The notes beneath the pieces were generated by a model. That model was not told where the DNA came from, did not search any database, and saw nothing but the letters and a program-made list of their open reading frames with translations. Shown one piece after another: positions 1 to 64,000 of a stretch of DNA of 64,000 nt. The stretch is taken from positions 202,544 to 266,543 of the forward strand of contig JBBFKW010000002.1 in NCBI GenBank assembly GCA_037481835.1, in the 5' to 3' direction. Made by a program: the position numbers and the translations under genes. The stretch comes from Desulfosoma sp. (lineage in GTDB: Bacteria > Desulfobacterota > Syntrophobacteria > Syntrophobacterales > DSM-9756). Position 1 is the first letter of the stretch; each line of letters begins with the position of its first letter.

Positions 1-1
1 C

Positions 2-460
2 GCCCTGCTCACGGAAGTTCCCGTGCTGCCGGGAACGGACGGGCGAAAGATGAGCAAGAGTTACGGCAACTGCATCTACATCACGGAGCCGGAAGAGTCG
101 GTTCGCCGAAAGATCCTGCAGATGGTCACCGATCCGGCGCGGGCGCGGCGCACCGATCCGGGGGACCCGGAAAAATGTCCGGTTTTTGAGTACCACAAGC
201 TCTATTCCACGGCGGACGAAATTGCCCACGTGGTTCAGGGATGCCGCACGGCCGGCATCGGATGCGTGGACTGCAAGAAGATCCTGCTGCCCCACCTGCT
301 GGATCACCTCGCGCCCATCTGGGACAAACGGGCGGCCCTGGAAAGGGACATGGACGGGGTCAAGGCGGCGGTCCAGGCCGGTATCGAAAAGGCGGCCCGG
401 GAAGCCCGAAAGACCATGGAGCTTGTGGTGGAAACCGTCGGTTTGGGAAATCATGACTGA
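2..460 (+). CDS. trpS: Tryptophanyl-tRNA synthetase, C-terminal part (5' end outside window)
   Basis: LPGTDGRKMSKS class I motif, TDPAR...DPGDP and GCVDCKK segments typical of TrpRS. Confidence 0.93.
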   Translation, partial: ALLTEVPVLPGTDGRKMSKSYGNCIYITEPEESVRRKILQMVTDPARARRTDPGDPEKCPVFEYHKLYSTADEIAHVVQGCRTAGIGCVDCKKILLPHLLDHLAPIWDKRAALERDMDGVKAAVQAGIEKAAREARKTMELVVETVGLGNHD

Positions 461-1226
461 AAGGCCACGCGTCACCCTAACGTCCGTAAGGCTCCATAAA
501 TACATCGCCCAGGCGGGTTTGGCGTCTCGGCGAACGGCGGAGCGATGGATCCTGGAGGGACGGGTTACGGTCAACGGCGCGGTGATCACCGCCCTGGGAA
601 CGACCGTGGATCCCGAGTGCGATGACGTGCGCGTGGACGGGCGCAAGGTGGCGCCGATACGGGGCCGTGAAGTCATCCTTTTTCATAAGCCGCGGTTTTG
701 CCTGACCACGGTGAACGACCCCCGGGGCCGGCCCACGGTCATGGATTATCTGCGAGGTCTTTCGGTGCGCGTCTACCCCGTGGGGCGCCTGGATTGGGAT
801 GCGTCTGGCGCGCTCATCCTCACCAACGACGGCGAGCTGGCCAACCGGTTGATGCATCCCTCCTACGGGGTTCCGAAGGTCTATGAGGTCCAGGTCCAGG
901 GGGTTCCAACGGCGGAACAGCTGGCGGCGCTGCGCCAGGGCGTTCCTCTGGCGGAGGGGGTCACGGCACCGGCCGCAGTTCGCCTGGTGCGCCGCGCCCA
1001 AACGTCCGCCTGGTTGGAAATAACCCTCCACCAAGGATGGTATCGCCAGATCAAGCGCATGGGTGAAGCCGTCGGTCTTCCCGTGCTCAGAATTCATCGC
1101 ACGGCTTACGGGCCCATCCCGTTGGGGGCGCTGCCGGTAGGCCGGTGGAGACGCTTGACGGAGCGGGAGGTTCGCCGGCTTCGGGAAGCGGTTTCGTTGC
1201 CGAGAGAGGCACAGGCGGGCGCATGA
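453..1226 (+). CDS. rRNA pseudouridine synthase, RsuA/RluB family with S4 domain
   Basis: RLHKYIAQAGLASRR S4 start, catalytic VGRLD motif, HPSYGVPKVY; ATG at 453 overlaps end of trpS. Confidence 0.92.
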   Translation: MTERPRVTLTSVRLHKYIAQAGLASRRTAERWILEGRVTVNGAVITALGTTVDPECDDVRVDGRKVAPIRGREVILFHKPRFCLTTVNDPRGRPTVMDYLRGLSVRVYPVGRLDWDASGALILTNDGELANRLMHPSYGVPKVYEVQVQGVPTAEQLAALRQGVPLAEGVTAPAAVRLVRRAQTSAWLEITLHQGWYRQIKRMGEAVGLPVLRIHRTAYGPIPLGALPVGRWRRLTEREVRRLREAVSLPREAQAGA

Positions 1227-3133
1227 CGTTCAAGAAAGATCGTCAAAGAGAGCTTCCTTATGAGGGGTCTCTCTTTCGGCCGAGAAAGAAAAAGAGCCGA
1301 GCGGCCTCCGTGTTAAAGGGCGCCGCGGGAGCGGTCGTGGTGGTGGGGCTCATTGTTCTTGCGCAGACTCAGTGGAACCTTCTGGGAGCCTTTTCCGCCC
1401 ATCTACCCGTGCCCCATCGGCTCGAAGAGCTGGTTTTGGAAGTGAACGCCAAACGGGAAACCATCCCACCGGACGGCGAAAAGATTCTCAATCCTCGGGA
1501 TGCCGTGCGGTTCGTGGGCGTCAAAACCGACGGATGGTTTTCCTGGGGCGTGAAAGTCAGGGCTCCTGAGCTGGATTTTCACAGGGTGCATTCCAAGGCG
1601 GCGGTTTTGCGCGACCTTTTTCCCGCAGAACCTTTCGAAACGCCCAAGACCCTGGCGGTTGAGGCCACGTGGATGGGAAAGCGCTTGGGCGGAGCGAGGC
1701 TCGTTATTCAGTTGGACGCCAAGGATTGGATGTCCAAGGCGCAGGAGGCCGGAAAAACCGAGGACAAGATCCGCTTCTTGGAAAAGGTCCTGGAGTCTGA
1801 GCCCCGAAATGTTTTGGCGAAAACGCAGCTTGCGGCCTTGTATGCCGAAGCCGGCCGGGCTTCCGATGCCGAAAGGCTTTACGAAGAGGTTCTGGAACTG
1901 GGGCAATCCCGGCCGGTCCTGGAACGGCTCATCGGCGTCTACAAGAAGCAGAAGAAGCATGCCAAGGTTGTCGAAGCGTCCCTGAACCTCCTGCAGCTTA
2001 GCGAAGACGCTCAGGTGTTTCAGGATCTCCTCGGCTATCTGCAAAACAACGTGCCCTCAAAGGAAGCTCTGACATTGCTTAAGCACTACGCCGGCAAAGT
2101 GCCCGCCAAGTACCGCGGCTCTTGGCACTTGGTGCGTGCGGACCTGGCGACCAAGACGGAAAATTGGTCGGAAGCGGCCCAAGCCTACGAAAGCGCCGTG
2201 GCGTCGGGGGTTCGGGACCCCAACATCCACTACAATCTGTCCGTTGTGCGGACGAAATCGGGGGATTTGGATCAAGCGGCCGAGGATCTGGAAAAATACC
2301 TTCGCGCCAACCCCAACGATGTGACCAATTGGTTGAAGTTGGCGGCCATGTACGAAAAGGCCGGCGAAGAGTCCAAGGCGGTGAAGATCTATCGGGACGT
2401 GGTCGCCAAGAGCCCCTCCGAAAAGCGGGCCCTCGTGCGCCTGGTGGCCCTCTTGGAAAAATCGGGGGATAAGAACGAGCTTTTAAAAATCTACGAAAAC
2501 TTGGCCCGCTTGGACCCCGACGATCGGGTCGTCCAGTGGAATCTGGCCATGCTGTCCTACGAGGCCAAACAGTGGGACAAGGCTTTGAGCGCCTTTGAAA
2601 AATGCGCCGCCCTTTCGCCAAACGATCCAAAGCCTTTGAAATACCTGCTGGATCTCTACCAAAAGAACAAGGACCAGGAAAAACAGATCGCCGTCCTGCA
2701 AAAGCTTATTGCCGTGGATAGGGACAACTTGGCTTATTACGATGCCTTGTTTACACTTTACGATCAGGCGAGGAACTATGATGCCATAATCAAGGTTTTT
2801 GAAGAGGCGTCGAAGAACAATCCCAAAGTGAAGGCGTTTCACGAATATCTTCTCTACGGGGCGCTGAAGAAGGGCCAAAAGCAGAAGGCCTTGGCGGCTC
2901 TGGAAGAATTGTGTCGTCTGGAACCCAAAGAAGTGAAATATTTCAAACAGGCGGCGCAGCTACACGAGAGCCTGGGCCAATACTCGAAAGCTTTGGAAAA
3001 AATTAAGCGTGTTCTGGAAATCAATCCCAATGATGCGGCGGCCAAGGACGACTACCTGCGGCTGAGGCTCCTTTTGGTGGCGCCCAAGAAGACCGGCTTT
3101 TTCTATTGCACAGACAAGCCGGTTCGTGTATAG
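1223..3133 (+). CDS. Membrane-anchored tetratricopeptide-repeat protein
   Basis: N-terminal hydrophobic helix then many TPR-like helical repeats (e.g. IHYNLS...A.EDLEKYLRANPND); ATGA overlap with upstream gene. Confidence 0.85.
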   Translation: MTFKKDRQRELPYEGSLFRPRKKKSRAASVLKGAAGAVVVVGLIVLAQTQWNLLGAFSAHLPVPHRLEELVLEVNAKRETIPPDGEKILNPRDAVRFVGVKTDGWFSWGVKVRAPELDFHRVHSKAAVLRDLFPAEPFETPKTLAVEATWMGKRLGGARLVIQLDAKDWMSKAQEAGKTEDKIRFLEKVLESEPRNVLAKTQLAALYAEAGRASDAERLYEEVLELGQSRPVLERLIGVYKKQKKHAKVVEASLNLLQLSEDAQVFQDLLGYLQNNVPSKEALTLLKHYAGKVPAKYRGSWHLVRADLATKTENWSEAAQAYESAVASGVRDPNIHYNLSVVRTKSGDLDQAAEDLEKYLRANPNDVTNWLKLAAMYEKAGEESKAVKIYRDVVAKSPSEKRALVRLVALLEKSGDKNELLKIYENLARLDPDDRVVQWNLAMLSYEAKQWDKALSAFEKCAALSPNDPKPLKYLLDLYQKNKDQEKQIAVLQKLIAVDRDNLAYYDALFTLYDQARNYDAIIKVFEEASKNNPKVKAFHEYLLYGALKKGQKQKALAALEELCRLEPKEVKYFKQAAQLHESLGQYSKALEKIKRVLEINPNDAAAKDDYLRLRLLLVAPKKTGFFYCTDKPVRV

Positions 3134-3145
3134 AAATGGCGATTC

Positions 3146-3221
3146 GGGCGGGTAACTCAGCGGTGAGAGTGCCATCCTCACACGGTGGAAGTCGAGGGTT
3201 CGAATCCCCCCCCGCCCACCA
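3146..3221 (+). tRNA. tRNA-Val(CAC)
   Basis: 76-nt cloverleaf: GGGCGGG/CCCGCCC acceptor stem, CCATC-CT CAC AC-GGTGG anticodon arm, GGTTCGAATCC T-arm, encoded CCA end. Confidence 0.96.
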
Positions 3222-3231
3222 TGCAGCTTCC

Positions 3232-3261
3232 AAGCTTCGGCCGTGCCGAAGCTTTTTTTTT
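3232..3261 (+). terminator. Intrinsic terminator after tRNA
   Basis: AAGCTTCGGC-cgt-GCCGAAGCTT hairpin running into a T tract. Confidence 0.85.
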
Positions 3262-3287
3262 GGCAAAATCCGAAGGGGAGCCGCGCG

Positions 3288-3443
3288 ATGTGGAAAGACA
3301 AAACGTGGAAGACTTTGATCTTGGGGGGCCTTATCGTCTTTTTGTTCGGGGGGCTGAGCGCCTGCAATACGGTCAAAGGGATCGGCAAAGACATCCGGTC
3401 CTTGGGAGGGGCCATCGAGCGGTCGGCCGGCGGCGGAAAGTAG
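3288..3443 (+). CDS. Entericidin EcnA/B family lipoprotein
   Basis: Lipobox LSAC followed by NTVKGIGKDI, the entericidin signature. Confidence 0.85.
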   Translation: MWKDKTWKTLILGGLIVFLFGGLSACNTVKGIGKDIRSLGGAIERSAGGGK

Positions 3444-3627
3444 GGAAGGAAAACGCCAAAGGGCGTCGCCTTTTTGAGCAGGAAAAGGGCTCCGCCCGTC
3501 CCGTCGTCCTCAGGCCGTTAAAGGTTGAGGGGCACGGCGGGCCGTGCCCCTGGAACATATCCAAAGAAGAAAGAAGGCGTGGGAGCGCCCATGGCGCGTT
3601 GAGACGGGTTTGGGGACGGCAGAGCCC

Positions 3628-4428
3628 CTAACGGACACCCGTGGGAAGAAAACTTTCCTCGCCCAGCATGGTGAACGGCGATTTGCCGTCGGGGACCCCC
3701 GTCTTGTAGTGGAAAATCCCTTCCACAAGGCTGTTCACGTGCTTGTAGAGCGCCCGAAGGGGGATGTTGGCCGGGCAGGTTTCTTCGCACAGGCCGCAGT
3801 CGATGCACCGGCCGGCCATGTGGACGGCCCGCACCAGGTGGAACGACGTGTCGGGGGGGAGTTTTTCTGCCGGAATGAGTTCTTTGTGTTCGAGGCTGCA
3901 TTCCGTGCAGAAGCACACGGGGCACACGTCCCGGCAGCCGTAGCAGCGGATGCAGCGGTTGAAATGGCCGAGCCACCAGGCTAGGCGATCCGTCTCCGGC
4001 ATGGTTTGCAGCTCATGCAGCCGCCGGCTTTCCTGCACCGGCTTGGGGGCTTCCCCGTAGTCCAAGCGGTCCGGATACGGCTTGGCGCACTCACAGTAAG
4101 ACGCCAGATCCTGCGAACAGGCCTGTCCCAAGACCACGACCTTGTCGGGCTGGAGCTGGTTCCATTTGAACAGTTCGTAAAGGGAGCGTTCCTCGCAGCC
4201 GCGCACCAGGACCCCGAAAGTCTTGTCCGGGTTTTGCCGTGCTTGGGCCAGCAGGAGCTTGGTGACGGGATATCGGGCCTTAAACGGCTGCCAGGTTTCC
4301 AGCGCGTCCACATCGGCCTTGGTGAAAACCGCCGGGAAAGGCAGGCCGTGGACCGTCTTGTAAGCGATGAAGGCGTCCACGCGACCTTCTTCCAGAAGTT
4401 GTCGGACTTTGGTCTTCATGAGATCCAT
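3628..4428 (-). CDS. 4Fe-4S dicluster protein, FdhB/Flx-like partner of HdrA-MvhD
   Basis: CIRCYGCRDVCPVCFC and CIDCGLCEETCP ferredoxin motifs, RGCEERS N-terminal motif; directly downstream of mvhD. Confidence 0.8.
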   Translation of the reverse strand: MDLMKTKVRQLLEEGRVDAFIAYKTVHGLPFPAVFTKADVDALETWQPFKARYPVTKLLLAQARQNPDKTFGVLVRGCEERSLYELFKWNQLQPDKVVVLGQACSQDLASYCECAKPYPDRLDYGEAPKPVQESRRLHELQTMPETDRLAWWLGHFNRCIRCYGCRDVCPVCFCTECSLEHKELIPAEKLPPDTSFHLVRAVHMAGRCIDCGLCEETCPANIPLRALYKHVNSLVEGIFHYKTGVPDGKSPFTMLGEESFLPTGVR

Positions 4429-4459
4429 CCTGTGCGATGATCGAGTCGAGGTTTCGCCA

Positions 4460-4900
4460 TTACAGTCCCATGGCCAAGCGCGGGCTCGCCTCAAAGGACG
4501 GGGCGGGGCCCAGGGATCGCACCTTTTCCGTAAAATCGCGGATGACTTCGGCGAACTTTATTCCCTCGGCCGAGGAAATCCATTCCAGGCGGAACCGCTC
4601 CGGGTTGTAGCCGGCAAACCGGATGAGCTCCTGGACGAAGGTCATGCGCTTGAGCGTCATGTAGTTGCCTTTGAGGTAGTGGCAGTCGCCGATGTGGCAT
4701 CCGGCCACCAGCACGCCGTCGGCGCCGCGCTGAAAGGCGTGGATCACGTGGTGGGGCGACACCGTCCCCGAGCACATGACCCGAACCACACGAACATTGG
4801 GCGGATATTGAAAGCGGCTCACCCCGGCCAGGTCCGCTCCGGCATAGCTGCACCAGTTGCACAAGATCGCCAAAATTCTCGGTTCGAAACGTTCAGCCAT
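4460..4900 (-). CDS. mvhD: MvhD-type [2Fe-2S] subunit
   Basis: LCNWCSYAGADLAG, RVMCSG, GADGVLVAGCHIGDCHY, WISSAEG motifs. Confidence 0.95.
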   Translation of the reverse strand: MAERFEPRILAILCNWCSYAGADLAGVSRFQYPPNVRVVRVMCSGTVSPHHVIHAFQRGADGVLVAGCHIGDCHYLKGNYMTLKRMTFVQELIRFAGYNPERFRLEWISSAEGIKFAEVIRDFTEKVRSLGPAPSFEASPRLAMGL

Positions 4901-4924
4901 GATTGCGTCTCCCGCCTTTGTGGC

Positions 4925-7900
4925 CTAAGCCGTTAAGGCCTCATCGATCTGGGTGTAGAGCTGCAGGTGCGAAAATCCCAGCAGCGTGATGGCTTCCGAA
5001 GGGCAGGTGGCCGCGCAGGTGCCGCATCCCTTGCACAAGGCCTGGTTTACTTCGCACTTGGCCTCTTTTTCCAGGTAAGAGATCGCCCCAAAGGGGCAGC
5101 ACTGGACGCAGCCCTGGCAACCGCAGCACAGATCCTTGTTGATGACGGCGACGACGCCGCCCGCCAAGATGGAATCCTTGGCCAGAATCGTCGCCGCCCG
5201 AGCGGCCGCCGCCTTGGCTTGGGCGATACATTCTTCCGTGGGCTTGGGATAGTGGGCCAGGCCCGCCACGAAGACGCCGTCCGTGGCGAAATCCACGGGG
5301 CGCAACTTGGCATGGGCTTCCAGGAAGAAGCCTTCCGAGTTAAGGGGCACCTTGAACATCTTGGCCAGTTCGTCCGCTTCCGCGCTCTGCATGACGATGG
5401 CTGAAGCCAGGGTGAGGATGTCGGGTTTGAGAACGATGGGCCGTTGGAGCACATGGTCGACGACGGTCACCGTCAGAGTGCCGTCGGGAGCCACCTGAAC
5501 CTGGGGTTTCTTTTCCAGGTCGAAGCGGATGAAGAGAACCCCCCGGGCTCTGGCTTCCTTGTAGAGGTTTTCCCTGAGCCCGAAGGTGCGGATGTCCCTG
5601 TACAGGACGTAGACATCCATTTCGGGGTCGAGTTTTTTCAACCGCAACGCATTTTCGATGGAGTGGCTGCAGCACACCCGGCTGCAATAAGGTCTTTCCG
5701 GTTCCCGGGATCCCACGCACTGGATGAAGACGGCCGAACGGGCGTGGGCGATCCGGGGATCGCGTTCGCTGATGGCCTTGTCCAGGTCCAGGTTGAGGAA
5801 GATCCGGTCGCTCTGGCCGTAGCCGTACTCGGTGGGTTTTAGGGAATGGGCGCCGATGGCGAGGATCGCTACGCCGTGATCGATTTCCTTCCGGGTTCCG
5901 GCCACGTCCACCACGGTGTGGAAATTGCCCACGAAGCCTTGGACGTCTCGGATTTGGGCGTTGGTCAGTACCGTGATCTTGGGGTGCTGGATGACGCGGT
6001 GGATGAGCTCATCCAGATACGGGGCGATGGGCTGGCCGTCCCACGTGGAATAGAGTTTTCGGCCGTGACCGCCCAAAACGTCTTTTCGTTCCACGAGCGT
6101 GACCGGGTAGCCTTGGTCGGCCAGGGTCAGGGCGGCCGTCATGCCGGCGATGCCGCCCCCGACCACCAGGCCCGACTTGGTCACGTTGAGTTCCATTTCG
6201 CCCAAGGGCTGCTGCAGCGCCACCTTGGCCACGGCCATGCGGACCATGTCCTTGGCCTTTTCCGTGGCGGCTTCCGGTTCGTTCATATGGACCCACGAGC
6301 CCATATTGCGGATGTTGGCCATTTCAAAAAGATATTTATTCAGCCCTGCCTGCCGAAGCGTTTCTTGGAACAGGGCTTCATGGGTGCGCGGGGAACAGGC
6401 GGCCACAACGATGCGGTTCAGGCGGTGTTCCTCGATGACTTTCTTCATCTTGTCCTGAGTGTCCTGGGCGCACGTGAACAGGTTGCGCTCCACGTAGGCC
6501 ACCGAAGGCAAGGTTTCCGCGTAATCGGCCACGGCCGCCACATCGATCACTCCGGCGATGTTGACCCCGCAGTGGCACACGAACACCCCGACCCTGGGTT
6601 CCTCCGCCGCGACGTCTTTTTCCGAAAGGGCAGGGGGTTTTCGGGTGAGGCTGTTTCGGGCCGGAGCCAGAAGCGCCGCGGAATCCGCGGCGGCGGCGGA
6701 GGCCTCCATGACGGACAGGGGAATGTCCTTCGGGCTCTGGAAAACACCGCACACGAAAATGCCGTTTCGAGACGTCTGCACGGGCTCGAAAGGCGACGTG
6801 GCGGCAAAGCGCCCGTCCCCGATTTCGATTCCCAGGCGCTCCGCCATCTCCAGGGTATCCTTGGCAATCTGGAGGCCGACGGAAAGGACCACGAGATTAA
6901 ACGTTTCTTCAATGATTCTGCCGTCTTCCGTCACGTACTGAATGGCCATGTCGTCCGTTCCGGGAACCGCCTCGATGCTGTGGACCCGGGATCGGATGAA
7001 ACGGACGTGCTTTTCCTTTTCGGCTCGTTCGTAGTACTTGTCGAAGTCCTTGCCCGGCGTGCGCATGTCCATGAAAAAGATGGCCGTATCCAGCTCCGGA
7101 CCACTGTGTTCTATGGCGATACCGGCTTGCTTGATCGCGTACATGCAGCAGACCGCGGAGCAGTACCCGTTGTCACAATGGTGGATGTCTCGAGACCCCA
7201 CGCATTGGAGCCATGCGATCTTCTTCGGTTCTTGATGGTCGCTGGGGCGGACGAGATGGCCTTCGAACGGACCGGACGCCGAAAGGATCCGTTCGAATTC
7301 CATGGATGTGACCACATTGGGCAGCTTGGCGTAGTTGTAGGTGTCGTAAACTCTGGGATCGAAAGGCTCAAAGCCGGGAGCCAGGATGATGCTTCCCACA
7401 TCGAGGGTGAATTCGCGGTCCTGATCGTCGAATTTTACCGCCTGGGTCGGACAGAATTTTTCACAGGCCCGGCACTTGCCCTTTTCGAAGTAAATGCAGT
7501 GATCCTTGTCGATCACATATTTCAAAGGCACGGCCTGGGGAAACTTGACATACGCGGCTTTGCGTGTGCCGAGCCCCGCATTGTATTCGTCAGGGACCTT
7601 CCGAGGGCATTTTTCCGCGCACGTCCCGCACCCGATACATTTGTCCATGTCAATGTAGCGAGCCCTTTGAAAAACGGTGACGCGAAAATTTCCCGCGTCC
7701 CCGGAAACGTCCTTCACCTCGGCGAGGGTGTGGAGTTGAATGTTCAGGTGCCGACCCACTTCCACGAGTTTGGGGGACAGAATGCACAGTGAGCAATCGT
7801 CGGTCGGAAACGTTTTATCGAGCGTCGCCATGACACCGCCGATGGCCGAACTCTTTTCGATCAAATGGACAAAGTACCCTGAGTCGGCCAAATCCAAAGC

Positions 7901-7984
7901 GGCCTGGACGCCGGCGATGCCTCCACCAACCACCATGACGGATCCGATGGGGTTCGAAGGGGTGGGTCGCGTCGCATTGGTCAT
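4925..7984 (-). CDS. hdrA: Large heterodisulfide reductase subunit A family flavoprotein (1019 aa, duplicated FAD module)
   Basis: Two GGGIAG motifs, LDKTFPTDDCSLC, two QCVGSR...YCS.VCC blocks, VFVCHCG.NI, AACSPRTH, C-terminal ferredoxin. Confidence 0.95.
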   Translation of the reverse strand: MTNATRPTPSNPIGSVMVVGGGIAGVQAALDLADSGYFVHLIEKSSAIGGVMATLDKTFPTDDCSLCILSPKLVEVGRHLNIQLHTLAEVKDVSGDAGNFRVTVFQRARYIDMDKCIGCGTCAEKCPRKVPDEYNAGLGTRKAAYVKFPQAVPLKYVIDKDHCIYFEKGKCRACEKFCPTQAVKFDDQDREFTLDVGSIILAPGFEPFDPRVYDTYNYAKLPNVVTSMEFERILSASGPFEGHLVRPSDHQEPKKIAWLQCVGSRDIHHCDNGYCSAVCCMYAIKQAGIAIEHSGPELDTAIFFMDMRTPGKDFDKYYERAEKEKHVRFIRSRVHSIEAVPGTDDMAIQYVTEDGRIIEETFNLVVLSVGLQIAKDTLEMAERLGIEIGDGRFAATSPFEPVQTSRNGIFVCGVFQSPKDIPLSVMEASAAAADSAALLAPARNSLTRKPPALSEKDVAAEEPRVGVFVCHCGVNIAGVIDVAAVADYAETLPSVAYVERNLFTCAQDTQDKMKKVIEEHRLNRIVVAACSPRTHEALFQETLRQAGLNKYLFEMANIRNMGSWVHMNEPEAATEKAKDMVRMAVAKVALQQPLGEMELNVTKSGLVVGGGIAGMTAALTLADQGYPVTLVERKDVLGGHGRKLYSTWDGQPIAPYLDELIHRVIQHPKITVLTNAQIRDVQGFVGNFHTVVDVAGTRKEIDHGVAILAIGAHSLKPTEYGYGQSDRIFLNLDLDKAISERDPRIAHARSAVFIQCVGSREPERPYCSRVCCSHSIENALRLKKLDPEMDVYVLYRDIRTFGLRENLYKEARARGVLFIRFDLEKKPQVQVAPDGTLTVTVVDHVLQRPIVLKPDILTLASAIVMQSAEADELAKMFKVPLNSEGFFLEAHAKLRPVDFATDGVFVAGLAHYPKPTEECIAQAKAAAARAATILAKDSILAGGVVAVINKDLCCGCQGCVQCCPFGAISYLEKEAKCEVNQALCKGCGTCAATCPSEAITLLGFSHLQLYTQIDEALTA

Positions 7985-8008
7985 GATGCTCTCTCCCTTG
8001 TTTGATCC

Positions 8009-9490
8009 TTATTGCGTTTTGTCGTCGTCCTGTGCGGGACTGGGAGGAATGATCTTTTTCTGCCCGTTGGACAGGTATTCGTGCATGGATGCCGCGGCGA
8101 TGCGGCCCTCTCCCATGGCGCTGATGACCGTGGCCCCGCCCGAAACGATGTCGCCGCCGGCCCACACGCGGGCTTTGGAGGTGCGGCCCCGCTCGTCGAT
8201 GACCACGGTACCCCACCGGGTGACATTGAGATCCGGCGTCGTGGACGGGATGAGCGGGTTCGGGGAGGTGCCGAGCGACACCACCACGGTGTCCACATCC
8301 AGGATGTATTCGCTGCCGGGAATGGGCACGGGGCGGCGCCGGCCGCTTTCATCGGGTTCGGTGAGTTTCATCCGGATGAGTTCCATGGCGGCCACGTTGT
8401 TTCGACCGTCGCTCAGAAACGCCGTCGGGTTGCACAGGAAATGGAACTGGATGCCTTCTTCCTCGGCGTTTTCCACTTCTTCGAGCCGCGCGGGCATTTC
8501 GGCGCGCGTTCGGCGATAAATGACGTAGACCTCCTGGGCTCCAAGGCGCACGGCGCATCGCGCCGCGTCCATGGCCACGTTGCCGCCGCCGATGACCGCA
8601 ACCTTTTTCCCCATCTTGATGGGGGTGGCGTATTCGGGGTAGCGGTACGCTTTCATGAGGTTGGTGCGCGTCAAGAATTCATTGGCCGAATAGACCATGT
8701 TCAGGTTTTCCCCGGGCACGCCGAGGAATTTGGGGAGCCCCGCCCCGGGCGCCAGGTAGACGGCGTCGTAGTCCGTGCGCAGCAGCTCATCCAGGCTGTA
8801 GTTGATGCCGATGACGGTGTTGAGCCGCAGATCCACGCCCAGGGACTGCACGTACTGGACTTCCCGCTGAACGATTTCCTTGGGAAGACGAAACTGCGGA
8901 ATGCCGTACATGAGCACCCCGCCGGCCACGTGAAGGGCTTCGAAAAGGACCACCTGATGGCCCAAAATGGCCAGATCCGAAGCCACGGTCAGGCCGGAAG
9001 GGCCTGAGCCCACCACGGCGACTTTTTTGCCCGTGGACGGAGCCATCTCCGGCATGGTCGGCGTGCCCTGGGTGCGTTCCCAATCGGCGATGAAGCGCTC
9101 CAGGCGGCCGATGGCGACCGGAGCGCCTTTCTTGTTCAGGGTGCAGGCTTCTTCGCACTGGAGTTCCTGGGGGCAGACGCGGCCGCACACGCCCGGAAGG
9201 GATGTCTTGCGCTTCAGGACCTTGGCCGCCTCCTCGATGTCTTCACGCTGCAAGGCCGCAATGAAGTCCGGAATGTCGATGTTGACCGGGCAGCCCTGCT
9301 GGCACGGCCGCTTCTTGCACTGGATGCACCGTGAGGCTTCCTCTTTGGCCAGTTCCCACGTATAGCCCAGCGCCACCTCATCGAAATTATGCCGGCGCTC
9401 GTGTTCCGACTGCTTGGGCATGTCGACCCGGTTCAGGTTGAGCTTCTGTTTCTTCGCCGGGGCGCCCTTGGTTTCTTTTTCGTCCGTCAT
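8009..9490 (-). CDS. NADPH-dependent GltD-like flavoprotein (NfnB/SudA type)
   Basis: EASRCIQC..PCQQGCPV, CGRVCPQE, GSGPSG, GGGNVAMDAAR, YRRTRAEMPAR, GGDIVSGGATVISAMG. Confidence 0.92.
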   Translation of the reverse strand: MTDEKETKGAPAKKQKLNLNRVDMPKQSEHERRHNFDEVALGYTWELAKEEASRCIQCKKRPCQQGCPVNIDIPDFIAALQREDIEEAAKVLKRKTSLPGVCGRVCPQELQCEEACTLNKKGAPVAIGRLERFIADWERTQGTPTMPEMAPSTGKKVAVVGSGPSGLTVASDLAILGHQVVLFEALHVAGGVLMYGIPQFRLPKEIVQREVQYVQSLGVDLRLNTVIGINYSLDELLRTDYDAVYLAPGAGLPKFLGVPGENLNMVYSANEFLTRTNLMKAYRYPEYATPIKMGKKVAVIGGGNVAMDAARCAVRLGAQEVYVIYRRTRAEMPARLEEVENAEEEGIQFHFLCNPTAFLSDGRNNVAAMELIRMKLTEPDESGRRRPVPIPGSEYILDVDTVVVSLGTSPNPLIPSTTPDLNVTRWGTVVIDERGRTSKARVWAGGDIVSGGATVISAMGEGRIAAASMHEYLSNGQKKIIPPSPAQDDDKTQ

Positions 9491-9555
9491 TGCCTATTCT
9501 CCTTGGAAAACCGCACATCCGAGTCGACGCCGATCGGCCTCATGCCGAATCGATT

Positions 9556-10401
9556 TCACCATTGGGAACATCCGCGGCATTGGAATCCCTGCTGCAGGAT
9601 GCTTTCATCGGCATAGGTGCAACGGCGGGCCATCAGGACTTCCCAACCGTCCACTTCGTGGCCGTCGAATTCGGGACCGTGCACGCAGGCGAATCTGTTG
9701 GTTCGCCCCACACTCAACCGACAGGCGCCGCACATCCCGGTGCCGTCCACCATGACGGGAGTGAGGTGCACCATGGTTTTGATGCCGTAGGGGCGGGTCA
9801 TTTCCGAAAGCACTCGCATGAGACACAGGGAACACATGGCGATGACGCGGTCGATCCGCCGCCTGGGGTGCTGGTTGAGGAGCTTTCGCATGGCGACCGT
9901 GGTGCTTTCCATCATGCCGTCGCCCTTGGTGCCCAAAGCCCAAATCACGGTGTCGCTTAGTTCTTCGAGAGGCTTTTGCCCGAAGAGGCGCTCGGGGTCG
10001 GGAGCCTGCACGATGGTGGTCAGGGTATTGCCCTTTTCCTTGAGTGCTTTGAGGATGGGGACCATGGCGGCAAGGCCGTATCCGCTGAGGACCGAGACCA
10101 CATGGCCGTAATGGTCCACTTCCGCGGGACGGCCCAGCGGCCCGATGAAACTCAACAAGGCGTCGCCGGGCTGAAGGCCGGCCAGCTGCTGCGTGGTCTT
10201 GCCCACTTCGATGAACACGAAATCCACCGTTCCGGCGCCCGTATCCCAGTCGCTGATGGTGAACGGCACACGTTCCCCTTTTTCGTCGATGATGAGGATC
10301 ACGAACTGGCCGGGCTTGGCCTTTTCTGCGACCACCGGCGCTTTCACTCGGAGCCGGTGGACCCTGGGAGCCAACACTTCATGATCGACAATTGGATACA
10401 T
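9556..10401 (-). CDS. NfnA/SudB-type FAD/[2Fe-2S] subunit
   Basis: AKPGQFVIL..GERVPFTI FAD motif, GPLG, MVDGTGMCGACR..CVHGPEFDG cluster motif; adjacent to NfnB-like gene. Confidence 0.88.
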   Translation of the reverse strand: MYPIVDHEVLAPRVHRLRVKAPVVAEKAKPGQFVILIIDEKGERVPFTISDWDTGAGTVDFVFIEVGKTTQQLAGLQPGDALLSFIGPLGRPAEVDHYGHVVSVLSGYGLAAMVPILKALKEKGNTLTTIVQAPDPERLFGQKPLEELSDTVIWALGTKGDGMMESTTVAMRKLLNQHPRRRIDRVIAMCSLCLMRVLSEMTRPYGIKTMVHLTPVMVDGTGMCGACRLSVGRTNRFACVHGPEFDGHEVDGWEVLMARRCTYADESILQQGFQCRGCSQW

Positions 10402-10403
10402 GG

Positions 10404-13007
10404 CTATCTTTTCTCCACTTTTGCGGCCAGTGATGTGCCCGTAAGACGGCTTCCACCGAGAACGCCCTGGAGGCGCTCCGCCGGGACGACCACGAGCTTC
10501 AGGGGGAGGTGGATGTTCAGTGCCAGTCGCCCCGTCACTTCTCCGCCGTTGAAGACCACCGCCACGGTGTCCCCGGGCATGCACCCCAGCCGGTACGCAT
10601 CGGCCGGGTTCATTTCGATCTCGCCGTCACAGGCCATGACGGCCCGGGCTTCCGGAGCCAAGAGCGGCCCGAAGTAGGAAGGGTAGAGCGCTTCCTTGGC
10701 AGCCAGGTGCAAGGGGAATTCCTTGCGCACTTCGGCTGGCTCCGGAGTCCGAGGCGGCTGCGACGGCCTCCACGGTTTGTAAACCGGGGCCGAGTCGGCA
10801 AAGAGAATGGGCGTTCCTCCATGGTCCGAAGAAGGGCACGGGAGCTGCACCGCCTCGTATCGGGCACGACTGCGGTCTATCCCCGCATAGGACTCCTGCT
10901 GTGAGGCCAGACTTTTCAGGATCACAACGGGTTCTTCATCGCCGATTTCCGCTCCGCCCAGGAAGCGCGACAAGGCCGCCGCCGTCTGGATGATCGTGCG
11001 GGATCCTGTGGAGGTGGCCAGCGCTTTCTCCGTCCACTGGATTCGCCGCTCGGCATTGGTCAAAGAGCCGTCCTTTTCCAAAAGAGGAGTCATCGGCAGC
11101 AGGACATCGGGCCGGATAAATTCCGGCGGCGCCGTCACGTCCTGGACCACGACGAAGTCCAGGGCGTCGCGAAAAGACCCCAGGGCCGCCCAGCATTCGT
11201 CGCCGTAAGATTCCGCCGCCACGAAGACGGCCTTGATCCGGCCCGAAGCCACGGCCTCCATGACGGCCGGACTCCAGCCGAGATCGCGGGCGCCCTGGAT
11301 GTTGGACGACCCGAAAAGGGGCCAGAATCCTCCGCCGGGCTTTCCCAAGCTTCCCTTGGCGAACGCCAGGGAAAGGAGAGCCCGCGTCAGGTCGCCCACG
11401 TCGGGGGATTCCAAAACACCCAGTCCGGCCAAAACGGCCACCGTGTCACGCGCCGCAAGCATGCAGCCGGCTTCGACCAGTTCCTCGTCGTGGATCCCGG
11501 TCAAGTGGGAGACGGTCTCCACGTCGTAAGGGGCGGTGAGTTCTTTGAGCGCCGAGAGGAGCTCCGGGCCGGCCTTCTTGTCCGCCCCTTTTTCGTCCAG
11601 GATGATCCTCAAAAGGCCCAAGACCAGAGCGGTCTCCGATCCGGGCACGTAGCGCAGGTGCATGTGGGCGTAGCGCGCGATGGCCACATCATAGGGGTTG
11701 GCCACCACCAACTTGGCGCCCTTGAGCACCGCCTGGCGAATCGCTGTTCCCGCAATGGGATGTGAGGCTGCGGGGTTGCACCCCATGGCGAAGATGGCCG
11801 GCGCCTCGGCCAAGTCTTTCAAACTGTTGGTGGCGCACACCCTTCCCAACTGCTCGAACACCGCCTGCTCGAAGAGGGCCAGCCCTTGGGATCCCATGAG
11901 GCCCACATGGGGGGTGTTCAGCGATTCCCGGGCCACCCGATTCAGAACATGAAGTTCCTCATTGGTCAAGCGGCCGTCCGTCAGCACGGCGATCTGATCC
12001 GGGGCGTAGTCTTTCAGCCGTCGGGCGACGTGCTTCAGAGCTTCGTCCCACGAGCGGGTCTTCCAGCCGTCGGCGTCTCGCACGGCAGGCTGCCGGATCC
12101 TTTCGGGGCGGGCGATGTAGCGCTTGAGGAGAAAGCGGCCTTGCACGCAGGCCTGCCCATTGTTGCTGGGGCCGTCGGGGCTGGGCTTTACCTGGATGAC
12201 GGCTTCGTCGGCGCTCTTTTCCAGCATGAGCCGGCAGCCCGCGCTGCACACGGGGCAGATGGCCGTGGACCACAGAGTTTCCAGTTCTTTCTTGTAAAGG
12301 TCTGTCACGATGGCCGTCAAAGCGCTGCACACGGCGTCCATGGCCGAGCGGGTCTCGCCGTGGAAGTCCCCGAGATTCTCGCGCAAGGCCCCCACCGGAC
12401 ACACATCCACGCAGGCCCCGCAGAACTGGCACCCCGATTCTTCCAAGGTCCTGCCGAACGGCGTGCCCACGGATTGACGCCCGTCCTTGGATTCCCGAAA
12501 AACGATGGTGCGGGCCCCCCGCACTTCGTGGCACACCCGCACGCAGCGGCCGCAGCGCACGCACAGGCTGTAGTCCCTTTCGAAATAGGGGCCGCCGGGC
12601 AGCGGTTCGGGCCGGGAGACGTCGGGCGCCGGGTAGGGGAAATCGATTCCCACGGCCGCCACCAGCTGCTGAAGTTCGCAGGTGCCGTTGCGGGGGCACC
12701 CCAGGCAGTGCCGCGGATGGTCCTGGAGGATCAGCTGCAGCATCTCCCGGCGAAAGTCGATGACCTTGGAAGACTGGGTCTGCACGCGAAGGCCTTCGCT
12801 TACGGGCGTCGTGCACGCCGCCGGAAGGCCCCGTTGGCCTTCGATCTCCACGGCGCACAAGCGGCAGGATCCGCTGGGTTCCAAGGCCGGGTGGAAACAC
12901 AGCCGAGGAATGTAGATTCCGGCGGCATCGGCGGCCTGGAGGATCGTCTGACCGGTCCTCGCCTTGACTTGCTCATCGTTGATCCAAATGTTGACGTCGC
13001 TCATCAT
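10404..13007 (-). CDS. FdhF/NuoG-like multi-FeS molybdopterin-fold protein
   Basis: IPRLC..GSCRLC..AC [2Fe-2S], HxxxCxxC, CVRCGRCVRVC, CQFCGACVDVCP, CPVCSAGC..CVQG; MopB-fold remnants (GCNPAASHP, EKDGSLTNAERRIQ). Confidence 0.85.
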   Translation of the reverse strand: MMSDVNIWINDEQVKARTGQTILQAADAAGIYIPRLCFHPALEPSGSCRLCAVEIEGQRGLPAACTTPVSEGLRVQTQSSKVIDFRREMLQLILQDHPRHCLGCPRNGTCELQQLVAAVGIDFPYPAPDVSRPEPLPGGPYFERDYSLCVRCGRCVRVCHEVRGARTIVFRESKDGRQSVGTPFGRTLEESGCQFCGACVDVCPVGALRENLGDFHGETRSAMDAVCSALTAIVTDLYKKELETLWSTAICPVCSAGCRLMLEKSADEAVIQVKPSPDGPSNNGQACVQGRFLLKRYIARPERIRQPAVRDADGWKTRSWDEALKHVARRLKDYAPDQIAVLTDGRLTNEELHVLNRVARESLNTPHVGLMGSQGLALFEQAVFEQLGRVCATNSLKDLAEAPAIFAMGCNPAASHPIAGTAIRQAVLKGAKLVVANPYDVAIARYAHMHLRYVPGSETALVLGLLRIILDEKGADKKAGPELLSALKELTAPYDVETVSHLTGIHDEELVEAGCMLAARDTVAVLAGLGVLESPDVGDLTRALLSLAFAKGSLGKPGGGFWPLFGSSNIQGARDLGWSPAVMEAVASGRIKAVFVAAESYGDECWAALGSFRDALDFVVVQDVTAPPEFIRPDVLLPMTPLLEKDGSLTNAERRIQWTEKALATSTGSRTIIQTAAALSRFLGGAEIGDEEPVVILKSLASQQESYAGIDRSRARYEAVQLPCPSSDHGGTPILFADSAPVYKPWRPSQPPRTPEPAEVRKEFPLHLAAKEALYPSYFGPLLAPEARAVMACDGEIEMNPADAYRLGCMPGDTVAVVFNGGEVTGRLALNIHLPLKLVVVPAERLQGVLGGSRLTGTSLAAKVEKR

Positions 13008-13357
13008 GACCCCTGATTGTTTCGTGTGACCGTGAAATGAGCCGGATCAAGAGAAAAAAATCACATTAAAGGGCCAAAAAAACAATGGGAAACCCATCGC
13101 TTAAGCGCTCTTCGGCGGTAACATCCCCCCTGCCTCCAAGCCGTTAAACCATAAATGGAGACGGTTTCTTTGTCAACAACTTGGATCACCGACGTGCAGG
13201 TGCGTTCAAGGCCAGGGGTGCAGGGCCCGCCTTCACGCCCCTTGGGCTCCGAAGGCGTGACCGCTCCATTGCGCCTTGCGTCCGTCCGCGGTCATCGGGT
13301 AAATGGAAGCGGGGCCATCACAGGGTTCGGCACCGGACGATGACAACGGAGGCACGC

Positions 13358-14974
13358 ATGAAGATCGCCTATTTGACCATGGAAGTGGGCCTGAGCGAAC
13401 ACATCCCCACCTACAGCGGCGGCCTTGGCATTTTGGCAGGGGATCACATCAAATCGTCGGCGGATTTGAACATCCCGTTGGTGGCCGTGACCCTTCTCTA
13501 CAAACGCGGGTACTTCATCCAGCAGATCAACGCCATGGGACAGCAGGAAGAGCTCTATCCGTACTTCGATCCCCGCGCCTTCATGGAACCCCTTCCCTTC
13601 AAGGTGACGGTCCCCATGGAAGGGCGAAACGTCCACGTGGGGGTCTGGAAATACAACCAGGTTGGCCAGAAAGGCCGGGTTCCCGTCTACTTCCTGGATA
13701 CCGATTTGCCCATGAACCGGCCCGAGGACCGCATGATCACCCATTATCTCTACGGCGGCGACAAACACACGCGGATTTGTCAGGAGGCCGTCTTGGGTAT
13801 CGGCGGCTACATGGTGCTCAAGAAGCTGGAGCCGGGTGTGACCACCTATCACATGAACGAAGGCCACGCCGTTTTTCTGACCCTGGCCCTGCTCAAGGAC
13901 CTGGGGGGCACTGTGGAGCGGGTGCGGGAAAAGTGCGTCTTCACGACGCACACGCCGGTTCCCGCCGGCCATGACATTTTCGATTACGGCATGGCCCAAG
14001 CCGTCCTTCAGGATTACCTGCCGCCCAACATCCGGGATCTGGCCGGCCGAGACGCCCTCAACACGACCGTGTTGGCCTTGAACCTGTCGCGGGCGAGTAA
14101 CGGCGTGAGCGAGCTCCACGGGGAAGTGTCCCGGCAAATGTTTCCCGGCTTCGACATCGGCCACATCACCAACGGCGTGCACCATCTCACGTGGACCGGT
14201 CCCGAATTCCAGGCCCTCTTCGATCGGCACTGCCCGGGATGGCGCGAGCAGCCTCAAAACCTGGCCAAGGCCCGGGACATTCCGGACGATGAGATCCGGG
14301 AGGCCAAGAAAGCAGCCAAGAAACGCCTCATCAGTTACATCAACGCCATCTCAGGCGCCGGTTTCAGCGAACAACTCCTGACCGTGGGGTTCGCCCGCCG
14401 TGCCGCCTCGTACAAGCGGGCGACCTTGGTCCTCACCGACCTGGAATACCTGGTCAACCTCTCTTATGACCGGGTCCAGTACATTTTCGCCGGCAAGGCC
14501 CACCCCCAGGACGGGGCGGGAAAGGAACTCATCGCGGAAATCGTCAGGATCGCCAAGAAGTACGAAGAAAAACTGCGGATCGTCTACGTGCCCAACTACA
14601 ACATGTGGCTCGGCGCCCTCATGACCCAAGGCACCGACGTGTGGCTGAACACCCCGCGGCGCCCCCGCGAGGCGTGCGGCACCAGCGGAATGAAGGTGTG
14701 CTTCAACGGGGGCGTGAACATGAGCGTCCTGGACGGCTGGTGGCGGGAGGCGTGCCGGGACCGGATCAACGGATGGGCCGTCGGGGACGACGAGGACCAA
14801 AGCGATGAAGACGCCGCCGCGGACCTCTATCGCGATATCGACGACATGGTGACCACGTACTACGCCAGCCCCAAACACTGGGTGCAAATCATGAAAAACT
14901 CCATCGCCGATGTGACCCCCGTGTTCAACACGCACCGCATGGTCCTGGAGTATCTCCACAAATACTACCTCTAA
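13358..14974 (+). CDS. glgP: Alpha-glucan (glycogen/maltodextrin) phosphorylase
   Basis: YSGGLGILAGD, HMNEGH, FTTHTPVPAGHD, FAGKAHP, EACGTSGMK PLP motif; GGAGG RBS. Confidence 0.95.
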   Translation: MKIAYLTMEVGLSEHIPTYSGGLGILAGDHIKSSADLNIPLVAVTLLYKRGYFIQQINAMGQQEELYPYFDPRAFMEPLPFKVTVPMEGRNVHVGVWKYNQVGQKGRVPVYFLDTDLPMNRPEDRMITHYLYGGDKHTRICQEAVLGIGGYMVLKKLEPGVTTYHMNEGHAVFLTLALLKDLGGTVERVREKCVFTTHTPVPAGHDIFDYGMAQAVLQDYLPPNIRDLAGRDALNTTVLALNLSRASNGVSELHGEVSRQMFPGFDIGHITNGVHHLTWTGPEFQALFDRHCPGWREQPQNLAKARDIPDDEIREAKKAAKKRLISYINAISGAGFSEQLLTVGFARRAASYKRATLVLTDLEYLVNLSYDRVQYIFAGKAHPQDGAGKELIAEIVRIAKKYEEKLRIVYVPNYNMWLGALMTQGTDVWLNTPRRPREACGTSGMKVCFNGGVNMSVLDGWWREACRDRINGWAVGDDEDQSDEDAAADLYRDIDDMVTTYYASPKHWVQIMKNSIADVTPVFNTHRMVLEYLHKYYL

Positions 14975-15118
14975 CCCGATAAAGCACTGGGTCCCGAGGC
15001 TCGGCAGATCGCTCGACGCGCCTCGGGGGGCCCGAGCGCGCCGAAGTGGCAGGAAAGAGTCGCAAGCGTGCCGGCTTGGAGGAGCACCGCGGCCGCGACC
15101 TCCTTCGCCGGCCGGGTC

Positions 15119-15595
15119 CTACAGCGCTTCCAGGAGCTTGGGCACGGTGTCTTTGGGGGAAACGGGGGACCAGGCCTGCACGAGCTTTCCATTGGAGTCG
15201 AAGAGGAAGGCGGAGCGAATGATTCCCTGGACGGTTTTTCCCCGAACCTGCTTTTCTCCCCAGACGCCGAAGGCTTCCGCCACCAGGTGGTCCGAGTCGG
15301 AAAGGAGGGGAAATCGAAGGCCGTGCTTTTCCGCGAATCGTTTTTGGGTTGTCGGGGAATCGGGGCTGATGCCCACAACGCGCACGTTAAGACCGCTTAG
15401 GCGCTCCAAGGCCTCCTGGACGGAGACGGCTTGAGCCGTGCAGCCGCCCGTATTGGCTTTGGGATAGAAGAAGATGAAAAGATGGGATCCCAAAAAATCT
15501 TCCGGGCGCACCACGACGCCGTCCTGATCGAGCAGGGAAAAGGGCGGGACGGGATCGCCCGGACCGAGAGGCGCGGGGTTTTTCGGGGCGGGCAT
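15119..15595 (-). CDS. bcp: Peroxiredoxin, BCP family
   Basis: FFYPKANTGGCT peroxidatic motif, GISPD, FPLLSD; alternative start 15613. Confidence 0.9.
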   Translation of the reverse strand: MPAPKNPAPLGPGDPVPPFSLLDQDGVVVRPEDFLGSHLFIFFYPKANTGGCTAQAVSVQEALERLSGLNVRVVGISPDSPTTQKRFAEKHGLRFPLLSDSDHLVAEAFGVWGEKQVRGKTVQGIIRSAFLFDSNGKLVQAWSPVSPKDTVPKLLEAL

Positions 15596-15609
15596 GATGT
15601 CGGCTCCTT

Positions 15610-16845
15610 TCATGACCGGTAGTCGGCGTTAATTTTGACGTAGTCGTAGGAAAAATCGCACGTATAGACCGTTTCCTCCTCCCTTCCCTCCCCCAAATCC
15701 AGGCGCAGCCGGATGTCCTTGCGGCGGAAGACGGCGGAGGCCTTTTCTTCCAGGTCTTCGTCCTGCACGGGTTGGCCGTTTCTAAAGATGCAGACGTCTT
15801 CGAAATAGAGACTGGCCCGGTCGGGATCGAAATCCACGCCGGCGCGTCCGGCGGCGGCCACAATCCGGCCCCAGTTGGCGTCCTGGCCGAACAACGCGGT
15901 CTTGACGAGGGGGGAGGTGGCGATGGTCCGAGCCACCCGAAGGGCCCGGTCCCGGCTCTTGGCTCCGAAAACCGTCACGGCCACGAACTTGGTGGCCCCT
16001 TCGCCGTCTCGAACGATCTGGTGCGCCAGATCCAGGCACACGTCACTGAGCACGCGGCCGAAAGCCCGTGCCTCGGAAGAGTCGGGGTCGGTGATAGGGG
16101 GATGGGCGGCTGTCCCGCTTGCCAAGACGAGAACCGTGTCGTTGGTGCTTGTGTCGCCGTCCACGGTGATCCGGTTGAAGGATCGCGAGACGGCTTCGCC
16201 GAGCCAGAACCGAAGGACTTCCGGGCTCACGCGGGCGTCCGTCGCCACAAAGGCGAGCATGGTGGCCATATCGGGGGCGATCATGCCCGATCCCTTGGCC
16301 ATGCCGCCGCAGGTGATGGGTATTGCGCCCAGTTCCGTTTGGGCCCAGGCCGTTTTCGGCACGGTGTCCGTGGTCATGATGGCCGCGGCGGCATCTTCCC
16401 ATCCTTCGGGCCGAAGATCGGCGGCCAGCCGGGACAGGGCGCTTTGCAAAGGTTCCAGGCGCAGCTGGGGGCCGATGACGCCCGTAGAGGCCACGAGAAC
16501 CTGTTGGGGATCGATCCCGAGCACCGACGCCGCATGATGGGCGCTCAGCCGGGCCCGCCGAAGCCCTTCTTCGCCGGTGCAGGCGTTGGCGATGCCGGCA
16601 TTGATGAGAACCGCTCGAGCCGCTCCCCGGGTTGCCGCAAGGTGTTCCTTGCACAGGATCACCGGGGCGGCACAAAACCGATTCCGGGTGAAGACCCCGG
16701 CCGCCGCCGCAGGAGTGTCGCTCACAACGAGCGCGCAGTCGAGACGGTTCTTGTAGCGCATACCGCTTGCCGCCGCCGCCGCCTGAAAACCCGGAACCTG
16801 AAAGGATCCCCGATTCACGTTTCCGTGCGCTTCGTGCCTCGTCAT
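15610..16845 (-). CDS. argJ: Bifunctional ornithine acetyltransferase/N-acetylglutamate synthase
   Basis: NAGIANACTG, STGVIG, KGSGMIAPDMATML autoproteolysis motif, VDGDTSTND, DGEGATK. Confidence 0.95.
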   Translation of the reverse strand: MTRHEAHGNVNRGSFQVPGFQAAAAASGMRYKNRLDCALVVSDTPAAAAGVFTRNRFCAAPVILCKEHLAATRGAARAVLINAGIANACTGEEGLRRARLSAHHAASVLGIDPQQVLVASTGVIGPQLRLEPLQSALSRLAADLRPEGWEDAAAAIMTTDTVPKTAWAQTELGAIPITCGGMAKGSGMIAPDMATMLAFVATDARVSPEVLRFWLGEAVSRSFNRITVDGDTSTNDTVLVLASGTAAHPPITDPDSSEARAFGRVLSDVCLDLAHQIVRDGEGATKFVAVTVFGAKSRDRALRVARTIATSPLVKTALFGQDANWGRIVAAAGRAGVDFDPDRASLYFEDVCIFRNGQPVQDEDLEEKASAVFRRKDIRLRLDLGEGREEETVYTCDFSYDYVKINADYRS

Positions 16846-16855
16846 GGCCAGCGCC

Positions 16856-19378
16856 TCACTTTCCGCAGCATTTTTTATACTTTTTGCCACTTCCGCAGGG
16901 ACATGGGTCGTTTCGGCCCACCTTTTTGTCCTTCTTGACGGTCTGGGGCGCCCTTTGGCCTCCGGCGGGACCGTAGTACATGGGCTGGTTTTCCTGTTCC
17001 TGGCGGAGCTCCTGGACCTCTTCCTCCCTGCGGATCTGCACGTGGAAAAGCACCCGGATGGTTTCTTCCTTCAGCCGATGGATCATGTCGTCAAACAGGG
17101 CATGGGCCTCCCTCTTGTAGGCCACGAGAGGGTCCTGCTGGGCGTAGCCCCGAAGGCCGATGCCTTCCTTCAGGTGGTCCATGTTGAGCAGGTGGTCTTT
17201 CCACAGGCTGTCCAGGGTCTGAAGCAGGACGTAGTTTTCCAGATCCCGCATGAGGGTGTCGCCGAATTCCCGCTCGCGGGCTTCGTAGCGTTCCTGGACT
17301 CTTCGCCACAGGAGTTCCCTCAGGCCGTCTTGGCTCAGTTCGTTAAGCTCGCCCGGGCTGGGCATGAGGCCGGGTCCGAACAGGCGCTGCAGCTCGGCGT
17401 TGAGGGTCTCCAGGTCCCAGTCTTCCGCAAAGGTTTTCTCGTCCGTGGTGGATTGGATGATGTCTTCCAGGAGATCTTCCGCCATGTCCATGATGGTGGG
17501 TTTGAGGTCGCCGCCTTTGAGGGCTTCCCGGCGCTGGCGGTAGATGACTTCCCGCTGTTGGTTCATCACATCGTCGTATTCCAAAAGATGCTTGCGGATG
17601 CTGAAGTTGTGCGCTTCCACGCGGCTTTGGGCGTTCTCGATGGCTTTGCTTACGAGCCGATGCTCGATGGGTTCGCCTTCTTCCATGCCGATGCGCTGCA
17701 TGAGGCTGGAGATGCGATCGGCGGCGAAGATGCGCATGAGATCGTCTTCCAGGCTGAGATAGAAGCGGGAGGAGCCGGGGTCTCCCTGACGGCCGGCACG
17801 ACCGCGAAGTTGGTTGTCGATGCGGCGCGCCTCGTGGCGTTCCGTTCCCAGAATGTGCAAGCCGCCCAGTTCGGCCACTCCCGGACCCAGGACGATATCG
17901 GTGCCGCGGCCGGCCATGTTGGTGGAAATGGTCACCGCGCCCCTTTGGCCGGCTTTGGCGACGATTTCCGCTTCCTTCTCGTGGTGCTTGGCATTGAGGA
18001 CCTGGTGGGGGATGCCTTCGCGTTTGAGCATGCGGCTGAGCATCTCCGATTTGTCGATGCTCACGGTCCCCACCAAGACGGGCCGCCCCTGGGCGTGGAG
18101 TTCCTTGATTTCCTGAACGGCGGCCTGGAACTTTTCCCGTTCGGTGCGGAAGATGCAATCCGGATAGTCGATGCGGATCATCTTCTTGTGGGTCGGAATG
18201 ACCACGACTTCCAGCTTGTAGATCTTGGCGAATTCCTCCGCTTCGGTGTCAGCCGTGCCCGTCATGCCGGCCAGCTTGTTGTACATCCGGAAATAGTTCT
18301 GGAAGGTGATGGTGGCGAGGGTTTGATTTTCGTTCTCAACCTGCACGCCTTCCTTGGCTTCCAGGGCCTGGTGCAATCCGTCGCTGTAGCGGCGGCCGGG
18401 CATGAGCCGCCCGGTGAATTCATCGACGATGATGACCTTGCCGTCCTTGACGATGTAGTCCACATCCTTTTGGAAAAGGGTGTGGGCCCGCAGGGCCTGT
18501 TGGACGTGGTGGAGGAGATCGATGTTCCTCGGGTCGTAGAGGTTATCCACGCCCAGGAGGCGTTCCGCCGCGGCCACGCCTTCTTCGGTCAGTGTCACCG
18601 TGCGGCTCTTTTCCTCCTTGGTGTAGTGGATTTCCGGCTTGAGGTGCGGGATGATGCGGTTGACCCGCACGTAGAGCTGGGTCGATTTCTCGGCGGGTCC
18701 CGAGATGATCAGGGGGGTTCTGGCTTCGTCGATGAGGATGCTGTCCACTTCGTCCACGATGGCGTAGTTGAGTTCCCTTTGGACCATGTCCTCGAGCCGG
18801 AACTTCATGTTGTCGCGCAGATAATCGAACCCGAACTCGTTGTTGGTGCCGTAGGTGACATCGCATTCGTAGGCGGCTTTTCGCTGGCGGTCGTCCAGAC
18901 CGTGGACGATGCAGCCCACCGACAGGCCGAGAAACTTGTAGATTTCACCCATCCACTCGCTGTCGCGCTTGGCCAGGTAATCGTTCACGGTGACGACGTG
19001 GACGCCTCGACCGGTGAGGGCGTTGAGGTAGACCGGCATCACGGCGACGAGCGTCTTGCCTTCGCCGGTTTTCATTTCGGCGATTTTTCCCTGATGCAGG
19101 ACGATCCCGCCGATGATCTGCACATCGAACGGGCGCATGCCCACGGTGCGGGCGGCCGCTTCCCGGGCCACGGCAAAGGCTTCGGGCAGGAGATCGTCCA
19201 GGGGTTCGCCGCGGGCGACCCGCTGGCGGAATTCGATGGTTTTCGCCTGGAGGGCCTGGTCGCTCAGGGCGCGCACGGACGGTTCCAGCTGGTTGACGGC
19301 GTCCACGAGGGGCGCAATGCGCTTCAGGTTCCGTTCGTTTTGAGTCCCGAAAATCTTTTTTAACAGAGCACCGATCAT
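16856..19378 (-). CDS. secA: Preprotein translocase ATPase SecA
   Basis: [39 protein letters not shown]-terminal [18 protein letters not shown]. Confidence 0.99.
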
Positions 19379-19555
19379 GGTGGGCGTTCTCCTTATCTAA
19401 GATGAACGGCGGCCGCTGCGGCCGCCGCCAAGGTTCTATAACGCACAAGCAAACCAAATTCAACGCATGGTTCCCTCCTGCCGGCGCAGACAAGGGATTG
19501 ACAAAGCCCGGGGGCTTCTGGTATGCGATCAAATAAAAAAACGGTGTATTGCATT

Positions 19556-20362
19556 ATGAAACGCACGGGACAGCCCAACGCCATTGAAAAAGCCCTTCAG
19601 GTCTTGTCCGCCTTCCAGGTGGATCGGCCGCGGTGGGGCGTGCGGGAGCTGGCGGCCCATGTGGGCTTCAGCCCGGCCACGGTGCAAAGGATCCTTCAGA
19701 GCTTGAAGGCGTACCATTTCATCGAGCAGGATCCTCAAACGCTGCAGTATCGGCTGGGCCCCATTTACTACCGTTTCGTGGAAGTGCTCCAAAGCCAGCA
19801 CGCCGTGGTCCAGGAGGCGGGCCCTGTCATGCGGCGCTTGAGTTTCGAGACGGGGGAGACGGTGCACTTGAACGTCGTGGACGGCCGGGAGAGACTGTGC
19901 ATCGAGAGCATGGAATCCCTCCAGTCTCTTAAGGCCGGCATGCCCGTGGGCAACCGCTCCCCGCTCTATGCAGGGGCCTCATCCAAATGCCTCTTGGCCT
20001 TTTCTCCTGACGAGTTCGTGGCGGCCTATCTTGCGGACCTATCGCCCAAGGCTCTGACCGAAAACACCATTGTGGACAAGGAGGCCCTCACGGCCGAGAT
20101 CGCCGCCATCCGCCGTCGAGGTTACGCGGAAAGCCTGGCGGAACGGACTTTGGGGCTGGGGTCTCTCAGCGTGCCCGTCTTTTCCCATAACGGGGGGTTG
20201 CTGGCGGCCTTGAGTCTCGCTTTGCCGGAACTTCGGTTTCGAAACCCCGACCATAAGCAGCGGTGCCTTGAGCACCTTCTGGAGGCGGGACGGGAATTGT
20301 CCATGCGCATGGGCTGGCGTGGGCCGTATCCCAAACCCGTCGGCCGCATCGATGGCGTGTGA
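19556..20362 (+). CDS. IclR family transcriptional regulator
   Basis: N-terminal HTH (IEKALQVL...SPATVQRIL), TGETVHL, GASSK, AIRRRGYA effector domain. Confidence 0.92.
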   Translation: MKRTGQPNAIEKALQVLSAFQVDRPRWGVRELAAHVGFSPATVQRILQSLKAYHFIEQDPQTLQYRLGPIYYRFVEVLQSQHAVVQEAGPVMRRLSFETGETVHLNVVDGRERLCIESMESLQSLKAGMPVGNRSPLYAGASSKCLLAFSPDEFVAAYLADLSPKALTENTIVDKEALTAEIAAIRRRGYAESLAERTLGLGSLSVPVFSHNGGLLAALSLALPELRFRNPDHKQRCLEHLLEAGRELSMRMGWRGPYPKPVGRIDGV

Positions 20363-20391
20363 ACAACGGGGACAAGGAGAAGGGGAGTGCC

Positions 20392-21594
20392 ATGACAGGA
20401 GGATCCAGGGCGTTGGACGGCATCAAGGTGTTGGACCTTTCCCGGGTTCTTGCCGGACCGTATTGTTCCATGATGCTGGGAGACATGGGGGCGGATGTGA
20501 TCAAGGTGGAACGCCCCGGGGCCGGAGACGACACCCGCCAGTGGGGCCCTCCGGAAGCCGGCGGCGAGGCCGCCTATTACCTCTGTGTCAACCGAAACAA
20601 GCGCAGCATCACGGTGGACCTGAAAAAGGAAGAAGGCCGGGAGATCATCCGCACCTTGGCGTCCCAAAGCGACATCCTCATCGAAAATTACAAGGTGGGC
20701 ACTCTGCCCAAGCTGGGTTTGGGCTACGAGGACCTAAAGAAGGTCAATCCCGGCCTGATCTACTGTTCCATTACGGGATTCGGGCAAAACGGGCCGTACA
20801 AGGACAAACCCGGCTATGATTTCATGATCCAAGGCATGGGCGGCATCATGAGCATCACCGGGGATCCCGAAGGGCCGCCCATGAAGGTGGGGGTGGCCAT
20901 CGTGGACATCACGGCGGGCCTTTTCGCCTGCAGCGCCATTTTAGCGGCGCTGTATCACAGGACCCTCACGGGCCGAGGACAGTACATCGATGTGGCCCTT
21001 CTCGACGCCGTGGTGGCGTGGCTCGCCAACGTGGGCAGCAACTATCTGGTTTCGGGAGAAATCCCGGCGCGATATGGCAACGCTCACCCCAACATCGTGC
21101 CCTACGAGCCCTTCAAATGCAAAGACGGCACCTACATCGCCCTGGCCGTGGGCAACGACCGCCAGTGGCAGGATTTCTGTCGGCTGGCCGGCTTGGACCA
21201 TCTGGCCGACGATTCCCGCTTCGCCACCAATCCCCAGCGGGTGATCCATCGCAAGGAACTCATTCCCCTGGTGGCCCAGGCCATGCTCCAAAAGACGGGC
21301 GATGAATGGCTCGAGGCCCTGGATCGGCTCAAGATCCCCTGTGGGCCCATCAACACGTTGGATCGGGTGTTTTCCGACCCGCAGGTCTTGGCGAGGCAGA
21401 TGGTCGCCGAGGTGCCGCACCCGACGGCCGGGTCGGTCAAGCTGGTGGCGAGCCCCATGAAGTTTTCGGACACGCCGTGTGTCATCGACCGGCATCCGCC
21501 GCTTCTCGGCGAACACACGGAAGAAGTCCTCCGGGACGTGCTCGGCTTTTCGGAAGACAAGATCCGCACGCTGCGGGAAAAGGGGGTCATTTGA
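20392..21594 (+). CDS. Family III (CaiB/BaiF) CoA-transferase
   Basis: GIKVLDLSRVLAGPY, GADVIKVERP, NRNKRS, SITGFGQNGPY, PPLLGEHT. Confidence 0.95.
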   Translation: MTGGSRALDGIKVLDLSRVLAGPYCSMMLGDMGADVIKVERPGAGDDTRQWGPPEAGGEAAYYLCVNRNKRSITVDLKKEEGREIIRTLASQSDILIENYKVGTLPKLGLGYEDLKKVNPGLIYCSITGFGQNGPYKDKPGYDFMIQGMGGIMSITGDPEGPPMKVGVAIVDITAGLFACSAILAALYHRTLTGRGQYIDVALLDAVVAWLANVGSNYLVSGEIPARYGNAHPNIVPYEPFKCKDGTYIALAVGNDRQWQDFCRLAGLDHLADDSRFATNPQRVIHRKELIPLVAQAMLQKTGDEWLEALDRLKIPCGPINTLDRVFSDPQVLARQMVAEVPHPTAGSVKLVASPMKFSDTPCVIDRHPPLLGEHTEEVLRDVLGFSEDKIRTLREKGVI

Positions 21595-21601
21595 GACGGT
21601 C

Positions 21602-21730
21602 ATGGGTGAGGCGCTGATCATCTTCGTCAACGGGATTGTGGGCGTTTTTCTCGGCATGAGCGTTCTCTACGGCGCCATGCATTTATTGGCGTACGTGGTG
21701 AAACGGGCGAGCAAGGAGGGGCAGCCGTGA
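21602..21730 (+). CDS. Na+-translocating decarboxylase membrane anchor (OadG/GcdD-like)
   Basis: 42-aa single-TM ORF with GIVGVFLGMSVL, overlapping the beta-subunit start. Confidence 0.75.
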   Translation: MGEALIIFVNGIVGVFLGMSVLYGAMHLLAYVVKRASKEGQP

Positions 21731-22845
21731 ACGGTGGACCTCTCGATTTGTTGGCCCAGATGGGGCTGCTGGCGGTCACGCCCGGCATGGTTTTCATGTG
21801 GTTCGTGGCGGGCGTGCTCCTCTACTTGGCCATCGCCAAGCAGTTCGAGCCGCTCCTTTTGCTGCCCATCGGCTTTGGGATCCTCGTGGCCAACTTGCCG
21901 CTCACGGGCCTCATGGAACCCGGAGAAGGGCTCATTTGGCGCTTTTACCATTACGGGCTCCAGTGGGAAGTCATCCCGCCCGTCATTTTCCTCGGCTTGG
22001 GCGCCCTTACGGACTTCGGGCCCATGCTGGCCCGGCCTTCCCTCATCTTCCTCGGAGCGGGAGCCCAGGTGGGCGTTTACGTCACGTTTTTCATCGCCCG
22101 GCTGCTCGGCATGACCCTTCCCGAAGCCGCCACGACGGGGATTATCGGCGGGGCCGATGGCCCTACCACCATTTATCTCGCCACGCGGCTCGCCCCGCAC
22201 ATGCTTGGAAGCTGTGCCGTTGCGGCCTATTCCTACATGGCTCTGGTGCCCATCATTCAGCCGCCGGTCATGAAGCTATTGACCACCCGGGCGGAGCGGG
22301 CCATCGTCATGAAGAAGTCCCGCAAGGTTCCCAAGCTGGAGCGCATCCTCTTTCCCATCGTGGCCACGCTGGTCACCGTCTTAGTGGTGCCGGCTTCAGC
22401 GCCCCTCATGGTCATGTTCATGCTGGGAAACCTCTTCAGGGAATCGGGGGTTGTGGAGCGTCTGTCCGGAGCCGCCCAAAACGAGCTCATGAACATCGTC
22501 ACCATCTTTTTGGGCCTTTCCGTCGGGGCCACCATGAACGCCGCCACCTTTCTCCAGCCCAAAGTGATCTTCATCTTCGTCCTGGGATTGGCGGCCTTTG
22601 CCGTCAGCACAGCCTCCGGAGTGCTTTTCGCCAAATTCATGAACCTTTTCCTTAAAGACAAGATCAACCCCCTGATCGGGGCCGCCGGGGTTTCGGCCGT
22701 GCCCATGTCGGCTCGCGTGGTCCATCAGGTGGGCAGTGAAGCCAACAAGAAAAACTATTTGCTCATGTTCGCCATGGGGCCGAACATCGCGGGAGTCATC
22801 GGGACCATTTTGGCCGCCGGGGTGTTTCTGTCCATGCTGAAATGA
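21727..22845 (+). CDS. Na+-translocating decarboxylase beta subunit (OadB/GcdB/MmdB)
   Basis: EPLLLLPIGFG, GIIGGADGPT, AAYSYMALVPIIQPP, NPLIGAAGVSAVPM, AMGPNIAGVIG. Confidence 0.96.
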   Translation: MNGGPLDLLAQMGLLAVTPGMVFMWFVAGVLLYLAIAKQFEPLLLLPIGFGILVANLPLTGLMEPGEGLIWRFYHYGLQWEVIPPVIFLGLGALTDFGPMLARPSLIFLGAGAQVGVYVTFFIARLLGMTLPEAATTGIIGGADGPTTIYLATRLAPHMLGSCAVAAYSYMALVPIIQPPVMKLLTTRAERAIVMKKSRKVPKLERILFPIVATLVTVLVVPASAPLMVMFMLGNLFRESGVVERLSGAAQNELMNIVTIFLGLSVGATMNAATFLQPKVIFIFVLGLAAFAVSTASGVLFAKFMNLFLKDKINPLIGAAGVSAVPMSARVVHQVGSEANKKNYLLMFAMGPNIAGVIGTILAAGVFLSMLK

Positions 22846-22983
22846 AACGCGGAGGCGGCCGCCACTGGCGCCGGTCCTGCAGGGGTGCTCTGTCTATGAA
22901 CGGGCGCATGGCGACGACCAAGTCTTGTGTGAACGATGAGCCTATCCAAGCCTGGAACCCAACGAACGACAAGGAGGAGACAC

Positions 22984-23199
22984 ATGGCTGAAGACGTCCT
23001 GGCCCCCATGGTGGGCAAAATTCTCAAGATCAAGGTGAAGCCCGGCGATGCGGTGCAGGAAGACGATGAGATCCTCGTCATGGAATCCATGAAATTGGAA
23101 ACGTCGGTCCATGCGCCGTGCAGCGGCGTCGTCAAAGAAATCAAGGTGTCCGAAGGCGACCGCGTGGAAGAAGACGATCTCTTGGTGGTGATCGAATGA
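22984..23199 (+). CDS. Biotin carboxyl carrier protein
   Basis: 71 aa, ESMK biotinylation motif; AGGAGG RBS. Confidence 0.9.
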   Translation: MAEDVLAPMVGKILKIKVKPGDAVQEDDEILVMESMKLETSVHAPCSGVVKEIKVSEGDRVEEDDLLVVIE

Positions 23200-23220
23200 C
23201 GAGGAAGAAAGGGGACTTTC

Positions 23221-24378
23221 ATGCAGTTTGAACTCACCGAAGAACAGCGCATGGTCCAGGAACAGGCGCGCCGTTTCGCCGAAAAGGAAATCCTTCCCAC
23301 GGTGGAAGAAGAGGAACGCGGTCATGTCTTCAATCGCGAACGGCTGAAAAAGATGGGGGAACTGGGGTTTTTCGGCTGCTGTATCCCCGAAGAATACGGG
23401 GGGAACGGCATGGGCTTCGTGGAATCGGTGCTCATGACCGAGCAGATCGCCAAGGTGTCCCCATCGTGGCGGGTCCCATTCAACATGCAAAACATCGGTC
23501 CGGCCATCACCGTCAATCAATTCGGCACCGAAGAACAGAAAAAGGCCTTTATCCCTGGGTGGGTATCGGGGGAAAAGATCGGCTTTTTCGCCATCACCGA
23601 ACCCAACGCCGGTTCCGACGTGGCGGGCATGCGCACCACGGCCAAAGACATGGGGGACCATTGGGAACTCAACGGCCAGAAGATGTGGATCAGCAACGCC
23701 CCTGTGGCCGATGTGGGCTTGGTGTACGCCTACACGGACAAGGAAAAGAAATATAAGGGCATGACCTGCTTCATCGTGGATGTGGCCAACAACCCCAATA
23801 TCGAGAGGCGGGCCATCGAAACCAAGTTGGGACTGCACTGTTCCCCCACGGGGGAACTCATTTTCGACGGCGCCAAAATCCCCAAGGAGGCCGTCTTGGG
23901 CCAGGTGGGCGACGGCTTCAAGATCTGCATGTGGATGCTCAACAACACGCGGCTCAGCTGCGCGGCGGGGGCCCTGGGGGTGTCCGGCGCGTGCCTGGAT
24001 CTGGCGGTCAAATACGCCAACGAAAGGACCCAATTCGGGCAGCCCATTTCGAGCTACCAGATGATCCAGGCGCAGATCGCCGAAATGGCCGCGGAACACG
24101 AAGCGGCCAAGTGGCTCGTCTACCATGCGGCCTATCTCAAGGACCAAGGCAAACCCAACCAGCTCCAGACATCCATCGCCAAGTTCTTCGCCTCGGAAGC
24201 GGCCGTCAAGGCGGCCAACGAAGCCATGAAGATTTTCGGGTCCTACGGCTTTTCCACGGAATATCCCATCGAGCGGTACTATCGGGATGCCAAGTCCTAT
24301 CAGGTGGTGGAAGGGACGAGCAACGTGCAGAAGATGATCATTGCGGGCATCACGTGCGGGCATCAGCCGAACCGCTGA
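23221..24378 (+). CDS. Acyl-CoA dehydrogenase, resembling non-decarboxylating glutaryl-CoA dehydrogenase
   Basis: ACAD motifs (TEPNAGSD, RTQFGQPI, YYRDAK..VVEGTS); RVxxNM and KLGLHCSPTGEL segments recall the strict-anaerobe glutaryl-CoA DH; operon context. Confidence 0.8.
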   Translation: MQFELTEEQRMVQEQARRFAEKEILPTVEEEERGHVFNRERLKKMGELGFFGCCIPEEYGGNGMGFVESVLMTEQIAKVSPSWRVPFNMQNIGPAITVNQFGTEEQKKAFIPGWVSGEKIGFFAITEPNAGSDVAGMRTTAKDMGDHWELNGQKMWISNAPVADVGLVYAYTDKEKKYKGMTCFIVDVANNPNIERRAIETKLGLHCSPTGELIFDGAKIPKEAVLGQVGDGFKICMWMLNNTRLSCAAGALGVSGACLDLAVKYANERTQFGQPISSYQMIQAQIAEMAAEHEAAKWLVYHAAYLKDQGKPNQLQTSIAKFFASEAAVKAANEAMKIFGSYGFSTEYPIERYYRDAKSYQVVEGTSNVQKMIIAGITCGHQPNR

Positions 24379-24390
24379 GAGGAGGAGGGT

Positions 24391-25947
24391 ATGGCACCGG
24401 AGTGGAAAGAGCTCACGGAAAGGTTCCAGGCGGAACGGGAGCGGCTGCGAGCGGGCGGCGGAGCCGATCTCCAGGAGAAAGAACACGCCAAAGGCAAGCT
24501 CACGGCCCGGGAACGCATCGAGCTCCTGTTCGATCCCGGGACGTTCGAGGAGCTGGATCTTTTCGCCAAGCACATCGGGCGGGACTATGGTTTGGACAAG
24601 AAGGAACTGCCCGCAGACGGCGTGATCATCGGCTACGGGGAAGTCAACGGCCGAGGGTGCATGGCCTATGTGGAGGATTTTACGGTGGTGGCGGGCACCT
24701 TCGGCGAACGGCACGGCCGCAAGATCTGCAAGATCATCGACATGGCCCGTAAATACGGCTATCCCGTGGTGGGGATCAACGACTCGGGCGGCGCCCGCGT
24801 GACGGAACAAATGGGCGCCTTGTCCCAATACGGCCAGCTTTTCTACCGCCATGTGGCGGCCTCCGGCGTCGTTCCCCAGATCGCCCTCATCATGGGCCCC
24901 GTTGCAGGCGGCCAGGCCTACTCCCCGGCCCTCATGGACTTCATCTTCATGGTGGACAAGACGAGCTCCATGTTCATCGCCGGGCCGCCTCTGGTGGAAG
25001 CGGTCGTTTACGAAAAGACAGACGAGCAGTCTCTCGGCGGCCCCAAGGTCCACGGAAAGATCACCGGCGTTTCCGACGGGACCATGGCCGACGATCGGCA
25101 CTGTCTGGAACAGACGCGCCGGCTCCTGTCGTACCTTCCCTTGAACAACAAGGATCTTCCCCCCTACGAAGTCCCCGAGGACAGCCCCGATCGGGAAACC
25201 AGGGACCTGGAAGACATCATCCCGACGGACCAGAAGAAGCTCTACAACATGCGTCGGGTCATCGACGTGGTGTTTGACCAGGGGTCTTTCTTCGAACTGA
25301 AAAAGGAATTCGCCCAGAACCTGATCATCGGCTTCGCGCGCTTAAACGGCCATGTGGTGGGTGTTGTGGCCAACAACCCCATGAAGTACAACGGAGCCCT
25401 GGACTACAACGCCGCCGACAAGGGATCGCGCTTCATCCGGTTCTGCGACGCCTTCAACATCCCGCTCATCAATCTGCAGGACGTGCCCGGGTTCCTCATC
25501 GGGACGCGTTCCGAACACAACGGCATCATCCGCCACGGCGCCAAGATGCTTTACGCCTACGCGGAAGCGACGGTTCCCAAGATCACCTGCGTGGTGCGCA
25601 AAGCCTATGCCGGAGGCTATCTGGCCATGTGCAGCAAGGACCTGGGAGCCGACGTGGTTTTCGCTCTGCCCACGGCCGAAATCTGCCTCATGGGCCCTCA
25701 AGGCGCGGTGAACATCCTCTTTCGCAAGGACATCGCTTCGGCTCAGGATCCCGAAAAGGTGCGCGCGGAGCGAGAAGCGGAATTCATGGAGCGCTACGTC
25801 AATCCCACTTACGCGGCAGGATTGCAGCACGTGGACGACATCATCCTTCCAGGCGAAGTTCGGCGCAAGCTCATCCGGGCCTTGGAAATGACCCTGGACA
25901 AGGACGAAGAGGCACCGGATCGAAAGCACGGCATCACACCGGTGTGA
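24391..25947 (+). CDS. Acyl-CoA carboxyltransferase/decarboxylase subunit (PccB/MmdA-like)
   Basis: KGKLTARERI, NDSGGAR, FIRFCDAFNIP, DVPGFLIG, RHGAKMLYAYAEATVPK. Confidence 0.93.
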   Translation: MAPEWKELTERFQAERERLRAGGGADLQEKEHAKGKLTARERIELLFDPGTFEELDLFAKHIGRDYGLDKKELPADGVIIGYGEVNGRGCMAYVEDFTVVAGTFGERHGRKICKIIDMARKYGYPVVGINDSGGARVTEQMGALSQYGQLFYRHVAASGVVPQIALIMGPVAGGQAYSPALMDFIFMVDKTSSMFIAGPPLVEAVVYEKTDEQSLGGPKVHGKITGVSDGTMADDRHCLEQTRRLLSYLPLNNKDLPPYEVPEDSPDRETRDLEDIIPTDQKKLYNMRRVIDVVFDQGSFFELKKEFAQNLIIGFARLNGHVVGVVANNPMKYNGALDYNAADKGSRFIRFCDAFNIPLINLQDVPGFLIGTRSEHNGIIRHGAKMLYAYAEATVPKITCVVRKAYAGGYLAMCSKDLGADVVFALPTAEICLMGPQGAVNILFRKDIASAQDPEKVRAEREAEFMERYVNPTYAAGLQHVDDIILPGEVRRKLIRALEMTLDKDEEAPDRKHGITPV

Positions 25948-25955
25948 CAGGAATC

Positions 25956-25993
25956 AAAGGGGGGAGCCGCCCAGTGGGGCGCTTCCCCTTTTT
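25956..25993 (+). terminator. Probable intrinsic terminator
   Basis: AAAGGGGGGAGC...GCTTCCCCTTTTT hairpin after the carboxyltransferase stop. Confidence 0.7.
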
Positions 25994-26127
25994 CGTGGCC
26001 TAAAAAGGTTGTTTCTTCTCCACAAAAATTGTACGGCTTTTTCAAGGGTCGTGGGATGGGTCCCGGATGGGCGCTCGGTTCGGGGCCGGAGGGCATGGAT
26101 GGTTTTTTGACAAGAAAGGAGAGGTCT

Positions 26128-27123
26128 ATGAAGAAGCTCGGTGTGGTAATGGGTTTGGTGCTGTGTCTTTTGGCCGGGCAGGCGCAGGCCGAATCGGCCA
26201 AAGCCATCATCGCCACGGGGGGCATCGGCGGCGTCTATTACTATTACGGGACGCAGATCGCCGAAATCCTCACCAAGGCCAACGCCTTGCCCTCGACGGC
26301 GATCCAAACGGCCGCTTCCGTGGACAACATGTTGCTCATTCGAGACAAGACCGAACCAGACAAAAAGACCTACTTCCTGGCGACCGTGTTGCCCGACACG
26401 GCCTACTTCACCGTGACGGGAAAGCATGAAAAGTTCGCCGAAAAGCCCGTCAAGGCGACCATCTTGTGGATGATGTATCCCAACTACCTGCACGTGGTGA
26501 CGACCGCCCAGTCGGGCATCAAGAGCCTGGCGGACCTCAAAGACAAACGCGTTTCCACGGGGGCTCCGGGAAGCGGCACGGAATTTACGGCGCTGAATCT
26601 CCTGAAGGCCGCCGGGATCGATCCCGAAAAATTCAAGAAGTGGGAAAAGCTCGGGGCCAAGGAATCGGATGAGGCGCTGGCCAACGGCACCCTGGACGCC
26701 TATTTCTGGTCAGGCGGTCTGCCGACGGGAAGCATCGTGGAATTGGCCAACACCTTGAAGCGCAAGGGGCTGGATTTGGCCTTGGTGCCGCTGCCTTCCA
26801 CGGATCCTGGTGTGGCGGCCTTCATGAACGAATTCAAGGGGCTCGTGGATCCCCAGGTCGTCAAGAAAGAAGTCTATTCCCTGAGCGACGACGTTCCCAC
26901 GCTGGCCTTTTGGAATATGTTCGTCGGCCCGGAATCTCTCCCCGAAGACCTGGCTTACACGGTGACGAAGACCGTGTTCGAAAACCTGGAGACGCTCCAC
27001 GCCTCGGTCAAGCCGTCCAAAGACACCACGGCGGAAAACACGGCGCGTTTCATCGGCAAGACGGCCATCCCGTTCCATCCCGGGGCCGTGCGCTACTTCA
27101 AGGAAAAGGGCCTTGTGAAGTAA
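26128..27123 (+). CDS. TAXI family TRAP transporter solute-binding protein
   Basis: Signal peptide, IATGGIGGVYYYYG, ASVDN, GAPGSGT, PFHPGAVRYFKE. Confidence 0.93.
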   Translation: MKKLGVVMGLVLCLLAGQAQAESAKAIIATGGIGGVYYYYGTQIAEILTKANALPSTAIQTAASVDNMLLIRDKTEPDKKTYFLATVLPDTAYFTVTGKHEKFAEKPVKATILWMMYPNYLHVVTTAQSGIKSLADLKDKRVSTGAPGSGTEFTALNLLKAAGIDPEKFKKWEKLGAKESDEALANGTLDAYFWSGGLPTGSIVELANTLKRKGLDLALVPLPSTDPGVAAFMNEFKGLVDPQVVKKEVYSLSDDVPTLAFWNMFVGPESLPEDLAYTVTKTVFENLETLHASVKPSKDTTAENTARFIGKTAIPFHPGAVRYFKEKGLVK

Positions 27124-27138
27124 AGGCCGGCGGACGCC

Positions 27139-27546
27139 ATGAAACCCCGCCCCACGGCGGTCGCTTGTGCGGTTTGTGGCATCTTTCTCGCCGCCGTGGG
27201 GTTTTTCCTTAAGCCCGCCCGGGTAGCCGTGGACGATCGCTCCACGGTGGTCGTCTTCCGGCGCTTTGAGGAAGGCTCCATTCGCTTCGTCAATTCGGTC
27301 ACGCAAAAGCCCGTGACCATTCGCTTTCGCGTTCGATCCCTTTTCAGCGACTTTTCCATGGAAACCGACGAGGAGACGGAAAACTATTACACATCCGGGA
27401 CCTATGCCATCGACCCTGTCCTTTCCCGCCACACCTCTTCCTCGCTGAAGCTCTGCAGCATCCAAGGCATCGCGCTCTCCGTTGGTGACGACAGGTGGGA
27501 GATTCAAGACGGCTGTTTGGAGGTGACTCTGCTATGGACGTTTTGA
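27139..27546 (+). CDS. Small TAXI-associated protein (DUF1850-like)
   Basis: 135 aa, N-terminal hydrophobic segment, FVNSVTQKPV motif; lies between TAXI SBP and permease. Confidence 0.6.
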   Translation: MKPRPTAVACAVCGIFLAAVGFFLKPARVAVDDRSTVVVFRRFEEGSIRFVNSVTQKPVTIRFRVRSLFSDFSMETDEETENYYTSGTYAIDPVLSRHTSSSLKLCSIQGIALSVGDDRWEIQDGCLEVTLLWTF

Positions 27547-29627
27547 TTCGAAGACTTGTGCAGGTGCTGGCCATTCTGGGAACGCTTTACCATCTCTACC
27601 TGGTCGTTCACCCGCACACGCCCTTGTCCTCGCTGAGGGTTTCCATCTTGGACCTCACCCAGGTCCAGAGGGCGACCCACGTGTGTCTGATCGCCCTTTT
27701 GGGCTATTGGGTGTGCGTCTACCGGCTGAAGAGCCGAAGCTTTTGGGGGGCCCTGCCGCTCCTGATCATGACGGGGTTCCTGACCTTTGAATTCCTGCGC
27801 CTGGACGTACCCGTTTTCATGAAGGCCATGGCCTGCGCGGTGTGGGCTTTGACCATGCTTTCGGTCACCATCCCTCAGGTGGGCATGGCGGCCAATGTGC
27901 TCTGCGGCCTCCTCAGCCTCTTTCCCTTCATTTATTTGGTCGCGACTTACGAAAAGCTCATCTATCGCGCCATCATGCCCGAGCCGTGGGACCTCATGAT
28001 GTCCCTGTCGGAAATCCTTCTGGTCCTCGGGGTCATCTTTCGCCTGAGCGGGCCCATCATGCCCACGCTCGTCATGGTTTTCGTCCTCTACAACATTTAC
28101 GGGAATCATATCCCGGGCGTTTTCGCCAACCCCGGTTTCAGTGTGGACATGCTTTTGGGCAAGCTCTATTGCGAGACGGAAGCAGGCATTTTCGGCTCCA
28201 TTACCGGCGTTTCCTTAAAGTACCTCATCTATTTCACGACCTTGGGCGCGGTGGTGACCCAAATGGGCTTCGGCAAGATCATCGCCAACATCGCCTTGCT
28301 TCTCGTCGGACGCAGCCCGGCTTCTCCGGGGCGAGCCAGTTCGGTCATGGCGGTGCTCATGGGCATGTTCTCGGGATCGGGGGCCGCCGACACGCAGTTT
28401 GTGGCCACCTTGACCAAGCCGCTCTACGACCAGGTGCGATACAACCGCCTGGTGGCCGCAGGCGTCATCGCCACCGTGGGCTCCATTGCCTACATCACCC
28501 CGCCGGTCATGGGCTCCATCTCCTTCATCATGGTGGAACTCCTGTCCATCCCGTATTCCATGATCATCATCATGGCCACAGGCCCCATGCTCCTGTACCT
28601 GGCCAGCATCATGCTCTACAATGAACTCTACGTCCTTCGGGAAGGCCTTCCCCACCTGCAAGTGGCCACGACGACCACGTGGGCCTACTTTCGCCGATAT
28701 TCCTACGTCTTCGTGCCCATCCTGGTCATCATCGCCTTGATTTACCGAGGTATTTCCATCAACCTCACGGTTTCCGTGGCCATCGGCCTCTTTCTGCTGT
28801 TCGCCTATGCGGACCGTTCCGTGAGACCTCCGGTGGCCAAGGTGTGGGAAGCACTGGAAGAAGGGATCGTCTCGCTCTTGCCCATCGCCAGCGCGGTCAT
28901 CGCGGCCAACATGATCATGTCCATGATGGTCTTGAGCGGGCTGGCTTCCAAGTTTTCCATCGTCATGCTCAAGATCAGCGGATCCAGCATGCTCTTGGCC
29001 ACGCTGTTCACCGGCGTCTTCAGCCTCATTTTGGGCATGGGCGTGCCGCCCATCGCCACCTATGTCTTGACCTCGGCCCTCACGGCCCCCACCATCCAGA
29101 AGCTGGCCATGATGAGCGGTATTCCCGAGGGGCCGGCCCTTTTGGCGACGCACATGTTTCTTTTCTATTTCGCCGTGCTGGCCGAGGTCACCCCGCCGGT
29201 GGCGCTTTCGGCCTACGCGTCGAGCGCCGTCATGGGGACGGATCCCATCAAGACCGGGGTGTTTGCGGCCCGGGTGGCCCTGCCCAAGTACTTCATCGGG
29301 CTTGCCTTCATCTTGTCGTTCAGCGGCACGGCCCTGCTCATCCTGCCCGTGACGGAAACCCTATCGGGCTTTGAGGCGTTTCGCGTCATCGCCTTGCGCT
29401 ATCTCGCCTCCATCGGGGCCGTATTGTTTCTCAATGCGGGCGTTGTGGGCTACCTCTTCCGAAGGCTTTCCCAGGTGGAGCGCTGGCTTACGGGGCTGTG
29501 CGGCCTGCTCCTTTTCTACCCCCACTTCGGGCTGAACGCGGTCACAGGCGCCATTGCCCTTATCGTCAGTGGCTACGCCTGGATGACCCGGCGCAAAACC
29601 GCCGCGGCTCCAGCCCCGAAAGGGTGA
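27534..29627 (+). CDS. TRAP transporter fused DctQM permease
   Basis: Polytopic, ITPPVMG, ILGMGVPPIATY, HMFLFYFAVLAEVTPPVAL. Confidence 0.93.
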   Translation: MDVLIRRLVQVLAILGTLYHLYLVVHPHTPLSSLRVSILDLTQVQRATHVCLIALLGYWVCVYRLKSRSFWGALPLLIMTGFLTFEFLRLDVPVFMKAMACAVWALTMLSVTIPQVGMAANVLCGLLSLFPFIYLVATYEKLIYRAIMPEPWDLMMSLSEILLVLGVIFRLSGPIMPTLVMVFVLYNIYGNHIPGVFANPGFSVDMLLGKLYCETEAGIFGSITGVSLKYLIYFTTLGAVVTQMGFGKIIANIALLLVGRSPASPGRASSVMAVLMGMFSGSGAADTQFVATLTKPLYDQVRYNRLVAAGVIATVGSIAYITPPVMGSISFIMVELLSIPYSMIIIMATGPMLLYLASIMLYNELYVLREGLPHLQVATTTTWAYFRRYSYVFVPILVIIALIYRGISINLTVSVAIGLFLLFAYADRSVRPPVAKVWEALEEGIVSLLPIASAVIAANMIMSMMVLSGLASKFSIVMLKISGSSMLLATLFTGVFSLILGMGVPPIATYVLTSALTAPTIQKLAMMSGIPEGPALLATHMFLFYFAVLAEVTPPVALSAYASSAVMGTDPIKTGVFAARVALPKYFIGLAFILSFSGTALLILPVTETLSGFEAFRVIALRYLASIGAVLFLNAGVVGYLFRRLSQVERWLTGLCGLLLFYPHFGLNAVTGAIALIVSGYAWMTRRKTAAAPAPKG

Positions 29628-29860
29628 CGGACTGTTCCCCGAGGCGCCGTGAACCCCATGGGGGTGCGGCGCTTTCCCGATTCCCTCAGAGAATACCAGC
29701 GGGCGGGAAGGCCGCCGGGACTTCCAGGGACCGGAGCTCCTTTGCGACCAAATGGGGGCGAGGTCCCGTAGGCCCGCTGCGCCGCCACAGGCACGGCCCG
29801 CTTGGGGAGGGGCCTGAATCCTGGGCCCTGCGGCAATGCGCCCGCCCTTTCGCGAGCCGC

Positions 29861-30142
29861 TCATTGCAGCTTCTTGGGCGTTTTCAGAGGAGCGGGAGCC
29901 TGGACGAGCCGGTTCGTCAGGTCCTTGCGGAAGTGTGCCGGAAAGGGCTTTTGTCCCAGGCACATGGCCAAAAGGTCCATGTCGTCCAGGGAAAGAACGG
30001 CTTCCAATTCGCGAAGGTCGCCCTCGTCGAGCCGCTCGCCATGGATGTCCCAGAACCGGGTCAGGATGAGTTCCAGTTCCTGAGTGGCACGACGCCGGCA
30101 CAGGTAGCGCAGTTTCCTTCGCAGCACATCCATCGATTCCAT
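29861..30142 (-). CDS. SdhE/Sdh5-like flavinylation factor
   Basis: RRKLRYLCRRRATQELELILTRF and LSLDDMDLL pattern resembles SdhE; size fits. Confidence 0.7.
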   Translation of the reverse strand: MESMDVLRRKLRYLCRRRATQELELILTRFWDIHGERLDEGDLRELEAVLSLDDMDLLAMCLGQKPFPAHFRKDLTNRLVQAPAPLKTPKKLQ

Positions 30143-30304
30143 CCTTTGGGGACCTTCCTCGACTTGGGAGTTCTCGTTTTTGCCGGCGTTCTTTCGGTAA
30201 GCACCACGTTTTCAACCGGCAAAGCTCTCAACAATGGGAGGCGCGTCCAACTCAAGCAGGGTCGTGCCACATGCGTCGATCTTGGCTTTGGCCCTCTTGA
30301 CGCT

Positions 30305-30715
30305 GGACGCGCCTCCCTCCTGGGGAGCGTTTTCTCCATGGAATCCAGCGGCTCCTCCATGCGGCGGCGACGGTTCTCCACGGGGGAGACTTTGTTGCCG
30401 TAAGCCACCCGGGTCTTGGCAAGGACTTGCGATTGCTCGTGAGAAACCGGCTGGAGCAAGCCCTCGAGGAAAAGGTTGTCGATATAAATGCGGACATCGT
30501 GGTGGTCGAAAGGCAAAAGCCTCGGTCCTGGGAACTCGAAGCCGGGTGCGCTGCGTCCTCAGGGACGGCATCGCCCTTCGGCTTTGCGAGCGAATCCAGC
30601 AACACCGGCCGGCGCTCCTGCAGGAACGCAAAGAATGCTTGCGCGTCCGGAATGATGGCTTCCAGAGGCCAATCCTCGAACAGGCCGTTTTGACGAAGCC
30701 CTGGATAAAGCACAC
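30305..30715 (-). pseudogene. Internal fragment of BREX-3-type PglZ, frameshifted and truncated
   Basis: Two frames give WPLEAIIPDAQAFFAFLQER and LPFDHHDVRIYIDNLFLEG, recalled from type 3 PglZ; frame switch near 30515; no intact start or end. Confidence 0.65.
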
Positions 30716-30745
30716 ATCGAGGACGGCCGGAATTTGTTGTTGGAA

Positions 30746-31608
30746 TGTGTCAATGGAAATGAGACACCTCCGGTGAAGAATTAGACTCTCAGATCATCGC
30801 TTGTCTGCTTGTTGATCCAAGCGGCGGTTGGCAAAGCCGGAGGCTGCGGGATCTTGCCTTTGAAACGGGCAGGATTGGCTTCAAAGGCAGCCTTAAGGAC
30901 CAGGCGGCGTTGATCCACCACCTGAGCCGCCAATCCATAGTGGAGCCGCTCCGGCGTGACCCGTCCCATGCCTGAGTGGCGATGTTCCTGGTTGTACCAA
31001 GTGGAAAAATCCCGGCAAAAGGATCGGGCGTCTTGGATCGAACCGAAACGTCCTGGAAACTGCGGACAATGCTTGAGGGTCTTAAAATGGGCCTCCGAAT
31101 AAGGATTGTCATTGCTCACATGGGGCCGGCCGTGGGTTTTGGCGACCCCGAGATCCGACAGCACGTGGACGAGGCACTTCGAGGTCATGGGCGAGCCCCG
31201 ATCCGCGTGAACAGTAAGCCGGCCTTCAACAATGCGCTGCTTTTGGCAGGTCTCCTCAATGAGCTTCTGTGCCAGTGCGGCGCTCTCGCGGTGAGCGACC
31301 ATCCATCCCACAACGGAGCGGCTAAAGAGGTCCATAATGACGTACAGATAGGCAGGCATCGGCTTCTTTCAGGATTCGCACCTTGTAAGCAGCATTAAGG
31401 ACTCGTCGGGGTTTCTTTTCCATCACTTCCGGATCCGGCGGATTGAGAAGTGCCCCGATGGGGGTAACTCCAGTCGCCCTACGAGTTCGTTCCGCCGCCC
31501 CCATCCCTGTGCCGTGGTCGTGATTTTGAGTGGATGCCATAGCATGTCTTCTCCTACCCGCCCTACACTCATTTAACAAGGGGCAGGTGTCTCACCGTCA
31601 TTGGCACA
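30746..31608 (-). mobile_element. IS3-family element with internal deletion (863 bp)
   Basis: Imperfect terminal inverted repeats TGTGTCAATGGAAATGAGACACCT / TGTGCCAATGACGGTGAGACACCT; orfA start (KKPRR..YKVRILKEADAC) joined to rve domain (YLYVIMDLFSR, HADRGS, NDNPYSEAHFKTLK, YNQEHRHSG). Confidence 0.88.
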
Positions 31609-31734
31609 GAGGGAGTTCCTGGTTTTGGATTCCTGGTTTTCAAAAAGGTTGTCTTGGCGGTTCATGCGAACTTCACTCCTTTTGGCTGGATAAAGGCGGA
31701 ATGAGGCCGCCTTATTACCGCCTTATTCTCCGCC

Positions 31735-33137
31735 TTATTCATCGTCACGCCTCACCAAGGACCAGGTGGCTCCCCGGCCATGCCCAGATGACGACACCAA
31801 GTCCAGCTTTTTCAGGTGCAAAAGCTCTTCGCGAAGCCTCCGGTCAGATGGCGGATTCTCCAACCTGGAACGAATCTCGCGCAGGGGGATAGACGGTTTC
31901 TTGGACAAAACGTGCAGGATCTCCCGCTGTCGCTCGGTGAGGTCATGCGCTACGCGATGCGGGGCGATGTAGCCGCTGGGTACGAAGCGCACCCAGACGC
32001 TGCCGGCCTGCTCGCCGAACTCGGGCTCGGGTGGCCGGCTTTCACACAGAGCTCAACGATCTTTTGCGTGCCACGGCCCCAGCGTTCGATGATCCCGCGA
32101 AGATAGAAGACCGTGGCGATCAGCGGATTGCGAGGCTTCGACGGGTGGTCTCTCTTGAGGTCTGCTGGGCTGAGGCCAGCGGGCAATGTTCCATCGCTCC
32201 AGATCTCCAGACGGTCGTCGTAGATTGCGAGACTCACCGCCCCGCCTGTGATGGTGTAGTCCCGGTGGCAGAAGGCATTGACCAGCGCTTCCCGAAGGGC
32301 TTCGAGCGGAAAGAGCGGCTCGTCCTCCCGTTCGAACAGGCCGGGCACGATTCGGCCCGCCACCGGAAGGTGCCGACGCAAAAACAGCATGGCCTCGTCG
32401 AGGAGGGAGAATGCGTGGCCCTCCATCTGGCGCTGGTCGAGAAATTCCGATTTGTCCACTCCGCGGAAGCGGGCCATACGTAACTGGCATTGGGGGTAAT
32501 CGGGCAGGAAGCGGGTGCCGAATAGAAGAATGGCTGCGTTGTTCAGTCGACCGTCCTTGAGCAATCCCAACCGACGCAAGATGTCGGGGATGTCGCTGCC
32601 AGTCGATTCGGGTAGGCGGCCGGCAGCGATGCCTAGGCGCACGGTGCGCAGGATTTCCTCTTGGTCGAGGTCGATCAAGCCATATCCCTCGGCTTGCAGC
32701 GTTTCCCAGCGGGCGCGGCTGTCAAGACGTTCTGCCAGAAGCCGATGGTAGGTATCCTGAGGCATCACCGATGTGGTGGGACCCACCCGTTGATAAGGCC
32801 GACCGTCAAAGACATAGGGGCGCCGGGTGGGATCCGTTTGTGCCTCCAACACCAGCACTTCCTTGCCATCACCGAGGTCGATTCGTCCCTGACGGATGTC
32901 TACCGGAGGTTCAAAACGACCCATTTGCTCGGCCATCTCCCGTAAGGTCTTATCAGAGACAGCCTGACCGCAAATTTTGCCTTCAGGGGTAACGCCGATC
33001 AAAACCTTTCCCCCGGCGCCGTTGAGCATGCCGCAAAGGGTTTCCATCGCCCGGCGAAGCTGAGCCGAGGATTTCTTGAATTCTAGAGTTTCCGATTCGC
33101 CCAGTTGGACGAGTTGTTTTAGTTCGTTCCGGTCCAC
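31735..33137 (-). pseudogene. AlbA/Schlafen + HATPase_c_4 + winged HTH protein, frameshifted
   Basis: GESETLEFK, NGAGGKVLIGV, REALVNAFCHRDY, PRNPLIA, IERWGRG; one-base loss near 32030 separates C-terminal HTH frame (31735..31992). Confidence 0.85.
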
Positions 33138-33140
33138 GGC

Positions 33141-33425
33141 CTACTCCAGCACGATTCTCCCCTTGCTTGGCTCATGACCTCGGGTGAGGTCGCTCAGGTA
33201 CTCCTCAAAGCGTTTCTTCATCTCCACCGGCGTCGCCGGTGAGCCACCCTTGAGAAGGGCTTTGCGCGGATCATCTGTCTTCGCCTCGACCTTGACCAAC
33301 CCGGAGAGCACCTCCTGCAGGGCGTGAATGAAATTCTGGTCCAGCTCGTCGGGCAGCTTCCGCTCTTTGAGGAAGACATCAACCAGTTTTCTGTGCACGG
33401 GTTTGAGCAGGTCGAGGTTGGCGCA
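33141..33425 (-). pseudogene. C-terminal remnant of large BREX-3 ATPase (BrxC/DUF6079-like)
   Basis: [15 protein letters not shown]...[18 protein letters not shown]...RIVLE recalled as the C-terminus of that family; no start or P-loop left. Confidence 0.6.
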
Positions 33426-33479
33426 AGGAGTAATGTCGGCTGGTGACCCAGTCCTCAGTCCTCGCCCCTCAGTCCTGCC

Positions 33480-33843
33480 TTTTCCGTTCCTGGCGGCAAC
33501 GACCGTCTTGTTCCGGGACAATCCCTGAAGCAGACGCAATGGATCCTGCTTCAGGTGGACAATCGAAAAGGAACTCGATGCCGTCGAGCAAAACCAGCTC
33601 GCCTCGGGCTTCACCCACGATGTCGCCCAGGAGCCGCGGCAGCTGCAGAGCCCGTTGGCGTTCGGTGAGGTCCAGCATCCGGCGAGACAGCTGGAGATTG
33701 ACGTTGACGAGCGGTGCGGACGCCCTTGCCGACACCTCATGAAGCGCGGACGTCTTCCCGCTTCCCGCCGGGCCCACCATCAGGATCAGGCGGTAATAGA
33801 GCTTGCGAGCCTCGCCGATCTTTCGCAGGACCTCATCTGCCAA
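33480..33843 (-). pseudogene. brxF: BREX-3 P-loop protein BrxF, frameshifted and truncated
   Basis: [45 protein letters not shown] then [20 protein letters not shown] in another frame (+1 near 33561). Confidence 0.75.
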
Positions 33844-34208
33844 GGGCTCCGCCGTTACTCGTTTCCTCTGTCTTTGACCCGTACCTTTCCCGGACCTCGC
33901 CCATCGGGCGCACCTTCGCCGTGTCCAAATCGACTATCCTATCTATTTCTCATATCGCTATGCGTTCCATCCCTCCGATCCCAGAAAGGCCCTCATGGGC
34001 GCATCCCCGTCGTCGCCCTGGGACATTCGGCAAACACCCTCTTTTGGGTCTTGGAATTGTCCAAGCAGAAAAGATTCACGTCCAAAGCCCCCTTCCCCCG
34101 CGGGGAAATCCGTTACGGGAACCTGCACGTCTTCCAGCAATTCAGCGCCACAGGCAGGGGAAAATCGAGGGTCATTGTTCACGCTCCTTGCCGGCTCTTT
34201 GAATCAGT

Positions 34209-35075
34209 CTATGCCATACGGGAGGGGTTTTGGGGAAGGGTGGCTTTGACCCACGAGACGACGGTGCGGAGCACTGCGGGGTGGTAGAGCATGGCCACAT
34301 GGCTCATGGGCGGAGTCCATCGGACCTGCCAGTGCGCCGCCGTCGGAAGGAGCGCCTCTTGAGGAAGCACCATGTTGTCCACCGGGGAGGCCAAGGCAAG
34401 GCAGGAAAAAGGGGGCTCGGGGGTGAGGTTTTCCAGGCTTTCCAAGTCTTCAAAAAGGCGGCTTCGGAAACCCAAGGATTTGCCCAGGCTTCCCACGGCG
34501 AACACGGCGAGGCGGCTCCCCTGATGGGGGGTTCCCAGGGTGAGGCACCCCGAAACAGTCCCTTGGCGGGCGGTCCATGCGGCATGGCGGGCAAGGAGTC
34601 CTCCCAGGCTGTGTCCCACGAGAAAAAGAGGCCGCGACGGGGCGCTCCGGTGCAGGGCTTCAATGTGGCCGCGAAGCTTTTCGGCCAGGGGAAAGAACGC
34701 TTCTCCCCGGCTGGAATAGGTCCACGGGCGGATGTCGTGGATCCCGGCCCGTTTCAAAGCGCGCTCCAAGAAGATAAAGGCGCTCTTGTTGTGATACAGC
34801 CCGTGAACGGTGACCACAATGGGATCCCGGGTGTCGGAACGTGTAGCGGCGCCTTTCCGCTTGGGAAGCCAGCCCAGGGGAAAGGTGAAGGCGGCCGTGA
34901 TCTGAGCCGCCACGGCCCAAAGAAAACCTAGAACCAGCCATGTTCTAACCCGCCCTTTGGAAAGGCTCCGAAGCTTTTCGAGGCCCGGCCCGTTTGCGGT
35001 ATCGTACCAATAGAGCGTATAGGTAGCGGCGGCAAAAAGGACGAAGAAGAACAGAAGGCCGAATGCCCACCCCAT
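34209..35075 (-). CDS. Membrane-anchored alpha/beta hydrolase (lipase/esterase-like)
   Basis: Two N-terminal TM segments, VHGL oxyanion motif, GHSLGG nucleophile elbow, LGTPHQGS, D.MV.P, SH. Confidence 0.88.
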   Translation of the reverse strand: MGWAFGLLFFFVLFAAATYTLYWYDTANGPGLEKLRSLSKGRVRTWLVLGFLWAVAAQITAAFTFPLGWLPKRKGAATRSDTRDPIVVTVHGLYHNKSAFIFLERALKRAGIHDIRPWTYSSRGEAFFPLAEKLRGHIEALHRSAPSRPLFLVGHSLGGLLARHAAWTARQGTVSGCLTLGTPHQGSRLAVFAVGSLGKSLGFRSRLFEDLESLENLTPEPPFSCLALASPVDNMVLPQEALLPTAAHWQVRWTPPMSHVAMLYHPAVLRTVVSWVKATLPQNPSRMA

Positions 35076-35770
35076 CACAAAAGCCCTCGCTTTTTCAGAA
35101 ACCCGACGACGTCCGCAAGATTCGCCACACTGCCTTCGGGTGCCGGTTTCATTCCGTTGAGGATGTCGGCGAGGAGGTCGCGTTCCCTTTCCGGGCGATG
35201 GAGAATCCACAGGCCGCGCATTCCCGAAGCCCGAGCCGGCTCTATGTCCAGTTCATAGGAATCCCCCACCATCCAACACTGTCCGAAGCCCCGCATTCGA
35301 GCGGCCTGGACCGCCTTTTCGAAGAGCGCCTCGGCGGGTTTTTTCACGCCTTCGCGGTAGCTCAAAAACCGAAAATCCGCCGACGCGTCGATGTCCGGGC
35401 ACCTTTTTTGAAATCCCAGGAAAAAGGGGTGCCAGATATTGGAAATGAGCCCTATGCCGTGGCCGGCTTCTTTCAGGAGCGAAACGAGCGCCGTAGCGCC
35501 GGGGATTTCACGGACACACTCCATTTGATCATCCCAGAGGCGCCGGATTTCGCGAAAGACCATGGCAGGGTCGTGGCGGGGAAGGACCGCCGAAACCGCC
35601 CGCCCGACCGTTTCCGGGTCCGCGGCGGGGAGGGTCATGAGGAGCTTTCCCACGGTCTTGGTCTCGTGTTCGTCCAGTTTCAAGGCGGCGCCGAGCAGCC
35701 GTCGGGGGGACGCCTCCGCCCCCGTAACCAGCGTATGCCCGATATCGAAGAAAAAAACGGTCTTTTCCAT
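35075..35770 (-). CDS. HAD-superfamily phosphatase
   Basis: FFDIGHTLV motif I, LISN, KKP, MVGDSYELDI motif IV. Confidence 0.9.
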   Translation of the reverse strand: MEKTVFFFDIGHTLVTGAEASPRRLLGAALKLDEHETKTVGKLLMTLPAADPETVGRAVSAVLPRHDPAMVFREIRRLWDDQMECVREIPGATALVSLLKEAGHGIGLISNIWHPFFLGFQKRCPDIDASADFRFLSYREGVKKPAEALFEKAVQAARMRGFGQCWMVGDSYELDIEPARASGMRGLWILHRPERERDLLADILNGMKPAPEGSVANLADVVGFLKKRGLL

Positions 35771-35790
35771 GAGGGGCGGTCTCGTTGGTT

Positions 35791-37260
35791 TTATTCCTGA
35801 ACGAAGGGCACGCCGTCCCGAAGGCAGCGTTCGGCCCGTTCCAATTGCCGGCCCAGGTACAGGGCGTGGTTGATATCCGAAAGAGCGCCGTCCCGGGCGA
35901 GTTCGTATTGAATCCGGGAGGCCTTGGCGTGCCGGTAGGTCTTGAGCGTCACGTCCCCGTAACGGTGTTCCACGATAATCGCTTCCCCATCCAGGGTAAT
36001 GCGAAAGTAGCCCATGGGATCTTCGCGATAGCGGAAAGATTTTTCGGCGGCGATGAGGGCGGCGCGATCCATTTGGCCCGGATCGATGGAAACGGACTGG
36101 CTGAAGACCGTGATGGGGCCGAGAGGCAAACCCACGGCACGGGCGACACATTCCCCCACAGCCATGAGGCCGTAAAAGTTCACAAGCCAAGCGTCCAGGG
36201 CATTATGGGTTCGAAACACGGCGGTCAGGGTCAGGGCCTTCTGAAACGTTCTAAAGAAAAGGCTCACCAGGCACGGATGGCCGGTTTCCGCCGTGAGGTC
36301 CCGCCTGGGGTCCCAGAGCACCACGTAGGCCTTGCGGTCCTGCGGGTCTTTTTTCAGCCGGTCGATGACCGCCGCAAGACCGTCCACCCCGAAATAGGCT
36401 CGGATTCGGTTTCCGTAGTTGTAGGTTTCATCGGGTTCGATGGAGCCGCTCAGGATGTCCTCCCGGTAGCGCTCCAGCCGTTCGGGTTGAAAACCGTAGC
36501 GGGAGAGCGCCTCGTTGGATACGGGTGCCGGTTTTTCCACGACGACCTTGACGTTTTGCAACTCCCGGCGCTCTCCCTTGGCGAGGGTTACGGCCACCCC
36601 GAAGCGATGGATGGTGTAAACGAGATCCTTCCATGCCTCCAGGGGATCGTCGGCGATGACGCTCAGGGCTCGAGGGTTTGAGGGGTAGCAGGAGACGTGC
36701 ACCTGGGGAAGGGGAACACTCAGGCGCCTGGCCGAAGGGGGAGGGACGGGACGATAGTTTTTGAGGAATTGAACGAGGTTGTGGGCGTCAGGATTTTCTT
36801 GTGGAGATCCGAAGAAAAGGACCTTGGGCGCCCTTTCGAAATGCTCGGGCCGCACGAGATCGTCCACTACGCGCAGGGTCCCTCGGATGCGCGCGGGGCT
36901 CGGGGTTCCGTGAGGGGTCGTTTCATAGGCGACGGGAGAACCCGGATAGGGTTCCAGGCCTTGATCGAAGAAGGCTTGCAATTCTTCCAAGGATCCGGAG
37001 CGGTTCCGGCCGTATACCACCAGGGTGTCGATCTGAGGGTTATGGAGCAGATTGCGCAACAATTCCCGGAGGCCGTTTCCGTACAAGGTGCCCACGGCGG
37101 CGATGGGGCTCGTTTCTTCATGGAGGTTCAGCCCACGGCGCCGCAGCCGTTCCAAAATCACGTCGGGACGGGACCAGAGGGTCACAAGCCCGACGGTCCC
37201 GTACGGGTTGATGACGATGAGGTTTTGGGCGCAATGGATCGGGACGAACCGGAGCTTCAT
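35791..37260 (-). CDS. Three-domain thymidylate-synthase-like protein (MtrA-like N-terminus, TS core, DUF4346-like C-terminus)
   Basis: YNYGNRIR, DRKAYVVLWDP, HPCLV catalytic Cys, FRTHN..AWLVN; N-terminal GTLYGNGL..LLRNLLHNPQI; C-terminal DPMGYFRI..HALYLGRQLERAE. Confidence 0.8.
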   Translation of the reverse strand: MKLRFVPIHCAQNLIVINPYGTVGLVTLWSRPDVILERLRRRGLNLHEETSPIAAVGTLYGNGLRELLRNLLHNPQIDTLVVYGRNRSGSLEELQAFFDQGLEPYPGSPVAYETTPHGTPSPARIRGTLRVVDDLVRPEHFERAPKVLFFGSPQENPDAHNLVQFLKNYRPVPPPSARRLSVPLPQVHVSCYPSNPRALSVIADDPLEAWKDLVYTIHRFGVAVTLAKGERRELQNVKVVVEKPAPVSNEALSRYGFQPERLERYREDILSGSIEPDETYNYGNRIRAYFGVDGLAAVIDRLKKDPQDRKAYVVLWDPRRDLTAETGHPCLVSLFFRTFQKALTLTAVFRTHNALDAWLVNFYGLMAVGECVARAVGLPLGPITVFSQSVSIDPGQMDRAALIAAEKSFRYREDPMGYFRITLDGEAIIVEHRYGDVTLKTYRHAKASRIQYELARDGALSDINHALYLGRQLERAERCLRDGVPFVQE

Positions 37261-37856
37261 GGGCGGGGGATGAAATCGGTGGCGGGGGTTCGGCGCCGGG
37301 AGGTGATGTTTCGGATGTCCGATAGGATGTAGTCGTAGGTTTCGGGCGAAATGAGGAGCCTTTCGAAAGTTTCGATCCCGGCTTCTCGAACGGCTTCTTG
37401 CCAAAAGCGATCCCTTTCGGGAGACGCCGAATCGTAGCTTTGTTCGTAGTACACGGCTCGGATCCGTGCGGTGGCGATGAGTTTCAAGCACACGTAACAG
37501 GGAGCCAAGGTCGTGTACAGGGTCGCCCCTTCGACGGAAATGCCGTATCGGGCCGCCTGGGCGATGGCGTTGGCTTCGGCGTGGCTGGCTTTGCAAAAGT
37601 TGTATTTGTCCACGTCGGGAACGCCGAGGCTCCGCCGGTAGCAGTAGGGCCGGCCGTCGTCCATGTCAGGCTGGTCGATGCAGTGGGGGGCCCCGGGCAT
37701 GGCGCCGTTATAGCCCGTGGAGAGGATATGGTTGTCCTTGACGATGACGGCGCCTGTCGGCCTGGAATTGCAGGTGGATCGGGTGCTCACGATCTTGGCG
37801 ATGAGCATGAAGTATTCGTGCCAGCTGGGGCGTTGTCGGGCCATGGCGTTCGTCAC
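37257..37856 (-). CDS. dCMP deaminase/ComEB family zinc deaminase
   Basis: RPSWHEYFM, RSTC, STGYNG, HAEANAI and PCYVC zinc motifs. Confidence 0.93.
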   Translation of the reverse strand: MTNAMARQRPSWHEYFMLIAKIVSTRSTCNSRPTGAVIVKDNHILSTGYNGAMPGAPHCIDQPDMDDGRPYCYRRSLGVPDVDKYNFCKASHAEANAIAQAARYGISVEGATLYTTLAPCYVCLKLIATARIRAVYYEQSYDSASPERDRFWQEAVREAGIETFERLLISPETYDYILSDIRNITSRRRTPATDFIPRP

Positions 37857-38863
37857 GAACCGTTTTCGGTTTTTTCATGGTACAGGAAGCACCGCACGAA
37901 CCGGTCCCGCCCGTACGGTTCCAAGGATGGCACAAAACGCCGGCACGTGTCCATGGCCTTGGGGCATCTGGGATGGAAGTGGCATCCTTCGGGCGGATGC
38001 AGGGGGCTCGGAAGGTCGCCCGTGAGGCCTTTTCGCGCCTTCTTGCGGTCCGGGTCGGGAAAGGGGGCGGCTTCCAGGAGGGCCTGCGTGTAAGGGTGCA
38101 GGGGGTCGTTGTAGAGGGTTTTCTTGTCGGCCGATTCCACGATACGGCCGAGATACATCACGGCCACGCGGTCGCTGATGTGGCGGACCACCGAGAGATC
38201 GTGGGAGACGAACAGATAGGTCAGGCCGAACTGTTCCTGGAGGTCCATGAGCAGGTTGATGACCTGGGCCTGGATGGAAACATCCAGAGCCGAAACGGGT
38301 TCATCACAAATGATGAGTTCCGGCTGAAGGGCCAGGGCTCTCGCGATGCCGATCCGCTGTCTTTGGCCCCCACTGAATTCATGGGGATAGCGGTTGATCT
38401 GTTCGGGTCTGAGTCCGACGACTTCCATGAGGTGGCGGACCCGTTCCTGCCGTTCCGCCGGCGAACCCACCTTGTGGATGACCAGTCCTTCGCCGATGAT
38501 GCGCCCGACGGTTTGGCGTGGATTCAAGCTGGCGTAGGGGTCTTGAAAAATGATTTGCATGCGGCGCCGAAGGGGACGCATTTGGGCTCGGTTCAATGCC
38601 ACGATGTCCAGGCCGGAAAAGACAATGGATCCCGCCGTGGGTTTTTCCAGCTGCAGGATGACCCGGCCCAGGGTGGATTTCCCGCAACCGCTTTCCCCGA
38701 CCAAGCCGACGGTTTCTCCTCTGAGAACGGACAGGGTCACCCCGTCCACGGCCTTCACCGTGCCCACCCGGCGGCGGAAGACGCCTCCCGTGACCGGGTA
38801 ATGTTTTTTTACGTTCTTGAGGGTGACGAGCGGTTCCATGGATTTGGATTTGGCGGGTTCCAT
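37853..38863 (-). CDS. dppF: Dipeptide/oligopeptide ABC ATPase (DppF-like)
   Basis: [47 protein letters not shown]. Confidence 0.9.
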   Translation of the reverse strand: MEPAKSKSMEPLVTLKNVKKHYPVTGGVFRRRVGTVKAVDGVTLSVLRGETVGLVGESGCGKSTLGRVILQLEKPTAGSIVFSGLDIVALNRAQMRPLRRRMQIIFQDPYASLNPRQTVGRIIGEGLVIHKVGSPAERQERVRHLMEVVGLRPEQINRYPHEFSGGQRQRIGIARALALQPELIICDEPVSALDVSIQAQVINLLMDLQEQFGLTYLFVSHDLSVVRHISDRVAVMYLGRIVESADKKTLYNDPLHPYTQALLEAAPFPDPDRKKARKGLTGDLPSPLHPPEGCHFHPRCPKAMDTCRRFVPSLEPYGRDRFVRCFLYHEKTENGS

Positions 38864-38969
38864 CGGTTTGTGCCTGTTTTGGGTTTTTGTTTCGCCCTTT
38901 CGGAGCTTTGGTTAGATCAAGGGGCCCCTTGACCCGGGGCTTGGCCCCGGGCTGTTTTCCTTGGCCTTT

Positions 38970-39965
38970 TCAGGGCCCAGGGCCTTCGGCCGGGGGCGCT
39001 GCATGAAGCCAGCAGCGCACGCTGTGTCCCGGCTGGAGCGCCGTCAGCGGCGGCTCTTCTTCATGGCAGCGGGGCATGACGAAGCTACACCGGTCGTTGA
39101 ACTTGCAGCCCACCGGCAAGGCGAGCAGGCTGGGCACAACGCCTGGGATGGCTTCCAGCCGGCGCTTTTCTTCGTGCACCAAGGTCGGGATGGACCGCAA
39201 GAGTCCCTGGGTGTACGGGTGCATGGGGTGATGGAACAGTTCGCGCACGGGAGCCTCTTCCACGACGCGCCCGGCGTACATGACCACCACGTGCTCGGCC
39301 GTTTCCGCCACGACCCCCAGATCGTGCGTGATCAAAAGCACGGCGGTGCCCGTGGTGCGACGCAGTTCATCCATGAGTTCCAGGATTTGGGCCTGGATGG
39401 TCACATCCAGCGCCGTTGTGGGCTCATCGGCGATGAGCAGGCGCGGGCTGCAGGCCAGGGCCATGGCGATCATGACGCGCTGGCGCATGCCGCCGCTCAT
39501 CTGGTGCGGATAGTCCCGAATGCGCGTCTCCGGTGACGGGATGCCCACCATGCGAAGAAGATCCACGGCCCGGTCCAGGGCTTCCTTGCGGGAAAGTTTC
39601 TCATGCAGTTCCAAGACTTCGGCGATCTGATCCCCGACCCGAAACACGGGATTGAGAGATGTCATGGGTTCCTGGAAGATCATGGAAATCTTGTTTCCGC
39701 GAACATGGCGCATCTCACTTTCCGAGAGACCAAGAAGGTCCGTGCCGTCGAAAAGGATGCGCCCGGAGGCGATCTTTCCCGGCGGAACGGGGATGAGCCG
39801 CATGATGGACAGAGCCGTCACGCTCTTGCCGCAGCCGGATTCCCCCACCAGGGCGAGGGTTTTCCCCGCGTCTACGGAAAAGCTCACATCGTCGACGGCT
39901 TTCACCGTGCCGCGGTCCGTGTGGAAGTACGTCGCAAGGTGTTCGACCTGGAGCAGAGGCGCCAT
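38970..39965 (-). CDS. dppD: Dipeptide/oligopeptide ABC ATPase (DppD-like)
   Basis: [39 protein letters not shown]. Confidence 0.9.
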
Positions 39966-39980
39966 GGAAAGGGTCCTTTG

Positions 39981-40856
39981 TTATTCACGAAGTCGGGGAT
40001 CGAGAGCGTCGCGCAGCCCGTCTCCCAGAAGATTGAAGCCCAGAACGGAAAAGAGAATCATCAAACCCGGGAAGGTGACGGCCCACCAGGCCCTGAGAAT
40101 GAGGGCCCGACCGTTGGCGAGCATGGCGCCCCATTCCGGAGTGGGGGGCTGGGCGCCGAGGCCGAGGAAGCTCAACGCGGCGGCTTCCAAGATGGCCGAC
40201 GCGAAGCCCAGGGTCGTCTGCACGATCAACGGAGCCAGGCAATTGGGAAGGATATGGACGAAAATCAAGCGGGCGTCACTGGCTCCCAAAGCCCGTGCGG
40301 CCTGCACATAGTCCTTGGCATACTCTTCCAGGACCGATCCCCGCACCAGGCGCGCATACCGGGGAATACTCACCACCCCGATGGCGATCATGGCGTTTTG
40401 CAGGCTGGGTCCCAAGAACGCCACAATGACGATGGCCAACAGGATGCTTGGGAAGGCGAGCAAAAGATCCATGAAGCGCATCACCACGTGGTCGAGAAGC
40501 CCTCCGTAGAAGCCGGCCGTCGAACCCGCCAGGGTCCCGAAAAACAACGCGATGGATACGGACACCACGCCGACGACCATGGAGATGCGCGCCCCGTAGA
40601 TGAGGCGACTGAGAAGATCGCGCCCGAAATCGTCGGTGCCCAGCACATGGGTCCAGGACCCTCCCCTTTGCCACACCGGGGGTTTGAGTTTGGCGTAGAG
40701 GGATTGTTCCAGGGGATCGTGGGGAGCCATCAACGGGGCGAAAAGGGCCATCCCGGCAAAGAGCACGATAATCGCCAAGCCGGCGACGGCCGTCTTGTTC
40801 TTGCGGAGGCGTCGGAAGGCTTCCACCCAAGGGCTCTGAGGTTTTTCGCCGTTCAT
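39981..40856 (-). CDS. dppC: Peptide ABC permease (DppC-like)
   Basis: LGTDDFGRD, YVQAARALGA EAA loop, LSFLGLGAQPPTPEWG. Confidence 0.9.
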   Translation of the reverse strand: MNGEKPQSPWVEAFRRLRKNKTAVAGLAIIVLFAGMALFAPLMAPHDPLEQSLYAKLKPPVWQRGGSWTHVLGTDDFGRDLLSRLIYGARISMVVGVVSVSIALFFGTLAGSTAGFYGGLLDHVVMRFMDLLLAFPSILLAIVIVAFLGPSLQNAMIAIGVVSIPRYARLVRGSVLEEYAKDYVQAARALGASDARLIFVHILPNCLAPLIVQTTLGFASAILEAAALSFLGLGAQPPTPEWGAMLANGRALILRAWWAVTFPGLMILFSVLGFNLLGDGLRDALDPRLRE

Positions 40857-41861
40857 TCACGACACCTTAATCCGCGGATTGATCCACGCGTAGAGAATAT
40901 CCACGATCATATTGATGGTGACAAAGGTGGTGGCGATGAGCATGGTGCCGCCCTGCACGGCGTTGAAATCCCGGGCGTAGACGGCGTTCAGGAGCCACAA
41001 CCCGATGCCGGGCCAGGCGAAAATGGTTTCCGTGAGGATGGCTCCTCCGAGGAGGATTCCGAACTGTAGGCCGATCACCGTGATGATGGGGATGAGGGCG
41101 TTTTTCAGGGCGTGCTTGTAGTGAACGAGTCGCGGCGGCAGGCCCTTGGCCTTGGCGGTTCGGATGTAGTCCTGGCGCAGGACTTCCAGCATGCTGGATC
41201 GGGTGATGCGGGCGATGATGGCCATGGGGATGGTGCTCAGCGTGAAGGCCGGCATGACGATATGCCACAGAGCGTCCCGAAACCCTTGCCAGTTGGCCGT
41301 AAGCAGGCTGTCTATGAGGTGCAGCCCGGTGATGGTCTGAATGTGTACGTTGTAGCTCAGTCGTCCGGACAAGGGGAGCCAGCCCAGGTGAAGGGAGAAA
41401 ATGATCATGAGGATCAAGCCCAGCCAGAAGATGGGCATGGAAACGCCCACGAGGGAACAGAGCATGCTGGAGTAATCGAAGACCGAGTACTGGCGCGTGG
41501 CGGAAATGACTCCGGCAAACATTCCCAATGAGACGGCGAAGACCATGGCGGCGAAAGACAGTTCCACCGTGGCCGGAAAACGTTCGGCGATTTCGGTTGT
41601 GATTTCTTCATGGGTGCGCAGGGCCCTGCCCAGATCGCCGCGCAGCAGCCGGGAGATGAACCGGCCGTATTGAATGTGCAAAGGCTGGTCCAACCCCAGC
41701 TGCTCGCGCAGTTCCTTAAGGGCCTGTTCGGACGCCCGTTCCCCAAGCATCATCTCGGCCGGGTCTCCCGGAACCAGGTGAATCATGAGAAACACCAGGA
41801 CCGAAATGCCGAAAACGGTTGGGATCAGGGTCAGAACGCGTCGAATGATAAAAGAAGCCAC
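40857..41861 (-). CDS. dppB: Peptide ABC permease (DppB-like)
   Basis: PGDPA, GLDQP, RFPATVEL, DYIRTAKAKGL, TETIFAWPGIG; GTG start. Confidence 0.9.
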   Translation of the reverse strand: MASFIIRRVLTLIPTVFGISVLVFLMIHLVPGDPAEMMLGERASEQALKELREQLGLDQPLHIQYGRFISRLLRGDLGRALRTHEEITTEIAERFPATVELSFAAMVFAVSLGMFAGVISATRQYSVFDYSSMLCSLVGVSMPIFWLGLILMIIFSLHLGWLPLSGRLSYNVHIQTITGLHLIDSLLTANWQGFRDALWHIVMPAFTLSTIPMAIIARITRSSMLEVLRQDYIRTAKAKGLPPRLVHYKHALKNALIPIITVIGLQFGILLGGAILTETIFAWPGIGLWLLNAVYARDFNAVQGGTMLIATTFVTINMIVDILYAWINPRIKVS

Positions 41862-41895
41862 GTTTGCCTCTCAAGAGAACCCCGCGGCGATTGCC

Positions 41896-43506
41896 TCAGG
41901 ATTCGATCCACACCTTGTGCAGCCGGATACTCGCCGTGGGATGAAGCTTGAAGTTCATCACGGACTTTTTCATGGGCCACACCACCAAGGAATGGGCCAG
42001 GTTGATCAAGGGCACTTCTTCATGGATCAGTTCCTGTGCCCTGCGGTAGAGTTTGATGCGTTCTTCCTTGCTGGACGCCTGTTTCGCTTTGACGATGATC
42101 TCATGATATTCTTGGTTCTTCCATTGGGTCCGCACGTTGGGGTCGGCATAGCCGTCCAAGAGCACGGCCAGGAAGTTGTCCGGATCGCCGTTGTCGCCGG
42201 TCCAGCCCAGCTGGAACATATCCATGGACGGATCCTGTTCCCGCTGTTTCTTCAAGTACGTGCCCCATTCAAAGGTGACCAGTTCCACGTCGATCCCCAC
42301 CTTCTTGAGATCCGCCTGAATGGCTTCGCCCACTTTCATGCCGTTGGGATTGTACGGCCTTGGTACGGGCATGCTCCACAGGGTGATCTTGGTCTGGCCG
42401 GCTTCTTTGAGTTTGTCGAAGAACTTGGCTTCCTGGAGGAGCTTCTTGGCCATTTCGGGATCGTAGGGGTAGTCCTGGATATCGTCGTTGTATCCCCACA
42501 TGGTGGGCGGGATGGTGTTCTTGGCCACTTGGCCCAAGCCGTAGTAGATGTTGTCCACGATGGCCTTCTTGTTGATGGCGTAGGCCATGGCTTTTCGGAT
42601 CCTCTTGTCCTGCCACAGCGGTTTCGTGTGGTTGAAACTCACGTAGCCGATATTCATGCCCGGCTGGGACACGAGCTTCAGGTTGGGGTCCTTGGACGCC
42701 AGTTCGATGTCTTCCGGGTTGGGAAACTGGCAGATATCGATGTTACCCGTCTTCAGTTCCAGAAAACGCACCGAATTGTCGGGGATGGTTCGAAAGATGG
42801 CCTGATCCAGATAGGGCCGGCCGTCCCAGTAGTCGGGGTTGGCCTGGAGAATGATCCGATCGTCTTTGATCCACTTGACGAATTTGAACGGGCCGGTGCC
42901 CACGGGGTTGCTCTTGAAATCGGGGCCCAGCTTCAACACCGCCGTGGGGCTGACGATGGCGGCGAAGTCCATGCCCATATTGGCGATGAAAGGGGCCTCC
43001 GGCCTCAAAAGCTTGAAAACCACCGTGTAATCATCGACAGCTTCGATGCCGGCGACGATCTTGTCCATTTCCATGGACAGCCAGTATTCGGCGGGGGGCT
43101 GTTCCTTGGGAAATTCCCACTGGGTTTTAAAAAACTTGACCTTCTTCTCCTTCATCATGCGCCCGAGGGAAAAGACCACCGCATCGGCGTTGAAATCCGT
43201 GCCGTCGTGGAACTTCACTCCTTTGCGCAAATGGAAGGTGTAGGTGAGCCCGTCGGGCGACACGTCCCAGGAGGTGGCGAGCCCGGGGACGATGTCCGTG
43301 GATTCGTCCGCATAGAGCACCAACTGGTCATAGACATTGTCGCAGATCATGAAAGAGTTGCCGTCGGTTTCAAAAGCCGGATCCAACCCCACACTGTCGC
43401 CGCCTCTGCCGAAAACCAGGGTGCCCCCCGTTTTCGGAGTGGCCGCCGCGGCCGCCGACGCCCACAAAATCCCCAGTGCCGCCATCCACACACCCCATCT
43501 TTTCAT
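41896..43506 (-). CDS. dppA: Peptide ABC substrate-binding protein (DppA-like)
   Basis: Signal peptide, [29 protein letters not shown] family 5 signature, [25 protein letters not shown]. Confidence 0.92.
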
Positions 43507-43648
43507 CGCCGTCCCTCCTTCGAACATCTTTGTGTGACACCGCCGAAGACCTTATCATGTCTAGGAAAACTGATGCACACGTAGCAGATCTTGTGTAAGA
43601 TGTCAAAAGTGGCGGATTCGAGCGACACCGGCATGGAAAGGAGAGGGA

Positions 43649-45550
43649 ATGGCTCAAAAACCGGACCGGGAGCCTGTGGGGCTGAAGGATTTCCTTGATC
43701 GCGTCAAGGAATCCATGGGCGGGGCGCCTGATCACAACAAGCGCAAGGTGCATTTTTCCTTTTGGTATTTCCTCATCGCGCTCATGGTCATCTCCTGGAT
43801 CCATGACGTCATGGTCCAGCAGCAGCGCGTCCAGATTCCCTATTCCCAATTCAAACAGCTGGTGCAGCAAGGGGCCGTGAAAAACGTGGTCATCGAGCCC
43901 AACCGCATCACGGGGGAAATTACCGAAGGAGACCTGGCCAACCGGCGTTTTGTGGCCGTTCGGGTGGAAGATCCCGAATTGGTGCGGCTTTTGGACCAGC
44001 GAGGCATCGCCTACACGGGCCGCTTGGAAAACCGCATCCTCGAAGCCGTTCTGTCGTGGCTTCTGCCCATGGCCTTTTTCATTCTCTTTTGGGGTTTTCT
44101 CATCCGCCGCATGGGTGGGGGCCCCCAAGGGGTACTCTCCGTGGGTAAGGCCCGGGTCAAGATTTACGCGGAAAAGCAGGTCGGGATCACCTTCGACGAC
44201 GTGGCCGGAATCGACGAAGCCAAGGTGGAACTCCAAGAGATCGTGGAATTTTTGCAAAACCCGGAAAAATTCCAAAGGCTGGGCGGAAAAATTCCCAAGG
44301 GCGTCCTGTTGGTGGGCGCGCCCGGCACGGGCAAGACCCTCCTCGCCAAAGCTGTGGCCGGGGAGGCGGGCGTGCCGTTTTTCAGCATGAGCGGGTCGGA
44401 CTTTGTGGAAATGTTCGTGGGCGTCGGTGCGGCTCGGGTCCGTGACCTTTTCGCCCAAGCCAAGCAAAACGCCCCGTGCATCATCTTCATCGATGAGCTG
44501 GACGCCTTGGGGAAGGCCAGAGGATTAAACCCCGTGGGCGGGCACGACGAAAGGGAACAAACCCTAAACCAGCTCCTGGTGGAAATGGACGGCTTCGAGG
44601 CCAATTCGGGCGTGATCATCATGGCGGCCACAAATAGGCCGGAAATCCTGGACCCGGCCCTCCTTCGCCCGGGACGGTTCGACCGCCACGTGGCCGTGGA
44701 CAAGCCGGACATCCGCGGCCGCGAAGCCATTTTGAAGATCCACACCCGAAACGTCCAGCTGGACGACGATGTGGACCTCCAAAAGGTGGCGGCCATGACC
44801 CCAGGGTTTGTGGGGGCGGATTTGGCGAACCTGGTCAACGAAGCGGCCCTTCTTGCGGCACGGCGAAACAAAGACCGTGTGGGCATGTCCGAATTCCAGG
44901 AAGCCATCGACCGCATTATCGGAGGACTGGAAAAGAAGAACCGGGCCATGAATCCCAAGGAGAAAAAAATCGTGGCCTTTCATGAAGCGGGGCACGCCTT
45001 GGTGGCCATGAACGTCCCTCACGCCGACCCCGTCAACAAGGTGTCCATTATTCCGCGAGGGATCGCCGCCTTGGGCTACACCCAGCAGATGCCCACGGAG
45101 GACCGCTACCTCATGACCCGGGAAGAACTTCTCGACCGGCTGTGTGTGCTTCTCGGGGGCCGTGTGGCTGAAGAGCTGGTCTTCGGCGATGTGTCCACGG
45201 GGGCGCAAAACGATCTGCAGCGGGCCACCGATATCGCCCGCAGCATGATCATGGAATACGGCATGAGCGACAAGCTGGGGCTGGTCACCTTCACCCGGGA
45301 ACCGCGCTCCGCGTTCCTCGATCTGGGCATGGCGCCTCGAGCCCGCGAGTACAGCGAAAAGACGGCCCAAGAAATAGATGAGGAAATCCGAAGGGTGATC
45401 GAGGAATCCTACGCCCGGGTCCGAGAAATCTTGACGAAAAAGCGCCGGTACTTGGACCAAATGGCGGAGACCCTGTTGGAACAGGAAGTTCTGGAAGGCG
45501 AAGCCTTGAGGGCCTTGGAGCGCCAGGTGAAGGCCGATGAGGCGGCATAG
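43649..45550 (+). CDS. ftsH: ATP-dependent zinc metalloprotease FtsH
   Basis: Two TMs, [31 protein letters not shown]. Confidence 0.97.
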
Positions 45551-45586
45551 GGGCGAGATTCCGCCGGCTTACATCTTCGAAAACTC

Positions 45587-45618
45587 GTAGGTTGGGGTTC
45601 GCCTTGCGAACCCCAACA
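45587..45618 (+). repeat. Single GTAG-type REP palindrome
   Basis: GTAG-GTTGGGGTTCGC-ctt-GCGAACCCCAAC between convergent ftsH and pepA; near-identical to units at 59737-59890. Confidence 0.75.
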
Positions 45619-45761
45619 TCCTCCGGCGCCCATTTCGGCGCGTTCGTGTCCCCAATGGTGCCCCCGCCACCCCGTGCCCCAAGGCTCCCGCCGAATACGC
45701 CGGGTGCCCGACGGGGCCCCCACCGCACCGAGAGTCCTGGGCTTTTGCCTTCCCGGTTTTT

Positions 45762-47279
45762 TCAGATTCCCTTTTCGGGGTTCCACTCGCGGATGAATTG
45801 GACCAAGGTGCGCACGCCAAAACCGCTGGCGCCCTTGGGAATCCAGCCCAGGTCCTTGTCCGCCCATACGGTTCCGGCGATATCCACGTGGGCCCACGGG
45901 ACCGCATCGGGGACGAACTGCTTTAAAAACATGGCCCCGATGATGGTGCCCGCCTTGCGATCCCCGACGTTTTTGAAATCGGCCACATCACTTTTCATGT
46001 CCTCAAAATAGAAATCGTAGAGCGGCAGGGGCCAGAAAAGCTCGCCCAAGGGTTTCCCGATCCTTTGGATCATCGCCAGCAAGGCCTCTTGGTTTCCCAA
46101 AAGACCCGCCACTCGATCCCCCAAGGCGATGACACATGCGCCGGTGAGTGTGGCCAAATCCACCATGACGGCAGGGTGGTATTGGGAGACGGCGTAGCTC
46201 AGGGCATCGCACAGGATCATTCTCCCTTCCGCGTCCGTGGAGATCACTTCCACGGTGAGGCCCGCGTGGGTTTTGATGACGTCACCCGGTTTATACGCTT
46301 GACCGTCCGGCATGTTTTCCGTGCACGGCATGAGGCCCACGACCCGGCGCGGAATCTTGAGCCGGCCGACGGCCTCCAGGGTTCCCAAAACGGCGGCGGC
46401 CCCGGCCATGTCGTGCTTCATGTCTTCCATCTTGGCCGCAGGCTTGATGGAAATGCCGCCCGTATCAAAGGTGATCCCCTTTCCCACCAGCACCACGGGC
46501 GATTGATGTTCCAAGCCTTGCGGGCAGTGTTCCACGACGATGAATCGGGCGGGTTCCCGGGATCCTTGGGCCACCGCCACAAAACCGCCCATGCCCAGTT
46601 CCTTGGCTTTATCCAGGTCGAAGGCATCGAAGGCCATGCCGTGAGCGGAGGCGAGGCGGGCGGCTTCTTGAGCCATGCGGGTGGGGGTCACCAAATTGGC
46701 GGGGGCTGTGGCGAGATCTCGAGCCAACCGGATACCGCTGGAGACCGCGTCCACCTCGCCAAAGAGTTCCGGGATGAAGGGCAGGGGGCCTTCGGAACAG
46801 ACGATGACTTCCTTGGGGCAATCGGATTTTTCCACGTCCCGGGTCTTGAGTTCATCGTAACGATACAGCCCGAGACGGGCCGCCATCAGGGCTTCTCGTA
46901 AAAGAATCTCCTCGCTTTCCGGCATGTCGCTTAGAGCCGTGACGGGCAAAAGTACCCGTTCCACGGAAAGATCGCGGCAGCGCCGAACCGCCATGGCGGT
47001 TGCGTGCCGAAAAACTTCAAGCGACCAGTCCTTTTTTTTCCCTAACCCGACCAGGATCACACGGGGGATGCGGGCGTCGGCGGGCCCGTAGAAGAGAAGG
47101 ATCTCGGCTTTCTTGCCTCGAAAATCCTTAAGGGCGGGGCTGTCCTTGAGCCATGGAGCTTCTGCGTCCATCCATCGAACAAACCCGGCAGGAAACCCAT
47201 TATCGTCCTGCCATGCGTAAAAGAGAATGCCGTCACCGTTCCAACGGGAAAAAGGCCCTTCCACATGTTTCCAGTCCAT
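45762..47279 (-). CDS. pepA: Leucyl aminopeptidase (M17)
   Basis: VGKGITFDTGGISIK, MKHDMAG, STDAEGRM, DLATLTG, WAHVDIAG. Confidence 0.95.
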   Translation of the reverse strand: MDWKHVEGPFSRWNGDGILFYAWQDDNGFPAGFVRWMDAEAPWLKDSPALKDFRGKKAEILLFYGPADARIPRVILVGLGKKKDWSLEVFRHATAMAVRRCRDLSVERVLLPVTALSDMPESEEILLREALMAARLGLYRYDELKTRDVEKSDCPKEVIVCSEGPLPFIPELFGEVDAVSSGIRLARDLATAPANLVTPTRMAQEAARLASAHGMAFDAFDLDKAKELGMGGFVAVAQGSREPARFIVVEHCPQGLEHQSPVVLVGKGITFDTGGISIKPAAKMEDMKHDMAGAAAVLGTLEAVGRLKIPRRVVGLMPCTENMPDGQAYKPGDVIKTHAGLTVEVISTDAEGRMILCDALSYAVSQYHPAVMVDLATLTGACVIALGDRVAGLLGNQEALLAMIQRIGKPLGELFWPLPLYDFYFEDMKSDVADFKNVGDRKAGTIIGAMFLKQFVPDAVPWAHVDIAGTVWADKDLGWIPKGASGFGVRTLVQFIREWNPEKGI

Positions 47280-47575
47280 TCGTACGTCCTCCTCGTAAAC
47301 TGTGGCCCAACCCTGCCCGATTCCACGCGAGGCCGGGGAAAATGCGTACGATCCCGGCGCAGAGGCCTCTCCGATTGAACTCGGCGATAGGCTCCTTCGG
47401 GCTGCTTATCAAAAGAGACTGCCCCCTCCCGCGTCAAGGAAAACGTCCGAGGAGGCTGTCCGGCAATTCGATTGTTGCCGACGTGGGCAACGTAAAATCA
47501 GATAGTTACGATGCCATAAACCAACAAAATCGGCATTCTCGGACAAGCTCCGAGGGCCGTGCTCGCCTTCTTTCC

Positions 47576-49531
47576 TTACCACCCACTGCCGCCTCCGCCT
47601 CCGCCGCCCCCGCCGGATGAGCCGCCGCCTCCCGATCCCGAACTGGATCCCGGAGGGGTGGAGGCCGACGCGATGGCGCTGGTAAGGCTGCCGCTCAGGC
47701 TGTCGCTGAAGGTGGTGAGGCTCGAAGCCCCCACGGTGGACCATCGGCTTCCGCTGTACCAAGTGGGACGATAAGGCTTTTGGGCGTCATCGGCGGCGTC
47801 GAGAACCCTGGCGAACTGCTCGCACCACTCCTGCTCCACGTCCAAGGCGAGGGCGTAGGGAAGGTATTTTTCGAAATGTTCGGGTGTCTTTTCCGGCGGA
47901 TGGAGAATCCCCAGGCGGTCCTTTTCGGCGATGCTCAGATACATTCGGAAGCCCTCGATATGGTCGAGGATTTTCCGACCCAGGCGGGTCGGCGCCTTGA
48001 GCAAATGATAAAAAAGGGCGTGAAGGCCTCCGAGGGCCGCCAGGATAACTGCTCCCAAAAGCGAGACGCTGTAGGCAAAAAAGGCGAACCCGCCGATTTC
48101 TCCCGCCCAGAACGGCAGGGCTAACAACGTGATGCCCACGGCGGAAAACTTGCCCAAGAGGCGACGCGGCAACCGTCCCCGGCGGGATCCTCGCCATGCC
48201 TGAATCACCTGGATGGCCAAAGCGGTACAGCCCAAAGACCAAATGCTCAGCCACAGGGCCAGGAAGGCTGCCATGACCGGCTGAGTCCCGTAGAGGATGA
48301 GCCCCGCCAAGATGGCCAAGGAAAGGCCCAGCGCGGGGATCATGTAGCGGGTGTTCGTGAAGAAATAGGTTTTCTCGTATTCCTGGGAAAGGGTTTTATG
48401 GAGATCATCCAAGGCCTTTCTGAATTTGGCCGCATTTTTGTTGTCGAGAGCGATTTCTTTTAAGCCCGAATCGAAAAGGGCGTCCGCGATCTTTTTTTCT
48501 CCAGGGGTAAGGTTTTCCTTTTTACTGGATTTCTTAACCAGGACGTAGGTGTCGTCGGTTTCGCGGATGAGGAGGTGGCCTTTGACGGCCATGTTGACGA
48601 CGGCAGCAGCGAAAGTCTTCTGATCGAAGTCCATATTGCGAACAAATCGCACGGCGGCCGGTGAAAAACCGTAGGGTGGTTCGAACAGAGGGATGATGGT
48701 GCCGGGTTCGGGATCCCGACCGACCCGAAACCAGACTACCAGATAGTACACCAGGACCGCGATGAGTCCGACAATCCCGAGGGTGGAGCCTCGATTGTCT
48801 CCCAGCAGCGCCAAGGCCCGCTCCACCCGATCGGGTTCGTGGACGAAGCCCTTGGGCCAGGCCGCAGCGACCGTCAGCCCTTCACCCACGCCGAGCTTTC
48901 GCGTGGTTTCAAAAAACAACGTGCCGCCCCCTTCGTCGACGAAACGGTAGTCCTGCCCTCGATCCCCCTGGGGCCCGGTGTAGGCCGCGACCTGGAGGAG
49001 CCGGGCGCCCTGAGGCAGGACGATCCGCGCCGCCGCATGGTCGATGGGGAAGGTCCAGCCCGTTCCCGTCACGTTCCAGTAAAGCTCGTCGTAGTCCTTA
49101 AAGAAGCCCAACTGGCGGGATGTCCGATAGGTGATCGCGTAAGTATGGATGCCCGGATCGATGAAAACATCCTTATGCCCGGTAGAGATTCGAACCCCGT
49201 TGCCGACGCGTTCCGTATGGTAGGGTTCGAGCCGGCCGTCACGCCGCACTTCCACGATGTCGAAGGAGACCCGCACGCGATGGCCCTGCCGGTCCTTATA
49301 GACCGTGGGGAAGTCGCGGATGATCCCCCTTTTGATGGATTGGCCCAGGGCGCGGACCGTGATGGTTTCTTTCACGGTGAGGCTCGAGTCTGCGTGGATG
49401 GTGATGTCGCTCGAAAAATCCAGGATTCTCTCGTCCTGGACGTCCTGGGCCGCCCGAGTCGGAACGGCGCCAAGGATTCCGGAGCTCCAAAGGGTCACGG
49501 AAACAAGGACGAGTAACAGCCCTCGGCGCAT
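47576..49531 (-). CDS. DUF2207 family membrane protein
   Basis: Signal peptide, ELYWNVTG, YLPYALALDV, Gly/Ser tail SSGSGGGGSSGGGGGGGGGSGW; follows lemA. Confidence 0.88.
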   Translation of the reverse strand: MRRGLLLVLVSVTLWSSGILGAVPTRAAQDVQDERILDFSSDITIHADSSLTVKETITVRALGQSIKRGIIRDFPTVYKDRQGHRVRVSFDIVEVRRDGRLEPYHTERVGNGVRISTGHKDVFIDPGIHTYAITYRTSRQLGFFKDYDELYWNVTGTGWTFPIDHAAARIVLPQGARLLQVAAYTGPQGDRGQDYRFVDEGGGTLFFETTRKLGVGEGLTVAAAWPKGFVHEPDRVERALALLGDNRGSTLGIVGLIAVLVYYLVVWFRVGRDPEPGTIIPLFEPPYGFSPAAVRFVRNMDFDQKTFAAAVVNMAVKGHLLIRETDDTYVLVKKSSKKENLTPGEKKIADALFDSGLKEIALDNKNAAKFRKALDDLHKTLSQEYEKTYFFTNTRYMIPALGLSLAILAGLILYGTQPVMAAFLALWLSIWSLGCTALAIQVIQAWRGSRRGRLPRRLLGKFSAVGITLLALPFWAGEIGGFAFFAYSVSLLGAVILAALGGLHALFYHLLKAPTRLGRKILDHIEGFRMYLSIAEKDRLGILHPPEKTPEHFEKYLPYALALDVEQEWCEQFARVLDAADDAQKPYRPTWYSGSRWSTVGASSLTTFSDSLSGSLTSAIASASTPPGSSSGSGGGGSSGGGGGGGGGSGW

Positions 49532-49550
49532 GGCCGCCCTCCTTGGTTTT

Positions 49551-50105
49551 TCATGCAAAGCCGACCTTGGGCACGGCCCGGTCCGCGTCCTCGATTTGGA
49601 AAAACGCTGCCTTTCGGAACCCAAAAAACGAGGCGAAAAGGTTGCTGGGGAAACTTTCGATGAGAATATTCAGATCCCTTACCGTGCCGTTGTAATAGCG
49701 GCGGGCCAACTGGATCTGGTCTTCAATGTCGCTCAGAGCTTTCTGGAGTTCCAGGAAATTCTGGTTGGCCTTGAGGTCGGGGTAATTTTCGGCTACGGCG
49801 AAAAGAGCCCCCAAGGCCCGGCTCACAGCCCCTTCCGCCGCCGCGCGTTCTTCCACGGTGGCCGCCGCAAGGCTTTTGGCCCGAAGCGTCGTCACCTGCT
49901 CCAAGACGCCCCGTTCGTGCTGCATGTACCCTTTGACCGTTTCCACCAGGTTGGGAATGAGGTCCGTGCGACGCTTCATTTGCACGTCCATGCCGCTCCA
50001 GGCTTCTTCCACCAGATTCCTGGCGCGCACCAACCGGTTGTAGATCGCAACGGCGAAAAACCCGAGAAGCACGACGAGTGCCGCTACCACAGCCCAGCTG
50101 ACCAT
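49551..50105 (-). CDS. lemA: LemA family protein
   Basis: YNRLV, RRTDLIPNLVETVKGY, ENYPDLKANQNF, ARRYYN, FPSN. Confidence 0.95.
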   Translation of the reverse strand: MVSWAVVAALVVLLGFFAVAIYNRLVRARNLVEEAWSGMDVQMKRRTDLIPNLVETVKGYMQHERGVLEQVTTLRAKSLAAATVEERAAAEGAVSRALGALFAVAENYPDLKANQNFLELQKALSDIEDQIQLARRYYNGTVRDLNILIESFPSNLFASFFGFRKAAFFQIEDADRAVPKVGFA

Positions 50106-50157
50106 ACCATGCTCCTTATGCTAGGGGCTCTTGGAAAGAGGGACGGTTAGATTCTCA

Positions 50158-50997
50158 TTAATCCTTCTTTGGGCTTTCGGCCAGGGGGATGCCATGTGTC
50201 GTGCCGGTTTCCCCGTCGAAGTAGAGGAGCCGTCCGGCGTAGGCTGGAGGGCGCCCTGTGAGGAGTCGAAGGACTTCCATGGCCTGGAGGCTCCCGATGA
50301 CGGCAGGGGTAGGCCCTGGAACACCCAGGTCCTGTTCCGCTTCGGTGCGGTCCCGTCGCTCGCCGTAGACGGCTTCAAGACCGACGGGTGAATCCGGCAG
50401 AAAGGTGGCGACCTGGCCCAGCCACCCGGCGACGGCGCCGTGCACCCAGGGGATGCGCCGGTTTCGGCAGGCTTGTTCCAAAACGAAACGGCTTTTCAGG
50501 TTGTCCAGGGCATCCACGGCCACCTGGCAGTTCTCGAGGATCCGATCCGCGTTTTCCCTTTCCAAGGGTTGCTGGATAGCCGTCACACGGATGAGCGGAT
50601 TGATGCGGCGGCATCCTTCGGCGGCTTCTTCAGCTTTGGGCCGGCCGAGGTTTTCCGCGTTCGCGAACCACTGGCGGTTCAAATTGGTCGGATAAAAGGC
50701 GTCCGCGTCGCAGAGGATGAGATGCCCGATTCCCGCGCGGGCCAAAAGCTGGGCCGAGACCCCGCCGAGGCCCCCGCAGCCGCAGACGAAAACCGTCGAT
50801 TGCGAAAGGGCCTGTTGGTCCTCGAAATTCAGTGTCCACAAGTTCTTAAGGTATCTGTAAGGAAGGATCCCACTTCCGAGGGCTTCTCTTTGGGCTTCCC
50901 AGGGTTCTAGATTGTTTTCCGCCGCCCATCGCAGAAGATCGGCATCCTGGATGACGCGCACGCTTCGGCCGCCGTAAACAACCGTCTTGGAAGTCAT
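50158..50997 (-). CDS. ThiF/MoeB/HesA family adenylyltransferase
   Basis: GCGGLGG, TNLNRQ, VDALDN, GSLQAMEVL. Confidence 0.88.
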   Translation of the reverse strand: MTSKTVVYGGRSVRVIQDADLLRWAAENNLEPWEAQREALGSGILPYRYLKNLWTLNFEDQQALSQSTVFVCGCGGLGGVSAQLLARAGIGHLILCDADAFYPTNLNRQWFANAENLGRPKAEEAAEGCRRINPLIRVTAIQQPLERENADRILENCQVAVDALDNLKSRFVLEQACRNRRIPWVHGAVAGWLGQVATFLPDSPVGLEAVYGERRDRTEAEQDLGVPGPTPAVIGSLQAMEVLRLLTGRPPAYAGRLLYFDGETGTTHGIPLAESPKKD

Positions 50998-51258
50998 GAC
51001 GTTACGCCTTCCCTTGAGATCCGTTCATGGTCGATATCGTGCTGGAGTCTTTCAGGTCCGGCATAGGGCGTCTCGCGAGTGGATGAAGACTCCGATTGGA
51101 CGGGACCTTCACGAGCGTCGAAGGGTGACGCTCTTGCAGGCCCCGGTGGGGCGCACGAGCCGCCGTGACCCCTAGCTACCACAGCAAGGCGGAGAATCCA
51201 AGGCACCCCGCAACGGGGCTGTTTCTGCCAGTGGCGGCTTGCGGCCGGGAAAACGGCA

Positions 51259-51287
51259 TTGACAAAAGAAAGGGGCGTCGGTAGCTT
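51259..51287 (+). promoter_or_regulatory. Putative sigma70 promoter for serC
   Basis: TTGACA-17 nt-TAGCTT about 110 nt upstream of serC. Confidence 0.55.
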
Positions 51288-51399
51288 CGAGCGGTCCACG
51301 GAAGCGGGCGATTTTGCAGCACGCTCCGCTTTAAAAGCGGATCTTTGCCCCGTCATCGCCAATAAGCGTTCGAGAAAGATCACCACGGAGGGGAAAACC

Positions 51400-52485
51400 A
51401 TGACAGAACGCATCTACAATTTCAATCCCGGCCCCGCCATGCTGCCTCTTCCCGCCTTAGAGGAGGCCAAAGAAGAACTACTGAACTACAAGGGCTCCGG
51501 GATGTCCATCCTGGAAATCAGCCATCGCTCGGCCCTCTTTGAAAACGTCCTGCAGTCCGCCATCGCACGGGTAAAGCGCCTTCTGAAGTTGGACGACCGC
51601 TACCATGTGCTGTTCATGCAGGGCGGCGCAAGCCTGCAGTTCACCCTGGTTCCCATGAACCTGGCCTCCGATGCCGCGCCAATTGATTACGTGGATACAG
51701 GGACATGGTCTACCAAAGCCATCAAGGAAGCCCGCCTTTTGGGAAAAAACGTGCGCGTCGTCGCCTCCTCCGAAGACAAGGAATTCACTTATATTCCCGA
51801 GACGATCCCGGTCAACCCCGACGCGGCCTATTTGCATATCACGTCCAACAACACCATTCGCGGGACGCAGTACCGCCAGTTTCCCGATGCGGGGAGCGTT
51901 CCTCTTGTCAGCGACATGTCATCGGATATTTTCAGCCGCGTATTCGATCCGGCCCCGTTCGGGCTGATCTATGCGGGAGCCCAAAAGAACGTGGGACCCG
52001 CGGGCGTCACCTTGGTCATCATCCGCCAGGACATGCTGGATCGCGTCCCGCCGAACCTTCCCACCCTATTCAAGTACACCACCCACGCGGAGAAAAATTC
52101 CCTTTACAACACACCGCCGTGCTTCGCCATTTACATGGTGGAATTGGTGCTCAAATGGCTGGAAGAAACCGTCGGTGGGCTCGCCGCCATGGAAGCGATC
52201 AACCGGCAAAAAGCGAGCCTCCTCTACGATTACCTGGACAGCCAGGACTTCTATCGCGGGACGGCTCAACCGGCGTCCCGTTCGTGGATGAACGTGACGT
52301 TCCGGCTGCCTTCGGCGGATCTGGAAAAGAAATTTATCGACGAATCCCAAAAAGCCGGCTTGGGGGGGCTCAAGGGCCACCGTTCCGTCGGGGGCTGCCG
52401 GGCGTCCCTCTACAACGCCATGCCCGTGGAAGGGGTCCAGGCCTTGGTGGATTTCATGAAGGATTTTGCCAAACACAACGGCTGA
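51400..52485 (+). CDS. serC: Phosphoserine aminotransferase
   Basis: YNFNPGPA, EISHRS, QGGASLQF, DMSSD, YAGAQKN PLP lysine, KGHRSVGGCRASLYNA. Confidence 0.97.
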   Translation: MTERIYNFNPGPAMLPLPALEEAKEELLNYKGSGMSILEISHRSALFENVLQSAIARVKRLLKLDDRYHVLFMQGGASLQFTLVPMNLASDAAPIDYVDTGTWSTKAIKEARLLGKNVRVVASSEDKEFTYIPETIPVNPDAAYLHITSNNTIRGTQYRQFPDAGSVPLVSDMSSDIFSRVFDPAPFGLIYAGAQKNVGPAGVTLVIIRQDMLDRVPPNLPTLFKYTTHAEKNSLYNTPPCFAIYMVELVLKWLEETVGGLAAMEAINRQKASLLYDYLDSQDFYRGTAQPASRSWMNVTFRLPSADLEKKFIDESQKAGLGGLKGHRSVGGCRASLYNAMPVEGVQALVDFMKDFAKHNG

Positions 52486-52599
52486 TGAATTGATTTCCCT
52501 TCAAGAAAATCCGGCATCGTGCCGAATCAAAAGGGAAAGCTGTGATTTCGGCATGACGAAAACAGGTGGAACCGCATCGGGGAGCAGGAAAGGGAAGCG

Positions 52600-53301
52600 T
52601 TGGCGGCACCCCAATCCCCAGTCAAAACCTTGAGACCCGGAACTGCCGTCGACATTGTGCTCAGGGTGGATTTCTACCGGGAAGTCATGGATGTGCGTCG
52701 TGCCATGGTCTACGACACGGACGGGTTGACCCTCGTCGTCTCCCGTCCCAGTCCCGATTTGAAGCCGGAGCACATCGGACGGCGGTGTACGGTGACCTTT
52801 GTCGTTCGCGAAAACGAATTCAAGAATCGATACGGGGTGCCCGCCGAAATCGTGGAGTTCAAAGAAAACTACCCCATCCGCAAAGGTTCCACGGTTCCAG
52901 CCGTGATCCTCCGGGCCTTGGGCGGCGTGGAACCGTTCAATCTCCGCATGGCCTACCGGGTGCGGCCTCCCATCACCAGCGGCATCGCCTTGGAGATTGA
53001 CGCTCAGAGGGTGAGCATCCTGGATATTTCCACGGGAGGCGCCCGCTTTCTGTCTTCGGTGAGGCCCCCTCTTCAATTCCGCCAGCGCGTGGAAGTGGTC
53101 CTTCACTTGGACGAAGCCGCCCATGCCTTCCATGCCTTCGTGGTCCGCAGCCAAGATCCCGGACCCCAGTGTCCCGTTCGGGGAGCCCAGGAAGTGGCCG
53201 TGCAGTTCTCCGGGATGGAAAAGCGCGTTCGGGAACAGCTGGCCAAAAAGATCCTCCAGATCGACCGGGAGCTTCGAGCCAGGGGCCTCGAAGACGCCTA
53301 G
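52600..53301 (+). CDS. PilZ-domain c-di-GMP receptor
   Basis: RMAYR (RxxxR) and DISTGG (DxSxxG) motifs; start uncertain. Confidence 0.85.
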   Translation: MAAPQSPVKTLRPGTAVDIVLRVDFYREVMDVRRAMVYDTDGLTLVVSRPSPDLKPEHIGRRCTVTFVVRENEFKNRYGVPAEIVEFKENYPIRKGSTVPAVILRALGGVEPFNLRMAYRVRPPITSGIALEIDAQRVSILDISTGGARFLSSVRPPLQFRQRVEVVLHLDEAAHAFHAFVVRSQDPGPQCPVRGAQEVAVQFSGMEKRVREQLAKKILQIDRELRARGLEDA

Positions 53302-54290
53302 GGCTCGGGAAGATCGTCCAAGAGGTCCCGCGCTGCGGGAAGGCCGCCCCGCGCCCGGGCCGAAAGGACTGCTCGTAGGATGGCCTTTTCCACGGCCTGA
53401 GCGGCCAGCATCCCGACGATGCTCACATCCACGGGGTCCCTTTCTTCCAGGCTCAGGGCGAAAATTGTGTCTCCATCCACCTGGGTGTGGCACGGGACGA
53501 CGACGCGGGCCAACCCGTCGTGGGCCATCTGGGCCACCTTGGTGAGGTCCGTCTTGGTGAGGCGGACGTTGGTGGCCACGGCGGCGAGCACCGTGTTGCC
53601 GTTTGCGGAAAAACCCCGGAGCCGTTCCAAGCGGGCCATGGCCTGCGCCGTATGAACGAAGCGCCTGGACTGGGCACTTTCCCGACATCCGGCAAGGATC
53701 CGGCCGCTGTGCGGATCCACCACGTCGCCGAAGGGATTGACCACCACCAGGGCTCCGACCCGAACGTTTCGTTCCGTGCGGATCAAAGAAGATCCCAGAC
53801 CGCCTTTGGTGGCCTGGGAAAGGCCGTAGAGCTTTCCGATGGTGGCGCCGCACCCGGCGCCCACGCACCCCTGTTCCACCGGCCCGGCATGGGCCTTGAG
53901 GCAGGCTTCCAGGCCCAATGCCGCATCGGGCGTGGGGCCTCCTTTGTTGATCCCCAAATCGAAGATGACCGCTCCGGCCACCGTGGGGACCACACCGTAC
54001 TCCGTGGCAAAACCTATGGAGCGCTCCTTGAGGAATCGACGGACGCCGTCCGCCGTGGCAATGCCGAAGGCGCTGCCGCCGGAAAAAAACAGCCCGTGGA
54101 CGCGGTCCACCAAATTGATGGGATTAAGGCTTTCCGTGCCGCACGTTCCCGGCGCGCCGCCGCGGATGTCCACACCGGCGACGGCGCCCCCGTCTGGAAG
54201 GATGACGGTGCAGCCGGATCGGCCGCCGGCCGTCTCGGCGTGCCCCACTTTCAGCCGGCCCACCGCGGTCAGGGTCTCGTTGGGGTTCAT
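53298..54290 (-). CDS. Peptidase S58 (P1/DmpA) family
   Basis: VDIRGGAPGT, SGGSAFGI, GCVGAGCG, NTVL, AHDGLAR, HTQVDGDTIF. Confidence 0.9.
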   Translation of the reverse strand: MNPNETLTAVGRLKVGHAETAGGRSGCTVILPDGGAVAGVDIRGGAPGTCGTESLNPINLVDRVHGLFFSGGSAFGIATADGVRRFLKERSIGFATEYGVVPTVAGAVIFDLGINKGGPTPDAALGLEACLKAHAGPVEQGCVGAGCGATIGKLYGLSQATKGGLGSSLIRTERNVRVGALVVVNPFGDVVDPHSGRILAGCRESAQSRRFVHTAQAMARLERLRGFSANGNTVLAAVATNVRLTKTDLTKVAQMAHDGLARVVVPCHTQVDGDTIFALSLEERDPVDVSIVGMLAAQAVEKAILRAVLSARARGGLPAARDLLDDLPEP

Positions 54291-54363
54291 GGAGCGGACC
54301 TCCAGAGGCTCGGTTTCCTCATCGGTGCACTGGGTGCGGAAATGGAAAATCACCGCCGCGAGT

Positions 54364-54603
54364 TTACTGATAACCGTAGCGTTCCACAACGGCTCTTCGA
54401 AGTCGAGGTGTGTAGATCCGCTCGTAAAGGTCTTTCTTGTCGGGATACTCTCGGTAAGCGTACTGGCGGACGGCCTCCACCATACGGTGGACTTCGTCCA
54501 AGGAAAGATTGCCCTGGCGGATGACCGCCAGGGCAAAATCCACGATGCGTTGCAATCGGCGGGCCTTGCGCCTTTCGTCTTCGTCGCCCCTGGGATCTTT
54601 CAT
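54364..54603 (-). CDS. Small hypothetical helical protein (79 aa)
   Basis: Fills the gap between co-oriented genes, AGGGAA upstream, protein-like amphipathic composition. Confidence 0.6.
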   Translation of the reverse strand: MKDPRGDEDERRKARRLQRIVDFALAVIRQGNLSLDEVHRMVEAVRQYAYREYPDKKDLYERIYTPRLRRAVVERYGYQ

Positions 54604-54643
54604 GGAAAGCGTTCCCTACCCTTCCATCGGGTCGGCTCAAACG

Positions 54644-55132
54644 CTAGTGAGCGGGGCCCATGGTGAGGATCTGTCCCGTCCCGTGGGATTCCGCCGTCAT
54701 AGCGTGGGAGACCGAGGTGATGGCTTCGTAGCTCTTGATCAAACGATGTCCCAAAGTCTTGCACAGCCGCCTGTAGAAGCGCATGGCGCTCTCCGGGTGT
54801 TTTTCCAGAACGGCTCTCACCTGATCCCCGGGCATCCGGACCAATCGCGTCTCGGTGAGCGCTTCCGCCGTGGCGGAATAGGCGTCCCTGTCGAAAAGGC
54901 TCGACCAGCCGAACACCTCCCCGGGGCGGCTCACCAAGTAGGCCACATAGGTGCCCTCTTTGAACGTGAGTTTCACGTTTCCCTTGAGCATGACGTAAAA
55001 ATGGGTCGCCGGATCCCCTTCTTGAAAGAGGACCGTTCCCGCCGGAACGTCTCTCTTTTCGCTGATCTCCATGAGCTGCTTGATGAGATCATGCTCCAAG
55101 TCTTTAAAAAGATCCGATTGCTGAATAAACAT
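54644..55132 (-). CDS. Stand-alone cyclic-nucleotide-binding domain protein
   Basis: LFQEGDPATHFYVMLKGNV, PGEVFGWSSL, YSATAEA; no HTH. Confidence 0.88.
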   Translation of the reverse strand: MFIQQSDLFKDLEHDLIKQLMEISEKRDVPAGTVLFQEGDPATHFYVMLKGNVKLTFKEGTYVAYLVSRPGEVFGWSSLFDRDAYSATAEALTETRLVRMPGDQVRAVLEKHPESAMRFYRRLCKTLGHRLIKSYEAITSVSHAMTAESHGTGQILTMGPAH

Positions 55133-55249
55133 GACCGTGCCTCCTTCCCGGATCGTGAAATCATGTCGACCTTTCGGCACGCCGTGCCGATGCTCTCGGG
55201 AGAGGAAAAGAGCACGGCGTGCCGTGCACACCGGCCGCCAGGCGAGGAC

Positions 55250-55292
55250 AAAGCCCTGGGAAGGGGGCCGTTCGGCTCCTTCCCAGGGCTTT
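55250..55292. terminator. Long hairpin, possible terminator
   Basis: AAAGCCCTGGGAAGG...CCTTCCCAGGGCTTT inverted repeat between rhodanese and cNMP genes. Confidence 0.55.
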
Positions 55293-55431
55293 ACGGGATC
55301 ATTTTGGAAAGTCTCGCGGTCATGGCAACGCCCCCCATTTCACACGTCAAAATCCTCTGTACTCTAAATGGAACAAAATTTTCCCGGCACAGCAAGGGGG
55401 GCGTATTCGGGGGCACCCGTTTGTCTTCGGG

Positions 55432-56271
55432 TCACGCCTCGCAGGAACCGAAGACCTTGGCGATAAAGCGGATGTGAGCCTTTTCCTGGTCCGAAAGATC
55501 CACGAGCAGAGCTGAGGCCGTTGGGTTTTTGGCTGCGGCCGCCGCGTTTCGGTAAAGATCGAAGGCTCGGTATTCGATGTCCAAAGCCAATTCCGCAAAG
55601 GCGCGGCAGGCGCTTCCCGGAAGGCGTTCCAGCTTTTTCAAGGCTTCTTCCAGAGGTTCTCCCCCTTCCAGAATGGTTCCCGGAAGGCTTTCAAAAAGAT
55701 CATCGAACGGGGGAAGGGGGGCGTCGGAAGGGGAGGCTTCCAGGAGGCGGTAGACGGCCTGAGCGTGCCGCCGTTCCCATTGAACGAGTCCACGGGCTGT
55801 TTCCGCCCAGGCCGACTCCCCGGACGACGACAGCTCGTAGAACCGGTAGGCGCCTTTTTCCAGGTTCATGGCTTCGTGGAGCATTTCCGTAAGGGACGCC
55901 TTCTCGGCCAGGATCCGCACCTTGGGGTAATCGAACAGCTCCTTGCCGTCCCACGCCATATAGCCCCCTTGCAGGTTGATGATCCGGGGCGGTTTGAGAT
56001 CGCTTTCCGCAGCCATCAGGGCGGCCGCCATGGAACGGCCTCCGGCGGCGCAGTAAAAGAGGAGCTCCCTTTCGCGGGGCAGTTCGTGGAGGCGCTCTTC
56101 CAATCGGCTCAGGGGCAGAAGCCGGGCGCCGGGGATGTGGCCGGCTTCGTATTCGCGGGGTTCGCGCACATCGATAAGTTCGTAGTCCTTTTCGCGGTGA
56201 GCCGCCCGATAGGCTTCCAGTTCGTCGATAAACAGGGTTTCCACCACCGGTTTTTCCATTTTTCCAGCCAT
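55432..56271 (-). CDS. Rhodanese domain + ferritin/rubrerythrin-like domain protein
   Basis: IDVREPREYEAGHIPGA, YCAAGGRS, LQGGYMAW; then E..E..FY / ERRH and E..LY / EKAH di-iron pairs. Confidence 0.87.
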   Translation of the reverse strand: MAGKMEKPVVETLFIDELEAYRAAHREKDYELIDVREPREYEAGHIPGARLLPLSRLEERLHELPRERELLFYCAAGGRSMAAALMAAESDLKPPRIINLQGGYMAWDGKELFDYPKVRILAEKASLTEMLHEAMNLEKGAYRFYELSSSGESAWAETARGLVQWERRHAQAVYRLLEASPSDAPLPPFDDLFESLPGTILEGGEPLEEALKKLERLPGSACRAFAELALDIEYRAFDLYRNAAAAAKNPTASALLVDLSDQEKAHIRFIAKVFGSCEA

Positions 56272-56299
56272 GATTCCTTCCTTGCCTTTGGGCATGCTC

Positions 56300-56827
56300 T
56301 TATACAAGGACGCATTCGTGCAGATGCCGTTCCAAAATTTTTTCTTCCATGGAAACGATCCGCTTGATCATGACCTCCAGGATTGTTTCGATGAGTTCGG
56401 GGAACTGCCGGAGAATCTTTCGAAAAGTTTCCCTTTCGATGTAAAGGACCTCCACGTCCGTCGCGGCGCGGGCGCCGAAGAGGCGACGAATGTCCGCAAG
56501 AAGGGCGAGCCCTCCGAAAAAGGCGCCTGGTTCCAGATCATGGACGATGACCGAATGGTTTTCGTATTCGCGTACCATTTGGACTTTCCCCGAAAGGAGG
56601 ATGTAGCCTTTATCGTCGGGCTGGCCCTGTCGAAAGATGAACTCCCCGCGGCGAAACCGCCGCCGGTTGCACATCAGGGCATAGACCCGAAGGCGTTCCA
56701 GGGGGATGGAGGAAAAGACCTCCGTTTTGCGGAGCCACTCCACGTTGTCGTCCAGTTCGCACGTGTAGGTGGGTTCTCCTGTGGAAGACCCGTACTCCCC
56801 TTTATCCGTGTCCGCGGACCAGTTCAT
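56300..56827 (-). CDS. Stand-alone cyclic-nucleotide-binding domain protein
   Basis: IFRQGQPDDKGYILLSGKV, PGAFFGGLALL; overlaps ABC gene end. Confidence 0.87.
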   Translation of the reverse strand: MNWSADTDKGEYGSSTGEPTYTCELDDNVEWLRKTEVFSSIPLERLRVYALMCNRRRFRRGEFIFRQGQPDDKGYILLSGKVQMVREYENHSVIVHDLEPGAFFGGLALLADIRRLFGARAATDVEVLYIERETFRKILRQFPELIETILEVMIKRIVSMEEKILERHLHECVLV

Positions 56828-59306
56828 AGAAAAGCCCTTTCTTTTGCAGGAGTTCGTCGTACCGGCCGATTTCCACGATTCGACCCGACTTCATGACCGC
56901 TATCTTGTCATAGTCCCGGATGGTTTCCAATCGGTGGGCCACGGAGATGACCGTCGCTTTGCCCCGAATGTCTCCGTCCAGGAACTGCTGGATGCGGTTT
57001 TGGGACGCCATGTCCAGGCTGGCTGTCGCCTCATCCAGGATGAGGATGCGCGGGTTTTTCAGGAACGCTCGGGCGATGCCCACTTTTTGTTTCTGCCCTC
57101 CAGAGAGGCGATCCCCTTTGCTGCCCACTTCAAAGTCCAGACCGATCTCCAAAACCGCGTCGTAGAGGTTTTCCCTCTTGAGGAGGTCCACCACGGCCTC
57201 GGTGATCCGAGCCCAAGCCCAGGAGGCTTCCTCTTTGAGGCGGCCGAAGAGGATGTTTTCCAAGAGGGTTCGGGCGCCGAGATAGGCCGTTTCGCTGTAG
57301 TAGACGAACGCGTCAGGATCCCGCTCGGTGCAGTAGGCTTTGAAAAGAGCCCGGGATTTCAAGATGGCGTCCTTGAGCTCCCGGGGAACCACGACCATCT
57401 TGTGCCTTCCGGGGATGATGCGAAGGGCCAGACCGAGCAGGAGGTCCCGCACGGCCGGCGGCAGGCGCTCGGGTGTCGCCGTGCCGTAGTGCTCGTAGAT
57501 TTCCTGGAACGTGTCCATTTCTTCCAAAGCAATGGGGGACTGGCGGAAGAAGAAGGGATCGTCCCGCAGGTCTCGCAAGAGGGGGACAGTGCGGTTGACC
57601 ACGTCCAGACCCAAGCGGATGAGAGGCTCATCCAACCCGACCTCTTGGAGGAATCGGCGGAACCGGGGCCTTAACGGAAGGATCTCGCAGGGACGGCCCC
57701 CTTCCGTGGGATACCCGAAGATGATGTTCACCGCCACCGAACTGTAATCCAGGAACGTCTCCGCATCGAAAAATTCCACCGTATCCTGCAGCGCATCGCT
57801 CCATTGGGCGCGGAACTGGCGCCGCAGCGAGACGATCTTTTGCCCCAGCGCCTTTTCCCTGGCCTCGTCCAAGACGCTGTTCAGCCCGAAGCGCAGCACG
57901 TCTTCGGTCAGTCCCACGGATTCCACGGTTCTGAGGATTTCTTCAAGGGGCGGCTCGTCTGCTTCGGACTCCGTCGAAGGGTTGCCGTCCGAAAGGGACG
58001 CCTGCCTTCCGTAGATGATGTTTTCCTTCAAGGTTCCGTCGAAAATGAACGGATACTGGGACACGAAGCCCAGATGCGGCGTCACGTCGGCTTTGGTGAG
58101 ATCCTTCAGTTCCCATTGGTCCACGTAGACGTGCCCCTGCGTATAGCGATACAGTTGGGCCATAACCATGGCCAGGGTGCTCTTGCCGCTTCCCGAAAGG
58201 CCCACGAGGGCCACCCTCTCTCCGGGGGAGATGCTGAGGCTCACTTGGTCCAGGAGGCGGACGCGGTCTTCCACTTCGAAAATCAAATCTTCCACCGTAA
58301 CGGCGCCGTGCAACGCCACCGGCGGTCGATCCGAAGGCTCCAGGGCGAATTCGGGTTCCACATCAAAGGCTTCCTGGATGCGTCGGTACGCCACCCGAGC
58401 GTCTTGATAGCCCTGGTAGAACTCCATGAGCTCTTTCCACGGATCGTAAAGCTTTTCGTAGGCGGAAAGGAAGGCCACCAGGGCGCCCAGAGTGAACCGC
58501 CCGGTGATGCTCAGGTAGCCCCCGATGAGAAAGAGCAGAAAAGGCCCCAAGCTTTGAAAGAAGTTGTTGGTGAACTTGATGCCGTAGCGGTAAAGGTTCA
58601 TCCGATGGCGCACGTCCAAGAGGGCTTTCGCCAAACGCTCCACCTTTCGGCTTTCCAAGGGGTAGCCGGCGTTGGCGTGAATCTCCTGGATGCCGCTGAT
58701 GGCTTCGCCGACCACGTTGCTCAGTTTCCGGGTGGTGGTGACGCGTTCGCTGTTGAGGCGGTTGAATTTCTTTTGGAGTATGGGAATGAGGAGAATCTCA
58801 AAGGGGTAGATGGCCACACTCAAGACGGCCAAGAGGGGGTTGAGGGTGAACAAGTAGATCCCGAAGGTGAGAAGGGTCAGGATGTTGACGGCGGGCACGG
58901 CGATGGCGCCCCCCAGGAAATCGCCCACGGACGCCAGTTCTCCGGTGACCGAGGAAATGACCATACCGGGCGGCGTGCGCCGGTAGAAGGGGATGGGAAG
59001 GCGGACGATGTGCCGGTACAGGCCCGTGCGTAGCTCATAGAGGATCTTTTGACCGATGTAGCCCTGGATCACGTTGATGGCGTATTTGAAGACCCCTGCC
59101 AGGAGCACGGCGCCCAGGTACAGGGCGCAGTAGAGGTACAGGGCGTCGATCTTGCGAAAGCGGATGGCGTCGTTGACGATGCGCTTTTGCATCTCCAAGG
59201 GGAAAACACGGAAAAAAATCGTCAAGACGATCAGGACGAGAAGAACCGCCTGAAGGCCTCGGCAGCGCGTCAGAGCCCAGTACCAAAGCGGCTTTTTATG
59301 GATCAT
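56802..59306 (-). CDS. ABC exporter (TMD-NBD) with large insertion in the NBD
   Basis: N-terminal membrane domain, GLSGSGKS Walker A, Q-loop FVSQYP, ~250-aa insert, LSGGQKQK, ILILDEATASLD, AHRL. Confidence 0.92.
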   Translation of the reverse strand: MIHKKPLWYWALTRCRGLQAVLLVLIVLTIFFRVFPLEMQKRIVNDAIRFRKIDALYLYCALYLGAVLLAGVFKYAINVIQGYIGQKILYELRTGLYRHIVRLPIPFYRRTPPGMVISSVTGELASVGDFLGGAIAVPAVNILTLLTFGIYLFTLNPLLAVLSVAIYPFEILLIPILQKKFNRLNSERVTTTRKLSNVVGEAISGIQEIHANAGYPLESRKVERLAKALLDVRHRMNLYRYGIKFTNNFFQSLGPFLLFLIGGYLSITGRFTLGALVAFLSAYEKLYDPWKELMEFYQGYQDARVAYRRIQEAFDVEPEFALEPSDRPPVALHGAVTVEDLIFEVEDRVRLLDQVSLSISPGERVALVGLSGSGKSTLAMVMAQLYRYTQGHVYVDQWELKDLTKADVTPHLGFVSQYPFIFDGTLKENIIYGRQASLSDGNPSTESEADEPPLEEILRTVESVGLTEDVLRFGLNSVLDEAREKALGQKIVSLRRQFRAQWSDALQDTVEFFDAETFLDYSSVAVNIIFGYPTEGGRPCEILPLRPRFRRFLQEVGLDEPLIRLGLDVVNRTVPLLRDLRDDPFFFRQSPIALEEMDTFQEIYEHYGTATPERLPPAVRDLLLGLALRIIPGRHKMVVVPRELKDAILKSRALFKAYCTERDPDAFVYYSETAYLGARTLLENILFGRLKEEASWAWARITEAVVDLLKRENLYDAVLEIGLDFEVGSKGDRLSGGQKQKVGIARAFLKNPRILILDEATASLDMASQNRIQQFLDGDIRGKATVISVAHRLETIRDYDKIAVMKSGRIVEIGRYDELLQKKGLFYELVRGHG

Positions 59307-59736
59307 GGGCGAAACTCCCTCGAAGCTGTCTTAAGGCGTCCCGTCGGTCGGCGATGGCAAACAGGGGGAGCCTCCGTTTTGCTCTGTGGAGCCCTGTGCC
59401 GTCTTATCACCATGGCGGACGGGAAAAGTCAACGCACCGGGAGGACCTTCCTCAAGACCCCCGTGCCCTCGGCGCCGGGTCGCCGGGTGCGGGAAAGAGC
59501 ACCAACGCGAAAGGCCGCGAGTGCGATCTTCCCTAAAGGGCCGGAAGTTCTTATGGTCAAAGAAACCAGCGCCTTGGTGGTTTGGTGCGAGGCAAAATAT
59601 CTCGCGCAAAGACGCAAAGCCGCACAGAAAGCATCGTAAGCAGAAACGGGGGAGTGGGACAACTTATTGGATAGTCGCGGTCGGAATCTGGGAGGGTAGG
59701 ACTTTCATGGTTCGTTGTCTCGCCGGAGCCAGATCC

Positions 59737-59890
59737 GGGTTGGGGTTCGCTTCGCTCACCCCAACCTACAAGTTTATTCAACATTGGCCGGGGAATGTGG
59801 GTTGGGGTTCGCTTCGCTCACCCCAACCTACGAGTTTGTTCAACATTGGCAGGGGAATGTAGGTTGGGGTGAGCGCAGCGAACCCCAACA
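59737..59890. repeat. Cluster of three GTAG-type REP palindromes (BIME/REPIN-like)
   Basis: Units at 59737-59769 and 59799-59831 (62-bp period) and inverted unit 59859-59890; near-identical linkers. Confidence 0.8.
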
Positions 59891-60104
59891 AAAATCAGGG
59901 AGACTCTTCCACCTCGCGGTGTCACGACGAAGGTTGCAACTCGAACCCCGGGGGGTGTCCGCGACAAGGGGCGGTGGCGCCGCTCGGCGCTGCCGCAAAG
60001 AGTCGTTGCCCGGCCCGCTCTTTCATCCATGGGGGGTGGCCCAGGGGCGACCATGATCGTTGGGGTGAAAGAGCAACGATAACCCATCCATAAGGCCCTC
60101 GAAA

Positions 60105-61253
60105 TTGCCCGACGAGGAGAATCGCGTGGGAGAAACTTCTGCAGCGGAAAAGGAACTGGAAAACGGGCCGGATGACAGGCCCATCGGAATCCATCTCGTG
60201 GAATGGTTTTGCCGACATCAAAGGCCGCTTCCCTGGCGTCGCGACTATGCCCCTTATGCAGTCTGGATTTCGGAAATCATGCTCCAGCAGACCCAAGTGG
60301 CCAAGGTGGTTCCATATTTTGAACGGTGGATGGCGCGCCTGCCCGATGTGCAGGCCGTGGCCGAAGCGCCTCTCGATGAGCTTCTGCACCTATGGGAGGG
60401 ACTGGGCTATTATTCCCGGGTGCGCCATGTGAAAAAGGCGGCGGAAGCCATTCTTTCCCGTCATGGAGGAAAGATTCCTTCCGACGAAAAGGCCCTGCGC
60501 GAACTTCCAGGAATCGGAGAATATACGGCGGCCGCCATCGCCAGTTTAGCTTTCGGCCAGGATGTTCCGGTCTTGGACGGCAATGCCCAACGCGTGGCGG
60601 CTCGACTTCTGGACTGGAACGACCCCGTGGATGAAACCCGCACGAAAAAGGCTTTGCGCCAAGCTTTGGGGCGATGGATGCCCCCGGGGCGGGCTCGGGA
60701 ATTCAACCAGGCGGTCATGGAACTGGGTTCCGTCGTGTGCACTCCGAAGAGGCCCGCCTGCAAGGCGTGCCCGGTGGTGTCGTGGTGTCGAGCGTACGCG
60801 GCCGGGACCGTTGCGGAGCGGCCCGCGAAGAGGCGCCGCCCTTCACCCGAGCACGTGTCGGTGGCCGTGGGGGTGCTTTACAAAAATGGAGAGATCTTCA
60901 TTCAAAAGAGGCCGCCTGGAGGGCTCATGGCCGGCCTTTGGGAATTTCCCGGAGGCAAGCTGGAAAACGGAGAAAGTCCCGAAGAAGCCGTGAAGCGCGA
61001 ACTTTTCGAAGAGCTGGGCGTGACGATCAGGGTCCTGGAAAAGGTTGCCGAAATCCGCCATGCCATCACGCGGTTCCGCATCCTTCTTCACGCATTCCGG
61101 TGCGTCCTGGATCCGCCGACCCAGGATCTGGCGCTGCGATCCGCCGTCGAAGCCCTGTGGGTGCCCCCCGAGTCTTTGGGCCGCTACGCGTTTCCTTCGG
61201 CCAATCGACGCTTTATCCGCATCCTTCAGGAAAACCATGGGGATGAGGCGTGA
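60105..61253 (+). CDS. mutY: A/G-specific adenine glycosylase with C-terminal Nudix domain
   Basis: LPWR, WISEIMLQQTQV, WEGLGYYSR, LPGIGEYTA HhH, CTPKRPACKACPVVSWC FeS loop. Confidence 0.95.
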   Translation: MPDEENRVGETSAAEKELENGPDDRPIGIHLVEWFCRHQRPLPWRRDYAPYAVWISEIMLQQTQVAKVVPYFERWMARLPDVQAVAEAPLDELLHLWEGLGYYSRVRHVKKAAEAILSRHGGKIPSDEKALRELPGIGEYTAAAIASLAFGQDVPVLDGNAQRVAARLLDWNDPVDETRTKKALRQALGRWMPPGRAREFNQAVMELGSVVCTPKRPACKACPVVSWCRAYAAGTVAERPAKRRRPSPEHVSVAVGVLYKNGEIFIQKRPPGGLMAGLWEFPGGKLENGESPEEAVKRELFEELGVTIRVLEKVAEIRHAITRFRILLHAFRCVLDPPTQDLALRSAVEALWVPPESLGRYAFPSANRRFIRILQENHGDEA

Positions 61254-62218
61254 TCACGGTGGCCTTTTCCACTCATCGGTTGGAAGTTTTAATGGAAGCG
61301 GAGGCGCGGATGCGGGCGCACGAAGCCGTGGCTTTGGAAGAGCCGCCCCATCCCCTTTTCCAAGCCATGCTGTGCGGCGAGGTGGCCGTCGAAAACTATC
61401 TCCAGGAGACGGATTACGAATTCCCGCGGTTCGCCGAGGCCTCTTGTCGGCTCTATCGAAGGCTGCACGCTTCGGGAAAGCGCTTGATTCAAGTGGACCC
61501 TTACATGGAACACCTGGAGCGGTTGCACGATTTCTTTGCCCAGGGAGGCGAACCTCAGGCCGTGGATCCCGCTGATCCCATGCACGCCGTGTATCGGGCG
61601 GAAAGGCGAGCGACGGCGGCGCTTATGCATTTTTATGAAATGTCCATGACGGCGCCCTTCTCCGAGGTCGTGCGGGCGGTGATCCATTTCGCCCGAACCG
61701 ATGCGGCTCGGATCGCCTTGAGGGACGAAATGAGGGCGAGGCGCCTTGCCGTGGAAGCAAAGAATGTATCGACGCTCTATGTGGAATCCGGCTATATTCA
61801 TTGGAAACTGTTTCGGGATCTACGGCGGTCGGTCGAACCCGATAGGCCGGTTCGGCCGTGTTTTCTTCTCGAACGGGAAGCGCGTCGCCGCCTCGGGCGA
61901 AAACAGGTCCTCGGGCCGGGCGATACGCTCACGCTCCTTTTCATCTTTCAGCCCGGTATCCGCGGAGCGGCGGTGGAAATGATGGCGGCGCGAAGCCTCA
62001 TTTACATCAAGCTTCTTCATAAGGACGAGCTGGAGCCGGTCGAAGGGGCTTATCCCCATCTCGACGACGAAGTTCTGGCCTATCGGCTGACGAGGCTCCT
62101 TTCGTGGGCGGATTGCGAAAAACTCTACCCCGAGATTCGAACCCGACCCGCCGAGGAGGTCCAAGAGATTGTCAAAACGCACGTAGCCCGGCAAACCGCT
62201 CGAGGATGGATTCCGTGA
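61250..62218 (+). CDS. Hypothetical protein, possibly TraB/TIKI/ChaN/EreA superfamily
   Basis: GTGA overlap with mutY; STH, VALEE, RDEMRA, ESGYIH motifs in superfamily order. Confidence 0.65.
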   Translation: MITVAFSTHRLEVLMEAEARMRAHEAVALEEPPHPLFQAMLCGEVAVENYLQETDYEFPRFAEASCRLYRRLHASGKRLIQVDPYMEHLERLHDFFAQGGEPQAVDPADPMHAVYRAERRATAALMHFYEMSMTAPFSEVVRAVIHFARTDAARIALRDEMRARRLAVEAKNVSTLYVESGYIHWKLFRDLRRSVEPDRPVRPCFLLEREARRRLGRKQVLGPGDTLTLLFIFQPGIRGAAVEMMAARSLIYIKLLHKDELEPVEGAYPHLDDEVLAYRLTRLLSWADCEKLYPEIRTRPAEEVQEIVKTHVARQTARGWIP

Positions 62219-62220
62219 GG

Positions 62221-63387
62221 ATGAGAATGCGCGCGCTTCTCCCGTGGGTTGTTCTTATTACGTTTTCCGGCTGTGCTGCCTTGGAAAGACCGGGCCCTTC
62301 GGCCCTTGCGCGCTTTCAGCGGCCTTCGCTCCACCCGGGGGAGATCGTCGATCTGCACACGGGGAAAAAGCTTTCCTTCGAGGAGCTGATCCGCGCTTTG
62401 GAAGGGGTTCGGGTCGTCTATGTGGGGGAGGTTCATGCTCGGGCGGCCGATCATGAAGTGCAGCATCGGATTGTGGAAGGACTTTGGAAACACGGCAGAC
62501 ACATCGGCATTGGGCTGGAAATGCTTCCCCGCACGGAGCAGGTGAGTTTGGACCGCTGGGTGAACGGCTCCTTGGATGAAGGCGCATTTCTCGAAGCGGT
62601 CTCCTGGGAAAGCAACTGGGGCTTCCCGTTTGACGCCTATCGGCCTGTCTTTGCGCTCGCTCGAGAAAAGAAAATCCCCATGAGGGCTTTGAACGCGCCG
62701 CCTGCGATCGTGCGCAAGGTCTCGCGCCAGGGGCTGGAGGCTCTCAGCGACGAAGAACGCCGCTGGATCGCGCATCACTTCTTCATGGACGATGCCGCCC
62801 ATCGCGCCTATATCCAAGAAGAATTCACCGCTCATGTGCCCGGCGGGATCAAGGACTTTGAAACTTTCTACCAGGCCCAGCTTGTCTGGGACGAAACCAT
62901 GGCCGAGAGTCTGGCCGTGTGGTTGGTGCAGGAACCCTTGGACCCTGTGGTCGTGCTTGCCGGAAAAGGGCACGTGAATCAAAGGTTTGGAATTCCGGAA
63001 AGAGTGCGTCGGCGCGTGGAGCATAAGTATGCGGTGGTGGTCCCCGCGGCGGTCGATGAGACGCCGGAGGAGGTGACGAGCGATGTGGGGGACTACCTGG
63101 TAGTGACCGCTGCGGACAAACCGACGCCGGGCCATGGAAAACGCTTGGGGGTACTTTTGAAAAAGAACCCTCAAGGCAAGGGGCTGCAGGTGGTGGAAGT
63201 TACCTCAAACAGTCGGGCGGAAAAGGCGGGGTTTCTCCCGGGGGATATCATCGTCGCTGCGGACGGAGAAGCCGTTGAGGATATGGCCGATTTGCACCGA
63301 CGTTTTCAACGCGGGGAAAATACCGTGGCGTTCACGGTGGAGCGCGGCGGAAGGGTCGTCGAGATCCGGGTGGATTTTGGGCGATGA
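62221..63387 (+). CDS. ChaN family lipoprotein with C-terminal PDZ domain
   Basis: Lipobox FSGC, VYVGEVH, IGLEM, AQLVWDETMA, AGKGH; PDZ SRAEKAGFLPGDIIV. Confidence 0.87.
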   Translation: MRMRALLPWVVLITFSGCAALERPGPSALARFQRPSLHPGEIVDLHTGKKLSFEELIRALEGVRVVYVGEVHARAADHEVQHRIVEGLWKHGRHIGIGLEMLPRTEQVSLDRWVNGSLDEGAFLEAVSWESNWGFPFDAYRPVFALAREKKIPMRALNAPPAIVRKVSRQGLEALSDEERRWIAHHFFMDDAAHRAYIQEEFTAHVPGGIKDFETFYQAQLVWDETMAESLAVWLVQEPLDPVVVLAGKGHVNQRFGIPERVRRRVEHKYAVVVPAAVDETPEEVTSDVGDYLVVTAADKPTPGHGKRLGVLLKKNPQGKGLQVVEVTSNSRAEKAGFLPGDIIVAADGEAVEDMADLHRRFQRGENTVAFTVERGGRVVEIRVDFGR

Positions 63388-63419
63388 AGGCAACTACACT
63401 GAAAGACGGGAGGAAGACC

Positions 63420-63728
63420 ATGAAAAGAGTGACGGCGTGGACGGTTCTCTTGGTGCTGGGGATGGCGTTTTTTTCCGGGTGTACGTCTCTTACAGGCAAA
63501 ACGGCCGGCGAGGTCATCGATGATGCCAGCATTACCACGGAAGCCAACGGGATTATCATCAACGACCCGGACGCCCAGTACCTGAAGATCGACGTGACCA
63601 CGACCAAGGGGAACGTGGTCCTGACGGGATTCATCAACGACAAGAAGGCCGAAGAACGCATCGTATCGAAAATCAAAAGGATCAAAGGCGTGAAATCGGT
63701 CAAGAGCCTCTTGAAAGTCCAAAAATAA
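63420..63728 (+). CDS. BON-domain lipoprotein
   Basis: Lipobox FSGC, IDDASIT, IDVTTTKGNVVLTG, IKGVKSVKSLL. Confidence 0.9.
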   Translation: MKRVTAWTVLLVLGMAFFSGCTSLTGKTAGEVIDDASITTEANGIIINDPDAQYLKIDVTTTKGNVVLTGFINDKKAEERIVSKIKRIKGVKSVKSLLKVQK

Positions 63729-63758
63729 CGAAAGCATGACAGGTCGCCGCTTAAAGGC

Positions 63759-63787
63759 TTGACATGGCGGTGGGGTTTTTTTACAAG
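63759..63787 (+). promoter_or_regulatory. Putative sigma70 promoter
   Basis: TTGACA-17 nt-TACAAG upstream of a structured leader. Confidence 0.45.
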
Positions 63788-63922
63788 GGACATTACCGTC
63801 ACAAAGGAAGGTCAGCCGAAATGTTCGGGATGAACAGGAATTTTTACCGCGAGGGCTTTTTCGAGGGGGAGTGTGTCGGCTGACCCCTGTGAGGTCGCGG
63901 GACGAGGAAGTGAAACGCAACG

Positions 63923-63956
63923 AAGGCCGGGGGTTCAGCCCCCGGCCTTTTTGTTT
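63923..63956 (+). terminator. Intrinsic terminator, possibly an attenuator
   Basis: AAGGCCGGGGG-ttcag-CCCCCGGCCTT followed by TTTGTTT. Confidence 0.85.
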
Positions 63957-64000
63957 GCCCGGCAAAGCCGGTAACCCGTCCGCTTGAAAGAGAGCGGAGA

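Follow-up and report, generated by a model that had tools for sequence, protein, structure and literature searches.

In the window, i.e., the whole stretch of 64,000 nucleotides from Desulfosoma sp. (contig JBBFKW010000002.1) that was analysed, the three-domain gene P0001 is best explained as the organism's working thymidylate synthase (TS; dUMP to dTMP) and as a member of the N-subtype of an uncharacterised three-domain family; we give this reading a probability of about one half. The gene, its domains and its neighbours are listed in Table 1. The 489-aa reading frame is real, and all motifs quoted in the first-pass annotation are found in its translation. The ATG start was taken as correct instead of that of a 601-aa frame beginning with TTG, because at least 11 homologs among the database matches listed are exactly 489 aa long (query coverage of 100%). 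Searches return 1849 representative matches at E ≤ 0.001, with 192 at E ≤ 1e-30. Many homologs carry the database label "thymidylate synthase" or "DUF4346 domain-containing protein", and the literature search found neither a paper on the three-domain family nor a member whose activity is reported as measured; the first-pass annotation had anticipated both points.

Table 1. Positions in the window of the TS-family gene, its domains, selected codons and adjacent genes.
Feature	Position	Strand	Remark
Three-domain thymidylate-synthase-family gene (P0001), 489 aa	35791..37260	-	stop codon included
MtrA-fold domain, aa 1-200, conserved motif GTLYGNGLRELLRNLLHNPQI...GRNRSGS	36661..37260	-	lacks the cobalt-ligand His
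Ser90 codon (position of MtrA cobalt ligand His84)	36991..36993	-	S 82, A 9, T 8, G 2, His 0 (103 members)
Short archaeal-type ThyA-fold catalytic core, aa 201-410	36031..36660	-	
Cys330 codon (E. coli Cys146, catalytic nucleophile)	36271..36273	-	103/103 members
Asn353 codon (E. coli Asp169)	36202..36204	-	N 61/103, D 35/103 members
Ser391-Ile392-Asp393 codons (E. coli His207-Leu208-Tyr209)	36082..36090	-	replace 3'-OH binders
PterinBD-DUF4346 domain, aa 413-489	35794..36024	-	PF14251
dCMP/cytidylate deaminase (ComEB-like)	37257..37856	-	upstream, translationally coupled to the TS-family gene
HAD-superfamily hydrolase	35075..35770	-	directly downstream of the TS-family gene
Alpha/beta-hydrolase	34209..35078	-	overlaps HAD stop by 4 nt

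According to PF00303, which matches residues 282-449 with 37 bits (cut-off 24.3), the core belongs to the ThyA superfamily, and it aligns to TS-fold structures with Z values of 17-23 over ~200 residues. Its best family match is the methanogen-type short TS model TIGR03283 (residues 208-392), whose fold likewise lacks the large ThyA insertions; its score of 126.6 bits, however, does not reach the equivalog cut-off (174.55). In the alignment to E. coli TS chains from which residue equivalences were taken, P329-C330 corresponds to P145-C146, R350-T351-H352-N353 to R166-S167-C168-D169, N361 to N177, R309 to Arg126', and S391-I392-D393 to H207-L208-Y209. Among 103 diverse full-length family members, C330 and R350 are present in all, N361 and Y282 in 102 each, and R309 in 95, while the Ser167 equivalent (position 351) is Ser in 50 and Thr in 36. 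Asn177 accounts for uracil specificity, Arg166 and Arg126' bind the phosphate, and His207/Tyr209 bind the dUMP 3'-OH, according to the table in PMC6005164. Judged by these equivalences, P0001 retains the nucleotide site (Cys330, Tyr282, Asn361 as the uracil determinant, and Arg350 and Arg309 as phosphate binders), which bears out what the first-pass annotation said of the catalytic Cys and the uracil-specifying Asn. The pocket, by the same alignment, lacks Asp169, which contacts the pterin, as well as His207 and Tyr209, which bind the 3'-OH: the RSxD motif of canonical ThyA reads RTHN and its HxY reads SID, again as the first-pass annotation had it, and none of the 61 N-subtype members has H or Y at the latter two positions. 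The available text of PMC5175136 calls this His and Tyr "extremely conserved" in TS, dCMP/dUMP hydroxymethylases, and MilA. It also describes, in its study of MilA, Thr/Ser at 167 together with Arg at 126' as a deoxy-preferring signature. By these criteria the sugar signature of the core is of the deoxyribo type, and a ribonucleotide substrate is disfavoured. The equivalent of position 143 (residue 327) is Gly here and S/G/N/H in the family, i.e., not hydrophobic.

MtrA is the corrinoid subunit of the methanogen methyl-H4MPT:CoM methyltransferase. The likeness of the N-terminal domain to MtrA is weak in sequence and clear in the modelled fold. Residues 1-221 have no Pfam match at E ≤ 10, NF002128 matches residues 53-88 with E 0.03 and 13.5 bits (cut-off 568), and a PDB profile search with the domain reaches MtrA at E 0.05-0.7 at best. 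The MtrA family models (PF04208, TIGR01111) stay below their thresholds; PF04208 is touched by one of 11 orthologs (E 0.032). Since such sequence-only detection by Pfam and PDB profiles is insufficient, the MtrA identity was settled by fold search. For the model of residues 1-200 (pLDDT 86.7), MtrA chains take the first seven places among the Foldseek matches, and VIA-align places 5laa_B first with Z 13.7 (rmsd 2.3 Å, 141/159 residues), the next entry having Z 6.4. The domain has the Rossmann-type fold of MtrA (structures 5laa, 5l8x, and 8q3v), and in both a helix with the motif G-[LI]-x(4)-N-L-[LI]-x-N-P-x-I precedes a strand that ends in G. In MtrA, His84 is the cobalt ligand and Glu54 its partner (available text of PMC4915002). 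The motif alignment to 8q3v MtrA, however, sets the conserved Ser90 against His84, so the observation of an MtrA-like motif without the following His holds; by register Tyr60 replaces Glu54, a position occupied by Tyr or Phe in 100 of 103 members. On this alignment the domain is without the cobalt ligands of MtrA, and it also differs from MtrA in having neither a membrane anchor nor an Mtr operon. No nicotinamide or flavin motif was recognised.

As for the C-terminal tail, PF14251 matches it with E 1e-16 and 61.9 bits (cut-off 29.6) over profile positions 1-86 of 86. MtrA fold, PF00303 core, and PF14251 tail together give the three-domain anatomy that the first-pass annotation had proposed, and both similarities on which it depended, to MtrA by fold and to DUF4346 by profile, are present. 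The PterinBD-DUF4346 domain also terminates the DHPS-like model TIGR00284 and the MtrA-type model NF002128; the putative pterin link of the tail follows from its domain name and from this association with pterin-enzyme models, and the search for literature on the domain returned no paper. The two accessory domains of P0001 occur in the same order in free-standing MtrA-like+DUF4346 proteins of the NF002128 type, e.g., a 381-aa protein (G018) scoring 397.8 bits with NF002128, whose tail is 29% identical to that of P0001 (E 1e-11). Unlike P0001, these proteins keep the MtrA Glu and His and have a Cys-rich N-terminus and no TS core. A TS-like neighbour within 4 kb was found at 0 of 80 such loci.

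The alignment of 103 members separates a canonical D/H/Y subtype from the N-subtype, to which P0001 belongs. Asp169 is kept in 35 members, 33 of which also keep His207 and Tyr209, whereas all 61 N-subtype members have Asn at position 169. Both the N- and C-terminal domains are present in the two subtypes, where they are conserved as strongly as the core (mean column conservation 0.46-0.52). Since all three domains occur in either subtype, the extra domains are older than the pocket change, and the N-subtype is most likely a derived subtype of the three-domain family. The suggestion of the first-pass annotation that the altered pocket is tied to the fused domains is therefore unsupported in that form, as the 35 members with Asp169 carry the same two domains. 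The named sources of the D-subtype are Parcubacteria, a Nanoarchaeota archaeon, and candidate division KSB1. Cultured hosts of the family are Desulfacinum infernum, D. hydrothermale, Thermodesulforhabdus norvegica, Desulfofundulus thermobenzoicus, and Desulfovirgula thermocuniculi; the named host genera are anaerobes, which makes an O2-dependent hydroxylation unlikely.

According to the search for other thymidylate synthases, the organism's own genome (99.37% complete) has no ThyX (PF02511) and no canonical ThyA, which answers the thyA and thyX part of the genome check proposed in the first-pass annotation. PF00303 matches this gene alone there; TIGR03283, however, matches both it and one short TS-fold paralog (P0271), which is also D169N, so that strict status as the sole candidate fails in this genome. 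In a sample of 201 genomes of the phylum, the full-length fusion is present in 11 and ThyX in 125, but in none of the 11 fusion hosts. PF00303 matches fall on the fusion alone in 8 of the 11 and are missing from the remaining 3. The short paralog type is present in 3 of the 11 hosts, which leaves the fusion as the sole TS-fold or ThyX match in 8. Overall, ThyX, PF00303, or the fusion is present in 191 of the 201 genomes. A second set of 40 genomes, reached via the loci and sharing at least 5 with the phylum sample, shows ThyX in 2, a second TIGR03283 match in 9, and the fusion alone in 29, including the cultured Desulfofundulus thermobenzoicus.

Cofactor genes were surveyed in the same genomes. 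No PF00186 match to dihydrofolate reductase (DHFR) was found in 8 of the 11 fusion hosts. As a test for dihydrofolate production this co-occurrence was rejected as non-discriminating, since DHFR is present in 15 of the 201 phylum genomes whatever the TS type, and ~60 genomes with a canonical-pocket short TS are also without it. DUF4346 is found in 15 of the 201 genomes, namely the 11 fusions and 4 more, and many short-TS genomes are without it; the idea that the extra module serves short TS enzymes in trans was rejected on this ground. H4MPT as the one-carbon carrier was set aside, with its cyclohydrolase Mch (PF02289) not found and FolD found. CobS is present in 36 of the 40 host genomes and missing from all 3 Armatimonadota hosts and one more.

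Regarding the neighbourhood, the ATG of the TS-family gene overlaps the stop of the dCMP deaminase by 4 nt (37257-37260), and the deaminase is coupled upstream here and in 5/5 loci of the same family or order. In another lineage, a family member (P0196) carries the HAD hydrolase as a C-terminal fusion, and synteny of the alpha/beta-hydrolase gene is limited to the same order. The ORFs of 77 loci, predicted with a crude ORF caller, were clustered: a 268-aa unknown protein occurs in 32, GAF in 31, arginase in 26, a hydrolase in 25, GT2 in 20 (upstream, at no locus adjacent), deoxyhypusine synthase in 18, ParB-CE in 10, HAD in 9, and dCMP deaminase and MazG in 6 each. No conserved redox or cofactor partner gene emerged from this clustering, the recurring neighbours being lineage-specific only. 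D-subtype loci found with a single-protein query show dCMP deaminase in 2 and HAD and ParB-CE in 0 each; this sample is small (n = 8), and tblastn at E ≤ 1e-3 may miss divergent homologs. An upstream riboswitch was also discarded, because Rfam reports one tRNA alone in the window and no cobalamin riboswitch.

If the gene makes dTMP, Cys330 would add to C6 of dUMP supplied by the upstream dCMP deaminase, and the one-carbon unit would come from a reduced folate, the source suggested by the presence of FolD with no H4MPT cyclohydrolase found. The cofactor would be held otherwise than in classical ThyA, probably with the aid of the fused pterin-associated tail; classical folate chemistry with altered binding is the single most likely case. 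The status of the fusion as sole TS-fold or ThyX match in 8/11 and 29/40 hosts, the kept nucleotide-site residues with the deoxy-type Ser/Thr167 and Arg126' signature, the coupled deaminase, and the presence of FolD with Mch not found all argue for dTMP synthesis. P0001 would share the fold, the Cys mechanism, and the presumed reaction with classical ThyA (EC 2.1.1.45), which in contrast has D169/H207/Y209 and no extra domains, and the presumed reaction with ThyX (EC 2.1.1.148), whose fold is unrelated. With the TIGR03283 short TS it has in common the equivalents of Cys, Asn177, Arg166, Arg126, and Tyr94, but its core stands between two extra domains with D169, H207, and Y209 replaced; in the L015 short TS, which is of this class, RSWD and HIY are kept. 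Against dTMP synthesis stand the loss of these three residues, the sub-cut-off TIGR03283 score, the second TS-fold gene in the own genome and ThyX in 2/40 hosts, and the literature search, which found no member with a reported activity. Moreover, the only characterised natural D169N enzymes in the available text of PMC13326640 are phage flavin 5-hydroxy-dCMP synthases, for which the exchange is described there as diagnostic.

These phage enzymes (AfhB of HY126, RB69 gp48, and DLP3 gp80) also provide the closest solved structures to the core, the AfhB entries 9iqu (Z 22.9) and 9iqc (Z 22.1, with FAD), at rmsd 2.1-2.4 Å over 200-204 residues; classical TS structures have Z 18.7 or less, a gap that may partly reflect both being short TS folds. 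Together with D169N, this makes a flavin-assisted mechanism possible, although we consider it unlikely. A reduced flavin would stack on the Cys-activated dUMP and give the hydride, a ThyX-like redox step on the ThyA fold, methylene-THF would give the carbon alone and be held with help from the tail, and the product folate would be THF, not DHF. Asn, which both donates and accepts hydrogen bonds, would suit the carbonyl/NH edge of a flavin better than Asp, and the exchange of D to N with the loss of H207/Y209 recurs in the separate short-TS lineage of the P0271 type. The lack of DHFR in 8/11 hosts would fit as well, but it fails to discriminate, the ~60 canonical-pocket genomes being included in the count. 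In AfhB-type enzymes, however, Asp177 specifies cytosine, position 143 is acidic, and hydroxylation uses O2; P0001 has Asn177 for uracil (kept in 102/103 members) and Gly327. It is furthermore cellular, carries two extra domains, and belongs to a presumed anaerobic host, while the three-domain family is the sole TS-fold/ThyX match in most searched hosts. No flavin reductase or redox partner recurs beside the gene.

A non-housekeeping role with another C5-modified uracil nucleotide as product (5-hydroxymethyl-, 5-hydroxy-, or ribo-5-methyl-UMP) appears improbable. The linked HAD enzyme would perhaps dephosphorylate the product, and the cell would obtain thymidylate through the second paralog or by a route that is not recognised. 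In favour of this, P0001 has lost the 3'-OH binders and has an acidic residue at 393, the HAD hydrolase adjoins the gene and is fused to P0196, a second TS-fold gene exists in the own genome, and position 143 is not hydrophobic, Leu143 being linked to methyl and not hydroxymethyl products in the available text of PMC13326640. However, nothing else ThyA- or ThyX-like is found in 8/11 and 29/40 hosts, which makes the modified pyrimidine offered by the first-pass annotation the less likely branch, and the second paralog is D169N too. The signature at 167 and 126' is of the deoxy type, the hosts being anaerobes disfavours O2-dependent hydroxylation, and no glycosylase, kinase, or glycosyltransferase of the hypermodification type recurs nearby, GT2 never being adjacent.

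A bifunctional enzyme resembling DHFR-TS, in which dihydrofolate from the core is reduced again, or recycled in some other way, by the MtrA-fold domain and the tail, is very unlikely: the strong conservation of the extra domains in both subtypes, the association of the tail with pterin enzymes (the DHPS-like model TIGR00284 and the MtrA-type model), and the missing DHFR in 8/11 hosts are consistent with it, but no nicotinamide or flavin motif was recognised, the N-domain fold matches a corrinoid protein only, and the ~60 short-TS genomes with neither DHFR nor a DUF4346 protein indicate that the module is no general answer to missing DHFR. Less probable still is a methyl-corrinoid relay, in which methyl-THF at the tail would methylate a corrinoid that the MtrA-fold domain binds in the His-off state, with transfer of the methyl to C5 of Cys-activated dUMP and no dihydrofolate formed: several named hosts are anaerobes with the acetyl-CoA pathway and ample methyl-THF, the N-domain is a genuine homolog with the MtrA fold, the free-standing proteins keep Glu and His, and CobS is common in the hosts, but the His84 position is never His and the Glu54 position is Tyr or Phe in 100/103 members, the D-subtype with its complete classical pocket carries the same His-less domain, CobS has no match in 3/3 Armatimonadota hosts and one more, none of the 80 free-standing loci has a TS-like neighbour, and the window has no cobalamin riboswitch.

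To our knowledge, the characterised thymidylate synthases fall into only two classes, ThyA and ThyX, each of them a drug target. For many sulfate reducers and syntrophs, some Firmicutes, and Armatimonadota, the searches found no TS-fold/ThyX gene other than this three-domain family. The N-subtype, the main subtype of the family, is without three residues that TS, hydroxymethylases, and MilA keep according to the available text of PMC5175136. It is conceivable, with the odds clearly against it, that the N-subtype represents a third class of thymidylate synthase with a new mechanism, and the sole one in many anaerobes: Cys-dependent on the ThyA fold with no pterin ring over dUMP, with a flavin or, less likely, a methyl-corrinoid of the MtrA-fold domain delivering the reductant or methyl, and with THF regenerated without DHFR. 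The value of D169N as a predictor of 5-hydroxy-dCMP synthases, proposed in 2026, is limited, as the exchange occurs in cellular enzymes of the uracil type from presumed anaerobes. The existence of cultured hosts makes the question directly testable. If dTMP is made, either this scaffold can do without the three residues or the enzyme works with another cofactor, and either outcome would revise the definition of the family; it would also explain how the hosts manage with few recognisable dihydrofolate reductases.

P0001, the 489-residue protein in question, is a real, conserved protein and belongs to the N-subtype (Asn at position 353) of a large, uncharacterised branch of the thymidylate synthase (TS) superfamily whose members have three domains. 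The anatomy proposed in the first-pass annotation holds: the tail (residues 413–489) matches Pfam PF14251 (PterinBD-DUF4346, E 1e-16), and the core matches PF00303 above the cut-off. The core scores best against TIGR03283, the model for methanogen-type TS, which it matches over residues 208–392 with 126.6 bits, short of the equivalog cut-off of 174.55. As for the first 200 residues, they have no Pfam match even at E ≤ 10. The N-domain model built from 11 orthologs (pLDDT 86.7) retrieves MtrA chains as all seven of its best Foldseek matches, and VIA-align against representatives ranks MtrA with cobalamin first (5laa_B, Z 13.7, rmsd 2.3 Å, 141 of 159 residues), the runner-up reaching Z 6.4. Three longer relatives, P0027, P0130, and P0170 (683–797 aa), have another TS core and another DUF4346 tail following the first ones, and the second core of P0170 reads Leu-Ala where the Pro-Cys motif would be.

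On the conserved helix motif, the ortholog profile aligns with MtrA of 8q3v (E 0.052), which puts His84 of MtrA at Ser90 and, by register, Glu54 at Tyr60. The earlier description of an MtrA-like region lacking the His is thus confirmed, and none of the 103 aligned members of either subtype has His at this position. According to Wagner et al. (PMC4915002), His84 is the cobalt ligand of MtrA and Glu54 its partner. Free-standing MtrA-like proteins with a DUF4346 tail also exist; the one from genome G018 (381 aa, 397.8 bits on NF002128) keeps the MtrA pattern with both Glu and His, its tail being 29% identical to that of P0001, whereas neither ligand survives in the fused N-domain of any member. 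No TS-like gene was found within 4 kb of the free-standing gene at any of 80 such loci, and CobS was not found in 4 of the 40 host genomes, all three Armatimonadota among them.

At E ≤ 0.001, an exhaustive search against 1.84 billion representatives returned 1849 proteins, 192 of which also passed E ≤ 1e-30. The alignment set comprised P0001 and 148 listed representatives (P0123–P0270), of which 103 sequences (440–545 aa, 24.7–53% identical to P0001) were kept and 46 shorter or longer ones dropped. Position 353 holds Asn in 61 members, Asp in 35 (the D-subtype), and other residues in 7; no other column is strongly conserved within each subtype yet differs in residue between the two. His and Tyr occupy positions 391 and 393 in 33 of the 35 D members and are absent there from all 61 N members. 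With a midpoint root, the FastTree tree has two groups, one of 62 members (57 N, 0 D) and one of 41 (35 D, 2 E, 4 N); parsimony gives three changes at position 353, and the split itself has weak support (0.43–0.46). All three domains occur in both subtypes with similar mean conservation (0.46–0.52 per domain), and the architecture therefore predates the change in the pocket, which also counters the link drawn earlier between the altered pocket and the fused domains. Regarding hosts, four of ten D-subtype proteins looked up carry a source name (two Parcubacteria, one Nanoarchaeota archaeon, and candidate division KSB1), while N-subtype loci come from Desulfosoma, Desulfacinum, Syntrophobacterales, Desulfobaccales, Desulfofundulus, Desulfovirgula, and Armatimonadota records. 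Literature searches for DUF4346, for PF14251/PterinBD, and for TS with MtrA and pterin, in a library with few subscription journals, found no paper; nor did broader title or abstract searches for a TS-MtrA-DUF4346 fusion, or a search of PMC9931769 for fusion-related terms.

Pocket residues (see table) were numbered by aligning profiles with the TS chains of E. coli, the two best entries being chains with Asn at 169 (1bjg/1dna) and Thr at 167 (1evf/1evg). His207 and Tyr209 hydrogen-bond the sugar hydroxyl of dUMP according to a table in PMC6005164. A short TS of the same bacterial class (ORF in locus L015) retains RSWD and HIY, so short TS enzymes do not in general share the changes seen in P0001. 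Among the 103 members, the uracil-related Asn361 is kept in 102, Arg350 in 103, and Arg309 in 95. Position 351 is Thr in P0001 (Ser in 50 and Thr in 36 of the family). The MilA study (PMC5175136) associates a preference for deoxyribose with Ser167 and Arg126′, and one for ribose with Ala and Lys. Judged by these residues, Thr351 and Arg309 would favour dUMP as the substrate, with which the coupled dCMP deaminase fits.

Features of the window, residue correspondences of P0001, and the second TS-fold gene of the genome
Feature	Position	Strand	Remark
tRNA gene	3146–3218	+	Sole Rfam match in window at gathering scores
Integrase-core (rve) ORF	30781–31359	-	Match starts at position 24 of 102-position rve profile
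Schlafen AlbA_2/HATPase_c_4 protein	31950–33137	-	
Alpha/beta-hydrolase gene	34209–35078	-	After HAD gene, same strand
HAD-type hydrolase gene	35075–35770	-	Downstream of P0001 gene, same strand
Three-domain TS-family gene (P0001)	35791–37260	-	Open frame, 489 codons
dCMP-deaminase gene	37257–37856	-	Upstream; stop overlapped 4 bases by P0001 ATG
Oligopeptide/dipeptide-type ABC transporter	37853–43527	-	Complete, five genes (SBP_bac_5, two permeases, two ATPases)
Short TS-fold protein P0271, 259 aa	G000 (own genome) contig 24, 12329–13105; locus L094 1486–2265	+	TIGR03283
R309-K310 of P0001			E. coli TS R126-R127
P329-C330 of P0001			E. coli TS P145-C146
R350-T351-H352-N353 of P0001			E. coli TS R166-S167-C168-D169
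N361 of P0001			E. coli TS N177
S391-I392-D393 of P0001			E. coli TS H207-L208-Y209

The start codon chosen in the first-pass annotation is correct: eleven listed full-coverage homologs are exactly 489 aa. The transporter operon lies directly upstream, sharing 4 nt with the dCMP-deaminase gene, and its last ATPase is also found upstream in both same-family loci. The dCMP deaminase is coupled to the fusion gene in 5/5 same-family or same-order loci and in 0/5 more distant ones; in the 77-locus set it occurs in 6 loci, as does MazG. The HAD hydrolase accompanies the fusion repeatedly: it adjoins the gene here and in the same order, is present in 9 of 77 loci, and is fused to the C-terminus of the family member P0196, with 30% identity across the whole length of the window's protein. 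HAD phosphatases usually have Asp two places after the nucleophile. The window protein starts FFFDIGHTLV, with Gly at that place, and the P0196 domain shows the same pattern (FDLGATLV). Of the 77 fusion loci (L016–L092), 10 contain a ParB-CE (PF24392) gene, which is directly adjacent and on the same strand in 9 (e.g., L033 7498–8115). The rve ORF and the Schlafen-type gene stand a few kb downstream of the operon.

FolD is present in the organism and an H4MPT cyclohydrolase was looked for there and not found, therefore reduced folate is the likely carbon source. DHFR (PF00186) occurs in only 15 of 201 genomes of the phylum and in 3 of 11 fusion hosts (partial matches, 53–57 bits); approximately 60 phylum genomes have a short TS with a canonical pocket and no PF00186 match, so missing DHFR is uninformative on the product. 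A DUF4346 module serving short TS in trans was rejected, since DUF4346 is found in 15 of the 201 genomes, namely the 11 fusions and 4 others.

According to a 2026 paper (PMC13326640), flavin-carrying phage homologs of TS that have D169N produce 5-hydroxy-dCMP, and the substitution is proposed as a predictor of such synthases. The structures closest to the full-length model (pLDDT 78.9, pTM 0.58) are of this phage type (9iqu, Z 22.9; 9iqc, Z 22.1), followed by MilA (20.4) and classical TS (≤18.7), a gap that may partly reflect that the phage enzymes and the P0001 core are both short TS folds. The named hosts of the family are anaerobes. The phage flavin enzymes are O2-dependent and carry Asp at 177, whereas the P0001 family keeps Asn; given this residue and the presumably anaerobic hosts, a hydroxylase is unlikely. 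A flavin may nevertheless occupy the pocket.

As for the role of P0001 as the cell's thymidylate synthase, the check for ThyX advised in the first-pass annotation finds none in the own genome (99.37% complete), where PF00303 matches a single gene, that of P0001. The full-length fusion occurs in 11 of the 201 phylum genomes. ThyX is present in 125 of the 201, yet in none of these 11, eight of which have a PF00303 match on the fusion only and three no match at all. ThyX, PF00303, or the fusion is present in 191 of 201 genomes by our own count. Among 40 genomes reached through loci, at least 5 of them also in the phylum sample by contig and coordinates, 2 have ThyX, 9 a second match to TIGR03283 (more sensitive, and also detecting classical ThyA in the control line), and 29 the fusion alone.

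The own genome belongs to those with a second match, P0271, which counts against a simple sole-enzyme reading. This paralog is missed by PF00303, has a 38-residue insertion before the Cys, and carries Asn at 169 (RSWN), Gly/Ala for His207/Tyr209, and Gln-Cys for Pro-Cys. With ordinary short TS of bacteria it shares ~50% identity, and P0314, a relative sharing the insertion, retains RSWD and HIY. Its type (≥90% identity) is confined to three of the 201 genomes, all of the own family; in the remaining 8 fusion genomes no further TS-fold or ThyX gene was found. A free-living bacterium requires dTMP, and the fusion is therefore taken as the working enzyme: with a probability of about three in four it is the working thymidylate synthase of the cell, and P0001 most likely makes dTMP.
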